DNA of 64,000 nucleotides from a virus, in the IMG/VR virus record IMGVR_UViG_3300005259_000074, positions 117,956 through 181,955 of that record; one strand, given 5' to 3'. How positions within the stretch are numbered: position 1 is the stretch's first letter; every line of letters begins with the position of its first letter. Made by a program: the position numbers and the translations under genes. The notes under the pieces were generated by a model. That model had not been told where the DNA came from. It worked only from the letters and a program-made list of their open reading frames with translations, and did not search any database. Positions 1-64,000 of the stretch are shown here, in pieces.

Positions 1-1
1 G

Positions 2-379
2 AATCCTAAGACACCACAAGACGTGCTAAGGAAAGCTGCTAAACATCACAGTCAGTACGTTCGATATTACGTAGCAGGGAATCCCAATGCGCATCCTGAC
101 GATCTACACAACTTAGCTAATGAGAAAAGTCATCATACAAGAAGTGAGGTCGCAAGCAATCCTAATACCAGTGAAAAGACTCTTTTGAAATTGGCCGACG
201 ACACGAATAATATCGTGAAAACTAACGTGGCTGACCACCCCAACGCTACTGAAAGAGTGTTGAACGCACTTTTAAAACATAAGAGAGAGGGGAACCAGGA
301 CCTAAGTCATGGAAACGTCGAGTTTGCTGTGGATATAGCCAGAAAGAAACTCAAGAAGAAACTTGAGAAGAAAGATTAA
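2..379 (+). CDS. LRV/HEAT-like repeat protein, 5' partial
   Basis: Repeats of VAxNPN(T/A)xxxxLxxLAxD; frame is open to the left edge of the window. Confidence 0.7.
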   Translation, partial: NPKTPQDVLRKAAKHHSQYVRYYVAGNPNAHPDDLHNLANEKSHHTRSEVASNPNTSEKTLLKLADDTNNIVKTNVADHPNATERVLNALLKHKREGNQDLSHGNVEFAVDIARKKLKKKLEKKD

Positions 380-426
380 GATATATTAGGACGGGAACGT
401 TCCCGTCCGCAAATTCGAGGAGAAAC

Positions 427-903
427 ATGAGTAAATTCGAAGAACTCTGCGAGAGCATCCTGTCGGAAGCGAAAGCTGCTGACAAGGAAGTCAAAGGTAG
501 GAACTCCAAGGGCCAACTGCGGGGTCCCGAAGGTACTCACTCTCTCGGCGGCGGCTTCTACGGTAAGAACAAGGGCGAAGCTGAGTACAGGAAGGTCGAC
601 GGAAAGTTCGAGAAGATAGACTCCACCACTCACCACATAGACCTAGACATCGCCGACGAGCGCGGCTTACTCCGAAATAAGAATAAACTGCCTTTCAAGC
701 ATATTGTCAAGGTCAAGCAGCACGGGCCAGGCGGCGGGAACCCGGTCTACAGGTTCGCAGCAGACAGACACACGCTGCACCGCTACATACACAAGCACTA
801 CGCGAACGACGCAGAAGAAGCCAGAGAGCTGATGAACAGCGCGAAGAAGTCTTCCGACGACGAGCTGAAAGAGCTCAAGAAGATGGAGAAAGCCGAGCAT
901 TGA
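427..903 (+). CDS. Hypothetical protein, possible internal head protein
   Basis: SD GAGGAG; N-terminus MSKFEELCESILSE resembles T4 capsid-targeting propeptides. Confidence 0.6.
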   Translation: MSKFEELCESILSEAKAADKEVKGRNSKGQLRGPEGTHSLGGGFYGKNKGEAEYRKVDGKFEKIDSTTHHIDLDIADERGLLRNKNKLPFKHIVKVKQHGPGGGNPVYRFAADRHTLHRYIHKHYANDAEEARELMNSAKKSSDDELKELKKMEKAEH

Positions 904-1175
904 CGGTCGAGAACCTTCTAACGTTGAAGAAAAGACCCATGTGGCAGCTGTACTTATCTAACTGTCTAGTATTAAACGGTTGGACTGCTACTGTGTTTAA
1001 CAACGGTGATGTCAGGCTGAGAAAGAAGTTCGGCGTCGGTAAAGGGGAACACGAGTTGACTATAAGTCTTAAGACTACTGTGATATCTAGAGAGATGTTC
1101 GTAGATGCTCTGAAGAGGTTCTGCGACCGCTCAGACCCCGAGAATGTAGTTGACAAGTTCTCTGGAGTCGTTTAA
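900..1175 (+). CDS. Hypothetical protein
   Basis: 91-aa ORF coupled to the upstream stop, fills the gap. Confidence 0.55.
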   Translation: MTVENLLTLKKRPMWQLYLSNCLVLNGWTATVFNNGDVRLRKKFGVGKGEHELTISLKTTVISREMFVDALKRFCDRSDPENVVDKFSGVV

Positions 1176-1193
1176 CAACTCGGAGGACTCTAC

Positions 1194-2249
1194 ATGGCGT
1201 CATCGAATCTCCTGCAGAACTTCTACTCGAAGTTCGGAGCGTCTGGAGCGAAGGGGAAGAACACCGATCCCCACTTCAACTTCTCTCGTAACTATCTCTG
1301 CGCAATGTCGTTCTCGTTCCCAAAGGGAATCCCCTTCCCGACCGAGTACACACTGCAAGACATAACACTGATGTCTCAAGCTGTCAACACCCCGGACATC
1401 GAGCTGTCGGGCGTAGAGCGCGAGTCGACAGTCGAGATCAAGAACTTGGGCGGTTCGTGGACAGGCGTCGGCGAAGTCAACGTACAACCGGTAGACAACA
1501 CGTTCAACATATCTCTCATCGACACCGTCAGACCGGTGCACGAGATGTTCTTCCTCCCGTGGTTGAAGTACGTCGTAGAGGCCAACCGCCGTCCACCTGA
1601 TTCAGAAGTGGGCAGTGGAGGTACAGACCAAGAGTACCCGTTCGCTCGCGCGGTCCTCCACCTCATGTTCTTCAACAACATCAGTAGTCCGAGTCTAGCT
1701 CTAGACAGCGACGTAGCTCTCGAGTACATCATAGACGGAGTGTTCCCCGTAGAGATAGAGAACCGTAAGATGGCGTACGGCGAACAGCAGAAACTGGTCA
1801 GGGACGTGAAATTCGCGTTCAACCGCATAGATTGTGTGACTCTTCCCAACGTCAACAAAGTTACAGAGGGGCTGTCGTACGCAACTCCCGCCGTCATCGA
1901 GGCGCCGATAGCACTAACTCCTCCAGCTAAAATCGTAGTTGAAGCTCCTAAGAAAGAGCAGACTCAGCCCACTACTCCCCCAGTGAACATAGTAGCTCCG
2001 CCAGATCAGACACTCAGACATTTCATCACTGTAGAACCGCAGACCGTGGTAGGGATAGATTTGTTGGGTGGTATAGCTGCTGCTGGCGCAGCTGGAATGG
2101 CCGGAGCTGGAGCCAGAGGAATTGCTTCTGCGGGTCTCAGAGGAGCTGTCAACGCCCAAGAAGTAGTAGTCGTCACCGACACCGTCGGTGGACGTGGGAG
2201 TCCAGCTGCCTCGGTAGATGCCTTCGGAAACATCATCAGATTCCGCTAA
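1194..2249 (+). CDS. Tail tube / tube-initiator family protein (T4 gp19/gp54-like) with Pro- and Ala/Gly-rich C-terminal extension
   Basis: QAVNTPDIEL..FNISLID..FFLPW..DGVFPVEI..VKFAF pattern; position before hub genes; SD GGAGG. Confidence 0.6.
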   Translation: MASSNLLQNFYSKFGASGAKGKNTDPHFNFSRNYLCAMSFSFPKGIPFPTEYTLQDITLMSQAVNTPDIELSGVERESTVEIKNLGGSWTGVGEVNVQPVDNTFNISLIDTVRPVHEMFFLPWLKYVVEANRRPPDSEVGSGGTDQEYPFARAVLHLMFFNNISSPSLALDSDVALEYIIDGVFPVEIENRKMAYGEQQKLVRDVKFAFNRIDCVTLPNVNKVTEGLSYATPAVIEAPIALTPPAKIVVEAPKKEQTQPTTPPVNIVAPPDQTLRHFITVEPQTVVGIDLLGGIAAAGAAGMAGAGARGIASAGLRGAVNAQEVVVVTDTVGGRGSPAASVDAFGNIIRFR

Positions 2250-2291
2250 TTCCCCACCTAATAAATAGATCTAAACACGGAGGCCTCACGC

Positions 2292-3119
2292 ATGAAGTCA
2301 GATGTTCTAGTCAAATTGTTGAAAGAGTCTAATGGTTCCCACGTGTACGATGTGTGGGTTCCATCTATGAAACGCACAGTCAAATTCTTACCGCTAACCG
2401 TTGGACAGCAAAAGACCATCAGCAAACTCGCGATGGACGTGTCTTCAACTAAGATAGAAGACGAAATGACATATCGTCTGCAGAAGAAGGACGTCATAGT
2501 ATCGCTTGCTACCGAAATGTTAGACGAAGCGGCACTCACAGAAATAGACGCGATCGCGATATCCGCAGCAATCAGACGCTCTAATGTGATGGCTCCGCTG
2601 AAGATGACGATGAAGTGCGACTGCGGGGAAGAGATGGGTTTCGTCGTCGATTTTGATTCGATCATCACGAAGTGCAAAGAATTCAATTTCAAAGACGTTG
2701 AAGTAGAGAAAGTCATACAAGACAAGAAGTGGAAGATAATCCTCGGAGACGCGACGTTCGATGACTCTATCAGCTATAAGAACTTACAAGCGATGTACAG
2801 AGAAGAAGGAGCTGAACGTTTAGTGATAGACGTCGAAAAGTTCCAATTCATGGATTGGCCGGCGCAGTTCATCAAGAGGGTGTTCGTGGACGACGAAGAA
2901 GTGGAAGACATCCCAACGATGAGCTTGTTCGACAAGATAGGCTTCTTCATCAGCGCTCCACAAGAAGTGTGGTTCGGCGAGGGGAACGTACTAGACGCCT
3001 GCATGGCCAACTTCAACCAGAAGTACTACGGAGACTTGCTGTTCCAAGACGTTGTCTGCCCTAAGTGTAAGAAGACGCACAAGGGGGTCGTCTCCTATGA
3101 CAGTTTTTTTACGCTATGA
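2292..3119 (+). CDS. Baseplate hub assembly chaperone (T4 gp26-like)
   Basis: VPSMKRTVKFLPLTVGQQK motif, CDCG and CPKC zinc motifs, upstream of tape measure gene. Confidence 0.7.
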   Translation: MKSDVLVKLLKESNGSHVYDVWVPSMKRTVKFLPLTVGQQKTISKLAMDVSSTKIEDEMTYRLQKKDVIVSLATEMLDEAALTEIDAIAISAAIRRSNVMAPLKMTMKCDCGEEMGFVVDFDSIITKCKEFNFKDVEVEKVIQDKKWKIILGDATFDDSISYKNLQAMYREEGAERLVIDVEKFQFMDWPAQFIKRVFVDDEEVEDIPTMSLFDKIGFFISAPQEVWFGEGNVLDACMANFNQKYYGDLLFQDVVCPKCKKTHKGVVSYDSFFTL

Positions 3120-3286
3120 GAGACGGAGATGCATCGATGCTGATGTCTCTGTACCAGAGGGACATGTTCTTGAAAAAACACGGTTTCTCGGTGCAAGAGA
3201 TGAATGCTCTTCCGATGGCGGAGATCACGACATACGAAGCTATGATAGTGTCAGAGCTCGTAGAGCAGTCTAAGCAAAAGAATTGA
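3116..3286 (+). CDS. Small hub assembly protein (T4 gp51-like); absent from ORF track
   Basis: Translated by hand: MRDGDASMLMSLYQRDMFLKKHGFSVQEMNALPMAEITTYEAMIVSELVEQSKQKN; ATGA overlap with the upstream gene. Confidence 0.65.
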   Translation: MRDGDASMLMSLYQRDMFLKKHGFSVQEMNALPMAEITTYEAMIVSELVEQSKQKN

Positions 3287-3298
3287 GAGGAATGGCTG

Positions 3299-6061
3299 AT
3301 GGCGGGGATGACAAACGTGGGTGAAACTGGCACTGGTGGAGACTTCAAGACGATAGAGAAGTCTCTGAACGAGTTGTCAAAGTCTCTCAAAGAGACTGGT
3401 AAGACCATCCGCGAGGATTCTCGAAAGAGAGCTGAAGCAACTCTTCCTCGGCGAGAACACAGAGATGACACCTCAATCAGAGATGACATCGACAAGTCAA
3501 TAAGGTTCTTCTCGGAGAAGATAGACAAACTTGCGACCACCTCGGAAGCATTGGCGAACTCTATCGAAGAGATAGAGAGGTCAAAAGATCTTCCAACGCG
3601 TCTGCTAGCTAACATAAAGTCGGGTACTCCTGAGTATGCTCCGTTCAAAAATAGAGAAGCGGAACTGAGCAAGAGGATAAAAGACGCCGACAGGCAGTTA
3701 GAGTCTCTCCGAAGAGAGCGCGTAGCTAACGAGAAGTTCCAAGAAGAACTCACGAAACTGATAGAACTCCAACAAGGACAGATGGAAGCGCCGGGAGGTA
3801 AGACTTCCAACGCAATGTACAACAAGTTCTCCGCACTGGGAGAGACTGTTCCAGGCAACGTCAAAGCGCAAATGTTCCTTCAAGCGAAGGGTCTCAGAGC
3901 TGCGATGAAAGACATTGGCACCCCAAGAGATGCCATTTCTAATCAGATGAAGCAGATCCAGGACAAGATCGACCGTAACATGGACTTAGCGTTCCGCGGG
4001 GCATCTACCGGAAAAGACGAGAAAGGTCGTTTCCGCAGATTGACGACGCTTGCGATGAACGATGCAAGACAGCTATTAGACCTCCAGAAGCTCAAGACTA
4101 AGCAAGATTCCGACTTCAAGATGCTCAAAGACCGAGTCGAAAAAGAGAAGGGGCAATTCGCCAACATACTCGATACGCTGTACGGTCCAGCAGTCAATCC
4201 AAAGCTCAGAGTGCGCGAAGACTTGTTGAAGAAGCTCAATGAGAACATGGAAGACTTGACAGACAATATCGACGACCTCAAGACTAACCTCAAAGAGGCT
4301 GAATTATCTGAAAAGATAGCAGGGCTCCGTCGAAAGACAGAGAGGAGTTGGGTGTTGAACCCCGCTGAGATGCTGTCGAAGACGATCGGCAAGTATAAGG
4401 ACAAAGCCATAGCTGCTACTCTCGGTGGACTGGGTAAAGTGACTGGACTTAGCGCGTTGACTGCTAAGAGCCAATTGATAACAGCTGAACAAGAGGAAGA
4501 GGAGTTCGCTGAGAGTCGTCAAGAGAGACAGGCTAGTAAACACATTCGCTCTAGAAAACGCGAGCTCGAGCGCGAGCAATCGCGCATGGAAGCGACTGCT
4601 GATGAACTCGACGAGACTGTCACCAACATTGAAGAGATAAACGACGAACTGAGAGAAGTCAAGAAGCACTTTGAAGACGTGTACAGCATCGCTGGCATCA
4701 AAAAGGACCTAGCAGACATCCTTCCAGAAGCTGCAACTCCTGTTATGACCGAGAAGTACAGGAATAAGATAAAGACATTCAGAGGTAAGATCAATGCTGC
4801 TGGGACTGCCACGTCTGGCATCTCAGCTAACGATGCGCGGACTCGTGAAGAGAAGGCTGACAGAGTTCAAGAAGGCATAGAAGATGGAATTAATACTTTA
4901 GTAGACCTCGCGAAGAAAGAGCACAAGACCGAGAAAGCTAAGGAGAAGGGCGAGACTAAAGCATCATCTGGAATGGGGCTGACTGCGCTAGCTCTGGGGC
5001 TAGTCCAAGGCGTAGCTGGCTACGAAGCCGCTAAAGTCGCCAAACTGTGGTCATTCGCGAGCAAGATACCGGGGATGGCGAAGCTCGCCGCGCCAATGAA
5101 AACGATGATGTCGAGCAAACTAGCGCCCATCATCACAGGAGGGCGTGAAATTACTGCAGCTGCTAAGACTGGTCTTGGAGGGATAGCGAAGCTTGGAGGC
5201 ATGGGTGTCAAGGCTGCGTTAGGTGCCGAGACTGGAGCGAAAGCTCTCGGGTGGGGCGCTAAAGGACTCTCAATGATCAAGGGAGCTGCTACTTCCAAAA
5301 TATCATCAGTCCTTGGAACTGCTGGCAAAGTGGCAGGGGGCGTCGCGAAAGTGATGCCAATCATCGACGTGTTAGGACTCGCTTATGGTGGCTACAAAGG
5401 CGCAACGATGGACGATAAGTCTAAGCAAGCTGAGATAGAGAGGTTGCGCCAAGCTAACAGCACATTCTCTGGGGGTCTGTGGGAAGCTACGAAGACGTTC
5501 TTCAACCCAGTACAGCAAGGGAAGAACATTGCTCTAGCTGCCAGAGAAGGTGGTGGATTAGTCAGCGATCTCTATAAGAACCACATGGATGGAATAGCCG
5601 TCATGAAGAAGACGACTGCTCTCAAAGAGAGACAAATAAAGCACCTCCAGGACATGGGAGCTTCGGACTCCGACATTTCAGCTCTTCGAGGAGCGGCACT
5701 TGAGAACGACGACCTATTCCAGAAGAAGTACCGCGAGATACTGATGAAGAACAAAGACGCTGAGAAAGAAACTGCTAAAGCGTCCGCGGTGCCTCCAGCT
5801 AGCGCGGCAGAAGCACTGAGGAAAGCAACTGATATCGACTCGAAAGAAGTAGAAAAAGCTACCGATGCTGTCAAGACTTCTCCACAAGCTGCGAGAGATA
5901 AAGCGATTGCTGATGCCATGAACAGGGGATTTGAGATGGTCGCTGACACTATTGTGAAAAATAAGCCAGTCGTAACTACTATTGTTCCCAAAGGGAGCCC
6001 TCCTAGAGACAGCCGATACCCAGTGTTGAGTTCTGCTCTGCCGTCGGGTGCGGGAAACTGA
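3299..6061 (+). CDS. Tape measure protein
   Basis: 920 aa, coiled-coil N-half, Gly/Ala-rich amphipathic C-half; position after the chaperone genes. Confidence 0.7.
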   Translation: MAGMTNVGETGTGGDFKTIEKSLNELSKSLKETGKTIREDSRKRAEATLPRREHRDDTSIRDDIDKSIRFFSEKIDKLATTSEALANSIEEIERSKDLPTRLLANIKSGTPEYAPFKNREAELSKRIKDADRQLESLRRERVANEKFQEELTKLIELQQGQMEAPGGKTSNAMYNKFSALGETVPGNVKAQMFLQAKGLRAAMKDIGTPRDAISNQMKQIQDKIDRNMDLAFRGASTGKDEKGRFRRLTTLAMNDARQLLDLQKLKTKQDSDFKMLKDRVEKEKGQFANILDTLYGPAVNPKLRVREDLLKKLNENMEDLTDNIDDLKTNLKEAELSEKIAGLRRKTERSWVLNPAEMLSKTIGKYKDKAIAATLGGLGKVTGLSALTAKSQLITAEQEEEEFAESRQERQASKHIRSRKRELEREQSRMEATADELDETVTNIEEINDELREVKKHFEDVYSIAGIKKDLADILPEAATPVMTEKYRNKIKTFRGKINAAGTATSGISANDARTREEKADRVQEGIEDGINTLVDLAKKEHKTEKAKEKGETKASSGMGLTALALGLVQGVAGYEAAKVAKLWSFASKIPGMAKLAAPMKTMMSSKLAPIITGGREITAAAKTGLGGIAKLGGMGVKAALGAETGAKALGWGAKGLSMIKGAATSKISSVLGTAGKVAGGVAKVMPIIDVLGLAYGGYKGATMDDKSKQAEIERLRQANSTFSGGLWEATKTFFNPVQQGKNIALAAREGGGLVSDLYKNHMDGIAVMKKTTALKERQIKHLQDMGASDSDISALRGAALENDDLFQKKYREILMKNKDAEKETAKASAVPPASAAEALRKATDIDSKEVEKATDAVKTSPQAARDKAIADAMNRGFEMVADTIVKNKPVVTTIVPKGSPPRDSRYPVLSSALPSGAGN

Positions 6062-6098
6062 AGTAAATAGTTCTAGAACAACTCCGCGGAGATCTTTA

Positions 6099-7298
6099 AT
6101 GGCCAGCAACACTAACCAGCAGTCAACTAGCATCTCTGGACCGGGAGACGTCAGGTACGAGCTGACATTCAGGAGCGGCAAAGGAGCTGCGACCCCATCG
6201 ACTAACGTGCAGAACGGCACGACTGCTGCCAACACTAACACAGCTTACAGTATCAATGACTACACATGGGCTCAGGGATTTGGAGATGGAAGAGCTTTCG
6301 GCTCTACGTCAGATCTAGGTCTCGCTGTTCCGAAGTTGATATGCACCGAGTTCCAACCGACTAGGACATTCGGATGGAACACCCTCTTGGGTGAGACGCT
6401 GAACTCACTGACGGGATTCCTCGGTGGTTTAGGTGGAGGTTGGGGTGAAAAAGCGGCTGGAGTACTGACCGATAAGATAGTGTTCAACCCTCAGACATTT
6501 TTGAACTCCTATGCGCAAGGTGGTGGGAAGTCTGCGCTGGGCACTGAGAGCATGACGTTCATCAAGCAACTATTCACTGGCATATACCTAAAATCGTACG
6601 AACTTCCCTATTTTGGGAAGACGTTCATCAATGCCGACACATCAGATTCGTGGTCGGTCGGTGGTTCTGACGTCGCGATAGGCACCACTGCGAGCAAATT
6701 CTTAGAGGAAAGGTACTCGATAAACTTCCCGATGGTGCCCGTGTGGAACCACGGTAAAGACAACTATCTTAACTTCGATTTCGACTTCTATCTCATCAAT
6801 ACAAGCGTAGACTCGCTAGTCAGTAACTTCAAGTTCTTGACGGCCTTCGCCTCTGGCAACTTTTGGGTGCAGTTGGGCATGGTGCAGCAGTCCCCTAACG
6901 TATGGGACATACAAGTGCCGGGTCGGTTCCACATATACTTCGCAGCGATGGGAGTGAAAGTCGAGTACGCTGGTAAGACGCGCTTGAGCTCGGCTGCTAC
7001 TAACAAGCTGAACGGCTCCGGGTCATACAGCCTCCCATCTGACATGTTGTTCCCAGATGCTTACCACGTGGAGATAACTGTGAAATCTTTCACGCCGAAC
7101 AACTTCAACTGCTTCTTGGAGTACTTCAAGAACGGAGACAAGGTGACGGTGGGCGACTCTACGACTACTATCGGCAACGTCAAGTCCGGACAGCAGGTCA
7201 CATCGCTAGACCCGAACAAAGCTGCGGTGAATACCCTCATCAACACGACGGGGTCAACTGATCTCGTCAACCAAGCTAGAAAAATGATGAACAAGTGA
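6099..7298 (+). CDS. Baseplate/tail-tube junction protein (gp48-like, tentative)
   Basis: Synteny between tape measure and gp53; ATG 6099 with GGAG SD preferred over 6048. Confidence 0.45.
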   Translation: MASNTNQQSTSISGPGDVRYELTFRSGKGAATPSTNVQNGTTAANTNTAYSINDYTWAQGFGDGRAFGSTSDLGLAVPKLICTEFQPTRTFGWNTLLGETLNSLTGFLGGLGGGWGEKAAGVLTDKIVFNPQTFLNSYAQGGGKSALGTESMTFIKQLFTGIYLKSYELPYFGKTFINADTSDSWSVGGSDVAIGTTASKFLEERYSINFPMVPVWNHGKDNYLNFDFDFYLINTSVDSLVSNFKFLTAFASGNFWVQLGMVQQSPNVWDIQVPGRFHIYFAAMGVKVEYAGKTRLSSAATNKLNGSGSYSLPSDMLFPDAYHVEITVKSFTPNNFNCFLEYFKNGDKVTVGDSTTTIGNVKSGQQVTSLDPNKAAVNTLINTTGSTDLVNQARKMMNK

Positions 7299-7302
7299 AA
7301 AC

Positions 7303-7665
7303 ATGCAAGTATCAGATCTAGTCACACTGAGCCAGTACAACTTCGCGAACATATTCGACGTCGCGAAGAACTCCGACGGGAACTACGGGTTCGTCATCAA
7401 CAAGTCGGTGTACATCCCCAATCCAGATATGATGTACACCACGTACTACACCAACTACACAGTAGAGGTGAACGACACCTGGCCGCTGATCAGCTACAAG
7501 ACCTACGGCACTACTGAGCTGTGGTGGTTGGTGTGCAAGACTAACCAAGTGATAGATGCTACGGTGTCTCCCAATCCCGGAGACATCATACGCCTCCTGA
7601 CTAAGGAGATAGCACAGGGCATTCTCAACTCGATGCAGAACGTCGGGCAAGTGGTGGAGAGCTGA
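7303..7665 (+). CDS. Baseplate wedge protein gp53-like (LysM-type)
   Basis: YTVEVNDTWPLISYKTYGTTELWWLVCKTN. Confidence 0.8.
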   Translation: MQVSDLVTLSQYNFANIFDVAKNSDGNYGFVINKSVYIPNPDMMYTTYYTNYTVEVNDTWPLISYKTYGTTELWWLVCKTNQVIDATVSPNPGDIIRLLTKEIAQGILNSMQNVGQVVES

Positions 7666-8933
7666 TGATCAGTCCAAACATACAGCTGAACGACGACAAG
7701 TACTTCCGGGAAATAGTCATCGGGCGCATGAAAGATGACACTACTAACACAGTCTTTGACAAGTTAGTAGTGCCAGACGACTCCGTACACAACATGACGC
7801 TGACAACAGACGTAGCAGAACCCTACCCGACGCTGACTATCACCGTAGCAGACCCGGACGGGGGTAAGAGCGTGCCGAAGTACCAGCCAGACGGTTACAG
7901 CGTCATCCAGCTGACTTTCTCCTACTATGACACCTCTTCTAACAAGCCTTACACGATGCAGCACCGGTTCGTCATAACTAACTGCGAGATAGTCAGCAGG
8001 ACCAACGAAGAAGCTATATTCCTACTGACGGCTGTCACATTCTACTACCCAATACTGAACGCGAGAGTGGCTTACGCCGACCAGAACGACACCTCTTGCA
8101 CAAGGCACATACAGAGCCTCTTGAAGACGGTCGGTCTCCCTGTCGCTGCGCCCGCTGGGTTCAACCACTCTTCTAGGAAGATGCCCTTTACGTCTACGGC
8201 CAACGACACCGTTATGGCAAACGTCAACTTCTTACTAAAGCACTCGAACACCGCTGACACAGGGATATACTGGCTCTGCTTCAACATGCTAGACAACCAG
8301 TACAGCGTAGTGTCGCTCAAAGACCTGTTCAAGTCTAAACCGCTGTACTTCAACGCGACTACCGTCGGCACTAAGCACGGCTTTAGCTCTATGGAAGCCC
8401 TGTCGGACGCCGAGCGGACTAATAACTACATCGGTGGAGTAGAGATGTACGACTTCGCCAGCCAGACTACGGTACACAACTTCGACTACGCTACGCGCAC
8501 ATGGAACCCCAACGTGTATCCGACTAAGAGGATCCGTCAGTTCTTTCCTCGAAGTCCAGACTTACAAGACAGGATAGTCGACCACCTAGTCGTGAACGTC
8601 CCTAGCTCTTACACGCGCAAGGGGGCTAAGTTCGAGATACAGCGCGCAAACACCACGGAACAGATGCTGGGAGACAGAGTCGACAAAGTGCTGCGCTACG
8701 GAGACGTGCTGCAGCTAGATGTCAGGGGTTTCATAGCGAGAGACGTCGGACAGCTCTTCGTGGTGTCGGCCAGCAGAGACGACGACGCCAACTTCAAGAA
8801 GTTCTCGGGTGTCTACGCTATCACCAGGGTGTACAGCACGTGGACAAGGGGCATATACAACCAGAACTTGAGCTTGGTCAGAGTGCAAAAACCATCGTAC
8901 TACTTGCAGAGCGGCAGCATCGGCGCTAACTGA
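7665..8933 (+). CDS. Baseplate hub protein (gp27/VgrG N-terminal-like)
   Basis: C-terminal LDVRG..DVGQ..FSGVYAITRV pattern; synteny. Confidence 0.6.
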   Translation: MISPNIQLNDDKYFREIVIGRMKDDTTNTVFDKLVVPDDSVHNMTLTTDVAEPYPTLTITVADPDGGKSVPKYQPDGYSVIQLTFSYYDTSSNKPYTMQHRFVITNCEIVSRTNEEAIFLLTAVTFYYPILNARVAYADQNDTSCTRHIQSLLKTVGLPVAAPAGFNHSSRKMPFTSTANDTVMANVNFLLKHSNTADTGIYWLCFNMLDNQYSVVSLKDLFKSKPLYFNATTVGTKHGFSSMEALSDAERTNNYIGGVEMYDFASQTTVHNFDYATRTWNPNVYPTKRIRQFFPRSPDLQDRIVDHLVVNVPSSYTRKGAKFEIQRANTTEQMLGDRVDKVLRYGDVLQLDVRGFIARDVGQLFVVSASRDDDANFKKFSGVYAITRVYSTWTRGIYNQNLSLVRVQKPSYYLQSGSIGAN

Positions 8934-8936
8934 TCT

Positions 8937-8944
8937 TATAAATA
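8937..8944 (+). promoter_or_regulatory. T4-type late promoter TATAAATA
   Basis: Exact motif 30 nt upstream of ATG 8974. Confidence 0.75.
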
Positions 8945-8973
8945 ACGAGAACCAACTAACGGAGCGAATTGAC

Positions 8974-9264
8974 ATGTCTAAACGCAACGAATTCTTGAAG
9001 ATCTACGAGAACGTTCGCATGAGCGATGAACAGAAACCCATGACAGAGAGCGTTGAGAGAGAATTGCAAGCTAAGTGTGTGGCGTCAGCGAAATCTCTGA
9101 ATGACGCTGAACGCGTGTTGCAGAAAGCTATCGACATCGCTTCGAAAGAAGTCAAGAAAGACGCGACTCTCGGAGACGTCGTGGGCGACCTCGTAGCAGC
9201 TAAGGAAACTCTCGTCAAGCTGGTCAAAGACATCAACGACATCGAGACTAAGCTCGTAGGGTAA
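8974..9264 (+). CDS. Small helical protein, possible head/internal protein
   Basis: Own late promoter and terminator; FLKIYE/MTE cleavage-like motifs. Confidence 0.6.
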   Translation: MSKRNEFLKIYENVRMSDEQKPMTESVERELQAKCVASAKSLNDAERVLQKAIDIASKEVKKDATLGDVVGDLVAAKETLVKLVKDINDIETKLVG

Positions 9265-9281
9265 AACTGATTCTTCACAGG

Positions 9282-9303
9282 GCGGGGAGTGATCCCCGCT
9301 TTC
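9282..9303 (+). terminator. Putative intrinsic terminator
   Basis: GCGGGGA-GTGA-TCCCCGC followed by TTTC. Confidence 0.55.
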
Positions 9304-9332
9304 TCAGTCTGTAGCGAAGATAAATACTATCG

Positions 9333-10694
9333 ATGAGCGACAAAGTAACAGTTCCCTACTACGGCAACTTCAGGGGGATAGTCATCTCTAACGACGATCC
9401 GCTTGTCAAAGGTCGTCTGAAGATATTTGTCCACGGCGTCTACCCAGAAGACTTCAAGGACAAGCCGGGAAAGCTCCCGTGGGCTGAGCCTGCTATGCCA
9501 CTGGGTGGAGGCAGTTGGACCAACGAGAACTCCGGGATGAACTCCGAGACTGGGGTGACTACTATCCCCCATGCCGGGAACTCCGGATCTAATGGCGCGA
9601 TACTATGGGTCTTCTTCGAACAGGGACAAGCTCAACGTCCTGTGTACTTCGCTGCGTGTCAAGGCGGAGACGGTTGGCTCAGCGAGCACAAAAACCAACA
9701 CGTCATGAAGACAGATAACGTCACCGTGAGGATCGACGAGAACCCGTCTCTTCCGACGGCTGTCAACCCAGCTCTGGTGTTCAAGTTCAGCTACGTCAAG
9801 ACGCAAGTGGATTCTAATGGGACTAACTCTACCGTCAACCAGGAGTCTAGGCAGTTCAGCTCGTACGAAGCTGGAGAAGCTTGGATAGGGACTGTCGAAT
9901 CAGCGTTAGAGGTGAACCAGAACATAACGTGGGACTGGGTGAGGCTGGCAGATTCTGGAGTCGAGAGGTCGTCGTGTAAGTTCGACAGTTACAACTCGAA
10001 GAACACCGCAGTCTCCATAGGCGACGACTCCAAGAGCCAGATGCCGACTCGCGTAGACGTGCAGATAGACAACCCAACTGGCTGTGGGCTCAACTTGGTG
10101 GTCAACGGCGCGGTCAACATCAAAGTGGTGGGGTCAGTCTACGAGGAGATAACCGGCAACAAGCACGAGACGCTGATTGGCAACCTCTACAGAAAGCACG
10201 TGGGAGACTCTTACATCGTCCACGAGGGAGTCGTCAAGTACGAACACACAGGCGACTACTCGGAGACCAGCGTAGGCGACAAATACATAAAGCAAACAGG
10301 CATGAGACAGGAATTCGTCACCAACAAGTACACACTGGTGACGCAGTCTGACTACAGCCTCACCGCTGCCAACAACATAACTGACACAGCAGGAGGAAAC
10401 CTCGTAGAGAACATCACTGGAACGAGGGCCGCAAGAGTCGGAGGTTCAGTGAATTACATCGCAGCAGGTGATTACATCGCGATGGTCAGTGGAAAAAATT
10501 TACAGATGTCAGGTGGAGACGCTGTCCAGATGGCGATCGCGGGAAACACTCATAGGTACGCGTTCGGAGGCACTGTGCTAGACAAAGGTCTGACTTGCAC
10601 TAGGAAAGCTTCTACTTACGTCTACGACTACGCTGGAAGTCAGATACACCACGACCAAGCAGCATACAGTCCAACTCCTGAGGTGACACTGTGA
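9333..10694 (+). CDS. Baseplate central spike (gp5/Vgr-like, no lysozyme domain seen)
   Basis: RGIVISNDDPLVKGRLKI..LPWAEP..VFFEQG..PVY OB-fold and C-terminal VxG beta-helix repeats. Confidence 0.85.
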   Translation: MSDKVTVPYYGNFRGIVISNDDPLVKGRLKIFVHGVYPEDFKDKPGKLPWAEPAMPLGGGSWTNENSGMNSETGVTTIPHAGNSGSNGAILWVFFEQGQAQRPVYFAACQGGDGWLSEHKNQHVMKTDNVTVRIDENPSLPTAVNPALVFKFSYVKTQVDSNGTNSTVNQESRQFSSYEAGEAWIGTVESALEVNQNITWDWVRLADSGVERSSCKFDSYNSKNTAVSIGDDSKSQMPTRVDVQIDNPTGCGLNLVVNGAVNIKVVGSVYEEITGNKHETLIGNLYRKHVGDSYIVHEGVVKYEHTGDYSETSVGDKYIKQTGMRQEFVTNKYTLVTQSDYSLTAANNITDTAGGNLVENITGTRAARVGGSVNYIAAGDYIAMVSGKNLQMSGGDAVQMAIAGNTHRYAFGGTVLDKGLTCTRKASTYVYDYAGSQIHHDQAAYSPTPEVTL

Positions 10695-11734
10695 GCAATC
10701 CAACACCATCTCAGATCAACGCGCAGCTGACAGCTCTGTCTAACGCTCCAGGCATATCGATACCTGGAGGCGATGTAGCGTTGTCGTCTCTAGCCACTAG
10801 TGCAGCCCCAGCACTCGGAAAAGGAGCGCTGATATCCGGCAACGGATCTCCTCTGAACCCCGGGCCAAAGAACGAAGCCACGTTAGATAACTTGTGTGGA
10901 CTCAGCTCTTCTCTAAAAGACATATCTTTCACAGTCCCTTCGATATCATTCACTTTTCCGCCGCTCGATTTCAACTTACCGTCGGTGCCGTCTCTCAGCC
11001 TTGCGTTCAAAGTGTGTACGCAAGCTCAGGCTGATAACGTCGTAGCTAATGCTGCATCTGCAGGAATGACAGTTCCGATAGCCGCAGCGCAAGAGAGTGT
11101 TTCAGCTAAAGGTTCTATAGCGGGAGCAGTCGCGATGGAACAACAATCATTCTCTTCTTCTCTAGCTACGATGCAATCTTCACAGAGCACAGCTAGTTCT
11201 ACGTTTGTCAGCGGAGTCACAGGGCCTTTCAGTGTTCTAGCCCCAGATTCCGCCGGGTTTGCAGAGTCATTTGAGAGCTCTCTTAGCACTCTCAACGTGT
11301 GTCGCTTACAGGGGATAAACTTACCGATCGGCTCTATGGGGCCGTGTCTAGCGGCGATTCGAAATGCGTTGGCAGCGGCCATAGTAAACACTGGGATGTC
11401 TAACAGCATGTTATCCGCTGGAATACCTTCTACCACTGTTTCTAACCTCTCAGCTGCTGGGGGAACAGATGGAATAATGGCAAACCCGGCTGGAGTGATC
11501 GACGCATTCAAGAGTGTCGGAATGAACGTCGCGGAGAGCGATGGGAAGACATTAGACTTGGCTAAGATACCCGGAGCTGTCACACTGGAGCAAGCTGGGC
11601 AGCAGGCGACTGCGCTGACTACCGATTACGGACGAGGAGTCGGGCAGAATCCTGACCAAGTTGCATTTGCGAACGGGATCAGCAACACACAGAAGCAAGT
11701 GGACTCTCTCAGCAGCTTAGTGAAGAAGTACTGA
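10691..11734 (+). CDS. Ala/Ser-rich hypothetical virion protein
   Basis: 347-aa ORF between spike and PAAR genes. Confidence 0.6.
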   Translation: MSNPTPSQINAQLTALSNAPGISIPGGDVALSSLATSAAPALGKGALISGNGSPLNPGPKNEATLDNLCGLSSSLKDISFTVPSISFTFPPLDFNLPSVPSLSLAFKVCTQAQADNVVANAASAGMTVPIAAAQESVSAKGSIAGAVAMEQQSFSSSLATMQSSQSTASSTFVSGVTGPFSVLAPDSAGFAESFESSLSTLNVCRLQGINLPIGSMGPCLAAIRNALAAAIVNTGMSNSMLSAGIPSTTVSNLSAAGGTDGIMANPAGVIDAFKSVGMNVAESDGKTLDLAKIPGAVTLEQAGQQATALTTDYGRGVGQNPDQVAFANGISNTQKQVDSLSSLVKKY

Positions 11735-11737
11735 CCC

Positions 11738-12082
11738 ATGCCAGGGCTCATCAGAGACTTTTCAGCCGACAACTGTGGTAACGGCAACATAGGAACACCT
11801 AAGCAGTCGTTCTGCTTTGCTGATGGCTACAAGATAGCCCTCTTAGGAGAGAAAGTCAACAAGTCTCCTCATGACACCACGATGGTCCAATCTAGCGCAA
11901 TAACTTACATCGGAGGAATCGGAGTCTGTAGGAACGGAGACTTAGCTGGAGACGCGTCGTCGGCTCGCTACGGTAGCTCTGCGGTGTTTGCTGACGACTA
12001 CTCGCCTCCTCCTGGCGCATTCGATGTCGTCGACTACGGCGAGGAAGTGCTCGACTCCGGAGTTCAAGTCGTCGACACGTGA
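11738..12082 (+). CDS. PAAR-like spike tip (gp5.4-like)
   Basis: MPGLIR..ADGYKIALLGE..IGGIGVCRNGD..GSSAVFA. Confidence 0.7.
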   Translation: MPGLIRDFSADNCGNGNIGTPKQSFCFADGYKIALLGEKVNKSPHDTTMVQSSAITYIGGIGVCRNGDLAGDASSARYGSSAVFADDYSPPPGAFDVVDYGEEVLDSGVQVVDT

Positions 12083-12096
12083 ACAGTCGAACACTT

Positions 12097-12104
12097 TATA
12101 AATA
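12097..12104 (+). promoter_or_regulatory. T4-type late promoter TATAAATA
   Basis: Exact motif upstream of ATG 12136. Confidence 0.75.
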
Positions 12105-12135
12105 GATCGTTACCGCTATTTGGAGGTCTCTTCCG

Positions 12136-12801
12136 ATGAAATTTGACGTCTTCTGCCGTAAGATAAACGAAGCATCTGCTGTTGGTAAGAAGGTAAAGAA
12201 CTTATCCAACTCTTCTGAGATGTATGATCCCAATAAACCGAACGACAAGCGCGCATTCTTTGACAAATTTGTAGCTGACAACGCAGCTAAAGCTAAATGC
12301 AAAGCAGACAAAGAGAAAGAGGAGAAAGTTCCAGAAGTCCAAGAACCAGATGAAAATATCCTCAATAACGAGAAGTTAGAAGACAAGAAAAAAGACGTCG
12401 CAGAAGAGATCGCTGACCTATTCAAGAAAGCTCTAGATGGTGATACTGCTGAGATATTAGACTCAGTGAAAGATTCTGGATTGATAGAGACTATCAAGAC
12501 TTTCATCAAAGATGTGTACTCTGCGCAAGACGGTGTGCAACCGTCATCGAGAATGGTAGCGCTCACCAATATAGAAACGATAGCAGACCAGGTGTCCGAC
12601 AAGTTAGACGGCATCTTCGCTAACGACAATGTAGAAAACTGGGACACCGGAGAAGGCGAAGACGAGGAAGAAGACTACAGCGGCATTGACTATGACGATA
12701 GCGAAGACGACTCCACTGACGACACTGAGGAAGAGGAGCCCGAAGAAGAAACGGACGACACTGAAGATGATGAAGAGTCTGACGACACTGAGGAAGAGTG
12801 A
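12136..12801 (+). CDS. Acidic-tailed protein, possible prohead core/internal protein
   Basis: MKFDVFCRKINE N-terminus; about 50-aa Asp/Glu tail; SD GGAGG. Confidence 0.6.
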   Translation: MKFDVFCRKINEASAVGKKVKNLSNSSEMYDPNKPNDKRAFFDKFVADNAAKAKCKADKEKEEKVPEVQEPDENILNNEKLEDKKKDVAEEIADLFKKALDGDTAEILDSVKDSGLIETIKTFIKDVYSAQDGVQPSSRMVALTNIETIADQVSDKLDGIFANDNVENWDTGEGEDEEEDYSGIDYDDSEDDSTDDTEEEEPEEETDDTEDDEESDDTEEE

Positions 12802-12807
12802 TCAACT

Positions 12808-13242
12808 ATGGGATCGATGATATTCGACCTCACCACTGGGTCACCGAGTGTGTCGAAGACGTGGACTTACAGTGACCTGAACACGACGATGGCGATCAAT
12901 GCATCGAATAGAGACGTCATCACCAATTTAGACATCAACGCGGTGCAAGATGGGATAACTAACATGTTCCTCTTCGCTCCCGGGGAGCGGATACTCTACC
13001 CGACGTTTGGCAACAGCTTGTACAAGTACCTCTACCAACCGATAAACGACTTGACAGCCAAACAACTCGGTCGCGCGGTCGTCGCGATGTTCGAGCAGTG
13101 GGAACCTAGAGTCACGATACAGACCGTCACCGTAACACCAAATCCCGACGCTAACTACTACAAAGTCGCTGTCACTTACTCTATACCGACGCTGAATGCG
13201 ACAGACTTGAATTTCTCGCTCTCAGTCAACTCCAGGAGATGA
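12808..13242 (+). CDS. Baseplate wedge gp25-like
   Basis: PGERILYPTFG..WEPRV signature. Confidence 0.9.
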   Translation: MGSMIFDLTTGSPSVSKTWTYSDLNTTMAINASNRDVITNLDINAVQDGITNMFLFAPGERILYPTFGNSLYKYLYQPINDLTAKQLGRAVVAMFEQWEPRVTIQTVTVTPNPDANYYKVAVTYSIPTLNATDLNFSLSVNSRR

Positions 13243-13247
13243 TATAG

Positions 13248-15125
13248 ATGGCTACTAACACGAATTACATGGTGTGGGGGGCCAACTCCATGCAGCAGGC
13301 GATCATCAACTCCCTGCAGAGCAACCCAGCGTTCACAGACCAGATATTCACTGACTCTAATTTATCAGTCCTCATAGACGTGTTCGCTTACATGTACGAC
13401 GTGCTCGCTTACCAGATGAACCACGGTGCATCTGAGGCGATATTCACAGATGCACAGCTATATGAGAACATGAACCGCATAGTCAAGATGCTCGGGTACA
13501 ACCCGGCGGGTTTCACTACTTCGGTCGTCACGTGTCAGATGGGCATAAAGGCCAGTGCTAGCATAACTCCAGGCATATACACCATCCCAAAATTCACAAC
13601 TATAACTACTTCACTGGTAGACTCCAACTCTAATCCAGTGTCATTCTCGTTCGTCAACAACTACGTGTTCGTAGCGCAGTCGTCAACTTCTATATCTAGC
13701 GACTTCACACCCATCATCTACAACGGTTCTTGGAAACTGTACGACAAGACGTTCGTCACTCAGGGCATACCGTTCGAAGCGTACGCCCTCACAGACTTAG
13801 TGCTGTGGGGCACCGATAGAGTGTACGTCGCAGACAAATACATGTACGTCTACGCAGTTGACCAAGCTGGGGCAACTACTGAGTATGCGGCTTGCACTAA
13901 CATATATGACTACGGTGCTAAAGACAACGTGTTCGAACTGAGGTTGAACGAGAACAGGCAGTACACACTGGAGTTCGGAGACGGCATCAATGGTTCTCTG
14001 CTTCCGGCCAACTCTACGCTGTACGTGGTGTACTTAGAATCTAATGGAACAGCGGGTGAGATAGGAGCTAACGCTATCAACTCGACTTATGTTCCTGCAG
14101 TAGCTATTGCTGGTCTCGATGAGAGTTTCATCAAGAACAACATCTTAAAGGTGTCTGAGAACCCAGGCTTCATAACGTTCGGTTCAACTGCTGGGGCGTC
14201 TCTGGCTAACATAACTTTCTCCAACTCTAGCGCTTCTACCGCGGTCGTCGACCTCGAAGACGTAGACACCATGAGGACTAACGCTCCGGAGTGGTTTAGA
14301 ATGGGCAGCAGACTCATAACAGCCAGAGACTTTAAGAACTACATAGAAGCAACTTACAAAGCCGAAGTGTACACTTGCTCGGTCCAGAACAACTGGGACT
14401 ACATGGTAGAATTCCAAAAGTGGTTGAAAGACTTGAATAAGCTTAACACCGACATCCGCTTCTATGGTTACACTTTTGCCGACTCGTGCGACTTCAACAA
14501 CGTGTACGTGTGGTTGAAGTCTCCTGGGTCACTCCCAGTCGCGACTTCAACCAAGAGGATCATAGAAAACGACTGCGACCAAAAGAAACCACTGACTTCT
14601 GAACTAGTGTTCTTAGACCCGTTCATCACGATGTTCGCCCCGTTTGTATCGACGACTTCCAATTACACTGCTGGTACTATCCCCTATCCATTCGAAGCTT
14701 GGGACCCAGACTACGAGAATAAGATCGTCTTGACTAGAGACAGAAATACGATGATAACTGTTGAACGCATACAGCAACAAGCGCTGAGCGTCATCCAGAC
14801 GTTCTTTGCAGTCACGAGCTGCGACTTAGGAATGACGATGGACTTCAACGCGCTGTACAACCAATTGATGGCGATCGAAGGCGTGAAGACTGTCCAGACT
14901 AGCTATCTCAAGGCTGGATCTGCAGCTAGCTCGACGACATATGTCAATGGGCTCTCTTTTGGAGTATGGACGCCTCACATAGCGCTCGGTACAGACTTCG
15001 TCCCAGCAGCAGGGAACTTTAAGCTCAAGAGTTTTCAATTCCCACAGTTGTACAACGCGGCGAGCTTTGCCAACAGCATATCAGTCGTCAGCGACAGCTA
15101 TAATGTGAACGACGTCGAGTTTTAA
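13248..15125 (+). CDS. Baseplate wedge gp6-like
   Basis: SNLSVLIDVFAY..KMLGYNP..LEFGDGING..RLITARDF. Confidence 0.9.
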   Translation: MATNTNYMVWGANSMQQAIINSLQSNPAFTDQIFTDSNLSVLIDVFAYMYDVLAYQMNHGASEAIFTDAQLYENMNRIVKMLGYNPAGFTTSVVTCQMGIKASASITPGIYTIPKFTTITTSLVDSNSNPVSFSFVNNYVFVAQSSTSISSDFTPIIYNGSWKLYDKTFVTQGIPFEAYALTDLVLWGTDRVYVADKYMYVYAVDQAGATTEYAACTNIYDYGAKDNVFELRLNENRQYTLEFGDGINGSLLPANSTLYVVYLESNGTAGEIGANAINSTYVPAVAIAGLDESFIKNNILKVSENPGFITFGSTAGASLANITFSNSSASTAVVDLEDVDTMRTNAPEWFRMGSRLITARDFKNYIEATYKAEVYTCSVQNNWDYMVEFQKWLKDLNKLNTDIRFYGYTFADSCDFNNVYVWLKSPGSLPVATSTKRIIENDCDQKKPLTSELVFLDPFITMFAPFVSTTSNYTAGTIPYPFEAWDPDYENKIVLTRDRNTMITVERIQQQALSVIQTFFAVTSCDLGMTMDFNALYNQLMAIEGVKTVQTSYLKAGSAASSTTYVNGLSFGVWTPHIALGTDFVPAAGNFKLKSFQFPQLYNAASFANSISVVSDSYNVNDVEF

Positions 15126-15196
15126 TCCACTCTGCCCACAAAAAGAGTGTAAATAAAGCGTAGCGATCGCTCTACTTTCATCTACAAGGGACACAA

Positions 15197-17965
15197 ATGG
15201 CGCTTAACCTAACTTCGTTCCCAATCAACACCTCTGATGGGACAGCATCCGAATCATCTATCGGTCTCTGTCCGATAATGTACCAAGACGTGACTGCTTC
15301 GGGCAATACTGCGACAGTGAACAGCGAGTACGGAGTCCGAAAAGGCATTGGAGACTCTCTGAGTGGCGCAGTGTCTGGCTTGAACTACGGCGTGGGCGCT
15401 CCAGTTTATGCTGGTAACACCACCGACCCGCTGAATGTATACGCAGACGTTCGCAGTGTCACATCTTACAGTCCTCGGTTCGTCTTTGAAGACACTGGAA
15501 ACGGACTGACTATCGGTTACGATGGCTCGTACGGCTCTTCTTACTTTTCAACGTCTTCGCACTTCGTCCAAGGAGGATCGTTGCAAGCGTTAGGCCACCT
15601 GAACATCGTCGACATAAACGGTTCTTACACTGGCAATTACTTCGGAGATGGCACTGACGGCGTGTACAACGTCACATCTGACACGTACCTACAATCGACA
15701 ACTGACGGAGACGCAGTAGTACTTCACACGACCCAACTGAATGTAGCTGCTGGTACGACGCTGACGACGCTGACTCGCTGTAAAGCTCTCATAGCATATG
15801 TCCAAGGAGACCTCAACGTCGATGGGACTATCACAATGACTGCTAGGGGTGCTAATGTGGATCCAATCGCAGCGGGAGTGCCGGTCAGCGGGTTGCAATT
15901 CATCAGGTCCACACCGGGAGGCACGCAGTCTCTGACTTCTAGCGTCGTCAACGGTATGGGATCCAGCGCTATCACCGCAGAAGCCAAACAACTGGCGACT
16001 TCTACTGGCACGCTGTTCACGATATCGAGAGGAGGAGCTGCTGCAAAAGTCAGCGGATCTTCTGGGGATACTACTGGCACAGCTTTCGTGTTCGAAAATG
16101 GCAACGATGGGACTACTGGTAAGTCTGGTTCAGGAGGCACAGGAGTCGTCTCTGCGACGTCTAACGCATGGTCTACTGGAGCGGCTGGAACGTGTTTCGG
16201 AGGGGGAAGTGGAGGAGGCGCTGCTATTGGTGGGTCTAACTTGACTTCGACTGCTACTGCTAACGGAGGCAAGGGTGGAGATGGTGTCGGTTCAGCCGCC
16301 GCGGGGTCCGGGGCGGGTAACCCCGCGGGAACTCCTGCTAATAGCGGTCTCGCTGGTAGCACTGGCACTGGAGGCACTCTAATACTGATAGTCGGCGGCA
16401 ACGTCAGAGTCAGCAGTACCGGCTCTATAACTGCCAACGGTTCAAACGGAAATGGTTCTTTAACGCTCGCTTCTGGTGGAGCTTCTGGAGGGGGCAACAT
16501 ACTGATACTATACGCGGGACAGCTGATAAATTCCGGTACCATATCGGCGAACGGAGGCACTAGCGGCACGTGGTCGACCACGACTGCCAGGGCTGGTCAT
16601 GGCTCAGTGCAGATAGCTCAAGTCAGCGAACAGGGGTCATTCGTCGGTTTCAGCGATACGCTAGTGCCTGTGTGCGCTAACATGCAGAACACCAGCATGA
16701 TGCAAGATCACATCGTCAGCGGAGCCGCTTTAAACACTTGGAACTCTGACGTGGCTATCGCGAAGATAAGTGTGAAGACTCCAGTCGAGAGCGCATTCAG
16801 TCTATCTGGAGTCCCTGTAGCCATAGGTTACAGGGCCAACGAACAAGACTTGTTCACGCAGATAGGCGCGTTCACCACTAGGAACAGGCTGCAAGTGCAG
16901 ACTGAGGGTGAAGAGATACCACTTGTGTACACGCAGAACATGTACCAGACGCAGTACGTCTATTTCACTACTCCGAGCACCATAGTCGCTTACATGTCAG
17001 GTGCAGTCTTAGGGTTGACGGGAGAAGCAGACGTGAGAGTGTTCTTTGACCAAGTCAAGTACTCTTATGGCCAAGGAGTCGGCGTGTACCCATCTAGCTC
17101 TACTTCAGATGGTTCTAACGTCACTTCTGTCGTGAAAGTCGACTTCAGCACAGTGTTCCCAAGCGTGCAGGGTAGCATGGGTTCTCCTCGCGAGTACGCA
17201 GCTTCGGCATCCGCTCGTTCTTTCTCGTACCTTGCGGGAGGACTCACTCTGTCTGGAACGACTACGACCACTATTCAGCGGTACTCGACTAGCTATTTCA
17301 ACGCGACGGCCCAGTCTAGGTCTGCGCTGTCTGTCTCGCGCGGCAAGCTGTCGGCCGCAGCTAACTACAACTTCGGATGGTTCTTCGGAGGACTTACTAA
17401 CAACACTACTCCAGTAGCGACTATAGATCGTCTATCATTCTCAGACGACACTACTTCAGCGTCTTCTAGAGCTTCTCTGGTGAACAGCCAAGCTAAGCAC
17501 ACGTCGTTCACTGAAAGGACATCTCCAGCAAATACATGGATATGTGGCGGTGGAATAGCGAACGACGCTTCGCAACAGGCGTTCGCGACTGTAGTCCAGA
17601 AGTATACTTTCGCGACTGACACGTCTAACGCATCCAACAGAGCGACGTTGGCTTCAGCTAGCGAGTACTCCGGTAGGGGTTCTTCTACTACTAAGGGATG
17701 GGTGTTTGACGGTTATTCTAACTCGTCGACTAGTTCAGTCGTACAGTCTCTGACATTTTCCAACGACACTGCCGCGACTATAGCTGAATTGAACGACATA
17801 GTAGCGCGGAAGTGTCCGGCGAATTCGACGAGTTTAGACGGTTCTGCACAGTTGTTGGTGGGTTCTTCAGTGACTAAGATAACGTTCGCCAACAGCACAG
17901 CAGCACTCGAGACCACTTACAGCAATTTCGGGTCGTATTCGACCGGATGGACAGGAGCATCTTAA
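15197..17965 (+). CDS. Tail fibre/spike protein with Gly-rich region and C-terminal propeller-like repeats
   Basis: GGGSGGG repeats; (G/S)x(Y/W)xxGG...I(D/Q)(R/K)xxFxxDT repeats. Confidence 0.65.
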   Translation: MALNLTSFPINTSDGTASESSIGLCPIMYQDVTASGNTATVNSEYGVRKGIGDSLSGAVSGLNYGVGAPVYAGNTTDPLNVYADVRSVTSYSPRFVFEDTGNGLTIGYDGSYGSSYFSTSSHFVQGGSLQALGHLNIVDINGSYTGNYFGDGTDGVYNVTSDTYLQSTTDGDAVVLHTTQLNVAAGTTLTTLTRCKALIAYVQGDLNVDGTITMTARGANVDPIAAGVPVSGLQFIRSTPGGTQSLTSSVVNGMGSSAITAEAKQLATSTGTLFTISRGGAAAKVSGSSGDTTGTAFVFENGNDGTTGKSGSGGTGVVSATSNAWSTGAAGTCFGGGSGGGAAIGGSNLTSTATANGGKGGDGVGSAAAGSGAGNPAGTPANSGLAGSTGTGGTLILIVGGNVRVSSTGSITANGSNGNGSLTLASGGASGGGNILILYAGQLINSGTISANGGTSGTWSTTTARAGHGSVQIAQVSEQGSFVGFSDTLVPVCANMQNTSMMQDHIVSGAALNTWNSDVAIAKISVKTPVESAFSLSGVPVAIGYRANEQDLFTQIGAFTTRNRLQVQTEGEEIPLVYTQNMYQTQYVYFTTPSTIVAYMSGAVLGLTGEADVRVFFDQVKYSYGQGVGVYPSSSTSDGSNVTSVVKVDFSTVFPSVQGSMGSPREYAASASARSFSYLAGGLTLSGTTTTTIQRYSTSYFNATAQSRSALSVSRGKLSAAANYNFGWFFGGLTNNTTPVATIDRLSFSDDTTSASSRASLVNSQAKHTSFTERTSPANTWICGGGIANDASQQAFATVVQKYTFATDTSNASNRATLASASEYSGRGSSTTKGWVFDGYSNSSTSSVVQSLTFSNDTAATIAELNDIVARKCPANSTSLDGSAQLLVGSSVTKITFANSTAALETTYSNFGSYSTGWTGAS

Positions 17966-20900
17966 TGGGCAAGATAGTCAAATTTCCAGTCGCAGTCACC
18001 ACGCAGACAGCGAGCGAGACGCAGTACGGGCTGTGCCCAATGTTGGAGGCGACGGTCCGCACCGAAGCTAACGCTGGAGCCGACGCAGTCGCGTCCGACA
18101 GTGCAGTTAGAGCTGCTATCGACGCGTTCAATCCTTCTGTCGAAGCCGTGTCTATAGGAGCGGGAACAGCTGTCCTCAACACAGTCATCGCAGGAAATCC
18201 CAACACGGTGACGTTCAACTCGATAGCGGGTCGCGGTTTCATCACAGCGACTGCGCAGGATGACACAATAGTGCTTGGAACTATGCAAGCTGGATATCCG
18301 GAAAGTGCATCTCCTTCTGCGGAAATTTCTCTCTTTAGGACGATCAACGGAGGAGTGCTCCAAGAAGCCAGCACGGTAGACAATGGAACTTTTTCGTCCA
18401 GCATCACCACGACCGAGAACATAACAGCAGGCATCCCTGTGACTGTGTCTGCCAGGTTCAATGCGTGCACTATCATCGGTTCGCAGTTCGCTAACACCGC
18501 GCCCACACCCACAAACAACAACGTCTTAGCTGAAGGAGCCGTCTACTTAGCAGTACCAGATGGAACGTACCGCATAACTTATCTGAATGGCGCGACGAAA
18601 TACAATTCGAGCTACGCTTACAATCAACCGTTGACTACTAACCAAGGGATGATGTACTGCAACAACACTGCTCTTCCAGGATACACTGCATCTAGTGGAT
18701 ATTCGACTCTTACTGCTGCTCAAGCCGCTTATACGTCACAATACGTTACGGTGACAGTCAGCGGAGGGGTTGGACTGTACTTCTGGTTCAACGCTACGAC
18801 TAACACTAACTGCTCGGGATTCGTCCAGTATATGATAAGCGCAGTCAACCTCGTCAGCGTTAGCGCGATGATGAACGCGTCCAATGGCTATAATAACTCG
18901 AACACGTGGACGAGCACAACTTATGTTCCCGCGGCGCTCTCCGACACGAATATTCCTGGAGGCACTGAAGGACCGGTGCGCGTAGCGGTGCCGGATGGGA
19001 CTTACCGAGTGACTTACGTCAACGGAGGGGTCACCTACCACTCTTACAGCGCTGGACCAGTTGACGTCACCGACGGACTTGTCGCACAGTGGATGCTCAA
19101 CGGCGACACGACTGATTCTCAAGGAGTCAGGAATGCGACCAACGTAGGAGTGACTTTCACTTACGAGAGTATTTTCTCTAGATCTGCTGGTGTGTTCGGA
19201 GGTTCTGGGTGGGCTTATTTCTCTCAGTCTGGAGTACCACTTGTAAACACCGCTCGTTCTATTTGCGGTTGGATGAAGATATCATCAAGCTACGGAGGTT
19301 CTGGAGGATACGCTACAGTGTTCTCGATGGGCACTTATGGTTCATCGGGGTACACTGACCACGGTTTCGCACTGTCGGTAGACAGCGGGTACTTGAGCGC
19401 CCAATTCGGCAACTCTTACCACAACTACACAGCTTACAATAAAATCCTCACTGACTCGACGTGGCACCACGTCGCTATGACTTGGAGTGGTTCCACTGTC
19501 ATTCTTTACATCGACGGAGTAGCTTATTTGAGTGTTGCTAGGAGCGCCATCAACACCGTCAACGGTTACGGATACGGTTCGATAGGTACGATGTACGACG
19601 GCGCTAATGGACCTCAGTACACACTACTCGGTGAGTTGGCCGACTGGAGACTGTACAACAGAGTGTTGACTGCGTCTGACGTAGCTAACATAATGACTTA
19701 TGACACTACTTCTAGTGGTTCTGGCACAGTCGCTGACCCATATGGTATGTGGAACGTTCCGTTCTCAACATATGCTGGGTCAAATCCAGTGATTGCAGCA
19801 TTTCCAAATGGTGGAAAAGTTTTCTGCAATCAGACGGAGCTTCAGGGTTTTTCTAACGTGGCGGGTTATTCTTCAGTAGTGGCAGCTCAACAAGTGTACG
19901 CTGGACAGTATACCGACGTCATCGCAACGAACGGCCTCGGTTTGAACTTCTGGTATGGCGATGTGACTAACTATGGTTATGACAACCGCGGACGCATAAC
20001 TTACAGCATCGCTAAAGTCATTCCCTCGACAGAAGAGTCGTACGACGCTTTCTACGACGTGCAAGGAGGCGACGCCATCGGAAAGATAATGATGAAGTGC
20101 ACAACTCCCTTCACTACGACTAATGGAAGCGCAAAACTCAGCGTCGGAATCGAAGGAGAGAGTTCTGTTAACGCTTGGCCGACGACAGTGACGATCAACC
20201 CAGTGATGGATTGTTGCAAAGCAGATGCGACAGTGTGGACTAATGGAGTGCCTCCTATAGCAGTCGATGACATCAACAATATAGCAACTGGAGCGTTCAA
20301 ACTGGATGTGCCAGATGGAACGTACCGCATAACTTATGCGGCTGGAGCTGTGTGGGGGGCGGGAGTCGTCTCGACTAACCCTTGGAATCAGACGGTGTAC
20401 TACGCTCAAGGTTATGCTTATGGACCGACTAGCGGCGGCACAGTGTATAACAGGTCTACGCTGGCGGCATGCTGGAGTGGAGCTGCTTTCGTCAACGGGA
20501 CTCGCCTTCCAGGTTTCAACGGTGGATTGGTCGGGACTAGCGGAGTGAATCAGTACACTCAAGGTTACGCGACCTTCGCAGCAGCTCAAGCTGCTAACGT
20601 CGGATCTTACATTGACTTCACTGTCACTGGTGGGACTGGATTATGGTTCTACTTCACTGACTTAGGAGAGGGCAACTACCACAACGAAGGTTACGTTTCT
20701 TACACAGTGTTTCCGCTGTCATACACAGGTTCTCTAGACATGCAAGTTTCAGTATCTGCAGCTTACAACCTGTGTCCAACGGTGTCAACCTCTTACAAAG
20801 TTCAACCGTCTTACTCAGCAATAGGACCTTACAACTCTACTGGGTGGGGTCCAGGTAGTCTCGACACTCCACTCACTACGGACTGCCCGAACATTCCAGG

Positions 20901-22440
20901 AGCTACTCATGTTCCAGTATCTGACGGAATATACAGGATAACGTATGTCGACGGAGCCGTCAACTACGACTATTCTTCGTGGTTCACTACTGCTGGAGCT
21001 AGCTCTATCTTATTCAACATCCCGTTCTCGGCGTTCTTAAACGATTATGTGTACGAGTATGGTTTGAGTTCAATGTATCCTCTCGCTAGGAACAACGAGG
21101 GTAGGATGTACTGCAATGCGACCCCACTTCCTGGATTTGATTACTCTTATGGTTTTTCGACGGTCGCAGCAGCTGCGAACTACTACTCAGGAGACTACAT
21201 CGACATCACTGTCACTGGTGGAGATGGTTTGTGGTTCTATTATGCTGACTCTTCTGGAAAACCCTGCAACAACATGGGACGCATCTCTTATAAGATAACA
21301 CAGATAACAGATGATACGGAAGCATTAGTCGAGTCTTTCGATCTTCCGACAACTACTGGATTGGTGACTCCAACTTATGGGACAAAGCTCTATGATAAAG
21401 TGCAGTACTTCGACGCTGCTGGGTCTCCGGACAAAGACGTTGAAGAGTCTAACTCGATATCTCCGGGTACCGCGATAAAGGTGTACAAGTCAGGGACTGG
21501 AGTCATAACGGGAGGCGAGCTTAAAGTCGTGGTGTTCTACGACAAGAGCACTCCTTACGGGTACATCATGGGAACGGTCGACCGGCAGATCGATAAGTTC
21601 TACTTGGGGACAGACTTGGTGAGGAACTCGTCGAGAGACGTGTACAACTACGGCCAGGTGTCGTTCTACGGCAGCGTCGGAAATGAGAGTCAAGGCACTG
21701 CTTATTTGGGTGGCGGAAAGAATTCTGTGTCGACCGTCAATGCAGTCATCCAACGAAGTGTCGCCTCCACGGACACCGTGACACCCATAGTGAGATCTCA
21801 GTTGACGTCTGCGCGGTCTAACTTACATTCTTTCAAATCTTCTTCTAGCGCATATTTCGTCGGAGGATTGACTACTTCATCTCCGACATATGCGATAGAT
21901 AAACTCGGTTTTGCAAACGATACTTCTGCAGTCACGTCTGCTGCTAACTTATCTACCGCTCTTTACGGAGTGGCGTCGGCGAGCGACGGAAATGGTGGAA
22001 TGGCGTACTTCTGCGGCGGGCGCAATGCTTCTTACACTACCGACGTTGTGTCAAAAATGCTCCCATCGAGCGACACTATCATGGGTCTTTCTTCCGTCTC
22101 TCTGACTCAAGCTCGGTATAATGCTGCTACGGGAAGCGACTCGACCAGCGTGTACGTAGTCAACGGCAGAGACTCTTCTACTTCCAGTAGGTACTCGAAC
22201 GTAGATAAGATAAACACGTTCGCTGACACCGGTGCGGCGTCTTGGGCTTCGCCGACTGCCCTAGACGGTCAGGGAGTCATCGGAACGTCTCAGGCGATGT
22301 ACTTAGTCGGGGGAGCCGACAGTAGCCTCGAATACGGTTTCATAACTAAGCTCAATTTCTCCGACAGCACGGTGTCGTTCGTCTCGCAGATAGCTGGGAC
22401 GACATACGGTGGCGGTGGAGCTACAATAACAAGAAGGTGA
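17965..22440 (+). CDS. Large tail fibre/adhesin with LamG (ConA-like) domain and four internal repeats
   Basis: WHHVAMTWSGSTVILYIDG..LADWRLYNRVL; four xV(P/S)DGxYR(I/V)TY repeats; start at TAATG overlap with AGGAG SD. Confidence 0.75.
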   Translation: MGKIVKFPVAVTTQTASETQYGLCPMLEATVRTEANAGADAVASDSAVRAAIDAFNPSVEAVSIGAGTAVLNTVIAGNPNTVTFNSIAGRGFITATAQDDTIVLGTMQAGYPESASPSAEISLFRTINGGVLQEASTVDNGTFSSSITTTENITAGIPVTVSARFNACTIIGSQFANTAPTPTNNNVLAEGAVYLAVPDGTYRITYLNGATKYNSSYAYNQPLTTNQGMMYCNNTALPGYTASSGYSTLTAAQAAYTSQYVTVTVSGGVGLYFWFNATTNTNCSGFVQYMISAVNLVSVSAMMNASNGYNNSNTWTSTTYVPAALSDTNIPGGTEGPVRVAVPDGTYRVTYVNGGVTYHSYSAGPVDVTDGLVAQWMLNGDTTDSQGVRNATNVGVTFTYESIFSRSAGVFGGSGWAYFSQSGVPLVNTARSICGWMKISSSYGGSGGYATVFSMGTYGSSGYTDHGFALSVDSGYLSAQFGNSYHNYTAYNKILTDSTWHHVAMTWSGSTVILYIDGVAYLSVARSAINTVNGYGYGSIGTMYDGANGPQYTLLGELADWRLYNRVLTASDVANIMTYDTTSSGSGTVADPYGMWNVPFSTYAGSNPVIAAFPNGGKVFCNQTELQGFSNVAGYSSVVAAQQVYAGQYTDVIATNGLGLNFWYGDVTNYGYDNRGRITYSIAKVIPSTEESYDAFYDVQGGDAIGKIMMKCTTPFTTTNGSAKLSVGIEGESSVNAWPTTVTINPVMDCCKADATVWTNGVPPIAVDDINNIATGAFKLDVPDGTYRITYAAGAVWGAGVVSTNPWNQTVYYAQGYAYGPTSGGTVYNRSTLAACWSGAAFVNGTRLPGFNGGLVGTSGVNQYTQGYATFAAAQAANVGSYIDFTVTGGTGLWFYFTDLGEGNYHNEGYVSYTVFPLSYTGSLDMQVSVSAAYNLCPTVSTSYKVQPSYSAIGPYNSTGWGPGSLDTPLTTDCPNIPGATHVPVSDGIYRITYVDGAVNYDYSSWFTTAGASSILFNIPFSAFLNDYVYEYGLSSMYPLARNNEGRMYCNATPLPGFDYSYGFSTVAAAANYYSGDYIDITVTGGDGLWFYYADSSGKPCNNMGRISYKITQITDDTEALVESFDLPTTTGLVTPTYGTKLYDKVQYFDAAGSPDKDVEESNSISPGTAIKVYKSGTGVITGGELKVVVFYDKSTPYGYIMGTVDRQIDKFYLGTDLVRNSSRDVYNYGQVSFYGSVGNESQGTAYLGGGKNSVSTVNAVIQRSVASTDTVTPIVRSQLTSARSNLHSFKSSSSAYFVGGLTTSSPTYAIDKLGFANDTSAVTSAANLSTALYGVASASDGNGGMAYFCGGRNASYTTDVVSKMLPSSDTIMGLSSVSLTQARYNAATGSDSTSVYVVNGRDSSTSSRYSNVDKINTFADTGAASWASPTALDGQGVIGTSQAMYLVGGADSSLEYGFITKLNFSDSTVSFVSQIAGTTYGGGGATITRR

Positions 22441-22447
22441 TGTTGCG

Positions 22448-24160
22448 ATGGCTGTAGGTCAACTGACAAAATTCCCGATAAAGACGATCCTCGAGTTCGC
22501 CACCGACACGAGGAAGGGTATAATGCCCGTCCTCAAGTCTGAAGTCAAGATGCTCGAGGAAGCCAGCCCGTCCGGAGTGCCGTCTGAGCTGGCCGTCAGG
22601 AAGGCGATCAACCAGATCAACAGCCACGCGCAGTTCGAGAGCGTGGGCATTGGGATGCCGATATTCTCGCAGATGGCCGGGACGCAAGCTCAGATCAACT
22701 CTCTCATCCCATCTGGAGCAGACGCTATATGGTTAGACACCACGACTAACACGGTCATGCTGTCGGGGTGGGCAGTGTCCTCTTCGACGTCGGCGACTCT
22801 AGACTACATCGTGTTCAACGAAGGAGACATGTGCGTCAACGACAGCGTCATAGTCATCGATCCTCCGCTGAACGGTTCGTCTGTGATAACGACTTATGGT
22901 ATGTCGGTCCAGGGTGGGAAGAACCAGTACTGCGCTGAGATCAACTACGACGAGCTGGCTACGTCTGGAGTGGCGATCGCGACTGCTTACAGAGACGACG
23001 TGATCGGAAAGATCTTCATCAAGTGCGAAGTACCCCTAGAGCAGAACGGCTCTGTGTACAGCGTAGGAGACTGGACAGACAAGATCAAGTACACTCAGAA
23101 CTTCTCGGCTCCTGTCAACGCAGGTCTGGTCAACTTCGAGTACGGGGACGGGATGACCAGCGAGTTCTCTTGGATCTCCGCTGCGTCAGCTGACATAGTG
23201 CTATGGACGTATGGCACGCCTCCAGTCACTGGTAAACTTGGATTTAGCATCTTTTATGACCACGTGAATTGGGCGCCTGACTTCGGTTACTACTTGGGTA
23301 CAGGTGCGACGGACGTCATCAGGTTCGATTTGACTCAAGAAGACAATTCGTTTTCATATAGAGCAGCGTTAGCAGCAAACACGACCAGCTACGGTGTGTT
23401 CCAAAATGGGTACAACATGTACGCCGCTGGTGGGATATGGACGGCTGTCATGGCGACGATCCAGAAGTACAACTCGAAGAACGACACGCTCGCTGCAGTC
23501 GCGACTAGCGTGCTGACTGTAGCGAGGATGTCCACCAGGGGCGCAAACTCAACTCTGGCTGGGTACGTGTTCGGAGGGCAGACTGCCTCAGCGTCGTCGG
23601 CAGTCGTAGACAAACTGACATTCTCGACAGACACCACGAACGCAACGTCTAACGCTACGATGAACGCGGCTAGAGTCGGCGGGGGAACGGTCAGCAATAG
23701 CACTACGGCGATAGTCGCGGGAGGCTTCTCATACGGAGTGGTCCCGCTGTCTTCGATAGAGACTATGACGTTCTCCAGCGACACTACGATGGCACTGTCG
23801 TCTTCGACGCTGAGTGAGAACACTTACTGCATGTTCTCGTTCGACGCATCTTCCTATGGGTATTTGGTGGGTGGTCAGACTGGTTACTCGAGTTTTCATA
23901 AATATAACTACTCGAGCGGAGGAGTGACGACTGTCAGCTCGTCGCTAGTCATGCCGCAGTACGCCGGATGCGACGTGCAGACGGTCGCTTATGGGTACGC
24001 GATCGGCGGGTACAGCAACGGGACGCCTGCTACTTTCGCGCAGAAGATAGACATGGCAACTGACACGGTGTCCGTAGTCAATTTCGAGTGTCCACAGCTG
24101 AAAGACGCTTATGGACACTCGTTAGGTCCGGCAACTGGATGTCCAGGACTATCAGTCTAA
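22448..24160 (+). CDS. Tail fibre paralog
   Basis: Shares the N-terminal FP(I/V) motif and C-terminal repeats with the two upstream genes. Confidence 0.65.
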   Translation: MAVGQLTKFPIKTILEFATDTRKGIMPVLKSEVKMLEEASPSGVPSELAVRKAINQINSHAQFESVGIGMPIFSQMAGTQAQINSLIPSGADAIWLDTTTNTVMLSGWAVSSSTSATLDYIVFNEGDMCVNDSVIVIDPPLNGSSVITTYGMSVQGGKNQYCAEINYDELATSGVAIATAYRDDVIGKIFIKCEVPLEQNGSVYSVGDWTDKIKYTQNFSAPVNAGLVNFEYGDGMTSEFSWISAASADIVLWTYGTPPVTGKLGFSIFYDHVNWAPDFGYYLGTGATDVIRFDLTQEDNSFSYRAALAANTTSYGVFQNGYNMYAAGGIWTAVMATIQKYNSKNDTLAAVATSVLTVARMSTRGANSTLAGYVFGGQTASASSAVVDKLTFSTDTTNATSNATMNAARVGGGTVSNSTTAIVAGGFSYGVVPLSSIETMTFSSDTTMALSSSTLSENTYCMFSFDASSYGYLVGGQTGYSSFHKYNYSSGGVTTVSSSLVMPQYAGCDVQTVAYGYAIGGYSNGTPATFAQKIDMATDTVSVVNFECPQLKDAYGHSLGPATGCPGLSV

Positions 24161-24189
24161 GATGTAGTGTAACACGTTGGGAGACGTAA

Positions 24190-27100
24190 ATGCTTAAGTA
24201 CTTCCCCAAGAAGGGCGAAGATTTCTCTACTACGGCGAAAGCCAAAGAGTTCTCCATAAACCAAGTGTGGCAGAACTACGACGAACTGTGGAACTTCGTC
24301 TCGGGGTCTACTGAGGGCATAGGCTCTCTGGTGTTTGAACACGTGTCTAACTTCGTGCAGAACATAAGAGACATCGAGACGTGCGGCTTACACCAATTGT
24401 ACTCAATGGCGTCCGAGCTAGACGTCTCTCAAGTGTTCTCCTATGACTTGGAGTACCCATACCATCTCGAAAGACTCATGGACGAACTCTCCATCAGTAG
24501 ATCTCATTTACTGTGTTCCGGAAGTGTCCTGCAGGACGGAGTCATCAGTCAACTGTACACTGATGTAGGCTCACAGGTCAGCTCTATCGTCTGGTATTCT
24601 CCGTCTGGCTACGTGACTTCGGGATACATTCCGGGCGCTGTCAGCGCAGTTGTGTACAGCAATGTCATCGTAGACTCTACGTACTTGACCGACGTGATAG
24701 AGGGGTCAATCAGCGCTAACTTAGCGTACTACGCAAACCAATCGCTATATGCGTCAGGTGCGATGTCCGGCGTAGCAGCTGACTACTTAGGTTTCATGTC
24801 GGAGATATACAGCATCCCATCCGCGTTCACTTTCACTGCGTCTAACAGCGCACAGGTGGTGATGGACTGCACTCACACACTGCGCAACATCGCAGTAAAA
24901 GCCTCGTATCAGCGAGAGACATTAAAACGACTGGCGCAGAAGTTCGCAATGATAGGAACTACCAATGCCATCGAGAAGATCATCGGCGAATACATACTCA
25001 GGGGGTTCACCCGCAAAGATGACTGGCGGCTGTACGTCACCCCATCGGGCTCCGGACAGTCTAACTTAACTAACTTGTCGTACGCCCTGGAGTCTCACCT
25101 ACCTCGTTTGACAGACATCAATTCTTATTTCAACGTAGACGTAGTCGAGTACTACGACACCACAGAATACTTGAACGTGTCTGCTGAGTCTGCGCCTAAT
25201 TATATCGCGCAGTATTCCAGTGGATACCTCACGTCTTCATGGATCGACATCAGTGGTAATTTGTGTGAAGTGCAGTACATGTCCCCATCAGCAGTCGTCG
25301 CGTGGGTGCCGTCTGGTTACGTCGTCACTGGAGGCAACTCGAGGTTCTGGGAAGGAGATGTGTTTAGCGACTCAACTTATATGACTGATTGGACCGCTGA
25401 CCAGATAAGTGGGTACTTCAGCTCTATGGGCCTCAGTGCGATGACTCTTCCAGAAGCCACTGGATTCCATGCCTTCGTGTGGGACATCCTGGCTGCCAGC
25501 GGGTACAACCGCTACGCGGTGATCCCAGAGCTGACGGGTGTGCTGACTCCGAAGTACGCAGCGACTCCTGTGAGCGGTTACGACAGCGTGCCGGCGAGTG
25601 GGTGGCTGACACCCAGGACTAGCCTGTCGGCAATGCACTTTAAGTACATAGGAAATGCGTCTGGAGACACTCCGCCTGCCAATATCCAGAACTCGCTGTA
25701 CCCGACTGTCGCTCCACAACCCTTCATATGGAACTTAGTCGAAAAGATATACCAAGACTATCCAGACCTCCTCTCGACGATACTAATGACGGAACAAGCT
25801 ACAAGCGGGCAATGGTCTCAGATGGTAGACGCGTCTGGCAACTTAATAGACTCTTGGAAATACTTCAACCATGAATACATGGGCTATCAAACCGCATACG
25901 AGCAGTCAGACAACCTGAACTGGGCGGAGACGATGGACCCCAACATCGACAGAGATGGTCCGTTCAACCCCAATGCCTTGAGCGCTTTCATAACGTCTTA
26001 CGATGGAACTTATGCGACTATACAGCAGACTCTGTCTGGCTACTTCGCGAGCATCTCCAAGGAGTACGCCACTTCCGGAGTGCCAACGTCGGTGTCGGCG
26101 CAGCTAGTCGACTACAGAGACGATATGTTAGCTCTATCAGGCATGACCATAGCGCAGTACGGCTTCGACCAATACGACAACAACTACATTCTCTATAAGC
26201 AGTACGCAGGTTACGAGAACACTGGCACTATATGGATGAGGTACCGCAACCACCCTCTGCCGTTCCCGATGTGCGATGGACCTTACTCCAACTGGAGGGA
26301 GCAGCAGGTGTTCCTCTACGGAGGCCTCGGGATGGGCCTACAAGACATCGTCAACGGCGGTTGCTACGACATGGGTCACATCGGAGATGTGATGTGGGTG
26401 TACGGGAGTCCGGCGTCTGGGGCTTCTGACAGGCTCTGCGTGTTCCACAATGACTATACGTGGTTTCCGTCGCCGTCAGCAGTCACACTGTTCTCGGTCG
26501 TCGTAGACAGCAACGGAGGAGACTTACCTCAGTACATTGACATCGATAGAAAAAACTTCGTGGGGAGCTACTCGTTTCAAGACTGGCTGATATTCGTGCA
26601 GCTAATACCTACTTCTGGAGACATCACGGCCGGCGGAAACTTCGGAAATTTCAAGTTCAACCACTACAACACCATAACTCACGTGTTCGAAGACGCGCAG
26701 TTCACCAACTTGAACTTGCAGAACTTGCCTCCGCTGTACTACGCCGGCGACAACTCGCGTCCGTTCAGGCTGTCGGCTTCGCAGAGCATGGTGACCATAG
26801 CTTACGAGAGCGACAACTCCTCACACGCTGCTGAGTCGTACACCGGAGCGGGTTTTGCGAACGGCATAACGACGATAGACATCGACATCAACTCTCTCAG
26901 CGACGTTGCTGGCGCTTACACTGTGTTCGAATGGTACAGAGTGCTAGAGGACACGAGTGGGGAAGGGCCTTGCTATGGGCTGTGCAGCAGTTCTTCGTCT
27001 TCTGCTACGTCTAGTTCGTCTAGCTCTACGCACCCGACCCCACCTGGAATCTGGATATGGTGGGAAGCTGGAGGCTCTTCTTCATCCTCATCCTCATCTT

Positions 27101-27483
27101 CGTCATCGAGCAGCTCTAGCAGTCATTCATCGTCGAGCAGCTCTAACTCGAGTTCATCGTCATCGAGTTCTAGCAGCGAGTCAGTGTCTAGCAGTTCATC
27201 TTCAAGTTCTTCGACTGACCCTGCGACCATCTGTTATTTCGGCGTACTAACGTGGGGAACTAACTCAACAGATCCGTTGAACGGAGGATGTGCTAACGGT
27301 GGACAAGCTGGTTGTTGCAACGATGCGACAATGACGAGTAGTTGGCCAAAGGTCGTCCCGGGCGTTGTCACATACATCGAGAGCGGTTATTTCGCTGGTT
27401 GTCACGTCATGCTCTTACCATGCGGTTATAGCTGTGCAAGAGTTTATGATCATCCTGAGTGGCCTTGCACCTGCTCGTGTTAA
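24190..27483 (+). CDS. Large baseplate-associated protein (gp7-like, tentative) with poly-Ser tract and Cys-rich tail
   Basis: KFAMIGTTNAIE motif reminiscent of wedge proteins; Ser tract 27076-27213. Confidence 0.5.
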   Translation: MLKYFPKKGEDFSTTAKAKEFSINQVWQNYDELWNFVSGSTEGIGSLVFEHVSNFVQNIRDIETCGLHQLYSMASELDVSQVFSYDLEYPYHLERLMDELSISRSHLLCSGSVLQDGVISQLYTDVGSQVSSIVWYSPSGYVTSGYIPGAVSAVVYSNVIVDSTYLTDVIEGSISANLAYYANQSLYASGAMSGVAADYLGFMSEIYSIPSAFTFTASNSAQVVMDCTHTLRNIAVKASYQRETLKRLAQKFAMIGTTNAIEKIIGEYILRGFTRKDDWRLYVTPSGSGQSNLTNLSYALESHLPRLTDINSYFNVDVVEYYDTTEYLNVSAESAPNYIAQYSSGYLTSSWIDISGNLCEVQYMSPSAVVAWVPSGYVVTGGNSRFWEGDVFSDSTYMTDWTADQISGYFSSMGLSAMTLPEATGFHAFVWDILAASGYNRYAVIPELTGVLTPKYAATPVSGYDSVPASGWLTPRTSLSAMHFKYIGNASGDTPPANIQNSLYPTVAPQPFIWNLVEKIYQDYPDLLSTILMTEQATSGQWSQMVDASGNLIDSWKYFNHEYMGYQTAYEQSDNLNWAETMDPNIDRDGPFNPNALSAFITSYDGTYATIQQTLSGYFASISKEYATSGVPTSVSAQLVDYRDDMLALSGMTIAQYGFDQYDNNYILYKQYAGYENTGTIWMRYRNHPLPFPMCDGPYSNWREQQVFLYGGLGMGLQDIVNGGCYDMGHIGDVMWVYGSPASGASDRLCVFHNDYTWFPSPSAVTLFSVVVDSNGGDLPQYIDIDRKNFVGSYSFQDWLIFVQLIPTSGDITAGGNFGNFKFNHYNTITHVFEDAQFTNLNLQNLPPLYYAGDNSRPFRLSASQSMVTIAYESDNSSHAAESYTGAGFANGITTIDIDINSLSDVAGAYTVFEWYRVLEDTSGEGPCYGLCSSSSSSATSSSSSSTHPTPPGIWIWWEAGGSSSSSSSSSSSSSSSSHSSSSSSNSSSSSSSSSSESVSSSSSSSSSTDPATICYFGVLTWGTNSTDPLNGGCANGGQAGCCNDATMTSSWPKVVPGVVTYIESGYFAGCHVMLLPCGYSCARVYDHPEWPCTCSC

Positions 27484-27629
27484 ATAAACACAAATGGGAG
27501 ACTATTTCACAATGAAAGAAAATTTAAGGATATGATCCGATATTGTCATTTTATGACTACGTGTGCATCAAACGTAATTAACTTTTCTGAGAATAAATAC
27601 CCTTAGACAGAATCAACTGCGAGAACATA

Positions 27630-28208
27630 ATGAAATTTTTCGACATTTTAACTGAGTTGACTCTCTCAGAGTCTTTCAGTGACAACGCATACGTCTTTGA
27701 CTTCGACGACACGCTGTTTCACACTGACTGTAAGATAGAGGTTAGAGACAAGAAGACTGGCGGAGTGGTCAAGCGCTTGTCGTCGGCTCAGTTCAACCAC
27801 TACAAGTTGGACTCAGGAGAGGAATTCGACTTCTCGGAATTCGAAGACGTCTCGCGGATAATGGCTGGGAAACCTGCTAAGATGCTCAGAGCTGCGCAGA
27901 ACATATCTGATGCAGTGACTAGCGGCAAATCCAATAGCGTCATCTACGTGGTCACTGCGAGAGCTGGAATGGGGACAGAAGACGCTATAACGTCTGTGTT
28001 GAACAAACACGGTGTCTTCGTCAAGCGAGAGAACGTGTACGCGGCCGGTAACACTGCCAAAGACACTGGGGACATCCCCACTGAGAAGTCTAAGATTGTG
28101 AAGAGCATCCGTGAGAGACACGGAGGTAAGATAATGTTCTACGACGACAGCTCGGCCAACGTGGCCGCTGTCAAGGATGTCAAAGGCGTCAACGCCAGAA
28201 AAGTCTGA
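27630..28208 (+). CDS. HAD-superfamily phosphatase
   Basis: VFDFDDT, VVTAR, K and FYDD motifs I-IV. Confidence 0.8.
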   Translation: MKFFDILTELTLSESFSDNAYVFDFDDTLFHTDCKIEVRDKKTGGVVKRLSSAQFNHYKLDSGEEFDFSEFEDVSRIMAGKPAKMLRAAQNISDAVTSGKSNSVIYVVTARAGMGTEDAITSVLNKHGVFVKRENVYAAGNTAKDTGDIPTEKSKIVKSIRERHGGKIMFYDDSSANVAAVKDVKGVNARKV

Positions 28209-29667
28209 GATAGTGTCTACAAAGAGACTGAAACTGGAGAATTTCGCTTCCGGCCCAGGCGCTAAGCAGTTCGTCTTAACGACTACTTATATGCTCGGAT
28301 CGGCTGCCATACCCCTGTCTTCCGACGTGTTCTTCGCCGGACAGGACGGGTACGCGTTAGAAGCTACTCCGGCGAACGTGTACCAGGGGTATGGCTCAGA
28401 CTCCACGATATACAGCCAGAACTTCTTCTTCAGAGACTACTCCGTGATGAATCCGGACGCAGCTCTCAGTGGAGTGGGGCTGACCGTCCGCCCGAACAGA
28501 GCCTCAGCTAAAGACTTAGTGCAATTCGGTGACTACTCATTCTTATTGACTAACGACACAGTGTCAGGACTGTTCTTCGCTGCGCAAACTACGCCCGACT
28601 CGGCTGTCTCAGGATGCGTCAGAGAAGACAACTTAGTGGTGACATACGCCCCTTCAGCTACATCAGACGACCCAGAGATAGACATCATATACAGAGACGT
28701 CTCGTTCAACGCCAGCACAGAAGAACCTGACTTGATATTCGCGTCTCTAGACACATCTGGTTACACTATCTACGTCAAAGACGCAGTGCTGTCTGGAGAC
28801 TCTGCGTACGCGATCCCGGGGGCGAGTGGCATTCCTTTCGCGTGGATGTTAGAGTACGATCTCAAGAACGAAGCTATATTTCCCGAGCCAGCTCAAGTAT
28901 TCGGAAAAGCTGACGGCACTACTTTCGTATGGAATACACTAGTTAAAGAAGCTGATGCAGAAGTATATTCACCTAACGCATCAGCAGACACCATATCGAA
29001 GATACTGGTGAATCCGTTCGCTCTGAAGAATATGTACAATTACGACTGGAACGTTGAGGGAGACAGAGACACCGGAAAATTGACTGGTGTCAGAAACTAC
29101 GTGAAGTGTGGAAAAGCTCAGAATCAGATGTGGATGAGTTATCGTTATTTCCGAGATGAAGAAGATGTAACGCAAAACTACGAATACATCGAGAGGACAG
29201 CAGGACTCTATAAGTTCCAACCAGCTAATGGTCATAAGAGCAACATATACTCAGTGAGGATCAACAACTCGGGGTTAACCGACGATCAGAGAGAACCAAC
29301 AGAAACGAGGACCGCTAAAGAACAGCTGCGCACTATCATTGAACAAGTCATCAAAAATGCTGTTAAAAAGATAGCTCCTGTCAACACTCACTTGTGGATG
29401 GTCGACTGGAAAGGACAAACGCTCGTTACTCAATCGAGCAGTTCGTCGAGTAGCAGTTCATCCAGTTCGTTATCTTCTAGCAGCTCTTCAAACAGCTTCA
29501 GCTCCAGTTCGTCAAGCAGTTTCAGCAGTAGTTCTAGCAGCTTTTCGTCGTCTAGCTCGTTCTCGAGCAGTTCTTCGAGCAGTTTCTCATCGTCTAGTTC
29601 TTCTGAGAGTTCGTCTAGTAGCTCATCATCCAGTTCTTCTGAGAGTTCTAGCAGCAGTTCTATTTGA
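28177..29667 (+). CDS. Baseplate-associated protein with C-terminal poly-Ser tail (start uncertain)
   Basis: IKNAVKKIAPVNT motif; about 75-residue Ser-rich tail 29434-29661. Confidence 0.55.
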   Translation: MSKASTPEKSEIVSTKRLKLENFASGPGAKQFVLTTTYMLGSAAIPLSSDVFFAGQDGYALEATPANVYQGYGSDSTIYSQNFFFRDYSVMNPDAALSGVGLTVRPNRASAKDLVQFGDYSFLLTNDTVSGLFFAAQTTPDSAVSGCVREDNLVVTYAPSATSDDPEIDIIYRDVSFNASTEEPDLIFASLDTSGYTIYVKDAVLSGDSAYAIPGASGIPFAWMLEYDLKNEAIFPEPAQVFGKADGTTFVWNTLVKEADAEVYSPNASADTISKILVNPFALKNMYNYDWNVEGDRDTGKLTGVRNYVKCGKAQNQMWMSYRYFRDEEDVTQNYEYIERTAGLYKFQPANGHKSNIYSVRINNSGLTDDQREPTETRTAKEQLRTIIEQVIKNAVKKIAPVNTHLWMVDWKGQTLVTQSSSSSSSSSSSSLSSSSSSNSFSSSSSSSFSSSSSSFSSSSSFSSSSSSSFSSSSSSESSSSSSSSSSSESSSSSSI

Positions 29668-29772
29668 GAATTCAGTAGTGACATACTTCTATGATTTCTA
29701 AGACTGTTGCGTGAGTTAGTTTAACAAAAAAGATAAATAGAGGATAACAACACCTCTGGAGGCACTTCTAAC

Positions 29773-30438
29773 ATGTCTATCATCGAAGTCGAACTTAAGA
29801 CTGTCGCTCCGCGGAAGTGGACTGGAAATTTTGGCCAGTCTGCTCCGACTATCGACTCTTCTACTGGCGTTAACATAGGAGACATAGCGGTCGACAGCAG
29901 CGCCGTGGAGTACGTGTGGACTTGTTTAGATGCTACTACTGGAGCTCCAGTGTGGCAGAAGATTCTGACGACAACTTATATAACGCAGAATGCTGCTCCA
30001 GCTGGAACAGTGAGTTATTTTGCGATGTCTTCACTTCCAACTGGATGGTTGGAATGTAACGGAGCTGCAGTCAGCAGGACGACTTACGCTACACTGTTCG
30101 CGAACATCAGCACGACTTATGGCGCAGGTGACGGCACTAGCACGTTTAACTTACCAGACCTCCGGGGTTATTTTCTCCGTGGTTGGGACCATGGCGCAGG
30201 TGTCGATACCGGGAGGAACATCGGTACTTCACAACTAGATGGACTTGCAAGTCACAAACACACTACTACTCATACAACTCACGGTGCCAACAGAGGTGAT
30301 CCTTCGCCTTATTGGTACGCTGGAGATGGTGATAACTTAGATCCATCAACTTTTACTGTCACTTTCTATGAAGCGTCTGGTGGTGGTACAGAGACTCGGC
30401 CGAAGAACGTCGCTATGATGACGTGTATAAAGTACTGA
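29773..30438 (+). CDS. Tail collar domain protein
   Basis: PTGWLECNGAAVSRTTYATLF..FNLPDLRGYFLRG..ETRPKNVA. Confidence 0.9.
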   Translation: MSIIEVELKTVAPRKWTGNFGQSAPTIDSSTGVNIGDIAVDSSAVEYVWTCLDATTGAPVWQKILTTTYITQNAAPAGTVSYFAMSSLPTGWLECNGAAVSRTTYATLFANISTTYGAGDGTSTFNLPDLRGYFLRGWDHGAGVDTGRNIGTSQLDGLASHKHTTTHTTHGANRGDPSPYWYAGDGDNLDPSTFTVTFYEASGGGTETRPKNVAMMTCIKY

Positions 30439-30448
30439 GAGGAAGCAG

Positions 30449-31183
30449 ATGAGCAACTACAAACTAGCGTATAACTATGATTCACACGGTTTCTACTCCG
30501 GCCTCAGCCGGGCGTGGGAATCTCCTCTAGAACCAGGTGTGTATCACATCCCCGGAGACTCGACTCTGACAGCCCCTCCTTCGGTTGCCGACGGCGCGAT
30601 CGCGATGTGGACTGGATCAGCTTGGACTTCTGTAGAAGACAACAGAGGTAAGACTGCGTACAACGTCAAAGACGCGTCTCAGCAAGCTACAGTGCCAGAA
30701 ACTAATGTCGTCCCCCTCGGTCTCACCGTCATCACTCCATCTTGTTCGAAAGAATTATTGAGTTCGTGCTCTTTCGACAGTTCGTCTGGGACGTGGACAG
30801 TGGATCCAGTCAAGGGAAGCGCAGCGAAGTACAAGAAGTTGTACTCGGACATCGACGTGAGGACAGCAGCTATACTGAAAACTGGGATGTCTTATGAGAA
30901 CCAGATGTTCGCGTGCGACTCTCAGGGTCAGGCCGACGTAACAGCGCTATACTTGGAGTCTCAAGATACTTCTACGAGCTATCCAATCTCATTCTACAGT
31001 GGGACTGCGGTGTGGTCAGCTGCTTCAGCGAGCGATCTCATTGCATTCTGCAGATCAGTGAAGGCATTCATCGGCGAAGTCAAAATGAAAGCGCTATCTC
31101 TCCGGAAAGAGATAGAACAACAGAGTGGAGAGTCGTACGCCGACTGGTTCGCTAGACTCCAAACGTGGACTGACCCAAGATAA
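30449..31183 (+). CDS. Tail fibre assembly chaperone-like
   Basis: ESPLEPGVYHIP..STLTAPP..W..VEDNRG; follows the collar gene. Confidence 0.7.
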   Translation: MSNYKLAYNYDSHGFYSGLSRAWESPLEPGVYHIPGDSTLTAPPSVADGAIAMWTGSAWTSVEDNRGKTAYNVKDASQQATVPETNVVPLGLTVITPSCSKELLSSCSFDSSSGTWTVDPVKGSAAKYKKLYSDIDVRTAAILKTGMSYENQMFACDSQGQADVTALYLESQDTSTSYPISFYSGTAVWSAASASDLIAFCRSVKAFIGEVKMKALSLRKEIEQQSGESYADWFARLQTWTDPR

Positions 31184-31193
31184 GAAGATAAAC

Positions 31194-31745
31194 ATGACGT
31201 GGTACATCGGTGTCCCAGGTGGAGTGAAGTGGTTTAAGACCGACGTAGCTTCTACAGATCCAGCAGCCGCAGGCGGCACTCAGTGGACGAACGTAGACGT
31301 CGAAGCCGGCATAGAGCCGCTGGTGTACTACGATGCAGTAGCAGACACGTTCGTTGTGCAGGGTGGAGGAGTCGCAGAAGCTGACGGGGTGTACACCATG
31401 GACACCGCTCTCAACTACCAGCTGACTGGCGCATTTAGCAGTTCTTCTAGCTCTTCTTTCAGCTCATCGTCCTCTAGCAGTTCTAGCAGCTTCTCGTCGT
31501 CGAGCAGCTCTGAGAGCTCATCGTCGTCGAGCAGCCAGTACAGCAACTCGTCGACTTCTGGCAGTTCTCTCCAGCTAGTGATGTGGAGGAAGAGCGGAGC
31601 GGGAGTCTACTTAGGGTGCAACACGTATCTTTCTCTGCCGGCGTGGGCGTCTCTAGACAACTGGTTCTTGTACAGCGGATACTACTACTACTTCTCATAC
31701 CAGTACATGCTGTATGATTGCTCTGCTTTACCTATCCCACCATAA
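31194..31745 (+). CDS. Poly-Ser-containing hypothetical protein
   Basis: ATG 31194; central Ser tract about 31437-31568. Confidence 0.6.
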   Translation: MTWYIGVPGGVKWFKTDVASTDPAAAGGTQWTNVDVEAGIEPLVYYDAVADTFVVQGGGVAEADGVYTMDTALNYQLTGAFSSSSSSSFSSSSSSSSSSFSSSSSSESSSSSSSQYSNSSTSGSSLQLVMWRKSGAGVYLGCNTYLSLPAWASLDNWFLYSGYYYYFSYQYMLYDCSALPIPP

Positions 31746-31754
31746 CCACTCATG

Positions 31755-31762
31755 TATAAATA
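31755..31762 (+). promoter_or_regulatory. T4-type late promoter TATAAATA
   Basis: Exact motif heading the glycosyltransferase cluster. Confidence 0.75.
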
Positions 31763-31792
31763 ACACTCGTTATCTAGTGTGGAGTAGCATGT

Positions 31793-32608
31793 ATGAGTGA
31801 TCTCTTCAAGTTCGACCGATCAGTGTTTGTCGACGTAGACGACAAACGAGTGCAGATGTTGTTAGACAGTTCTCTGTCCCAACTAGAATTCATAAAACTC
31901 ATGAAAAACAGTGATCCTTGGGTAATCTCCAACGGAGAGCTGAAACTATTGACTGAAAAAGACATCCAAGCTGGAAAAGACAGCTTCGCAAAATTCAGAA
32001 GGGGTGTCATCCAAAAGACAGGTGGAATCACACCTGATCTCATTAAGACTTATAAAGATCTGATAATCAGTGTATATCCCGAAATGACAATCCATTATGA
32101 TAACACTGAGAAGGAGATATCAGAATCCGGGTGTCCAGAGTGCGCAATCAACGGAAAATATGCGAAACTTGTCGAGACTCTTGTGTCTCTAAAACCTGAC
32201 GGCAGAGATTTGTCAAAGTTATCAATCTTAGGGGACACGCCTCTGAAGAAACTCAGAGGAGAAGAGATAGACCCATCTACGATAGTGATCGAATACCCAG
32301 AGGGAGTCGAGCGCAGCCTCCCGAAGATGAAGACCGGAAATTCGAAGAGCGCTCCAGCCGGCGTTGTCACAGGCATTTTTCAGAGGCCTTCGTGCAAGCT
32401 GTGTGTCGTCAAACACCTCGCGTACGCGTTCGAGTGCCTGAAAGAAGTAGCGGCGGGATACACACTCGAGCGCGGGCACGACCACTTCGCTCTCGCAGTA
32501 GCCAGCCTCGAGCACGCAGAGCAAGAAGCTCTGAAAGACGACGCCAACTTAGCTGAGAAGATAAGAGACTTCCGGAACAGGCTGGAGTCAAAGGTGTCGT
32601 GGAAATGA
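31793..32608 (+). CDS. Hypothetical protein with two CxxC motifs
   Basis: CPEC and CKLCVVKH. Confidence 0.65.
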   Translation: MSDLFKFDRSVFVDVDDKRVQMLLDSSLSQLEFIKLMKNSDPWVISNGELKLLTEKDIQAGKDSFAKFRRGVIQKTGGITPDLIKTYKDLIISVYPEMTIHYDNTEKEISESGCPECAINGKYAKLVETLVSLKPDGRDLSKLSILGDTPLKKLRGEEIDPSTIVIEYPEGVERSLPKMKTGNSKSAPAGVVTGIFQRPSCKLCVVKHLAYAFECLKEVAAGYTLERGHDHFALAVASLEHAEQEALKDDANLAEKIRDFRNRLESKVSWK

Positions 32609-33735
32609 ACACCGCAGTCGCGTCCAGAGAGATGCTTGGTGAGCTGGAGAACCTCTTGACAGAGAGCCAGACCGGCATGGAGTTGGAGATCGGCGACAGA
32701 GCGGTGTCCGCTCTGGCTAGCGAAGTTGGAAAGCTGTTCAGAGACTCTGCTCTACTTCCGTTCGGAGAGCCGAAGAAGGTGATCCTCGAGAACTACCAGT
32801 CTCCCGGAGACTTAGTGATGATGACTGCAGCCGTCAGAGATCTTCACAGAGCTTATCCCAACAAGTTTATAACAGACGTTCGCACTTCTTGTGGAGACAT
32901 CTGGCTCAACAACCCCCACATAACTCACATAGACGACAAAGACCCAAAGGCGATAAGAATCAAAGCTGAATACCCGCTGATACACCAGAGCAACGGTGGG
33001 GCGCTCCCCTTCATACACGGTTTCGCGCAAGACCTCGCTGATAAACTAGGAATCCCGCGGTTCCCCATCACAAAGTTCGCAGGGGACATCCACATATCTC
33101 CTCAGGAGAACTCGTGGTACAGCGCTCCTTGGGAGATATTAGGGAAAGATGTCCCGTACTGGGTCATAGACGCTGGATACAAGACCGACTTTACCTGCAA
33201 GAACTGGGGAAAGAAGAACTGGCAGCAGCTCATCGAGATGTGCCCAGAGATACAGTTCGTCCAGATCGGCCACAAAGACCACATCCACCCGAAATTGACT
33301 GGTGACAACGTGATAGACTTAGTTGGGAAGACAGACACTCGCCAGCTGATCAGGCTGATCTACAACTCGTTCGGAGTCGTGACGCCGTGCAGCTTCCCGT
33401 TCGTGCTGGCGTACAGCGTGCCTCCGCACCCGCGGTTCAAGCGGAAGTCTAGGCCGTGCGTAGTCGTCGCCGGTGGTCGAGAACCCGTCGAATGGCAGCA
33501 AGCGCCGAACGTGATGTTCATGCACACCTGCGGAGCGCTCCCGTGCTGCGACTACGGTGGGTGCTGGGTCAGCCGCGTCAAACCCCTGGGAGACGGAGAC
33601 CACAAAGACAAGAACACCTGCCTCCACCCAGTCGCTTGGGGCGATGAGTTCATACCGCGGTGCATGCAGATGATCAGAGCTGACCACGTGGCTTACTGGA
33701 TAGAGACTACGACAGAGGAGCTGGACTTCAAGTGA
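32605..33735 (+). CDS. GT9 / ADP-heptosyltransferase-like glycosyltransferase with Cys-rich C-terminus
   Basis: SPGDLVM..NNPHI..KNW..VIDLVGKTDTRQLIRLI..PCCDYGGCW..C..RCM. Confidence 0.75.
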   Translation: MNTAVASREMLGELENLLTESQTGMELEIGDRAVSALASEVGKLFRDSALLPFGEPKKVILENYQSPGDLVMMTAAVRDLHRAYPNKFITDVRTSCGDIWLNNPHITHIDDKDPKAIRIKAEYPLIHQSNGGALPFIHGFAQDLADKLGIPRFPITKFAGDIHISPQENSWYSAPWEILGKDVPYWVIDAGYKTDFTCKNWGKKNWQQLIEMCPEIQFVQIGHKDHIHPKLTGDNVIDLVGKTDTRQLIRLIYNSFGVVTPCSFPFVLAYSVPPHPRFKRKSRPCVVVAGGREPVEWQQAPNVMFMHTCGALPCCDYGGCWVSRVKPLGDGDHKDKNTCLHPVAWGDEFIPRCMQMIRADHVAYWIETTTEELDFK

Positions 33736-34022
33736 GGTACGAGTGCGCTATCTGCGGCTACGCGAGCGACGAACGGAGTCGCGTGCACGAGCACCACATC
33801 ACTCCGCGCGCTTCCGGAGGCACTGAAGACAAGTGGAACAAAGTCGTGCTCTGCCCGAACTGCCACGCTAGAGTTCACGTCCCTGGAATGACGCACGGCA
33901 TCCACTCGGTCGTCAGAGAAGACTCGATAGTGATAAACTGCTGGAGGAACGACCACACGCTGCTAGAGTGGAGACTGGCTGGCAGTGACGTCTTGGCGTA
34001 CACTCCACACAAGACGCTCTAG
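33732..34022 (+). CDS. Small HNH endonuclease-like protein
   Basis: CAIC..HHITP..GG..N..LCPNCH. Confidence 0.75.
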   Translation: MRYECAICGYASDERSRVHEHHITPRASGGTEDKWNKVVLCPNCHARVHVPGMTHGIHSVVREDSIVINCWRNDHTLLEWRLAGSDVLAYTPHKTL

Positions 34023-34249
34023 AACGTGTTTGCGAGGGTTCTGAGAAGGAGGAAGATGCGAGTCAGTGGTTACCGTTGTCGGAACGATGAAAGTGATCTG
34101 CGCCGCTGGAATGAACTTAACAAACTCAAAGATAGTTCACAGTATCTGTTAAGTGCTCTGACCACCAGTTCAAAAATCTTCATCTGAGCAGTATTTTCAA
34201 GAGTTAATCCAGAGGACGGTTAAGAATAAAGGAGTTGAAGGGAAGTAGT

Positions 34250-34352
34250 AAACAATGTACTGTTTATAACAGTATACATTCAATTGATCAATTTCAGTAT
34301 ACATTATTGATTCAATAATTCAATATACATTCAATTTATTGATTCAATAAAC
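34250..34352. repeat. AT-rich tract with repeated palindromes
   Basis: TTATTGATTCAATAA at 34304-34318 and 34336-34350; AATTGATCAATT at 34282-34293; TATACATT three times. Confidence 0.7.
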
Positions 34353-34385
34353 ATTAGTACGAGTGGAACGAAAGATCTTCGAAAA

Positions 34386-35213
34386 ATGACCACAGTGTTA
34401 TCCGACTTCTCCCGTAAGAGAGCTCTAGAACAGTGTCGAGGAGCTAAGAAAGTCCTCGTAGACTTCGCGCACGGTCTCGGCGACACGGTGATGTTCCTCC
34501 CAGTTTTCGACGAGTTTCGTAAGAACGTCTCAGATGCACGCGTAGACTTGTTGACTCACTTCGGCCAAGAAGAGGTGTTCGGCGTCAAGACTGTTCAGTA
34601 CTCGGAATACGATGTAGTGCTGACGTTGCCTTACGCCATGGCCGAGAACAGCGGGTCTACGAAGTCGGAAGCGTGCTGCGTCAGAGAACTCGGGATATTG
34701 CCGAATGCGGTGAAAGACAACTTGAAGTCTGCGTGGTACAGAGACAACTACTCCCGAGTGTTCAGCTCGGACGAATCGTTCCGGAAGTCTAGTCCTTTCG
34801 TGCTGTTCGCCTTCCAGAGCACCGCCCTCCCAGACCCGTGCAACTGTCCTCCGCAGTTAGCTGAGACTCTCTGGAGAGAAGCCGAGAGCGTCGGGAAGAT
34901 ACCGATTGAATGCCACTTCTCCCACTGCTTCGCCAACCCCCGCAACGCACAGTACCCTTTCGTGGGGAACTCCACTACCAGGAAGCTACCACCCAGAGTG
35001 CAATTGCTCGCCGACACGGTGAAGACCAGCTTCGCGTTCGTCGGAGTCGCGACGGGCTCCACTGTCGTCGCCATGGCCGGGAGCTCTCTTAGGACGGCTT
35101 TCCTAGAGAGGGCGTACCACAGGAGAGACTACTTCACTGAGGTGGGTCCGACGTTCAGCATCGACGACTACCGCCCCGGCAGCCTGGCCGCGTGGCTGAG
35201 AGGACTGGAGTGA
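34386..35213 (+). CDS. GT9-like glycosyltransferase
   Basis: HGLGDTVMFLP..FVGVATG GT-B motifs. Confidence 0.65.
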   Translation: MTTVLSDFSRKRALEQCRGAKKVLVDFAHGLGDTVMFLPVFDEFRKNVSDARVDLLTHFGQEEVFGVKTVQYSEYDVVLTLPYAMAENSGSTKSEACCVRELGILPNAVKDNLKSAWYRDNYSRVFSSDESFRKSSPFVLFAFQSTALPDPCNCPPQLAETLWREAESVGKIPIECHFSHCFANPRNAQYPFVGNSTTRKLPPRVQLLADTVKTSFAFVGVATGSTVVAMAGSSLRTAFLERAYHRRDYFTEVGPTFSIDDYRPGSLAAWLRGLE

Positions 35214-35217
35214 CACC

Positions 35218-36159
35218 GTGAGAGCGTTCGTGCTATCTTGTGACGAGAACTACGTCGAGTACCTCAGGGCCTTCATCGGTAGCGTGCAGCGCCGTGGGAT
35301 AGACGCGCGCGTCGTAGTAGTCCACCCTCCGGGGTTGAGGCTTCCAGCGGGTTGCGTATCTTTCGTGAACTCCAGGCCTCGAGAGTACTTGAAGACCGGT
35401 GGTAAGATGAAGGGGAAGACCCACAGCAACATCGGTTTCTGCCGGTGGGCCAGCATCCCTAAGATAGCTGCCATGGGCTACAGTTCGCTCTGCCTGATGG
35501 ACGCCGACATGATGGTGACTTCTAAGCGCGTGGAGAACTTGTTCGACGCCGTAGAGGGGACGTCTGTCATAGTCGGCGGAGACGAGGAGTCTAAGTGGGG
35601 GTTGGGACCGCAGTACCGGTACGTGAGAAAAGACGGATCGGACGTCAAGTTCTGCCAAGACCGCGCTGACCTGACTAGGATGAACTCTTTCTTCTGCATG
35701 CCGGTGTTCTTAGATGGAAGAGACCCGAATATCGTAGCGCTGTGCGAGAAGATAGAAGAAGTCAAGTACACCTCTTATCAGGAGAGAGACGGCAACGTCG
35801 ACTTCTTGTGCGACATGTTCACCCACAACCTGTGCGTGCACGAGACGGGTTTAGACCGACGAGTCGTGCAAGTGCCGATGGCGCAGACTACTCAAGTGCA
35901 CTTCGTGGGATACACTCCGTTCGACCTGATCAGGGAAGAAGCCGGAGACTGGTACACCAAAGATGGTCTGCCGGTCTACTCCATGCACGGTAAGTTCGCG
36001 TCTAAGACGTTCGTCAAAGACTACATGTGGGGTTGCAATCGCAAGCTAGAGCTGTGGGGGATACAGAAGCAGATGGAGCACTACTTGCCGGAAGCTCAGA
36101 AGGTGCTCGAGAGGGTCCAAGCAGAGTGGAGGCTGTGCCATGATTCAGTTCGCGCGTGA
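35218..36159 (+). CDS. GT-A fold (GT8-like) glycosyltransferase
   Basis: SCDENY..LMDADM DxD motif. Confidence 0.6.
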   Translation: MRAFVLSCDENYVEYLRAFIGSVQRRGIDARVVVVHPPGLRLPAGCVSFVNSRPREYLKTGGKMKGKTHSNIGFCRWASIPKIAAMGYSSLCLMDADMMVTSKRVENLFDAVEGTSVIVGGDEESKWGLGPQYRYVRKDGSDVKFCQDRADLTRMNSFFCMPVFLDGRDPNIVALCEKIEEVKYTSYQERDGNVDFLCDMFTHNLCVHETGLDRRVVQVPMAQTTQVHFVGYTPFDLIREEAGDWYTKDGLPVYSMHGKFASKTFVKDYMWGCNRKLELWGIQKQMEHYLPEAQKVLERVQAEWRLCHDSVRA

Positions 36160-36766
36160 CGAGTTCGGCTTCTGGAAGCAAGTTGACCCCTCCCCTTTCG
36201 TGTACACGGAGGAGTACAAGAGCCGCCAGTCGACGAACGAAGCGATGTCTTTCCTCAGGCTGGGGTGGTTGGCGGCTCATTTGGGGCTCTCGGAGATGAA
36301 GAAGATGCGAGCAGTCGACGTCGGTTGCGGCAATGGGGAGTTCGTCAAACACGCTCAGAACTTCTTCTCGAGGGCTGTCGGCTACGACGTGGCTGGGAAC
36401 AGCATATCTGAGCGAGAGCTAGCCGAGACGGAGTGGGACTTAGTAGTGCTGTCTGACGTGTTGGAGCACTACTCAGACATCGACGACCTGTTCGACCTGA
36501 AGTGGAAGTTCGCGTTCGTCTCGTTCCCGGAGACACCTCGTGTAGACGACTGGAGAGAGCTCCAGTCGATGGGTTTTCGGCACTTCAAGCCGGACGAACA
36601 CCTGTGGATGATGAACTCGCTGGGTTTTAGAGAGTGGTCCGCGCGGTTAGGAGCTGAGACAATAGCTGAAGACTGCTTCGAAGACGCGATCAGGACTAGG
36701 TGGGACCCACGCGTGAGGAACATCAGCAGTTTCTTGTTGAAGAGGCACCCATTCCCCTATAAATAG
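36140..36766 (+). CDS. Class I SAM-dependent methyltransferase
   Basis: VDVGCGNG..DVLEH. Confidence 0.8.
   Translation: MIQFARDEFGFWKQVDPSPFVYTEEYKSRQSTNEAMSFLRLGWLAAHLGLSEMKKMRAVDVGCGNGEFVKHAQNFFSRAVGYDVAGNSISERELAETEWDLVVLSDVLEHYSDIDDLFDLKWKFAFVSFPETPRVDDWRELQSMGFRHFKPDEHLWMMNSLGFREWSARLGAETIAEDCFEDAIRTRWDPRVRNISSFLLKRHPFPYK
36758..36765 (+). promoter_or_regulatory. T4-type late promoter TATAAATA
   Basis: Exact motif upstream of ATG 36794. Confidence 0.7.
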
Positions 36767-36793
36767 TTCCAAACTGAGGACGGGCCCGTTCTG

Positions 36794-38011
36794 ATGTCTC
36801 TTCTACCGAACAGCGATTACGACAAGATCCGAATCTACCCAAACGAGTACGTCACCAACGGTACTGTCAACAGGGGCGTCAGACGCCTCTTGGAGAACGA
36901 CACTTGGCTAGAAGACCACATATCCGGAGCGGTGTCGGCTTCTTCTATAATGAACGCCCTCTCAGCGGAGATCACCGCTGTCGGGATCGAGACGGACGAC
37001 GTGTACTCGACGGTCGCCGCCAACTCCGGAGTGTGGAGCACCGGTTCTCAGGGAGACGTAGCGGGACCCGCTACGAACCACAACTCTTACGTTCCCCAGT
37101 GGGACGGAGCTAACTCCAAACTGCTCAAAGACGGACTTCCAGTGGGAAACGGAGCTGGGTCGCTCGTCTCCAGGCCTAACGTCAACACGCTGGCGGCCGA
37201 CGCTCTGGTCGCCATAACAACTAATGGATCGGTGACAGTCGGAGGCCTCGCCATTAAGAACGCAGCTCCTTACTTGGGGAGCGACGCCGTCGGTGACATA
37301 TGGTTCCGAGGTGGATTGGGCATGTCCAGACTTCCTTTGGGGTCTAACGGGCAAGTCCTGACCGTCAGCACAGTCACGTCTCAGCCGGTATGGGCAGGGC
37401 TTCCGCTCCTCACGTCAGTGTACTCTACCGTGCAGTCTGGGTCTGCTTCGTGGACGACTGCTGGCAACTACGTGGGGACGAACTCCTCTAACATAACTCT
37501 GAAAGCTAACACGTTCAACGGAGCTAACCAGCTAGTCGAGCTGACTGCTTCTGGGTACTTGCCCGCTCTGAACGGCAGCGCTCTGACGAATCTGAACGCT
37601 GGGAACATCAGCACGGGCGTCCTGTCGGCGAGCCGCGGAGGAGCGGGTGCTTCTAACGGCATCTTGTACGCCAACGGCTCGGGCGTCGTTAACTCTCTGG
37701 CTGTTAGTGGGGAACTGGTGTATTCCGCCGGTGTCTTGTCGGCGCCGCGGGTCTACGTCGAGAATAAGACGTCTGGATTCGTGATGTCGAGTTCGGACTT
37801 AGGTAAGTTAGTGCTGTTCGAGTCGTCGACTCCTTCCGGCCAAGTGATGAACCTCATAGCAGCTCCGGCTAACGGCAGTCTGACTGTCAGAGTCAAGAAT
37901 GAATCTACGAACGTCGTGACTCTCAGTGGAGACATCAACGGGACTACTACTTATGGACTCTCGGGGAGCATTACGCTGATATCAGACGGTTCTACTTGGC
38001 ACACGTTCTGA
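36794..38011 (+). CDS. Tail fibre-like protein
   Basis: NRGVRRLLEND N-terminus, LGSNGQVLTV and LISDGSTW fibre motifs. Confidence 0.65.
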   Translation: MSLLPNSDYDKIRIYPNEYVTNGTVNRGVRRLLENDTWLEDHISGAVSASSIMNALSAEITAVGIETDDVYSTVAANSGVWSTGSQGDVAGPATNHNSYVPQWDGANSKLLKDGLPVGNGAGSLVSRPNVNTLAADALVAITTNGSVTVGGLAIKNAAPYLGSDAVGDIWFRGGLGMSRLPLGSNGQVLTVSTVTSQPVWAGLPLLTSVYSTVQSGSASWTTAGNYVGTNSSNITLKANTFNGANQLVELTASGYLPALNGSALTNLNAGNISTGVLSASRGGAGASNGILYANGSGVVNSLAVSGELVYSAGVLSAPRVYVENKTSGFVMSSSDLGKLVLFESSTPSGQVMNLIAAPANGSLTVRVKNESTNVVTLSGDINGTTTYGLSGSITLISDGSTWHTF

Positions 38012-38016
38012 GTCGA

Positions 38017-38313
38017 TCACTCGGGTGCCTCTTCCTTGGTCTTCTTTTTCTTAGCGATGTACTTGATATAGCCGTTGCGCTGCTTTGGGATCGCAGAGTA
38101 GGCCCACCTGTACACCTGTTCTGGCTCTAGAGTACCCTGGAACTTGTTCAACATCTGCGCATATGGCATGAGTTCTTCTCTCATCGAGAGGTACCGAGCG
38201 AGCATGAAGGTCGAGAAAGAAGATCTGAAGTTGACGTCTTCCCACATGTTACCTCCGCTCTTCTTCATCAGGATGTCTGACATTATCTCGTAGAAGTTGT
38301 TGTTCTTAGCCAT
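38017..38313 (-). CDS. Clamp loader small subunit (T4 gp62-like)
   Basis: FMLARYLSM..AQMLN..L..EQ.Y...IPK...IKY pattern. Confidence 0.6.
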   Translation of the reverse strand: MAKNNNFYEIMSDILMKKSGGNMWEDVNFRSSFSTFMLARYLSMREELMPYAQMLNKFQGTLEPEQVYRWAYSAIPKQRNGYIKYIAKKKKTKEEAPE

Positions 38314-39145
38314 CCAGTTTGTCCTCTCTGTGGAATTTCCTGATCCTCTTGTTTACCCATCTCACCAGTTCTTTGTCGCTGTTCAAGACATCTTTCTTCA
38401 AGAAACGGATGTCTCGCTTCTCGCTATCAAGATACCCTCCATCGCCGGGCGTCCCACCCGGTTTTTGGTCGACCGGCCTCATTAGTGCGTCCATAATGTC
38501 GTCTCTCTTGAAGAATTCGACGAGAGACAACACGAAGAGTATGTTCATCTCGATCTCTTCCATGTCTTTAGTCCCTTCGTGAGCTCTGAACTCAAACGTG
38601 CGTCGATCATTCCAATAAGTCAGAGACAGCATAGAGTGGTGGTCTCCGCTATTGTCTAGCGCGTCAGCTAAGATGTCGCAGACCCTCGGAGTTCTTTCTC
38701 CCTCTTCATCCGAGGTTTCTACTAGAGGTTTAGAATAACCTCCTCCAGTGAGGCGAGAACTAGGGTAGAGCATCTTTATGGGAGACTCGAGGCTCGTCCA
38801 CGGCACTATCAGCTTCTCCAGCGGGAGGTCTGGGACGTGGACGTGGACGTGAAACCCGTCAGAGTCGGTGACTCTGACGCGGTTCTTGTTGAGCAGTGCG
38901 ACTATCTTCTTCAGGCGCTTGTACTCGGGTGACTGCAGAGTCAACTTTGGAGATGCTAACTCGCATCCAGTAGATATGTCTGTCTTGAGGTCCCACTGCT
39001 TGCCGGTAGAATCGCGGTGGCTGCACTCGGAGTTGAGCATCTTCGCACTATTGTGGAATGCGCTCTTGATGGCGTTCTTCACCTCGTCGAAATCGGAGGA
39101 GAACTCCAATTCTATGCCAAATTTCCTGGATTGCATGTTCATCAC
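38306..39145 (-). CDS. Putative amidoligase (Amidoligase_2-like)
   Basis: FGIELEF..DIS.GCELASP..GFHVHV..TFEFR. Confidence 0.75.
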   Translation of the reverse strand: MMNMQSRKFGIELEFSSDFDEVKNAIKSAFHNSAKMLNSECSHRDSTGKQWDLKTDISTGCELASPKLTLQSPEYKRLKKIVALLNKNRVRVTDSDGFHVHVHVPDLPLEKLIVPWTSLESPIKMLYPSSRLTGGGYSKPLVETSDEEGERTPRVCDILADALDNSGDHHSMLSLTYWNDRRTFEFRAHEGTKDMEEIEMNILFVLSLVEFFKRDDIMDALMRPVDQKPGGTPGDGGYLDSEKRDIRFLKKDVLNSDKELVRWVNKRIRKFHREDKLDG

Positions 39146-39211
39146 AGCACCTCAGTAGATTGGTTCACACTCTATTTATGAACCTAATCTTACTGAGAAT
39201 AGAATACTACT

Positions 39212-39496
39212 TCAAACATTTTCTAGAGCATTTTCTATGATGAACTCAGAGACCTCTTCATCTTTGCAGGTACAGCCCTTTGCGCAGCTGTCATTCCTGT
39301 TGGCGCATTTCTCCGGTAAGTGGCACTCCAGACTTCCGTCTTCTCTCTTGAGAGCTACGTTGTCGTACCATATAGTGACTTTCATAGCATTATCTAGAGC
39401 CATACATTCTGCGTTGACGCGCATGACTCTGAAACTCTTCGTCTCGTGTGAAGTTAACATATTGATGTAGTCAATGAACATCACGTCGGGATTCAT
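39212..39496 (-). CDS. Cys-rich hypothetical protein
   Basis: Coupled ORF ending ALENV. Confidence 0.6.
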   Translation of the reverse strand: MNPDVMFIDYINMLTSHETKSFRVMRVNAECMALDNAMKVTIWYDNVALKREDGSLECHLPEKCANRNDSCAKGCTCKDEEVSEFIIENALENV

Positions 39497-39825
39497 AAAT
39501 CCTCCAGAGCGAATATGAGGTCATCATGCATCGCCAATTCGATTGCTTCTGGGTGTTTGCACTCTCGAATGCGGTCTCCAGTAGCGAAGGGTTGCGACGC
39601 GTGCTTGCAGAACCTGTAAGAGTCTTCAGTCGTCTCTTCGTATCTGTCGCACGCGTGCTCATTCACGAAACGGAACTTAGGTATGCAAGTGTTGTCGCAT
39701 ATGACGACGTCGTCTGTCGCTCTGCACTTCCCAGCGATCTCGTAGAATCTTCCTTTTCCGTGCGAGTCGCCGTTGTTGGCAGCAAAGTATCCTCGAAGAG
39801 AGCCGCACAACACACCTTTGAACAT
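39493..39825 (-). CDS. Cys-rich paralog family member (MFKG type)
   Basis: MFKGV..CDRY..CKH..CKHP..ALEDL. Confidence 0.65.
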   Translation of the reverse strand: MFKGVLCGSLRGYFAANNGDSHGKGRFYEIAGKCRATDDVVICDNTCIPKFRFVNEHACDRYEETTEDSYRFCKHASQPFATGDRIRECKHPEAIELAMHDDLIFALEDL

Positions 39826-39854
39826 AGACGATCACCTCTGTCTAGAGTACTCGC

Positions 39855-40058
39855 TCATATGTCCTCGAGTTTGTCGACGATGTCTTCGTCCGCGAAACCT
39901 ACTTCGCGCCACTCACCTCCTAAGAGTGGATCCCACACGAATAGTTCTTTGATGTCAGCGAACTCCAACCACCGATTTTCACCGTTGAGAGTGCGCTTTC
40001 GGAACAGGAATTTCCTCCTGATCCTCATTTCACCTTGTTTAGGCTCTTCCCATCTCAT
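39855..40058 (-). CDS. Hypothetical protein
   Basis: MRWEEPKQ..KLEDI; ATGA overlap with the upstream ORF. Confidence 0.6.
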   Translation of the reverse strand: MRWEEPKQGEMRIRRKFLFRKRTLNGENRWLEFADIKELFVWDPLLGGEWREVGFADEDIVDKLEDI

Positions 40059-40231
40059 CGCTTCTCCGCACTGACGCTGTACATGGCGACTTGCAGCTCT
40101 ATGTTCTTCAGCTCTACTTGCTTCTCCATGTAGTAGTGCACGAGGTTCCACGCGACTGCGGCGATGATGACCACTGCTATGATGGTCCCGCAGCCACTTC
40201 CTCTATTAACTACGACCGTGTTCTCCGCCAT
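40055..40231 (-). CDS. Small single-pass membrane protein; absent from ORF track
   Basis: MAENTVVVNRGSGCGTIIAVVIIAAVAWNLVHYY..; SD AGGAG. Confidence 0.55.
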   Translation of the reverse strand: MAENTVVVNRGSGCGTIIAVVIIAAVAWNLVHYYMEKQVELKNIELQVAMYSVSAEKR

Positions 40232-40253
40232 TGTGATACGTCTCCTTTGGTGT

Positions 40254-40514
40254 TCATATGAAAATCTTATAAAGCATCTTTTTATAGATCAGCATGATCA
40301 GCAGACCTTTGCCGTCTATCTTGATGTTGAACTTAGAGTAAAAGAGATTGTGTTTCTCTTCCCATTCTATATCCAATTTTTTCTTAGACTTCTCATTCTC
40401 GAGGAATTTTCTCAATTTCCTCCTCGAAAAGAAATCGCTAGTCGCAGTTAAAGACGTGAAATACATCGTATCAGCATGTAATTCCCAGTCTCTCACTATC
40501 TCCTCGTTGGTCAT
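40254..40514 (-). CDS. Hypothetical protein
   Basis: Coupled ORF. Confidence 0.5.
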   Translation of the reverse strand: MTNEEIVRDWELHADTMYFTSLTATSDFFSRRKLRKFLENEKSKKKLDIEWEEKHNLFYSKFNIKIDGKGLLIMLIYKKMLYKIFI

Positions 40515-40882
40515 TTCTTCTCTACTTCACCGGAGTTCTCCCTGATGTCGAATGTCCTGCGGCAAAACGTCTTAGGATTCCAGATGTCTCGGCCGCCCAT
40601 GTGATAATAGCCGAATATGTAGACTCTCCTTACTTTGAAATTAGGAGTAGACTCCGGGAGCACGGATACTACGGCGACATCTCCGTCATCGAAGGTCACG
40701 CTTTCGATTTTTCCTTCTACTGGGAAATCATTCTTCGGTTGGAGACGATCTATGTCAGTGATGATCTGTTGTGTGTGTTCTATGTGCATTTTGTCAAAAT
40801 GAGCGCACGAGTAGCTTATGGCAGCAACACATGCTGTCACTATTGCGACAATGATTCCAACTGTTATCAATACTTCTTTCAT
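40511..40882 (-). CDS. Membrane-anchored hypothetical protein
   Basis: N-terminal hydrophobic helix. Confidence 0.6.
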   Translation of the reverse strand: MKEVLITVGIIVAIVTACVAAISYSCAHFDKMHIEHTQQIITDIDRLQPKNDFPVEGKIESVTFDDGDVAVVSVLPESTPNFKVRRVYIFGYYHMGGRDIWNPKTFCRRTFDIRENSGEVEKK

Positions 40883-40907
40883 ATCATTTTCCTTTTCAGA
40901 TGTTGGG

Positions 40908-42542
40908 TTAGACTCCGACGCCGTCTATTTTCGCGTGGTTGTACACTGGACTTATCTCGCTGTGGCTGCCAGCTGTGTAGACCACAGACACCTTTATCTT
41001 CGGCTTCCTCCATGGGGTATATCCGTCTGTCAAGAATATTGCCCTCACCTCTCTCAGCTTTTGTCCCTTGCTGTTCTTCTCGAGGTTGTTCTCGATGTAG
41101 TCGAGAGCTTTAGTCAGATCGGTACCTCCTCTTCCGTGCATCTTTATGCCGACATCCTTCGGGAGGCGCTTGAACTTTCTGATGCTCTTCTCGTGGACTC
41201 CGTCGTCGCACTCAATGAGAGTCACTTGTGTTCCTGTGCTTCTCATTCCCTTACGGACATATCCCATAAATTTGGTGAGTTCGTCGTCTCCGACGGAACC
41301 GGAGGTGTCTACTACTATGTACACCTTCCTCCCTTCGATGACATGCTTCTTGTAGTGAAAGCTGTCTTCGAACCGCCGCGACGGCCTTCCGAAGTAGTAG
41401 TTCACTTCAGCTTTGATGTCGTCTCCGAACGCATGGGTGATGAGCTTCTCCCAGATCTTAGAATGCACTTTCCCCTCGTAGTCTGGGAGGATTGAAGAGA
41501 GTCCATCTCCTTGTCCGATTCCCTTCTTACGCTCGTGATCTTCCTGACGCTTCTTCGCCTTCTTGAGGATCTCGCGGAACACAGAGTTGTCTTGCGCCGC
41601 ATTGGAAATCTGCTTGTTGTGGCCGTAGAGATCGTTCATTATCTTTTCGAGACCACTACCGCACTTCCCGCACGCGGCCGGACAACTGACTTGTCCGTTT
41701 CCCTGCCCTTGCTGTTGGCCATTCTGTCCCTGACCTTGCCCTGGCTGCTGTCCACCCTGACCAGGCTGTCCCTGTTGGCTGGGTTGCTGGCCTTGCCCCG
41801 GTTGTTGGCCGGGCTGCTGGCCATTCTGTCCCTGCTGACTCGGCTGCGGTTGCTGTCCACCTGGTTTTTGCTGCTGCTGCTGCTGACCTTGCTGGTTGTG
41901 TTTGCACGAAGAACAGGGATTCTTTGCGGGGTGCTCGCGAAGGATCTTGTAGTAGTATTCAGCCTGCATCTTCTCGTCAACTTTGACGTTGGGATATCCT
42001 CTGTCTTTGAGCATCTCTTTGAAGCTCTTGAAAGTTATCCAATCCCCTTCTTGGACATTGATGAGCTGGTTGATTGCGTTGTCGGCTCCGATGTTGAAGT
42101 CGCTGTGCTTCTGAGGGTCGACTTTGCCGTCTGCCTCTTGGAGGATTGGCCGGAACCTTGAGAAGTGGTGGAGGCCCTCGTGCAAGACTTCGTGCTCGAG
42201 GACGAAGAGTTGCATCGGACGACTGAGTGTAGCCAGGAAGTAGTTGTTGATCTCAATCAACAGTTTTTGGCAGTTCACCGCAGCAGTTGGAACACTCGTG
42301 GATATCTTCCTATCGAGGCGGCTCAGTGTGTAGCCGTAAAACGGTTTGTTAAGGTAGAGTGATTTGATGAGTTCCGATATGTAGAATGAGTTTATCTCCG
42401 ACGGTTGTTGGACGTATGGCCTCCCGTTGTAGTAGTCGGGGTTGTTCTGAGTCGCGAGGATGCGCTCGAGGATGGGCTTGGCGTTCCACCGGTCAGCTTC
42501 CGCTTGCGTTACGAGCTTGACAGTCTTTGGAAGTTCGTTCAT
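40908..42542 (-). CDS. Metallopeptidase-vWA protein (DUF2201-like) with Gln/Gly-rich linker
   Basis: HEVLH zincin motif; VDTSGS, GRGGT and LTDG MIDAS motifs. Confidence 0.85.
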   Translation of the reverse strand: MNELPKTVKLVTQAEADRWNAKPILERILATQNNPDYYNGRPYVQQPSEINSFYISELIKSLYLNKPFYGYTLSRLDRKISTSVPTAAVNCQKLLIEINNYFLATLSRPMQLFVLEHEVLHEGLHHFSRFRPILQEADGKVDPQKHSDFNIGADNAINQLINVQEGDWITFKSFKEMLKDRGYPNVKVDEKMQAEYYYKILREHPAKNPCSSCKHNQQGQQQQQQKPGGQQPQPSQQGQNGQQPGQQPGQGQQPSQQGQPGQGGQQPGQGQGQNGQQQGQGNGQVSCPAACGKCGSGLEKIMNDLYGHNKQISNAAQDNSVFREILKKAKKRQEDHERKKGIGQGDGLSSILPDYEGKVHSKIWEKLITHAFGDDIKAEVNYYFGRPSRRFEDSFHYKKHVIEGRKVYIVVDTSGSVGDDELTKFMGYVRKGMRSTGTQVTLIECDDGVHEKSIRKFKRLPKDVGIKMHGRGGTDLTKALDYIENNLEKNSKGQKLREVRAIFLTDGYTPWRKPKIKVSVVYTAGSHSEISPVYNHAKIDGVGV

Positions 42543-42788
42543 GTGAGACCTTTCGCTTTATGTATAATACAAGATAGGCATTCGTAAATTCTTCTTCTAC
42601 AGGTCTAATATAACCTTCGAACCGAAGATGTAAAACAGTTCTAAGAAAAAAGTCTCAAAAAAGTAGGGCTCAAGTTTGTGTGAAAATTCTTTCGAATTCC
42701 CTTTACATTTACATTTGATGGATTATACGCGTACGCGCGTTTGTATATGGAATGGAATTAAATGAGTGCATTTTTTCTGAAATTTCCC

Positions 42789-42821
42789 TTTACATCTTTA
42801 CTTATGGCGTTATATTAGACT
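42789..42821 (+). promoter_or_regulatory. Early-type promoter TTTACA-N16-TATATT
   Basis: 21-mer CTTATGGCGTTATATTAGACT is identical at 57844-57864; related copies at 42702-42729 and 43385-43412. Confidence 0.7.
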
Positions 42822-42838
42822 CCATTGAGGGAATCACG

Positions 42839-43006
42839 ATGCCTCCTTCACAAATAGATGAAATTGAGATGGCTAAGAAGTTGTCGCGGAAGCAAGCTAT
42901 GTGGAACGACGTGCTGAAGTCGACGGAGGCTGCGGCAAAAGCTGAGAAGACACCAGAACAATATGCCGTTTTCAAAGCATACCAAGACAAGTGCGGTGCC
43001 TTCTGA
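42839..43006 (+). CDS. Small hypothetical early protein
   Basis: ATG 42839 with GAGG SD downstream of the promoter. Confidence 0.55.
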   Translation: MPPSQIDEIEMAKKLSRKQAMWNDVLKSTEAAAKAEKTPEQYAVFKAYQDKCGAF

Positions 43007-43057
43007 GAAGACTGATAACTTCGAGTCTAAGCACTTTAGAGACGGAGACCATGACTA

Positions 43058-43327
43058 ATGAAAACATCTGTACCACCGCTGCTAGAAAAGGATGAGGAAA
43101 CTGACGTCACAATGCCGGATCTACTTCCAGTGATAAGGTCGATGACGACCGCCCCGAGAGATGGAACAGTCATCATCCTCTTTACTGACGCGGCGTTCAC
43201 CTCGACTGCTTATAAAGGTCGCTGGAAAGCAGGCATAGCATGGGAGATTCCTGGACACGTGACATGGTATAAGGACTGCGCTTTCATCGGCTGGTTGCCC
43301 GCAACAGTCGAGAAGATAACTCAGTGA
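43058..43327 (+). CDS. Hypothetical protein (TAPRDGT motif, DUF551-like)
   Basis: SMTTAPRDGTVIILF..IGWLP. Confidence 0.55.
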   Translation: MKTSVPPLLEKDEETDVTMPDLLPVIRSMTTAPRDGTVIILFTDAAFTSTAYKGRWKAGIAWEIPGHVTWYKDCAFIGWLPATVEKITQ

Positions 43328-43384
43328 ACTTAGATTAAGGAGAACACTACTCTGAAGAAACAATTAAAAAATCTGAAAGTTCCC

Positions 43385-43412
43385 TTTACATTCACTCGAT
43401 GTGAATTACATT
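43385..43412 (+). promoter_or_regulatory. Early-type promoter TTTACA-N16-TACATT
   Basis: Same architecture as 42789; upstream of the AAA gene. Confidence 0.6.
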
Positions 43413-43468
43413 AGGTATTATTAACAGCAATCAGAAGTAAAACCTTCCCAAATCCAAAAGGAGAAAAC

Positions 43469-44620
43469 ATGGCAAGGGTGAACATCTCGAAGTTCAAGGA
43501 AATCGTGGCCTTCATCGCGAGGGCAAAGAGAGAACACGGTATCACGTGCCCCATCCTCGTGTGGGGGAAGCAAGCAACCGGCAAGACGTCTTCGGTCAGA
43601 CAGACTGCGGTCGCAATCAACGACATCCTCAAAGCTGCGGGCGGAGAAGTGACGAGTGCCACGTCCGTGACGCTGAACCTGGCTAACCAGACCCCGGAGG
43701 AGCTGCTAGGCTTTCCTAGCAAAGACGAGAAGAGCCAGACTACGATCTACTTCCGGCCTTCGTGGATGCTCGACGAACCCAACACCCAAGTCTTCTACTT
43801 CTTGGACGAGATCAACAGAGCGCCGAAGTACGTGCTGCAGAGCATGTTCAACTTCATCAATGAGGGGCGTCTCCATGATCATTCCATAAAGCCAATCGAC
43901 ATCGTCATCGCGGCGGCGAACCCACCAACGGAAGAATTTGAAGTCACCGACTTCGATGACGCAGCGTTCATATCCAGGTTCGCTCACTTCGAGTTGGAAC
44001 CCGATCTCGAAGAAGTCTTGAAGTACTTTGCTGCCAACAAGGACATAGATCCGATCGTTCAAGACGTGATGAAGGAAGCCCCCGCCATCGATTCCGACGT
44101 CCCAGCGATCAAGATCGTTCCCGACTTCAGGATGTATGAGAGGGCTGGTCTCCTCTTGAAGATCATGAAGGAAGCTGAACTGGAGTCTTTCGGAAGTCAC
44201 CTCATGACAGCAATGCTCGGCCCTGATATCTCTACGCTGATCCTGCGGAAAGCAAAGGACAGGCTGAAGGACATCAAGGCCGAAGACCTCCTCACCGGCA
44301 AGGTGAAGTTGTCGAGCATCCCACTCGACCGCATAGACGTGATCACTGTGCTCAACGCGAACATTGCGAGGTACTTCAAGTCGAAAGGGTGGGCATTCCC
44401 CGACAAGAATGGGAAGATCACCGCGGTAGCTCCGACGTCCGTCCTGAAGATCATCGCAAGCTATGTCGAATACATCCCCAGAGATTCGGCGATCGCGCTG
44501 ATCAAGGACTTCAAGATCCAGGGAACTCCTACTAAGGTAGTGAGAGATTACGTTCTCACGGAACTTAGCAAGAATTTCCTCTATGAGCTCTTGGAGGTTC
44601 AAGGATCAGCAAAACGCTGA
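43469..44620 (+). CDS. MoxR-like AAA+ ATPase
   Basis: GKQATGKT Walker A, FLDEINRA Walker B, AAANP, AFISRF. Confidence 0.85.
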   Translation: MARVNISKFKEIVAFIARAKREHGITCPILVWGKQATGKTSSVRQTAVAINDILKAAGGEVTSATSVTLNLANQTPEELLGFPSKDEKSQTTIYFRPSWMLDEPNTQVFYFLDEINRAPKYVLQSMFNFINEGRLHDHSIKPIDIVIAAANPPTEEFEVTDFDDAAFISRFAHFELEPDLEEVLKYFAANKDIDPIVQDVMKEAPAIDSDVPAIKIVPDFRMYERAGLLLKIMKEAELESFGSHLMTAMLGPDISTLILRKAKDRLKDIKAEDLLTGKVKLSSIPLDRIDVITVLNANIARYFKSKGWAFPDKNGKITAVAPTSVLKIIASYVEYIPRDSAIALIKDFKIQGTPTKVVRDYVLTELSKNFLYELLEVQGSAKR

Positions 44621-44628
44621 TCACATTA

Positions 44629-44646
44629 GGGTGTCTTCGGACACCC
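44629..44646 (+). terminator. CUUCGG tetraloop hairpin (terminator or stabiliser)
   Basis: GGGTGTC-TTCG-GACACCC; weak U tract. Confidence 0.5.
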
Positions 44647-44665
44647 ACATATTTCAGGAGACAAA

Positions 44666-45361
44666 GTGATGGGAAAGTGTTGGAGTGCACTGTCATCAGC
44701 TGCCGAAGCCATGCAAAATGTAGGCAGTGGTTTGACCGTGATAGTTCCACGCAGAACTCCAGATGCATGGTGGAAAGATGACAGTTATGCCGATGCGGTG
44801 TTAGAGCTCTCTGATCTGAAATACGGATTCCCAGTGATCAGAGCTGAATTTCACCCAGTGATCTCAGATACTCAGTATTCCGTGATCATAGGAGTACCGT
44901 TCAGTATCGATGAAACTAATGTCATGGCGGTCATTAAAAATCTTTATTTCGAGCAGACTTATCTATGTGATGATGTTGTCAACACTCGGATAGTGAGTGC
45001 GGCTGTCATTGCAGTATTGGAGCGCGTCAGAGATTCTGGATTGCTCGGAAAGTTGAAAGCAAAGATATCTGAAGAATGTGAGAAGATCATCAATGTAGCG
45101 AAAGTCAGCGTAGAAGACGTGAGGTTTTTTCCCGTGTTCGATGGGTTATCCTTCACCAATAGAAGAGGAAACCCCATCGGAATTGTGATGAAACATAAGA
45201 AGTATAACATATCTGCGACTTTCATGACTAACGGAAAGATTCTAGTCGAATCTTCGGATGGAAAGTTGTGTCCAGATTCTCACATGCTTCCTGCAGTCTG
45301 GCAGTTGATGCTAGACATAGCTGCCAGTAAAAGTGCGAGTTCTACAATAGAGAACTTATGA
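44666..45361 (+). CDS. Hypothetical protein
   Basis: 231-aa ORF, SD AGGAG. Confidence 0.6.
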   Translation: MMGKCWSALSSAAEAMQNVGSGLTVIVPRRTPDAWWKDDSYADAVLELSDLKYGFPVIRAEFHPVISDTQYSVIIGVPFSIDETNVMAVIKNLYFEQTYLCDDVVNTRIVSAAVIAVLERVRDSGLLGKLKAKISEECEKIINVAKVSVEDVRFFPVFDGLSFTNRRGNPIGIVMKHKKYNISATFMTNGKILVESSDGKLCPDSHMLPAVWQLMLDIAASKSASSTIENL

Positions 45362-45666
45362 AGACGAAGAATAGCGATCCTCTTAGTTCCTGCATTGTGT
45401 CAGTGATCATCGATAAGACGTACATGCAGAGGGGAGTGTTTGTCATGATGCTGTGTGTCATTTCTCTCTTGTTCTGCAATTCAATTATTTTCTTAACAGG
45501 ATATTTGATAGCAGATGTAGTGTGCTATCACGATTGGATCGCAATCTTTCCTACAATATTCGCTGTCGCATCCACATACGTGTACTTTTTGATGCTGTTT
45601 CAGTTGTGTCGAGCTGTCGAGAAGGAGCTAGCGGATCGTGTTGAAGACGCAGTAGAGAAGCTCTAA
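45358..45666 (+). CDS. Two-TM membrane protein
   Basis: Two hydrophobic stretches. Confidence 0.55.
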   Translation: MKTKNSDPLSSCIVSVIIDKTYMQRGVFVMMLCVISLLFCNSIIFLTGYLIADVVCYHDWIAIFPTIFAVASTYVYFLMLFQLCRAVEKELADRVEDAVEKL

Positions 45667-45679
45667 AACATCCTCCGCG

Positions 45680-46012
45680 GTGTATTTTAAAGAAACGAAA
45701 GGACATAATCATATGCAAATGGACTCTGAAGAAGTTCGTAAGACTATCTCGGAAGTGTGCGAAGAGCTGAAGAGCATATTGTTGGAGAAGAACAAGGCGT
45801 ATGGGAACTCAGCGCTCGAACCAGTCAGAGTGTTCTCCCGTGCCAACCCGCTCGAGCAGATCAACGTCAGGATCGATGACAAGCTATCTCGTATATCTCG
45901 TGGTAGTGAATTCCAAGGAGATGATACAGAGTTCGACCTCATTGGGTATCTGATTCTCAAGAGAGTCTACAAGAGGATGACTACAAATGAAAATAGAGAC
46001 GGAAAAGGCTAA
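45680..46012 (+). CDS. DUF1599 / nucleotide-modification-associated domain protein (start may be 45713)
   Basis: KNKAYGNS..VRIDDKLSRI..DT..DLIGYLIL. Confidence 0.7.
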   Translation: MYFKETKGHNHMQMDSEEVRKTISEVCEELKSILLEKNKAYGNSALEPVRVFSRANPLEQINVRIDDKLSRISRGSEFQGDDTEFDLIGYLILKRVYKRMTTNENRDGKG

Positions 46013-46310
46013 TTTGCGTTATCGTCTCAATTCTTTTTGTCTCGCTCTAAAGAAGATCTCTGAAGATACAGAAGACTTCGATGATATATTTTGTCTTCCA
46101 CTGATGAACACAAATGGAAAGTCAAAGACTCTGAAAGAGAGCCGAGAATTGCAGAAGAAGTGCACTCTCTATCAATCTCATGAATCTGGGTGGTGCAAGT
46201 TCTGCATGTCTGTCAGGGACTTCGACGGTGAGGAAGTGTGGTCAGACATCTGTAAGAATGATTTCGCCAAAGATAAAGCCGCTATCATCAAAGCACTCGA
46301 TGACATCTGA
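45987..46310 (+). CDS. Cys-rich paralog family member
   Basis: CTLY..CKF..CKN..ALDDI. Confidence 0.6.
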   Translation: MKIETEKANLRYRLNSFCLALKKISEDTEDFDDIFCLPLMNTNGKSKTLKESRELQKKCTLYQSHESGWCKFCMSVRDFDGEEVWSDICKNDFAKDKAAIIKALDDI

Positions 46311-46319
46311 GGAATTCGT

Positions 46320-46550
46320 ATGACCGCTAAAGAGAATTTCTGCTCAGTCAGTACAGTCGACGTGGCTTTTGTATGCGGATGGCCTCACCAAGGAGATAAG
46401 GTTCCTTCTAAATGCAAATTTTTTATCAGAGCGAGACCGTGGAACCTCAATGTTTGTAAGTGGTTCCAAGGTAGGACGCGCCCTAATTCTTGTTGCTGCG
46501 AAGAAGCTCAAGATGAAGCGATCATCGTCATGAAGATAGGTGACATATGA
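46320..46550 (+). CDS. Cys-rich paralog family member
   Basis: CKFF..CKW..CCCEEA..KIGDI. Confidence 0.6.
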   Translation: MTAKENFCSVSTVDVAFVCGWPHQGDKVPSKCKFFIRARPWNLNVCKWFQGRTRPNSCCCEEAQDEAIIVMKIGDI

Positions 46551-46849
46551 AGAAGACGTTCTGGGGAACTATGGATGGCGCTAAGAAGTTCAATCTGGCA
46601 GTGTACAGAGACCTTGATAAGTACGGCAGGCCAAACTCCAACTTAGTTCAGAGGGTCACCGAGAGAATTCTTCCCCGGTGTTCAGATGAATGTGAACGTG
46701 GAGATTGTTGCAGTTATCTTGAAGTAGAAGAGTTGGATGATTGTTATTTTGCTTTTGAAGACAACACGATATCTTATTATTGCTCTAAGATTGGAGCGTA
46801 TAAGCGCGCGGTAGATGCTGATCTTCTCAGGAAAATCGAGAACATATGA
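46547..46849 (+). CDS. Cys-rich paralog family member
   Basis: FWGT..CSY..C..C..KIENI. Confidence 0.6.
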   Translation: MKKTFWGTMDGAKKFNLAVYRDLDKYGRPNSNLVQRVTERILPRCSDECERGDCCSYLEVEELDDCYFAFEDNTISYYCSKIGAYKRAVDADLLRKIENI

Positions 46850-47109
46850 ATGATCGTTTGTTTGCGGGAACACTGAATAAGAGTATAAAAAGATTTGGAG
46901 AGGTTCTTCCTGCTTGTACAAATGGTGGGAATATATGGTGCTCTTACTTTAAGTACGAGAAGAATGAACTATACTGCATACATGTACAGTTCTTGTCTCA
47001 TAGTGAACAATTTGAAGAACACGCGTCATGTGGATATTTCTGCAGGCATGTGAATGCCTTTTGCCTCGCACAAGAGGCTGACTCTATAAGGAAATTGGAA
47101 GAGATTTGA
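46846..47109 (+). CDS. Cys-rich paralog family member
   Basis: FAGT..CSYF..CIH..CRH..KLEEI. Confidence 0.6.
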   Translation: MNDRLFAGTLNKSIKRFGEVLPACTNGGNIWCSYFKYEKNELYCIHVQFLSHSEQFEEHASCGYFCRHVNAFCLAQEADSIRKLEEI

Positions 47110-47636
47110 AAGTCATCAATTTTTTCGGGGCTTCTGGAGTAGGTAAGAGCACTCTCGCAGCGGGCCTCTTCCACATGATGAAGATGAATGGCCAGCGGGT
47201 CGAGTTGGTCACTGAGGTCGCTAAAGACTTAGTGTGGGCCGGTAGGAAGAAGTGTCTGTCGGACCAGATGTACGTCATAGCGATGCAGAATCATCGTCTA
47301 GAAGTCCTTAGAGATCAAGTGGACTACGTTGTCACTGACTCCCCTATACCGCTGGGCATAGTCTACGCACCAACGAAGTACTTCAAGTCGTTTCCAGTGT
47401 TGATCATGGAGATCTTCAACAGCTACGAGAACCAAAATTTCTACGTCACTAGGAGGAATTTCGACTACGTCCGCGATGGACGTAAAGAGACGGAACAAGA
47501 ATCCGATGCCAAAGGAAAGACCATCCTCCGCCTGCTAGAAGACCAACACGTTCCTTATGAACACATAAGAGGGGACACTAAAGTGCTGTCCACTGTGTAT
47601 ATTGAGGTTGTCGGAGCAACACCAAAGGTAGTTTAA
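47106..47636 (+). CDS. P-loop kinase/ATPase (AAA_28 / NadR-like)
   Basis: INFFGASGVGKST..EVAK..VTDSP. Confidence 0.75.
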   Translation: MKVINFFGASGVGKSTLAAGLFHMMKMNGQRVELVTEVAKDLVWAGRKKCLSDQMYVIAMQNHRLEVLRDQVDYVVTDSPIPLGIVYAPTKYFKSFPVLIMEIFNSYENQNFYVTRRNFDYVRDGRKETEQESDAKGKTILRLLEDQHVPYEHIRGDTKVLSTVYIEVVGATPKVV

Positions 47637-47828
47637 ATGTTCATGAAAAGAGACAAAGCTGAGAAGTTAGTAGATGAACTGATAGAAGAAGCTCGAAAAC
47701 ACAAGAGCTTTGGCGTCAGCAGACTCGACGTTCTCAGACGAGTTGTGATCGATGAGTTGGCTGAACCCAACTGGATCGACACTGCGAATCTATTTCCGGA
47801 TGATAAAGAAGAGAATGAAGATCATTAA
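47637..47828 (+). CDS. Small hypothetical protein
   Basis: Fills the gap between the kinase and thyX. Confidence 0.5.
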   Translation: MFMKRDKAEKLVDELIEEARKHKSFGVSRLDVLRRVVIDELAEPNWIDTANLFPDDKEENEDH

Positions 47829-48444
47829 CCAGTCTCACGAGATCCTTCCACCATTTCCAGAACAGGCTACTAGAGCTATAGAAGTAGCTGCGAGGACGTG
47901 TTACAAGTCAGAACGGCTCATCGATCACGATGAAGAGTCTGACGTAGAACTCTGCAATAAGTTGATCATCAGAGATCACACTGCTATGCTAGAGTTCGCT
48001 GATATCACCGTCAGATTCATCACCGACCGCGGTGTCACCCATGAGTTAGTCCGTCACAGAGTCTGTAGCTTCGCACAGGAGAGCACTCGGTACGTGAGGT
48101 ACGACGGGAGCATGGAGTTCGTCAGGCCTGTGTGGTTCAAAGAGTGCCAAGTAGAAGGTGCAGTCAACCCGTCTACTATCTGGTTCGACGCCTGTCTAGC
48201 ATCTGAGAACGCTTATCACTCGATGATCGAGTGTGGTTCGACACCTCAGGAAGCAAGGCAAGTCTTGAACAACAGCGTCAAGACGGAGATATGCATGAAG
48301 GCGAACGTCAGAGAGTGGAGACACATATTCAAACTCAGGACGTCTAAAGCAGCTCACCCGCAGATGAGGGCGTTGATGATGCCCCTGCTCGAAGAGTTGA
48401 AGTCCAGACTTCCGGTGTTGTTCTCAGACATCATTCCCAAGTAG
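47815..48444 (+). CDS. thyX: Flavin-dependent thymidylate synthase
   Basis: AARTCYKS..HELVRHRVCSFAQESTRY..EARQVL..AHPQMR; start moved to ATG 47815. Confidence 0.95.
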   Translation: MKIINQSHEILPPFPEQATRAIEVAARTCYKSERLIDHDEESDVELCNKLIIRDHTAMLEFADITVRFITDRGVTHELVRHRVCSFAQESTRYVRYDGSMEFVRPVWFKECQVEGAVNPSTIWFDACLASENAYHSMIECGSTPQEARQVLNNSVKTEICMKANVREWRHIFKLRTSKAAHPQMRALMMPLLEELKSRLPVLFSDIIPK

Positions 48445-48505
48445 ACCACCGCTACTGCTACCATATAGTCCTAGATGAAATGCCTAGGTCGGTGGACGTA
48501 TTTCT

Positions 48506-48538
48506 ACCGTCGGGAGGTCATTTTTCCGACGGTTTTTT
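48506..48538 (+). terminator. Intrinsic terminator
   Basis: ACCGTCGGGA..TTCCGACGGT followed by a T run. Confidence 0.75.
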
Positions 48539-48539
48539 C

Positions 48540-48547
48540 TATAAATA
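48540..48547 (+). promoter_or_regulatory. T4-type late promoter TATAAATA
   Basis: Exact motif upstream of the KamA-family gene. Confidence 0.7.
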
Positions 48548-48586
48548 ACGATCGTATTAAAACTCGAAAGGACTACGTTTTAAATC

Positions 48587-49687
48587 ATGTCGAACTCTGA
48601 CGCTGGGTCTGTGGAAGCAGATCAACCTCCCTTGCCTAAGAATGAAAACTGCTGGAGATGGCAGTTAGCTAACAGGATAACCACAGCAGCTCAGCTGTCT
48701 GATATCATAGAACTAACCGAAGACGAACGATCTGCAATAGACCACACTGGTCTTCCCTTCGCGATAACTCCTTATTACGCGAAGCTGATATCAAACCCTC
48801 ATATAAGAAAGTGCGTAGTGCCGAGCACTCATGAGATGACACACAGCGTCGGAGAAGACGCGGACCCACTCGGAGAAGAGTCTCACTCGAACGGCACGTG
48901 CGTAGTCCACCGGTACCCTGATCGCTGTCTGTTCATGGTGACTAAATTCTGCTCGACGTTCTGCCGGTACTGCACTCGTTCTAGACTGGTTAGTGAAGGT
49001 GAGTGCATCTCAGATACTGACATAGAGGCAGGCATAGCTTATATCAGAGACCACGCGAAGATCAGAGATGTGATAGTGTCGGGTGGAGACCCTCTGACAC
49101 TGTCTACAGATAAGTTAGACCGCATACTGACTGCGATAAGAAGCATTTCACACGTGGAAGTCATCAGAATAGGTACTAAGGTTCCTGTGGTCCTTCCTCA
49201 GCGGATCGATCAAGAATTATGCCACATGTTAATGAAACACCACCCACTGTTCGTTAATATACACTTCACTCACCTTGCGGAGCTGACACCTGAATGTGTT
49301 TCAGCGTGTTCTAAGCTTGCCAATTCTGGGATACCATTGGGATCTCAAACAGTGCTACTGAAAGGCGTCAACGATGATGCAACAACTATGAGACAGCTGT
49401 TTCAGGGACTGTTGAAGGCTCGGGTGATACCGCGATACTTGTACCAGTGCGACCCGGTGTTCGGTTCGTCTCACTTCCGGACTGACACGTCAGTGGGGTT
49501 AGACATCATCAGGTCTCTCAGAGGGTGGACTAGTGGGATGGCATGTCCCAGGTACGTCATTGACGCGCCTGGTGGTGGAGGAAAGATATGTCTAGAGCCG
49601 AACAGCGTGGTTGAAGACAATAGTGAAAAAATCACCATGAAGAACTTCAGAGGAGAACTATACTCCTATCCGAAATTAGCGTCGTGA
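48587..49687 (+). CDS. kamA: KamA-family radical SAM amino acid 2,3-aminomutase
   Basis: HRYPDR..CSTFCRYCTR..SGGDPL..QTVLLKGVND..DAPGGGGK (PLP lysine); substrate not determinable. Confidence 0.9.
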   Translation: MSNSDAGSVEADQPPLPKNENCWRWQLANRITTAAQLSDIIELTEDERSAIDHTGLPFAITPYYAKLISNPHIRKCVVPSTHEMTHSVGEDADPLGEESHSNGTCVVHRYPDRCLFMVTKFCSTFCRYCTRSRLVSEGECISDTDIEAGIAYIRDHAKIRDVIVSGGDPLTLSTDKLDRILTAIRSISHVEVIRIGTKVPVVLPQRIDQELCHMLMKHHPLFVNIHFTHLAELTPECVSACSKLANSGIPLGSQTVLLKGVNDDATTMRQLFQGLLKARVIPRYLYQCDPVFGSSHFRTDTSVGLDIIRSLRGWTSGMACPRYVIDAPGGGGKICLEPNSVVEDNSEKITMKNFRGELYSYPKLAS

Positions 49688-50095
49688 TCACATATTTTCT
49701 ATAATTTTCTCTGATACTGACTTAAGTCTCTCCTCAGCCACATTCGTAGACATGAGAGGTTCTTCTGTTCTCCACGAGGTGCGAGTGCTCATCCAACCTT
49801 TCCACGATTCTTCTGAATCAAAATAAGTCGCACTCTTGATCATCTCCGCGACGACGTCTTCGTAGCTAGCTTCTTCAGCTTCCCAACTATCACAACCAGA
49901 GCAAGAACCATATGAATACTCGTAGCTGAACACTCTTCCATCAGAGAGGAGCGCTGAGATGTCGACATTTCCTTGATAGTCAGATACATAATTTAAAAAG
50001 AGGAGCCTAACGGCGTGAACTTGTCTGAGTGCTTCACCGAGCTGGTGACAGTACCTGCAGTCTTCGACTATTTCTTCTATGTGGTCGTAGAACAC
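49688..50095 (-). CDS. Hypothetical protein (YGSCSGCD motif)
   Basis: DYQG..YSYGSCSGCD. Confidence 0.65.
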   Translation of the reverse strand: MFYDHIEEIVEDCRYCHQLGEALRQVHAVRLLFLNYVSDYQGNVDISALLSDGRVFSYEYSYGSCSGCDSWEAEEASYEDVVAEMIKSATYFDSEESWKGWMSTRTSWRTEEPLMSTNVAEERLKSVSEKIIENM

Positions 50096-50286
50096 ATTTT
50101 GTCCTTCCTTTTAGACCTTAACAATCGACATATCTCGCAGTCACATTCTTCGACTGACACGTCAGATATGTCGATGTGATCATAGAGCGTGTTACCGATC
50201 CTCTCCCAACAAAGAGGACAATACACATCGCCTTCAAATCCTCGACATACTTCTTCGAGTTTGTTGAGACAAGATGGACACATCAT
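50077..50286 (-). CDS. Small zinc-finger protein
   Basis: CPSC, CPLC, CDCEIC. Confidence 0.55.
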   Translation of the reverse strand: MMCPSCLNKLEEVCRGFEGDVYCPLCWERIGNTLYDHIDISDVSVEECDCEICRLLRSKRKDKMCSTTT

Positions 50287-50678
50287 CGGAAATCATCGTC
50301 ATCGATCTTCGCGTTTGTGACACCTATGGCTTTAAAGAACGCCCCCATGTCGAAGTTGTCGACTACGGTGAATCCTCTGATCTTTCCTAGGTCTTCGTCA
50401 AAAGATATACTCCACGGATCGTACCATCCAAATTCTTCGCTGATCTGACCGTCTGATTCTCCGCTGAAAAACTGTTCTTTGATCTCTCCGCAGTCCGCCA
50501 TGTTAGCGATTATGATCAGTTCTTCAAGAGGTTTGTCATGGGTGTCGGAGGCCGTCATCAGAGCGGCGATGTCGCAGTGCTTGTCTATAGCAGCAACCTG
50601 TGTGTCCGTGAGATCGCGGATGTTCACCACGAACGACGAACAAGAACTGTTGCTGACGAACCCTACTCGAAGTTTCAT
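50283..50678 (-). CDS. GFVSNSS-motif protein
   Basis: MKLRVGFVSNSSCSSF. Confidence 0.75.
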   Translation of the reverse strand: MKLRVGFVSNSSCSSFVVNIRDLTDTQVAAIDKHCDIAALMTASDTHDKPLEELIIIANMADCGEIKEQFFSGESDGQISEEFGWYDPWSISFDEDLGKIRGFTVVDNFDMGAFFKAIGVTNAKIDDDDFR

Positions 50679-50685
50679 TGCTGCG

Positions 50686-51087
50686 TCAGCACGTAGTGAA
50701 TGGGATCACTAACGGCTCTTCTTTGAAGTTCTTTCGGAATGTTTTGACGCACTCCTTGAAGTTGTCTTCGAAATCTGAGATAGATTCTTCTCCGCCGTTC
50801 TCTACGTCTGCGACAGTCAGACCGAGTATGAATCGCTCGAAACATTCATCACTGTTGATCTCGACGTCTTTGATCTTCATCTTGTCGAACGCCTCTAGGA
50901 TGATCTCTTGGATCTCTCCTGGATCTTCTTCATCTATGTCCTCAGCTACTGCGGCGTACGTCTCTTTGAATTTATCGAGGTTTTTGTTGAGGAATTTCAC
51001 GAGGTCTCCAATTTCTTCAAAAGACTTTCCAACGATGAGAAAGCTCGAAGAACTGCTGTTAGACACGAATCCCGCTCTGATCTTCAT
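50686..51087 (-). CDS. GFVSNSS-motif protein
   Basis: MKIRAGFVSNSSSSSF. Confidence 0.75.
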   Translation of the reverse strand: MKIRAGFVSNSSSSSFLIVGKSFEEIGDLVKFLNKNLDKFKETYAAVAEDIDEEDPGEIQEIILEAFDKMKIKDVEINSDECFERFILGLTVADVENGGEESISDFEDNFKECVKTFRKNFKEEPLVIPFTTC

Positions 51088-51099
51088 CTTCTACCCCTT

Positions 51100-51399
51100 T
51101 CAGTATGTTTCTTGCAATATGTCGATCTTCATCTCTCTCAACATGAAACCCAAAAGAATGCTCACGTGTTGGTCAGTTGTGAGATGGTATGCTGAGAGTC
51201 CCTTGCACTTCCCATCGGAGATCTTCTTCTTACTCTCTTCATTGAGGTCCCAATCAGTCTCGTCTAGATCGTGTACTGAAGAATCGAACTCCGTTTCAGC
51301 TTTGCACATCCTCTTCATGAAACCCAGCTGATCTTTGTCAGCTAGTACTATGAAGCTAGATGAACTGCTGTTAGACACAAAACCATCTCTGCACTTCAC
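51100..51399 (-). CDS. GFVSNSS-motif protein
   Basis: MKCRDGFVSNSSSSSF. Confidence 0.75.
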   Translation of the reverse strand: MKCRDGFVSNSSSSSFIVLADKDQLGFMKRMCKAETEFDSSVHDLDETDWDLNEESKKKISDGKCKGLSAYHLTTDQHVSILLGFMLREMKIDILQETY

Positions 51400-51629
51400 T
51401 TTGACCTCTTACTGTTTTACCATGAATGAACCGAAGATTATGATCGACCATATCCCGACTATCGTGAAGAAGATGTAGTCCATCAATGACATTCACTTGC
51501 TGTCGAAATAGACAGCTACGCTGACGACGAGCAACACTGCTAGAAAAATGAGGATTATGACTGACACTTGACACCTCTTTGACAATTCACGTTTGAACCT
51601 AGACTAGTATACTTGCTACTGATTAACTG

Positions 51630-51935
51630 TCATAGGTTCGATAATTCATTATCTGTTTCATTTGCTATTTCAGCGAGGATTTCTGCGTGGCAATATTTTG
51701 GAGAGCACCAACATCCCAAGATCTTGTCTTTCAATTCACATCTTACTTTTTCTCTCAGTTCTATGTTCTCATTCAGCCATTTTTTGAACTTGAGGATCAC
51801 TTCATTCCGATTTCCATCTTTTCCAATCTCGAACGGATTTCCGAATGGACTTGGCCGTCCCACATAAACATCATATGTCGTCTTTTTGCAGTGCACGACA
51901 TACTTAGCGTATTTTCTCTTGGAAGATTTTGACAT
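51630..51935 (-). CDS. DUF4326 domain protein
   Basis: VYVGRPSPFGNPF..LGCWCSPKYCHAEIL. Confidence 0.85.
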   Translation of the reverse strand: MSKSSKRKYAKYVVHCKKTTYDVYVGRPSPFGNPFEIGKDGNRNEVILKFKKWLNENIELREKVRCELKDKILGCWCSPKYCHAEILAEIANETDNELSNL

Positions 51936-51942
51936 ATGAAGT

Positions 51943-52014
51943 AGCCCAAAATCGGTGCCGACCCGATGACCTCGTCCTTACCAAGGACGTGCTCTACCGC
52001 TGAGCTACTTGGGC
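51943..52014 (-). tRNA. tRNA-Thr(GGT)
   Basis: Cloverleaf; CGTCC-TTGGTAA-GGACG; no encoded CCA. Confidence 0.9.
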
Positions 52015-52020
52015 ATATGT

Positions 52021-52094
52021 TGGTGCGGTTAGGGAATTACGATATCCCGATTGCTGTCTGGCAGGCAGCCGTCTTTCCTCTAGACTATAACCGC
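52021..52094 (-). tRNA. tRNA-Gly(GCC)
   Basis: Loop CTGCCAG; ACCA end; atypical T arm. Confidence 0.85.
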
Positions 52095-52105
52095 AATGTA
52101 ATTAT

Positions 52106-52498
52106 TTACCCTCTCAGGCAGCTTCCACAAGCTCCAGAAGGTTTGCAGTCTTCTGGACACCTTGTCATATCTTCTTCGTCTCTGTACTTCTCGATCATTG
52201 TCTTAGCTGTGAAGATCAACGCGCGATTTCTAGCGCCTTTCATCGTCTTGGAGTATGGAGTGACCTCTAAAAATCCTTTCCACGTGACGAATCCCCTATA
52301 AGTCTTACCCACGCTGAACACGTGGACTCTGACATCTTTCGCTGGGTCACAGTGATATCTGTTATCTCGCTCTTTCACCCACTTAGCTTTCTTGAAGACC
52401 TGCAATCGTTCTTTCACGTCGAACAGAGTTGGATGATACTTGACATCGTCTTCTGAGAACGATATGTCTATCTTCTGCATGATCGTGAAATTGTCCAT
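52106..52498 (-). CDS. Hypothetical protein
   Basis: 130 aa with Cys-rich C-terminus. Confidence 0.55.
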   Translation of the reverse strand: MDNFTIMQKIDISFSEDDVKYHPTLFDVKERLQVFKKAKWVKERDNRYHCDPAKDVRVHVFSVGKTYRGFVTWKGFLEVTPYSKTMKGARNRALIFTAKTMIEKYRDEEDMTRCPEDCKPSGACGSCLRG

Positions 52499-52499
52499 G

Positions 52500-52694
52500 T
52501 CATCTTCTCACTTCTGGTATTGGAAGTCCTTCTTCTCTCAGCATTTCTATCCCATCATCGATAGCTTCTTCTAGAATCTCTAGAGCTTTCACTTGGTCTC
52601 TATCAATACCCGACAGATGAGGAAAATCTTTGCACACGGCGATGAACTCACCGTGTTCTTCGTCGTACACAATGATCTTGTTGTAGTGTGACAT
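52500..52694 (-). CDS. Orphan HicB-like antitoxin domain
   Basis: YDEEHGEFIAVCKDFPHLSG...ALEILEEAI..LREEGLPIPE. Confidence 0.75.
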   Translation of the reverse strand: MSHYNKIIVYDEEHGEFIAVCKDFPHLSGIDRDQVKALEILEEAIDDGIEMLREEGLPIPEVRR

Positions 52695-52769
52695 TGGTAT
52701 CCTCTGTAGGTAACGAGCCTACGACCTTCGCGATGTGAACGCGATGCTCTACAACTGAGCTAAGAGGAC
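52695..52769 (-). tRNA. tRNA-Val(CAC)
   Basis: TCGCG-TTCACAT-CGCGA; ACCA. Confidence 0.9.
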
Positions 52770-52780
52770 AAGAAACTTCA

Positions 52781-53122
52781 TCATTTCCACAATTTGTACC
52801 AAGAGAACGGCTTCGGCCACTGATCGTTAGGCCTTGGACAGAACACCAACGCAGTCTCAGCACCACCAAGTCCCGACTCGGTCATCAACACGTATTTGTC
52901 GAACTTCTTGGCGTTCTCAAATTCTCTGTCGTTGAGCTTACAGATGCACTTCCTGAAAGACTTGTCTAGCCATAGGTCGTAGTCTGCGTCTTTCCCAGAG
53001 AACTGCCTGTCGGCCGCTAACACTCCGTGCCCGACGGCCAGCATAGCGTGTCCTATGTCGATAGACTCTCTGACCAAGATGTACATCCTGGTGCTGCACT
53101 CAGTCGAAGTCGTCGTACTCAC
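52781..53122 (-). CDS. PTH2-family peptidyl-tRNA hydrolase-like protein
   Basis: MYILVRE..GHAMLAVGH..W...FRKCIC..ETALVFCP. Confidence 0.7.
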   Translation of the reverse strand: MSTTTSTECSTRMYILVRESIDIGHAMLAVGHGVLAADRQFSGKDADYDLWLDKSFRKCICKLNDREFENAKKFDKYVLMTESGLGGAETALVFCPRPNDQWPKPFSWYKLWK

Positions 53123-53285
53123 TGTACTTGTCCATTTCTACGTCATCTAGGAGTTCTTCGATGAGCTTCTTCTCAGACACTCGTTTTTCGTTGCGGTTCT
53201 TCATCGTCTTCTCTTGTGGGTTGACTTCCCACATTTTGCGTGTCAATTTGTAGGACGGCGTCTTCTGGTGCTTCTTAGAGCTCAT
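53100..53285 (-). CDS. Small hypothetical protein
   Basis: Coupled ORF; RKMWEVNP. Confidence 0.55.
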   Translation of the reverse strand: MSSKKHQKTPSYKLTRKMWEVNPQEKTMKNRNEKRVSEKKLIEELLDDVEMDKYSEYDDFD

Positions 53286-53443
53286 TTCATCTTTCTCTTC
53301 TTGATAACTGTACTGCGTCTAGCTCTCTTCCAGAATTCCTCAGTGAGTTCTGGAATGTCTGAATAGTCTATTTCAGAATCTTTCATCGCCCTGAGTCTGT
53401 CGATGTCATCTTGTTTTATCTTTCGTGTAGAGCGATCTACCAT
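53282..53443 (-). CDS. Truncated BrnA-like antitoxin (N-terminal part only); absent from ORF track
   Basis: Translated by hand: MVDRSTRKIKQDDIDRLRAMKDSEIDYSDIPELTEEFWKRARRSTVIKKRKMK. Confidence 0.7.
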   Translation of the reverse strand: MVDRSTRKIKQDDIDRLRAMKDSEIDYSDIPELTEEFWKRARRSTVIKKRKMK

Positions 53444-53598
53444 TCTGTGATAGTCTTTCTGAAATCTTCTTTCGGAAGATTCTTATACCTGCGAACTTTC
53501 TTCTTGCAGTAAGGACAGCGTTCTCCTTCGCTCACGAGTGCGTGATCGCAACATGGACACCAAGAATGCCTGTATCTGTGTAAAGGGCCGCGCTTCAT
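53437..53598 (-). CDS. Small zinc-ribbon protein
   Basis: WCPCC..CPYC; starts just after tRNA-Val(TAC). Confidence 0.5.
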   Translation of the reverse strand: MKRGPLHRYRHSWCPCCDHALVSEGERCPYCKKKVRRYKNLPKEDFRKTITEW

Positions 53599-53601
53599 AA
53601 T

Positions 53602-53676
53602 TGGTAGGAGTAGAGGAAATCGAATCCCCATAGCCGACGTGTAGAGTCGGTGCACTTACCGTTGTGCTATACTCCC
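53602..53676 (-). tRNA. tRNA-Val(TAC), C33 variant
   Basis: CCGAC-TCTACAC-GTCGG; ACCA. Confidence 0.85.
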
Positions 53677-53684
53677 ATAACAAA

Positions 53685-53785
53685 GTCTAGATCGAGCAAG
53701 TTTGGAGCGGTCCGGACATTTTACTGCAGCAATCTGTCCAAACATCCTAAAGCATCTAATTATATATTTCTTGCTCGACCTAGAC
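53685..53785 (-). ncRNA. Unassigned structured RNA, about 100 nt
   Basis: 16-bp closing stem GTCTAGGTCGAGCAAG/CTTGCTCGATCTAGAC. Confidence 0.5.
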
Positions 53786-53797
53786 CCATAAATCATC

Positions 53798-53932
53798 TGG
53801 TGCCTATAACCGGTCTCACGACCAGTAACCCTCCCGACTCCTCGACTGTTGGTCTAGCAGATTTACCATGGCACTCTGCTATACTCTGTCGCACCCTCGT
53901 TCGCGTGAAAGCAATCGATTGCTTTCCTAGGC
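53798..53932 (-). ncRNA. CCA-ended tRNA-like RNA, about 135 nt
   Basis: GCCTA/TAGGC-ACCA acceptor-like stem, T-arm-like hairpin, extra hairpins. Confidence 0.5.
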
Positions 53933-53957
53933 TGGCGCTTGACGTATCAAGCGTAAA

Positions 53958-54031
53958 TGGTCCCTCCAGCAGATCTCGAAACTGCGTCTCGGGCTTATGA
54001 AACCCGCGTTCTTCCTGTGAACTATAGAGGG
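53958..54031 (-). tRNA. tRNA-CAT (elongator Met or Ile2)
   Basis: CGGGT-TTCATAA-GCCCG; ACCA. Confidence 0.85.
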
Positions 54032-54041
54032 ATAATGCACG

Positions 54042-54115
54042 TGGTACTCCTTGAGGGTTCGAAACCTCGACCTCTTCCATGTCACGGAAGTGCTCTACAA
54101 CTGAGCTAAAGGAGC
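54042..54115 (-). tRNA. tRNA-Val(GAC)
   Basis: CTTCC-GTGACAT-GGAAG; ACCA. Confidence 0.9.
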
Positions 54116-54546
54116 ATGAGATCGTTCTTGACTGTCCTTCTGATGTTCTTCCTTATCAGCATGATCATCTTACCTAGTACGTTCTTCCCAGTGCCTTTGC
54201 ACTGGCTGCAATAACATACTCCCCAGCAGCGGTCGTGCCACGTGTTGCCTTCTTCGAGGTACTGATCGCCTGTGTCTAGCAACTTCTGCCTCAACACTGG
54301 GTCTCTGAACTTGTAGACCAGAAGTCGGTACATCACTCGGTACTTCTTGACTTCCCAGTCTGGAACCATTGAACAGACTTGACCTGCTCTCTTGGCTTGC
54401 CCTGGAGATGGGAGGTGAGCGATGTACTTCCTAGTCGAGGGACTAGATGCTTTCGCAGCTTGGTAGTAGTGCTCGATAGTCTTTCCGTTCGGGAACTTCG
54501 AAAAATTGGAGAGCCAACGAGTGTCGCCGCGAAATTCCTTGATCAT
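54106..54546 (-). CDS. NADAR family protein
   Basis: WLSNF..EHYYQAAK..AKRAG..DW..KF..LL.TG..L.EGN.WHD..WG..GKNVLGK; start moved to ATG 54546 (GAGG SD). Confidence 0.9.
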   Translation of the reverse strand: MIKEFRGDTRWLSNFSKFPNGKTIEHYYQAAKASSPSTRKYIAHLPSPGQAKRAGQVCSMVPDWEVKKYRVMYRLLVYKFRDPVLRQKLLDTGDQYLEEGNTWHDRCWGVCYCSQCKGTGKNVLGKMIMLIRKNIRRTVKNDLMLL

Positions 54547-54567
54547 CTCATCCTCTTCGTTTGAATT

Positions 54568-54653
54568 TTCCCGAGCTCCTTCGCGTCTATCCGGTCCTGG
54601 CAGGCGGCGACGTGTAGTGCCGCTCTTCGAGTCGAAGAAGGGACCCTCGAGAA
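54568..54653 (-). ncRNA. Unassigned multibranch RNA directly 3' of tRNA-Gly(CCC)
   Basis: TTCTCGAG/CTCGGGAA and GGTCC/GGACC stems plus two hairpins. Confidence 0.45.
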
Positions 54654-54727
54654 TGGAGCACTGTGGGAATTCTGACATCCCAACTGCAACTTGGGAAGTT
54701 GCGGTCTTTCCTTTAGACTAACAGTGC
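54654..54727 (-). tRNA. tRNA-Gly(CCC)
   Basis: GCAAC-TTCCCAA-GTTGC; TCCA. Confidence 0.9.
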
Positions 54728-54730
54728 AGA

Positions 54731-54804
54731 TGGTGCGAGTAGAGAATTCCGACATCTCGTCGCTAGTTTGGAAAACTAGGGTCCTTCCTCTGAACGATAC
54801 TCGC
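54731..54804 (-). tRNA. tRNA-Gly(TCC)
   Basis: CTAGT-TTTCCAA-ACTAG; ACCA. Confidence 0.9.
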
Positions 54805-54936
54805 ATTAACACTCGGACTACTGATCCCTCTCCGGTCTCGACTATACGGTGACCTCGAGTGGATCCTTCATCCGAATCTGGCTCGGATAGATGTGGAGAG
54901 CGTCTATACGGTTCTTCACGTCTATTCGAAAACTTC

Positions 54937-55012
54937 TGGCGCATCCAAGGAGTGCTGACCTCCTGACCTGCGGATCGACAATCCGCTGCACTAACCGTTG
55001 TGCTATGGATGC
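54937..55012 (-). tRNA. tRNA-Asp(GTC)
   Basis: GCGGA-TTGTCGA-TCCGC; GCCA. Confidence 0.9.
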
Positions 55013-55027
55013 ATGATCTAATATACT

Positions 55028-55101
55028 TGGTACTCCATAGCGGTGTTGATCCGCTTCCTCATGGCTGAGAACCATGTGGTCTACCGTTAACCTAATGGAG
55101 C
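55028..55101 (-). tRNA. tRNA-Glu(CTC)
   Basis: CATGG-TTCTCAG-CCATG; ACCA. Confidence 0.9.
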
Positions 55102-55109
55102 ATGAATTC

Positions 55110-55185
55110 TGGTGGACGCAGTGGTAATCGAAACCACATTCTCCGGGTGCAAACCGAAAGTAATAAACCGTTATACTATGCGCCC
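55110..55185 (-). tRNA. tRNA-Ala(TGC)
   Basis: Loop TTTGCAC; G3:U70; ACCA. Confidence 0.9.
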
Positions 55186-55341
55186 TGTTGAATCTCTAAA
55201 GATTCATAAAGATAAATCAAACTGCCGCTCCTGTCAATGAAGACCAATTGAATCTTCACGAGAGCGATCTTCTCTCATTGCAACGCACTGAGATCTATCC
55301 GGACTACAACCGGAGTTCGATAGGCGGACGTCTCCGCTTTC

Positions 55342-55417
55342 TGGTGGATACGGGAGGTGATCGAAACCTCTCTTGCAAGATGCGAACCTGCCGTGCAGCC
55401 ATCTACACTACCGACCC
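55342..55417 (-). tRNA. tRNA-Ala(CGC)
   Basis: Loop TTCGCAT; G3:U70; one bulged base in the acceptor stem. Confidence 0.85.
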
Positions 55418-55438
55418 ATAATAATGATGCATCTGACT

Positions 55439-55514
55439 TGGAGCCTACGGGCAAGGATTTGAACCGCCATCCATCGGGTACAGACCGATGATTCTACCTT
55501 TGAACTACGCAGGC
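55439..55514 (-). tRNA. tRNA-Thr(TGT), C33 variant
   Basis: ATCGG-TCTGTAC-CCGAT; 2-nt bulge in T stem; TCCA. Confidence 0.85.
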
Positions 55515-55525
55515 ATGAAAAACTG

Positions 55526-55607
55526 TAACAGAGGTGGAGAGTTGAACCCACAATGCGTTTCCGCCTGGGTTATGAGCCCAGTTAGCCTACCGAGGCTCGT
55601 CTCTGTA
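55526..55607 (-). tRNA. Initiator-like tRNA-Met(CAT) with long variable arm
   Basis: CTGGG-CTCATAA-CCCAG; 1:72 mismatch; GCG-GAAA-CGC extra arm. Confidence 0.7.
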
Positions 55608-55610
55608 ATC

Positions 55611-55699
55611 TGGTGGAGAGGGAACGATTCGAACGTCCGACACAGAGCCCTAATTCAAACATCAGTTGGCTCCTGCTCTACCGCTGAGCTACCTACTCC
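55611..55699 (-). ncRNA. tRNA-like RNA with elongated anticodon arm
   Basis: Canonical D arm, T arm and ACCA; anticodon stem closes 18 nt. Confidence 0.7.
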
Positions 55700-55716
55700 A
55701 TTATTTCTATGAAGAG

Positions 55717-55790
55717 CTCCTGTGGCATGGCTCGAACATGCGACTTGGAGATTAACAATCTCCCGTTCATACCGACTGAACTACACAGGA
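55717..55790 (-). tRNA. tRNA-Asn(GTT) inside a 21-bp inverted repeat
   Basis: GGAGA-TTGTTAA-TCTCC; no encoded CCA. Confidence 0.85.
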
Positions 55791-55806
55791 GCTCTTCATA
55801 GAAAGT

Positions 55807-55882
55807 TGGCTCACTTGGCTTGATTCGAACAAGCATGTTCAGAGTTAACAGCTCTGCCTACTGCCAATTGTAGTACAAGTGA
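55807..55882 (-). tRNA. tRNA-Asn(GTT)
   Basis: CAGAG-CTGTTAA-CTCTG; GCCA. Confidence 0.9.
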
Positions 55883-55894
55883 ATAAGAAATTAG

Positions 55895-56020
55895 ACTGGT
55901 CGCTCTTCCGCTGAGCTATCGTGTACATTCTACTTCGTTAGCTGGACTCAGTAGAAGTAGGTCCTCCGCGTGCACTCATCAGACCACTCACGAGTCGGAT
56001 TTGAACCGACGTCTTCCAGT
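55895..56020 (-). ncRNA. Circularly permuted tRNA-like RNA B
   Basis: ACTGG-var-T arm-TCGTG ... CACGA-TA-D arm-CCAGT. Confidence 0.7.
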
Positions 56021-56050
56021 TGATGGTGTCTCTAGGGCACCTTAATGAGT

Positions 56051-56123
56051 GCGAGTGTTCTACCATTAAACTACCAGCAAGGTATTTCACTCGCCAGCTT
56101 GGAATCGAACCAAGACCTCTCGC
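56051..56123 (-). ncRNA. Circularly permuted tRNA-like RNA A (YrlA-like topology)
   Basis: GCGAG-AGGT-CTTGG TTCGATT CCAAG-CTGGCGA-loop-TTGCTGG-TA-GTTT AATGGTA GAAC-A-CTCGC. Confidence 0.75.
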
Positions 56124-56350
56124 TTTGGTGGAACGCCGCTCTTTTCATAACCGCGCCCCATAAATGCCTCGACACATTAGCCGCTATGCTACTAGTGCCA
56201 ACAAATCCACTGAAAAGCATGGTTGTGTTGCAACACAGTTCTCTCCTAGAAGAGAACGCTCGTCAGTTTCATTGAGGTGTCGAAACGCGGTTGCAATCCG
56301 CTTTACGACCTATTGCACAAGTTGGGATTTGAACCCAACTCTTCGAGGGT

Positions 56351-56426
56351 TGGTGGTGTCGGCGGGCAATGATCCCACAACTTTCCGGGTAAGAGCCGGA
56401 TACTCTGCCAATTGAGTTACGACACC
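56351..56426 (-). tRNA. tRNA-Lys(CTT)
   Basis: TCCGG-CTCTTAC-CCGGA; ACCA. Confidence 0.9.
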
Positions 56427-56433
56427 TTGAATC

Positions 56434-56557
56434 TGGTAACGGACCTACATTTAGTAGTGCCTCATGGGCTATGTTGCCCAGCGTGCTGCCCCGCCAAATG
56501 TTTCTATCCGGGGCGAGGTGACGCAGTGATGGTTCTGCGCCTTTACACCATTCCGTA
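56434..56557 (-). ncRNA. Expanded initiator-tRNA-like RNA, 124 nt
   Basis: T-ACGGA/TCCGT-T-ACCA; two hairpins in the D-loop position; TGGG-CAACATAG-CCCA. Confidence 0.55.
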
Positions 56558-56565
56558 ATAAACTG

Positions 56566-56633
56566 TAGCGGAGCTGGATTCGATACCAGATCACCAGGTT
56601 ATGAGCCTAGTATGCTACTTACACCACCCCGCA
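56566..56633 (-). tRNA. Initiator-like tRNA-Met(CAT)
   Basis: T-GCGGGG/CTCCGC-T 1:72 mismatch; CTAGG-CTCATAA-CCTGG. Confidence 0.75.
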
Positions 56634-56654
56634 TGTTGGTGTCTCTAGGACACC

Positions 56655-56980
56655 ATAAAGAGTCATCAGTTGACGCTCTCCGAGCGATCATCAGAGGTGG
56701 AGAAGTTTCTTAGACAGAGATGAATCTTGACGGGACCATTTGAGTTGGGTAAAAACCCACGTGAGGTCCTTCGTGGCACATGTCTGTCAGACGCCGGCTG
56801 CTCAGCAACCGACATCGCTCCTCCACCTCGGATGACCACTGGAAAGCGATCACCTGAGAATAATCCTCATTTTCAAAGAACGGTGCATGAGCTTTAGTAG
56901 CACGCATATCTCTCAGTCTGTTCAGCTAGCGACTTGCGCCTCTAGCATCTGAAAGCTCTCGCGACTCATGCTGAGTCCAT
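56655..56980 (-). ncRNA. Unassigned large structured RNA
   Basis: About 33-bp bulged helix 56818-56851/56672-56705 closing a three-way junction. Confidence 0.55.
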
Positions 56981-56987
56981 TTTGTCT

Positions 56988-57062
56988 TGGTGCGCTCGGA
57001 GAATTTTGAAATCTCGACTCTCTGGTTAAAAGCCAGATACTCTGCCTCTGAGTTACGAGCGC
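56988..57062 (-). tRNA. tRNA-Lys(TTT)
   Basis: TCTGG-CTTTTAA-CCAGA; ACCA. Confidence 0.9.
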
Positions 57063-57100
57063 ATATTTCTAATCAGCACCTGAGACTTTCACATCTCATT

Positions 57101-57177
57101 TGGTGGGAGAACCGGGTTTCGATTCCGGATATCCTGCTCTTCAGGCAGGAGCTCTTGACCGTTTGAGCTATTCTCCC
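57101..57177 (-). tRNA. tRNA-Phe(GAA)
   Basis: CCTGC-CTGAAGA-GCAGG; ACCA. Confidence 0.9.
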
Positions 57178-57186
57178 ATAAACTTC

Positions 57187-57261
57187 TGGTATCCCGTGTC
57201 GGTATCGATCCGACTTCCCCTGGATGAAGGCCAGGCATCCTAGCCAGTAGACGAACGGGAC
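57187..57261 (-). tRNA. tRNA-Glu(TTC), C33 variant
   Basis: CCTGG-CCTTCAT-CCAGG; ACCA. Confidence 0.85.
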
Positions 57262-57424
57262 AAATGTGAATGAGATGTCTCGCGACATACCAGTTGCAAG
57301 CAACTGTCTCACTCATATTCAATGATCACCGGCTTCCGATCTCTCGTCCGCCTAATCCAATTATACACCACGTGGTGAAAATTGTAATAGGACTTTCGAA
57401 AAATCTTCGACCTTTCTTTCGAAC

Positions 57425-57499
57425 TGGAGCTGGTTCCCGGTGACGATCCGAGGTCTGTGGGATACGAATCCACTGCTCTACCATTTGAGCTAAACCAGC
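57425..57499 (-). tRNA. tRNA-Thr(CGT)
   Basis: Loop TTCGTAT; TCCA; first tRNA of the operon. Confidence 0.9.
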
Positions 57500-57509
57500 A
57501 TCATCTTCT

Positions 57510-57540
57510 AAAACTAAGAAGCCCTGCTTTTCTGCAGGGC
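57510..57540 (-). terminator. Intrinsic terminator (attenuator) ahead of the tRNA array
   Basis: GCCCTGC-AGAAAA-GCAGGGC-TTCTTAGTTTT. Confidence 0.7.
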
Positions 57541-57575
57541 CCGTTCTAATCTTCATCTTTGATTTCGAACAGACC

Positions 57576-57647
57576 CTATGACGTGACTCCTTCAGCCGCA
57601 TCAAACATTGCGGTTTCATTTTTCTTATCTGTCATCACGTTCATCAT
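57576..57647 (-). CDS. Putative leader peptide MMNVMTDKKNETAMFDAAEGVTS
   Basis: GAGGA SD 9 nt upstream; stop codon overlaps the antiterminator strand; an alternative ATG at 57656 adds MIR. Confidence 0.65.
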   Translation of the reverse strand: MMNVMTDKKNETAMFDAAEGVTS

Positions 57648-57670
57648 ACGAATCATTCCTCTTCACAGTC

Positions 57671-57678
57671 TATTTATA
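57671..57678 (-). promoter_or_regulatory. Promoter of the tRNA operon: TATAAATA (also TTCAAA-N17-TATAAA)
   Basis: Exact T4-late motif on the minus strand just upstream of the leader SD. Confidence 0.65.
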
Positions 57679-57831
57679 CTGTGTGCTATGAAGTTTTTGA
57701 ACTGTCTGCCGAGAAAATGTGAAAATTCTTTTACCCCTATATAAGGTATAAATGAAGAAATGAAGTTATCGCAGGATGTTGTTCATTACCAACGAGTTAT
57801 AAGAAAAATGAAAGAAAATGATGAATTCTGC

Positions 57832-57864
57832 TGTACATCCTCCCTTATGGCGTTATATTAGACT
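57832..57864 (+). promoter_or_regulatory. Early-type promoter TGTACA-N16-TATATT
   Basis: Shares a 21-mer with 42801-42821; A-rich upstream element. Confidence 0.7.
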
Positions 57865-57908
57865 ACATAGGGAAACCAACAACGGCAACCCACAAATGGA
57901 GAACAGCG

Positions 57909-58067
57909 ATGAAAAAGAATCCGATTGCAAAGAAGCCTGTTAAACAGAAGACACCTTCTCTTTCAAAGTTACAGAAGATCAATGACAAGCGCATACACGA
58001 TGCGTGCGAGATGGATCCCGCTCTATGTGATGATGCATTCTGGGATAATCTCTGCAAGACATTATAA
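57909..58067 (+). CDS. Small hypothetical early protein; absent from ORF track
   Basis: MKKNPIAKKPVKQK..DDAFWDNLCKTL; GGAG SD. Confidence 0.55.
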   Translation: MKKNPIAKKPVKQKTPSLSKLQKINDKRIHDACEMDPALCDDAFWDNLCKTL

Positions 58068-58083
58068 TAAGTGAGGAAACTCC

Positions 58084-58506
58084 ATGAAGACGACGGTCGT
58101 CAAATACGGCCTCCAAGACATAGAGACCGGCAAGATAGTGGGAGTCACTGAACGTACCGCGTCGACTCCCGAGGAGGGGAACAGCATCGAGTACCAGCTT
58201 GACACTCACGGAGGAGAGCGAGAGTGGCTAGTCGACTCAGCGGAGCACGCTGAGTGGGTGCGTCTCAACGACACCGCGTATTACAATTCAGGTTACGACA
58301 CTCCTCAGCACATGGGATTGCGCCCCGAGCAGTTGAGAGTCATCAGAGTCAAGAAGGTTGTCGAGGTCACACCCGTCGAGGTGAAGATACCGACGAAGCT
58401 CGAACTCTACCGTAAGGTGTACGAAGAGGGCGTGACGATAAGGCCGGGCGGCTTCCTCATAGCGCCGACGGGCTGGGTCACCTCGCTATGTTGGAAGCTA
58501 ACATAG
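58084..58506 (+). CDS. Hypothetical protein (3' end possibly frameshifted)
   Basis: GAGG SD; -1 frame open to 58574. Confidence 0.6.
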   Translation: MKTTVVKYGLQDIETGKIVGVTERTASTPEEGNSIEYQLDTHGGEREWLVDSAEHAEWVRLNDTAYYNSGYDTPQHMGLRPEQLRVIRVKKVVEVTPVEVKIPTKLELYRKVYEEGVTIRPGGFLIAPTGWVTSLCWKLT

Positions 58507-58576
58507 ACGATTACGAGCCGTTGTACTGGGACTATGTGCAGTACTATAGAGACGTCGAAAAGAAGAGGATCTGAAC

Positions 58577-58897
58577 ATGCTGAAGAAACTCAGTAGAAAG
58601 AAGATTACATCTGGTTCGATCAGCGAAGTTGCAGATATCTTGACTGAATTCGCTGGAAAATATCCGAAATTCCAGAAAGAGTTAGACGATTTCATCTGGT
58701 CAAGGGGATCTTACCAGACACCTGATGTCGCAGATGACGATCCTGCTCTGATAGATGAGACCAAGAAGACCAACAGAGAAACTATAGTCAGGCGCATTTC
58801 AGAACTGACGTCGGCAGAAGACAGCGAGAGATTCCGCACTGCGCTAGCGAAATACATCGCGAATAAGAAATCACACGAAGGACTAGAGGAAAGTTGA
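58577..58897 (+). CDS. Hypothetical protein, paralog of the next gene
   Basis: KYPxxxKxLxxF..KKxN.E..TS.....FR..L shared. Confidence 0.65.
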   Translation: MLKKLSRKKITSGSISEVADILTEFAGKYPKFQKELDDFIWSRGSYQTPDVADDDPALIDETKKTNRETIVRRISELTSAEDSERFRTALAKYIANKKSHEGLEES

Positions 58898-58898
58898 T

Positions 58899-59264
58899 AT
58901 GTTGGAAGAAAAGTGGGTTGAATTCCTTTACAAGTTGTACGAGAAATATCCACAACTATCAAAAGATCTCCACGAGTTTGTTGTGCCGAAGGGACATTTT
59001 GATGATCGGATAGCGGCTGCTGGTCAAGATCTCGATAAAATGACAGCCGCAAAGAAAGCGAACCAAGAGGATTTCGTCAATTTTCTCGCATCAAAGACGT
59101 CACAGGATGAAGCGGAAGAATTCAGGAGGATCTTAGAAGAATGCCGCGCAGCTAAGAAAGTCCAGAAGGAACTCTTTGAGAAAAAGTGGGAAGATGAAAA
59201 GGAAAAGAGAAGCCACTGCTACAAGGCTGATGACTACATGAAAACGATAGGACGAGATGAATAA
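58899..59264 (+). CDS. Hypothetical protein, paralog of the previous gene
   Basis: Same shared pattern. Confidence 0.65.
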   Translation: MLEEKWVEFLYKLYEKYPQLSKDLHEFVVPKGHFDDRIAAAGQDLDKMTAAKKANQEDFVNFLASKTSQDEAEEFRRILEECRAAKKVQKELFEKKWEDEKEKRSHCYKADDYMKTIGRDE

Positions 59265-59475
59265 CCGATGAGCAATCACCCAAGACGACGAGAACGGTGT
59301 CGCGTCATTATGCGACAACTGGCCTATATTGGGAGAAAGATCAGATAAAAAGTGCTACTATTTTGAAGAGTCCGGTGATTTAATTCACTGTGAATACGAA
59401 GGGAAAGGATGCTCTTGCCTCCATGAGAAAGCGCTGAAAGAAGCGCTTGCGATGCACAGAATGAACGTGATATGA
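59257..59475 (+). pseudogene. Cys-rich family member with in-frame TGA at codon 5
   Basis: MNNR*AITQDDENGVASLCDNW..CYYF..CEY..CLHEKALKEALAMHRMNVI. Confidence 0.55.
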
Positions 59476-59493
59476 ACTGCGAAAGAACTTCAA

Positions 59494-59694
59494 ATGATCA
59501 TCACGACTGAAGAAGAGTACGAAGCTGCATTGAAGAGAGTCGAGAGCCTGTGGGTTGCCGAAGATGGCTCCTCTGAGGCCGACGAACTACACTCTCTCGT
59601 CCTCGCGATAGAGGAGTGGGATGACGAACACTATCCCATAGATCCACCTACAGCCGAAGCGGCGATTGAGTTCAGGAGAGAACAAGAGAAGTGA
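59494..59694 (+). CDS. Truncated HigA-like antitoxin lacking the HTH
   Basis: EEEYEAALKRVESLW.A..GS.EADEL..L...IE..D.EHYPIDPP...AIEFR.EQ then stop. Confidence 0.75.
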   Translation: MIITTEEEYEAALKRVESLWVAEDGSSEADELHSLVLAIEEWDDEHYPIDPPTAEAAIEFRREQEK

Positions 59695-59990
59695 ACTTGG
59701 AAGTGGTTTCTTCTCCAGTTGAATATTCGAAGCCGTCGTGGAATGACACGGTTATCCGGGATTCTAACGGTATGTACTGGATCATCGATAGTACAGCCCC
59801 GGGGAATTCTTTTTGTAAGCAGCGCCAATGTAAGGATGATGGGACGGAATTTGATAAGTCGACTATCGCTCGGACGGGGTTTGCGCGCCCGACGCACGAA
59901 CTTTTAGCTGATCTGGGAAGAGGAAGAATTATGATTTGTGAGAAGTTGACGGCGGAACTCAGATTGCTGAAGAAGATAGATGGAGTCTGA
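59691..59990 (+). CDS. Hypothetical protein
   Basis: Coupled ORF ending KIDGV. Confidence 0.55.
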   Translation: MNLEVVSSPVEYSKPSWNDTVIRDSNGMYWIIDSTAPGNSFCKQRQCKDDGTEFDKSTIARTGFARPTHELLADLGRGRIMICEKLTAELRLLKKIDGV

Positions 59991-59993
59991 TAG

Positions 59994-60425
59994 ATGCGTA
60001 TGAAATTGAGATTCTTACGCGAGTGGCAGAGCATCAATGACGCAAAAAGAAGTCTCTTAAATCAGTTACGACATAACTGGGAACCCTCTAAATGGCCAGA
60101 AGGAGTCGAGGAAGCCGTCCTCGAGAAGCTCAAGAAGTTTCCAAACTGCGACGGTTGGATCACCATGTATTTCCTCTCGACGGCGTTCTTCGTTGTATGC
60201 GCTCTGATATTCTCAGTGCCTTTTCTCATTGGCGTCCCAGTGCGGTCAGGAGCGGATCGCATGACAGTTGTCTTCTTCATTGTAACGTTGACGACTATAT
60301 CAATCTTCATCGTCAGCTCTATATTCATGATCGTGAAGAACACCCGGGCTGGCCAACAGATGTTGAATCAAGCACGCGAAAATCTACAAGACGGATTGTT
60401 AGATCATAAATTAGAGGAACTATGA
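59994..60425 (+). CDS. Two-TM membrane protein
   Basis: Two hydrophobic helices; ends KLEEL. Confidence 0.6.
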   Translation: MRMKLRFLREWQSINDAKRSLLNQLRHNWEPSKWPEGVEEAVLEKLKKFPNCDGWITMYFLSTAFFVVCALIFSVPFLIGVPVRSGADRMTVVFFIVTLTTISIFIVSSIFMIVKNTRAGQQMLNQARENLQDGLLDHKLEEL

Positions 60426-60715
60426 ACAACAAAGTCTTCAGAGGCGTTAAGACCGAGATGCTAGAAAAGAAATTTCATGCCGAACTGAAGAAGATGAATA
60501 TAGAAGAAGAATGCATATGTGAGATAGTATTCACAGATATGAAAGACCCTCGCTACATATTCATGACAGAATGTTGTGGTTATAGAAACAACAATTTCAG
60601 TGGACAGTGTATGTATGTCATCGATGATAGGCTTTCGATGAGGATATGCAATCATCCCAAGCGTGAAAAATTCATGCAAGAGACTTGTCTCTTAGTTGCG
60701 ATGGAGAGGATATGA
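60422..60715 (+). CDS. Cys-rich paralog family member
   Basis: FRGV..CGY..CMY..CNHP..AMERI. Confidence 0.6.
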   Translation: MNNKVFRGVKTEMLEKKFHAELKKMNIEEECICEIVFTDMKDPRYIFMTECCGYRNNNFSGQCMYVIDDRLSMRICNHPKREKFMQETCLLVAMERI

Positions 60716-61005
60716 ATCATTTTAAATATCCCTGCGGTGTAACATTCATAGAAAAAGCGGCGATGAATTCGCGGTGTTCTTTTTCATGTCCTCATGTTGC
60801 GTGTGAGAAATATCCTCGTCATAATGAATGTAATTCAAAGGCGTGGTTAAATTGGATCATGACATCAAGGTTAGAAGAAGAACTTCCAGGAGCCGACTAT
60901 TTCATCGGCGTAGATAAGTGCGGACATCCGTTAAACGAGAAAGTGAAAAGACATTCTCTACTTCTGTATGAGAATCTGGTGAAGAATACTGCGAGACAGA
61001 AATGA
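60712..61005 (+). CDS. Cys-rich hypothetical protein
   Basis: MNHFKYPCG..KCGHP; ATGA overlaps on both sides. Confidence 0.5.
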   Translation: MNHFKYPCGVTFIEKAAMNSRCSFSCPHVACEKYPRHNECNSKAWLNWIMTSRLEEELPGADYFIGVDKCGHPLNEKVKRHSLLLYENLVKNTARQK

Positions 61006-61250
61006 AGAATGCTGTAAGACATTATGAGACACACTCAGTATCATGCAAGTCTAGTGTTGACTGTTTCGTGTGCAATTATAATGTCATTGGAGAGTGTCTC
61101 TATAGAAAAGAAGATAGTAAACACAGATGTCAGTATGTTGGAAAGTGGTTCTTCAACAGAGGAGAGTGTTACAACAAGAGTGCAATAAATGAGGCTTTTA
61201 AAGAGAAAGCCACTGAGGTAAAAGTGTTGAGACAGATGGAGAAAATCTGA
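61002..61250 (+). CDS. Cys-rich paralog family member
   Basis: CLY..CQY..CYN..QMEKI. Confidence 0.6.
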   Translation: MKNAVRHYETHSVSCKSSVDCFVCNYNVIGECLYRKEDSKHRCQYVGKWFFNRGECYNKSAINEAFKEKATEVKVLRQMEKI

Positions 61251-61251
61251 T

Positions 61252-61503
61252 ATGTTTAGAGGTGTGATAAGTGAAGACATCAACGGCGGGAGGGAAGTCC
61301 TCTGCGACGGAGAAGCTTTCACCGAAGATGATCCTCGCTACTTCATGTCTCAAGAACAGTGCGGCTACTTTGAGGAGAACCGTGAAGGTGATTGTTTCCA
61401 CAGGTACAGGAAGGACCCAGGTGATTGGTGGACGTGCATCCACCCTCTCCACCGCTCGCTCGCTGAGGATACTCTGATCGAGATACGACTGGAGGGGATA
61501 TAG
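61252..61503 (+). CDS. Cys-rich paralog family member
   Basis: MFRGVI..CD..DDPR..CGYF..CFH..CIHP..RLEGI. Confidence 0.65.
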   Translation: MFRGVISEDINGGREVLCDGEAFTEDDPRYFMSQEQCGYFEENREGDCFHRYRKDPGDWWTCIHPLHRSLAEDTLIEIRLEGI

Positions 61504-61793
61504 TGTTTAAAGGCGTCATAGATCTGAGCATCAATAGTGAGAGGAAAGTATTCTGTGATAGCAATGCATTCTCTGGAGATGACCCTCGTTCTAAGTATCC
61601 CGAATCTTCGACTCTGTGCAGCCACTATAACGCGGGACCCGGGTTTGGCATTTCTTCTAAAGGATCTTGGACATGCATTCATCGAATCCAACGCTGCGAT
61701 AAAGGGTGGGGCATGTGCGATCACCCGGATGCTAAAGATCTTGCACTGACTACAGAAGAAGCTATACTAGAAGATAAACTGGAGAAGATATAG
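61503..61793 (+). CDS. Cys-rich paralog family member
   Basis: MFKGVI..CD..DDPR..CSHY..CIH..CDHP..KLEKI. Confidence 0.65.
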   Translation: MFKGVIDLSINSERKVFCDSNAFSGDDPRSKYPESSTLCSHYNAGPGFGISSKGSWTCIHRIQRCDKGWGMCDHPDAKDLALTTEEAILEDKLEKI

Positions 61794-62113
61794 TGTTCAA
61801 AGGGACTCTCGATCTCGACTACACTCACCTCAGCAGTAAAGAAATAGATGAAATAACTTCGTTGGCGTCGCCAGTCTTGTGCGACAGGTATTTGTTTGTT
61901 GGGGTTGACCTTAGGTCACAACTGATGGACCATGAGTGCGAGTGTTATGAATCAATGATGTCTCCTCAAGGATCAGTAAGTTGTCGTCATTTAAAGAAAA
62001 TTGAATCTAAAATAACAGGCCCGTGGCGAACGTGCACTCGACACGATGCACGACAGCTAGCTAAACATCAAGACGACGAGTGGAAAATCTTACTGAAATT
62101 GGAGAACATATGA
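61793..62113 (+). CDS. Cys-rich paralog family member
   Basis: MFKGT..CD..CECY..CRH..C..KLENI. Confidence 0.65.
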   Translation: MFKGTLDLDYTHLSSKEIDEITSLASPVLCDRYLFVGVDLRSQLMDHECECYESMMSPQGSVSCRHLKKIESKITGPWRTCTRHDARQLAKHQDDEWKILLKLENI

Positions 62114-62388
62114 AACCTCCTTATGTTCCGATGTTAGAAGTTGACACTATCGTCGATGTCGGTTATTCACTCAGAAGATCGGGAGGATATTTCATGGTGA
62201 CGAGTATAATAGGAAGTCACTATGAATTCAGGCGGTGCACTAAGTCCGGCAACAGATTTTTCAAGTATCTGATGGAACACGAATGTGAAGTAGTCGACCG
62301 CTTGATCGTCGACGGAGACAATCTATTGCACGTGATGGAAGAAGAGACGAACGAGTACAGACTCAACAAGAGGCTCCAATCGCTGTGA
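62110..62388 (+). CDS. Hypothetical protein
   Basis: MKPPYVP..; ATGA overlap; ends RLQSL. Confidence 0.55.
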   Translation: MKPPYVPMLEVDTIVDVGYSLRRSGGYFMVTSIIGSHYEFRRCTKSGNRFFKYLMEHECEVVDRLIVDGDNLLHVMEEETNEYRLNKRLQSL

Positions 62389-62675
62389 AGATAGAACACA
62401 ACATGGTGGTGAAGTGCGTCAGAGGAGGGGGCGGCCAGAGCGAATGGAAGAACTGGGGCACTGCACTGTATGTAGTGAAATTGACGAAAGAGAAAGGACA
62501 CTGCTTTCTCGAGAAATGTGAGAGTAAGTTTAAGAAAAATTTCAAGATAAAAAGTTGTCGAAGTTATAATCTCAAGGTGAAAACTGTAGAGAAGTTCATA
62601 ACCGAAGGTTCTTTCATTGTAGAAGAGAAGCTGTCAGCTGACTACAAAATCTTCTTAGAACTGGAGAAGTTGTGA
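62385..62675 (+). CDS. Hypothetical protein
   Basis: Coupled ORF ending ELEKL. Confidence 0.55.
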   Translation: MKIEHNMVVKCVRGGGGQSEWKNWGTALYVVKLTKEKGHCFLEKCESKFKKNFKIKSCRSYNLKVKTVEKFITEGSFIVEEKLSADYKIFLELEKL

Positions 62676-63118
62676 CTGTATTTGAACACAACAAAGAAGC
62701 AAAGAGGGTTAGAGATAGAGCTATCACACTCATGAAAGAATGTGAAGAAGCTTGGGAGGATAATCTCTTGTCAGCGCAAATAGCCATGTACATCTTAAAC
62801 TATCTGTTAAAATACCTCAAACAAGAATCGGCTCTTGTCGCTGAAGTCAAAGACTGCATTATCATGAGCGCGATATTCACCGTGCAGATACTCAACTTAT
62901 TGACGATCATCTATCCTAGTTCATATGATAGTGTTTCCTTTTACATTTTTAACACGTTGCAAGTAGTATTGTTGATAATCTTGATGAAGTATTCTACAAA
63001 ATACAGTCAAACACTGCTCGTGTTGAAGACTGTGACATCTGAGAATGATGACAAACTGAACGAAATCACAAGCAGTATGAGAGACATAATAGCAGAAAAT
63101 AAAATAGAGAGAATATGA
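62672..63118 (+). CDS. Membrane protein
   Basis: Two hydrophobic helices; ends KIERI. Confidence 0.55.
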   Translation: MTVFEHNKEAKRVRDRAITLMKECEEAWEDNLLSAQIAMYILNYLLKYLKQESALVAEVKDCIIMSAIFTVQILNLLTIIYPSSYDSVSFYIFNTLQVVLLIILMKYSTKYSQTLLVLKTVTSENDDKLNEITSSMRDIIAENKIERI

Positions 63119-63158
63119 ACTCAATGAATGAAAACATATTACAAATACAGGAGACGTA

Positions 63159-63167
63159 TGATATAAT
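63159..63167 (+). promoter_or_regulatory. Extended -10 promoter TGnTATAAT
   Basis: TGATATAAT upstream of the sigma gene. Confidence 0.55.
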
Positions 63168-63210
63168 ATAATACTTGTGAATTGAACTATGAAATAAAAA
63201 ATCAGGAGAG

Positions 63211-64000
63211 ATGATGCCAAAGAAATTGAAGTACGATAGGAACAAACAATCGGACATAGTTCAGTCTCAACACGCGTACAATCCTATCGACATATATGTC
63301 GAACAGATTGATAGACTCACTAGTTCTGAAGACTTGATCGAGAAGAATTTAAGATTCGCGCTGAAAGAAGCTCACAAATACAAGAACAACGGCATGGATC
63401 TCGAAGATCTTATTCAAGAAGCGAACAAGGGTCTCGTCGTCGCAGCCGAAAAGTACGATGCGTCGAAAGGTCCTTTCCTGCACTACGCGAAGTTCTACAT
63501 CCGTAAGTTCATCTTAGCCACATTGACCACGACGAATGGTTCTGTGTCTGAAGCATCGGGCCACAAGTACGCGGTGCGGATGATAAAGCGGACTAGGCAG
63601 AACTTGGTAGAAGCGGGGAATCTAAATCCGTCGATCAGCGATATCGCAGCTGCCTGTGGAAAGTCAGAACGCCAAGTGAAGTTCGCACTATCGGGCCAAG
63701 TGCAGGGTATAGTTAGGCTTGACATGCCGGTCGATCATCACAGCGGTGACTGTAATAGAGACACCCACGAAGTCATATCTCTAGACAATCTCGATGCCAA
63801 TGCCGACGGATATGGCTACAGCAGCTCTCCGGAGATGACCGCGATGGCAGCCGACCGAAGGGCAATCCTTACTAAGATGTTCTCAGAGTTGCCGGACCAG
63901 GAACGAGACGCCGTCATCAAACGCCTCATCGAGGGAAAGACTCTTCAAGAGATAGCGGAAGAACACGGTATGACAACGACTGGAGTCAAGGGTATCGTGG
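63211..64000 (+). CDS. Sigma-70 family RNA polymerase sigma factor, 3' partial; absent from ORF track
   Basis: Translated by hand: LIEKNLRFALKEAHKY..DLEDLIQEANKGL..AAEKYD..F.HYA.FYIR (region 2); LPDQER..KTLQEIAE (region 4); SD AGGAG. Confidence 0.9.
   Translation, partial: MMPKKLKYDRNKQSDIVQSQHAYNPIDIYVEQIDRLTSSEDLIEKNLRFALKEAHKYKNNGMDLEDLIQEANKGLVVAAEKYDASKGPFLHYAKFYIRKFILATLTTTNGSVSEASGHKYAVRMIKRTRQNLVEAGNLNPSISDIAAACGKSERQVKFALSGQVQGIVRLDMPVDHHSGDCNRDTHEVISLDNLDANADGYGYSSSPEMTAMAADRRAILTKMFSELPDQERDAVIKRLIEGKTLQEIAEEHGMTTTGVKGIV

Follow-up and report, generated by a model that had tools for sequence, protein, structure and literature searches.

What controls the transcription of the tRNA genes carried by large phages, and is the short leader that precedes one such array part of that control? 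Phage tRNAs are usually viewed either as patches for codon usage or as decoys that counter defences based on tRNA cleavage, and to our knowledge little has been described of the control of their expression. The locus considered here lies within a stretch of 64,000 nucleotides (the window, positions 117,956 to 181,955 of IMG/VR record IMGVR_UViG_3300005259_000074) from an uncultured phage whose record spans 262,470 bp and encodes a T4-type capsid protein and baseplate proteins. An earlier note on the window had read a leader in front of a tRNA array as an attenuator in the style of trp, his and thr, sensing depletion of the tRNAs encoded downstream. That reading is supported, computationally throughout, by a second leader-array pair in the same genome, by the frame specificity of the codon match, by the predicted RNA folding, by a relative of about 90% identity and by a second, independent genome. 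The parts of the locus are listed below in window coordinates.

57701–57696, minus strand: TTCAAA, possibly a −35 hexamer, placed 17 nt 5′ of the TATAAA box, read from the sequence.
57678–57671, minus strand: TATAAATA, probably the box of a T4-type late promoter, or else a −10 element, from the sequence.
57663–57656, minus strand: Shine-Dalgarno sequence (SD) AAGAGGAA of leader 1, from the sequence.
57658–57634, minus strand: segment 1, the start region, which pairs with the stop region (segment 2) in the predicted minimum free energy (MFE) fold of the untranslated RNA.
57647–57576, minus strand: leader ORF 1, 23 codons plus stop, MMNVMTDKKNETAMFDAAEGVTS, from the sequence.
57578–57567, minus strand: antiterminator 5′ arm TAGGGTCTGTTC, starting at the stop codon (predicted pairing).
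57546–57535, minus strand: antiterminator 3′ arm GAACGGGCCCTG, overlapping the 5′ arm of the terminator (predicted pairing).
57542–57510, minus strand: intrinsic terminator, a hairpin at 57542–57519 with a T-rich tail to 57510 (terminator scan).
57499–57425, minus strand: tRNA-Thr(CGT), the first gene past the attenuator, 10 nt after the terminator tail (ARAGORN, Rfam).
57387–57360, minus strand: internal sigma-70-like promoter, TTACAA-17-TATAAT (consensus and motif scan).
57261–51943, minus strand: the remainder of tRNA array 1, comprising Glu, Phe, Lys (two), Asn (two), Ile-like, CAT (three), Thr (two), Ala (two), Asp, Val (three) and Gly (two), with small genes between (ARAGORN, Rfam).

The SD, the ORF, the 12-bp antiterminator, the terminator and the first tRNA 10 nt beyond it all fall, to the base, where the earlier note had placed them. 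The GAGGA core of the SD (57661–57657) stands 9 nt before the ATG at 57647; of the hexamers found 5′ of the genes of this phage, AGAGGA and GAGGAA belong to the commonest. An alternative in-frame ATG at 57656 would give a longer ORF; it is an unlikely start because it touches the SD. The ORF closes with TAG (57578–57576). The terminator hairpin is the top terminator-like match between 51500 and 58600 (9 pairs, 6 GC), followed by an interrupted T-tail, TTCTTAGTTTT. On the other side of the leader, the genes from 58084 onward run in the opposite orientation, so that the region is a divergent control region rather than the end of an upstream operon.

Array 1 comprises 20 tRNAs by default ARAGORN, to which Rfam and relaxed ARAGORN add a third CAT tRNA (56565–56634) and tRNA-Gly(TCC) (54732–54805); the latter, missed by the default run, is the cognate of the GGA codon of leader 1. 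All ten amino acids that the earlier note had listed for the array occur in ORF 1, where the last sense codon (Ser) alone is outside the set. The note's claim that the leader covers the array stands for these ten amino acids, but not for the 89-nt tRNA-Ile(GAT) detected by ARAGORN, which is unsampled by leader 1. The separate sampling of isoacceptors (ACA/ACC/ACG, AAA/AAG, GCA/GCG and GTG/GTC) holds as described.

The composition of the leader was compared with genome codon usage, using codon frequencies from 278 crude long ORFs and a ranking pool of 1841 six-frame ORFs of 18–35 codons. Twenty-one of the 22 post-start codons of leader 1 belong to the array 1 amino-acid set, for which the genome frequency is 0.579 (binomial P=1.0e-4), placing this ORF first of the 1841. 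Under conservative wobble rules, 20/22 codons are readable by the array (P=7.6e-4), and 16/19 of its tRNA species are sampled (P=5e-3).

A second array with its own leader is present in the same genome beyond the window (minus strand, 253090–255021 in the coordinates of the complete genome, G000). Its tRNAs are Gln(UUG, CUG), Pro(UGG, CGG), two His(GUG), Cys(GCA) and Arg(ACG), together with Arg(CCG) and Arg(CCU), which were read off Rfam alignments, and one odd tRNA at G000 254546–254627 that is Arg(UCU) by Rfam and Tyr(GUA) by relaxed ARAGORN. The region 5′ of this array contains, in order, a sigma-70-like promoter (TTACAA-17-TATAAT), the box GATAAATA (the counterpart of TATAAATA in leader 1), an SD identical to that of leader 1 and, at 9-nt spacing, a GTG that opens an ORF of 23 codons plus stop, VNFQRIQQHPPCPRRNPRRSCAV. 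The ORF is followed by a long terminator hairpin with TTTTGTTTT (−19.3 kcal/mol, with a T-rich tail) about 47 nt before the first tRNA, and the whole of array 2 is thus behind leader 2. The two leaders have in common the SD, the 9-nt spacing, the ORF length and the boxes ATAAATAGA and TAGAAGAT, and their SD-start motif has only two sites genome-wide, namely leaders 1 and 2. The shared motif and architecture therefore identify them as paralogous modules whose codons have diverged.

The codons of leader 2 follow its own array. Fifteen of its 22 post-start codons specify Gln, Pro, His, Cys or Arg, amino acids with a combined genome frequency of 0.152 (P=3.2e-8), and it ranks second among the same 1841 small ORFs, directly after leader 1. 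With conservative wobble, 13/22 of its codons are readable by array 2 (P=5e-6), and every array 2 tRNA species is sampled (10/10, P=1.5e-5; 9/9 if the ambiguous UCU tRNA is left out). For the Arg codons CGA, AGG, AGA and CGG of leader 2, the counterparts in the array are the tRNAs ACG, CCU, UCU (with the doubt noted above) and CCG. Crossing the pairs abolishes or reduces the match: leader 1 has 0/22 codons in the array 2 set, and leader 2 has 5/22 in the array 1 set at the amino-acid level; at the codon level the cross pairings number 0 and 4, respectively. The other two sense frames hold 7 and 10 of 22 set codons in leader 1 and 3 and 5 of 22 in leader 2, and the match is thus specific to the SD-linked frame in both leaders. 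Moreover, among 13 tRNA-upstream gaps scanned in both arrays, a matching ORF with an adjacent terminator was found at the two array heads only. The feature is real, with a codon match well above chance. Seven of the 22 codons of leader 2 are off-set, and its matching codons CCT, CGG, AGG and TGC sit where a stalled ribosome is predicted to mask the antiterminator. The regulatory codons of hisL and pheL come in runs, whereas those of the present leaders are used once or twice each, and the sensitivity of either leader to a mild tRNA shortage is uncertain for that reason.

Both leaders are predicted to fold more stably than their composition would provide. The MFE of the 191-nt leader 1 RNA has a z-score of −4.19, with 0/200 shuffles as good, and that of leader 2 a z-score of −4.1 (0/200). 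In the untranslated RNA of each, the predicted MFE structure has the start region paired with the stop region and the terminator formed. Translation was represented by a model in which the RNA is free only from 13 nt past the A-site codon's first base onward, with folding taken as far as the 3′ arm of the terminator; an earlier model that allowed pairing across the ribosome did not discriminate between the states. The leader 1 antiterminator (12 bp, 57578–57567 with 57546–57535) is worth −20.4 kcal/mol with the A site at codon 18 or earlier, −11.4 at codon 20, −4.8 at codon 21 and 0 at codon 22 or the stop, the terminator hairpin by itself being worth −16.1 kcal/mol. Likewise, the leader 2 antiterminator (8+6 bp, its 5′ arm within the last six codons) falls from −22.4 up to codon 14 to −14 at codon 15 and −7.4 from codon 17. 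The two conformers envisaged in the earlier note are therefore recovered in the predictions, with the antiterminator free at an early stall and masked at the stop codon; in both leaders the antiterminator 5′ arm falls in the footprint predicted for a stop-codon ribosome.

Dinucleotide shuffling of the upstream part matched or bettered the antiterminator in 0/1000 cases for leader 1 (z −5.1) and 5/1000 for leader 2. Leader 1 also ranked first in a comparison with natural terminators, a weak control of only 16 hairpins whose 45-nt upstream span cuts the leader 2 antiterminator. Once the hairpin is fully transcribed, the terminator is the MFE structure with the ribosome at codons 8–23 of leader 1 and in 22/24 states of leader 2. 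Read-through would therefore need kinetic trapping, with the antiterminator assumed to form first; read-through at the trp attenuator likewise depends on the antiterminator forming first.

Two kinds of promoter bear on when, and by what route, array 1 is transcribed. The earlier note had placed a promoter before the leader, and a box is indeed present, but for TATAAATA, which we take to be the T4 late-promoter consensus, the role of a T4-type late promoter is likelier than that of a generic −10 element. It occurs at 11 sites in the genome, 7 of which lie within 120 nt (11–47 nt) 5′ of a same-strand crude gene start, several of these being structural genes, and leader 1 is probably a late transcript. 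The TTCAAA at 57701–57696 was not among the matches of the consensus promoter scan. The second promoter, a strong sigma-70-like one at 57387–57360, lies just 3′ of the first tRNA and is near-identical to the promoter before leader 2; on the minus strand the TTACAA-17-TATAAT motif has these two genome sites only. No ORF-terminator module was found in the region after it (57355–57262), and by its position this putative promoter can feed at least 19 array 1 tRNAs, bypassing leader 1. Because no attenuator follows the internal promoter, array 1 has an unregulated entry to which leader 1 adds, and leader 1 is not its only gate.

A closer view of which property of the leader is retained comes from a relative, represented by contigs of a sequencing run (X1), that is about 85–93% identical to the window across array 1. 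Its leader has seven listed substitutions in five codons, as follows.

AAC to AAT, Asn to Asn.
ATG to ACG, Met to Thr.
GAT to AAT, Asp to Asn.
GCT to GAG, Ala to Glu.
GAA to GTC, Glu to Val.

All five changed codons (5/5) stay within the array 1 amino acids, and array 1 encodes a cognate tRNA for every new codon, the chance of four set-preserving replacements being about 0.1. Neither the terminator nor the 3′ arm of the antiterminator differs from that of the window. At the level of the compared sequences, then, the peptide is not conserved and set membership is. The comparison covers the leader except for the last ~30 nt of both contigs (57551–57590, that is, codons 19–23 and the antiterminator 5′ arm), where the contigs break; 5′ of the TATAAA box their sequence is unlike the window.

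More distant relatives were sought in several collections. Searching viral_contigs with the capsid protein returned two, a 164-kb genome with 56% capsid identity and five tRNAs (G001) and a 12-kb contig without tRNAs (L122). G001 has no matching leader, its best ORF reaching P=0.054. Protein searches of viral_contigs with the divergent neighbour gene and with the baseplate wedge protein returned none, the SD-start motif gave ~150 chance matches there, none with a co-oriented tRNA downstream, and the promoter motif shared by the two arrays gave 0 matches. The DNA of the leader region had no match in the 'phages' collection, in which the whole array matched single tRNAs only, and a DUF1768/NADAR-like protein encoded within the array had, in metagenome_contigs, only relatives of 31–39% identity, without tRNA arrays. 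The closest cultured phages are T4-like cyanophages with ~36% capsid identity, too distant for a test of conservation. No RNA runs carrying the locus were found among the sequencing runs searched.

An independent case came from a tRNA match to GenBank LR756501.1, an uncultured phage of 735,411 bp in which 66 tRNA matches are spread over several arrays. Twenty tRNA blocks, separated by gaps of at least 250 nt, were scanned. A terminator-like hairpin lies within 450 nt upstream of four of them, and in each of these a matching ORF directly precedes the hairpin.

His/Lys/Phe/Ser/Trp array: leader MLQTSKHSKHFSSSSKWFTTFGVETDLLCVS, 16/30 codons in the set, P=5.8e-4, codons 4–17 all in the set.
Leu array (five Leu tRNAs): leader MNNILHINLLNSLCLLGIKLIG, P=6e-4, all six Leu codons used.
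Gln/Met array: leader MNFRIINMIQEQMQQIQNLIGGTISY, P=1.1e-4.
Arg/Thr/Val/Ala/Gly/Pro, whole array: leader MLFNSNISVKFTPAPAVAFRRGTGTGTGTCVPAGCGFEGMNG, 24/41 codons in the set, P=1.5e-4 (P=0.34 against the first block alone, Arg).

In the 16 blocks without a terminator the best P values range from 5.9e-3 to 1. All four leaders have an antiterminator that is predicted to overlap the 5′ arm of the terminator and to be lost as the ribosome nears the stop codon. The antiterminator of the Leu leader was matched by 3/500 shuffles; the corresponding figures for the His/Lys/Phe/Ser/Trp and Gln/Met leaders (52 and 73/500) are uninformative, being taken at a ribosome position that already masks the antiterminator. 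These leaders share the design of the present ones and are unrelated to them in sequence.

Taken as a whole, these data make it probable, from sequence and modelling, that each array is preceded by a leader-peptide attenuator that ties its transcription to the decoding speed of the matching codons. The leader would be translated co-transcriptionally. Were all codons decoded fast, the ribosome would reach the last codons or the stop, the antiterminator arm would be masked, the terminator would form and transcription would end before the first tRNA. A scarcity of charged cognate tRNA would instead stall the ribosome early, at codons 1–18 of leader 1 or 1–14 of leader 2, so that the antiterminator (about −20 and −22 kcal/mol) could form first and the polymerase would read into the array. 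The scarcity could arise from a poor host pool or host codon mismatch, from host shut-off or from tRNA cleavage. With the phage tRNAs then made, decoding would become faster, which would complete a negative feedback loop. Counter-defence, through the on-demand sensing of tRNA damage that the earlier note had put forward, is one possible purpose of such a device, and supply-and-demand feedback explains the anatomy equally well.

The alternative that survives best, though we regard it as unlikely, is a generic translation-coupled attenuator that senses overall ribosome activity or stress, with the identities of the codons secondary. The sparing use of each leader codon, once or twice, would suit such a sensor, and there is a cellular model for it in the uORF of whiB7 (wblC) of mycobacteria, which responds to a broad range of defects in tRNAs, synthetases and amino acids (PMC10274678). 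Knock-down of tRNAs or tRNA synthetases activates whiB7, and the uORF's coding sequence sets what is sensed (PMC10274678). The likeness to the present leaders lies in a uORF followed by a terminator, with activation by translational stalling; unlike them, the attenuator of whiB7 regulates a transcription factor concerned with antibiotic and alanine stress, its uORF is enriched in Ala, it is cellular and it has no known link to tRNA genes. A general sensor of this kind does not account for disjoint codon sets that each track their own array (21/22 against 0/22 for leader 1, 15/22 against 5/22 for leader 2), nor for the sampling of 10/10 array 2 tRNA species, the tracking at four arrays of LR756501.1 or the X1 replacements that remain within the set.

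A good deal less probable is that these are chance ORFs beside ordinary or leaky terminators, or beside processing hairpins, that merely damp tRNA transcription. The ORFs are short, they were chosen post hoc, and in most states the MFE structure is that of the terminator, as this explanation would have it; against it stand P values of 1e-4 and 3e-8 with the first and second ranks of 1841, the restriction of the match to one frame, an SD at identical spacing in both leaders, antiterminator arms positioned exactly in the stop-codon footprint (shuffles 0 and 5/1000) and the recurrence of the design in LR756501.1. Least probable of all, by a little, is that the leader RNA senses tRNA directly without translation, in the manner of a T-box, or that the short transcript or peptide has a job of its own, as is reported of rnTrpL and peTrpL, terminated attenuator RNAs and leader peptides being able to act in trans elsewhere, since neither leader matches a T-box or any other Rfam family at E≤0.1, the SD, start, open frame and stop at the antiterminator all indicate translation, and in X1 the peptide changes as set membership is kept.

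T-box riboswitches attenuate transcription in response to the status of tRNA. They differ from the present leaders in binding one uncharged tRNA through a specifier codon and a T-box motif, without translation, and in controlling synthetase and amino-acid genes; the T-box Rfam model had no match at E≤0.1 in positions 51000–58500 of the window or in L002. The codon-reading attenuator that we favour belongs with another tradition, that of thrL, ilvL (ilvGMEDA), trpL, hisL, leuL and pheL, the leader-peptide transcription attenuators of enterobacterial amino-acid operons, of which the thr and ilv leaders are multivalent, several amino acids being sensed by one leader. In common with the thrL/ilvL type, each of the present leaders combines a promoter and SD with a short ORF of regulatory codons and with antiterminator and terminator hairpins predicted to be mutually exclusive, and a stall would favour read-through. 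Start-stop pairing in the untranslated RNA, another mark of that type, is present in the predicted MFE fold of both leaders and may be a further point in common. They differ in what is regulated, namely tRNA genes, whose product would feed back directly on the sensed step, in place of biosynthetic genes; in sampling at least ten amino acids and separate isoacceptor codons once or twice each, in place of codon runs; and in being phage-borne, the thrL/ilvL type belonging to enterobacterial operons. Neither leader matched the Rfam leader families at E≤0.1 (positions 51000–58500 of the window, and L002). Judged by their sequence, the present leaders would work like the leader-peptide attenuator family and are no member of a described family.

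The earlier note had known of no described phage example, and a full-text literature search likewise turned up no report of tRNA genes controlled by leader-peptide attenuation, nor did a term search of the main text of the huge-phage paper PMC7162821. Leader-peptide attenuation is known for amino-acid genes, with no published tRNA-gene case found. An attenuator-like leader before the E. coli tRNA-Phe genes was considered and rejected: the ~105 nt that separate pheV from its neighbouring gene contain a promoter and no Phe-rich ORF. The upstream gap of E. coli pheU is ~106 nt.

We propose tentatively, as a wider reading that could well hold yet falls somewhat short of what we would assert, that large phages may run their tRNA arrays as self-regulating modules that supply on demand, sorted by codon class and each gated by a leader peptide that mirrors its codons, switched on when any replaceable tRNA runs short, including through anticodon-nuclease cuts, and off once the phage tRNAs have restored decoding; such leaders would form a class of tRNA-sensing attenuators that is widespread but unpublished. 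If the attenuator reading is true, the leaders are direct feedback sensors of tRNA supply, classical attenuation would reach beyond the supply of amino acids to that of tRNAs, and the tRNAs that a phage expects its host to lack could be predicted from sequence alone. The same design would offer synthetic biology a compact, multiplexed sensor of tRNA shortage. The present genome is an especially clean case, because the disjoint codon sets of its two leaders track two disjoint arrays.

A second tRNA array (array 2) lies outside the window in the same 262,470-bp virus record (G000), and the analysis of the sequence and its predicted folds indicates that it is headed by its own promoter, a paralogous leader ORF, an antiterminator and a terminator.

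G000 253090-255290 (2090-4290 of its part L002): array 2 with control region, carrying Gln, Pro, His, Cys and Arg tRNAs

Default ARAGORN misses three array 2 tRNAs, namely Arg-CCG, Arg-CCU and an odd one without a normal D arm. The codon classes are sorted between the two arrays: array 1 (window 51943-57499) serves codons with A or G as first base, together with Phe, whereas array 2 (G000 253090-255021) serves the CNN codons except Leu, together with Cys and the AGR codons of Arg. Leu, Ser and Trp tRNAs were not found, and a Tyr tRNA is doubtful.

Codon-matched leader-terminator modules were also present in LR756501.1, a 735-kb GenBank phage, where each of four lies upstream of a tRNA array; two of the four have a near-identical terminator (ACCCAATCAG.AATGATTGGGT).

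L133 18285-18495: module
L134 1010-1152, reverse strand: module
L134 13344-13474, reverse strand: module
L134 34287-34413, reverse strand: module

Array 1 itself contains a protein gene and two tRNA genes of abnormally great length.

54106-54678, minus strand: DUF1768/YbiA (NADAR-like) protein, 190 aa
55611-55699, minus strand: 'tRNA-Ile(GAT)', 89 nt, abnormally long
55526-55607, minus strand: CAT tRNA, 80 nt, abnormally long

The DUF1768/YbiA protein matches phrog_1017, with homologues in 448 phage records. The favoured frame of leader 1, the leader of array 1, has no Ile codons.

In sequencing run X1, both contigs of a relative stop at window 57560-57581 with a mutual overlap of 22 nt, and their ends coincide exactly with the leader 1 stop codon and antiterminator 5' arm; strain variation or a local repeat could account for the break.

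An octamer, TAGAAGAT, lies a short way 5' of the first tRNA in both arrays.

57503-57510, minus strand: octamer, array 1
G000 255030-255037, minus strand: octamer, array 2

Because the genome holds 17 copies, its position before both arrays may reflect chance or a processing signal.

Upstream of the leader 1 promoter box is a 13-codon mini-ORF encoding MYSRIHHFLSFFL*, in which Ser, Leu, Tyr, Phe and His are abundant; no terminator was seen downstream of it.

57797-57848, minus strand: strong SD AAGGGAGG and mini-ORF, ATG at 57838

On the plus strand of the window, several genes, some of them structural, have a TATAAATA box 36-47 nt upstream of their start, an arrangement that fits T4-type late promoters.

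8937, plus strand: TATAAATA box
12097, plus strand: TATAAATA box
31755, plus strand: TATAAATA box
36758, plus strand: TATAAATA box
48540, plus strand: TATAAATA box
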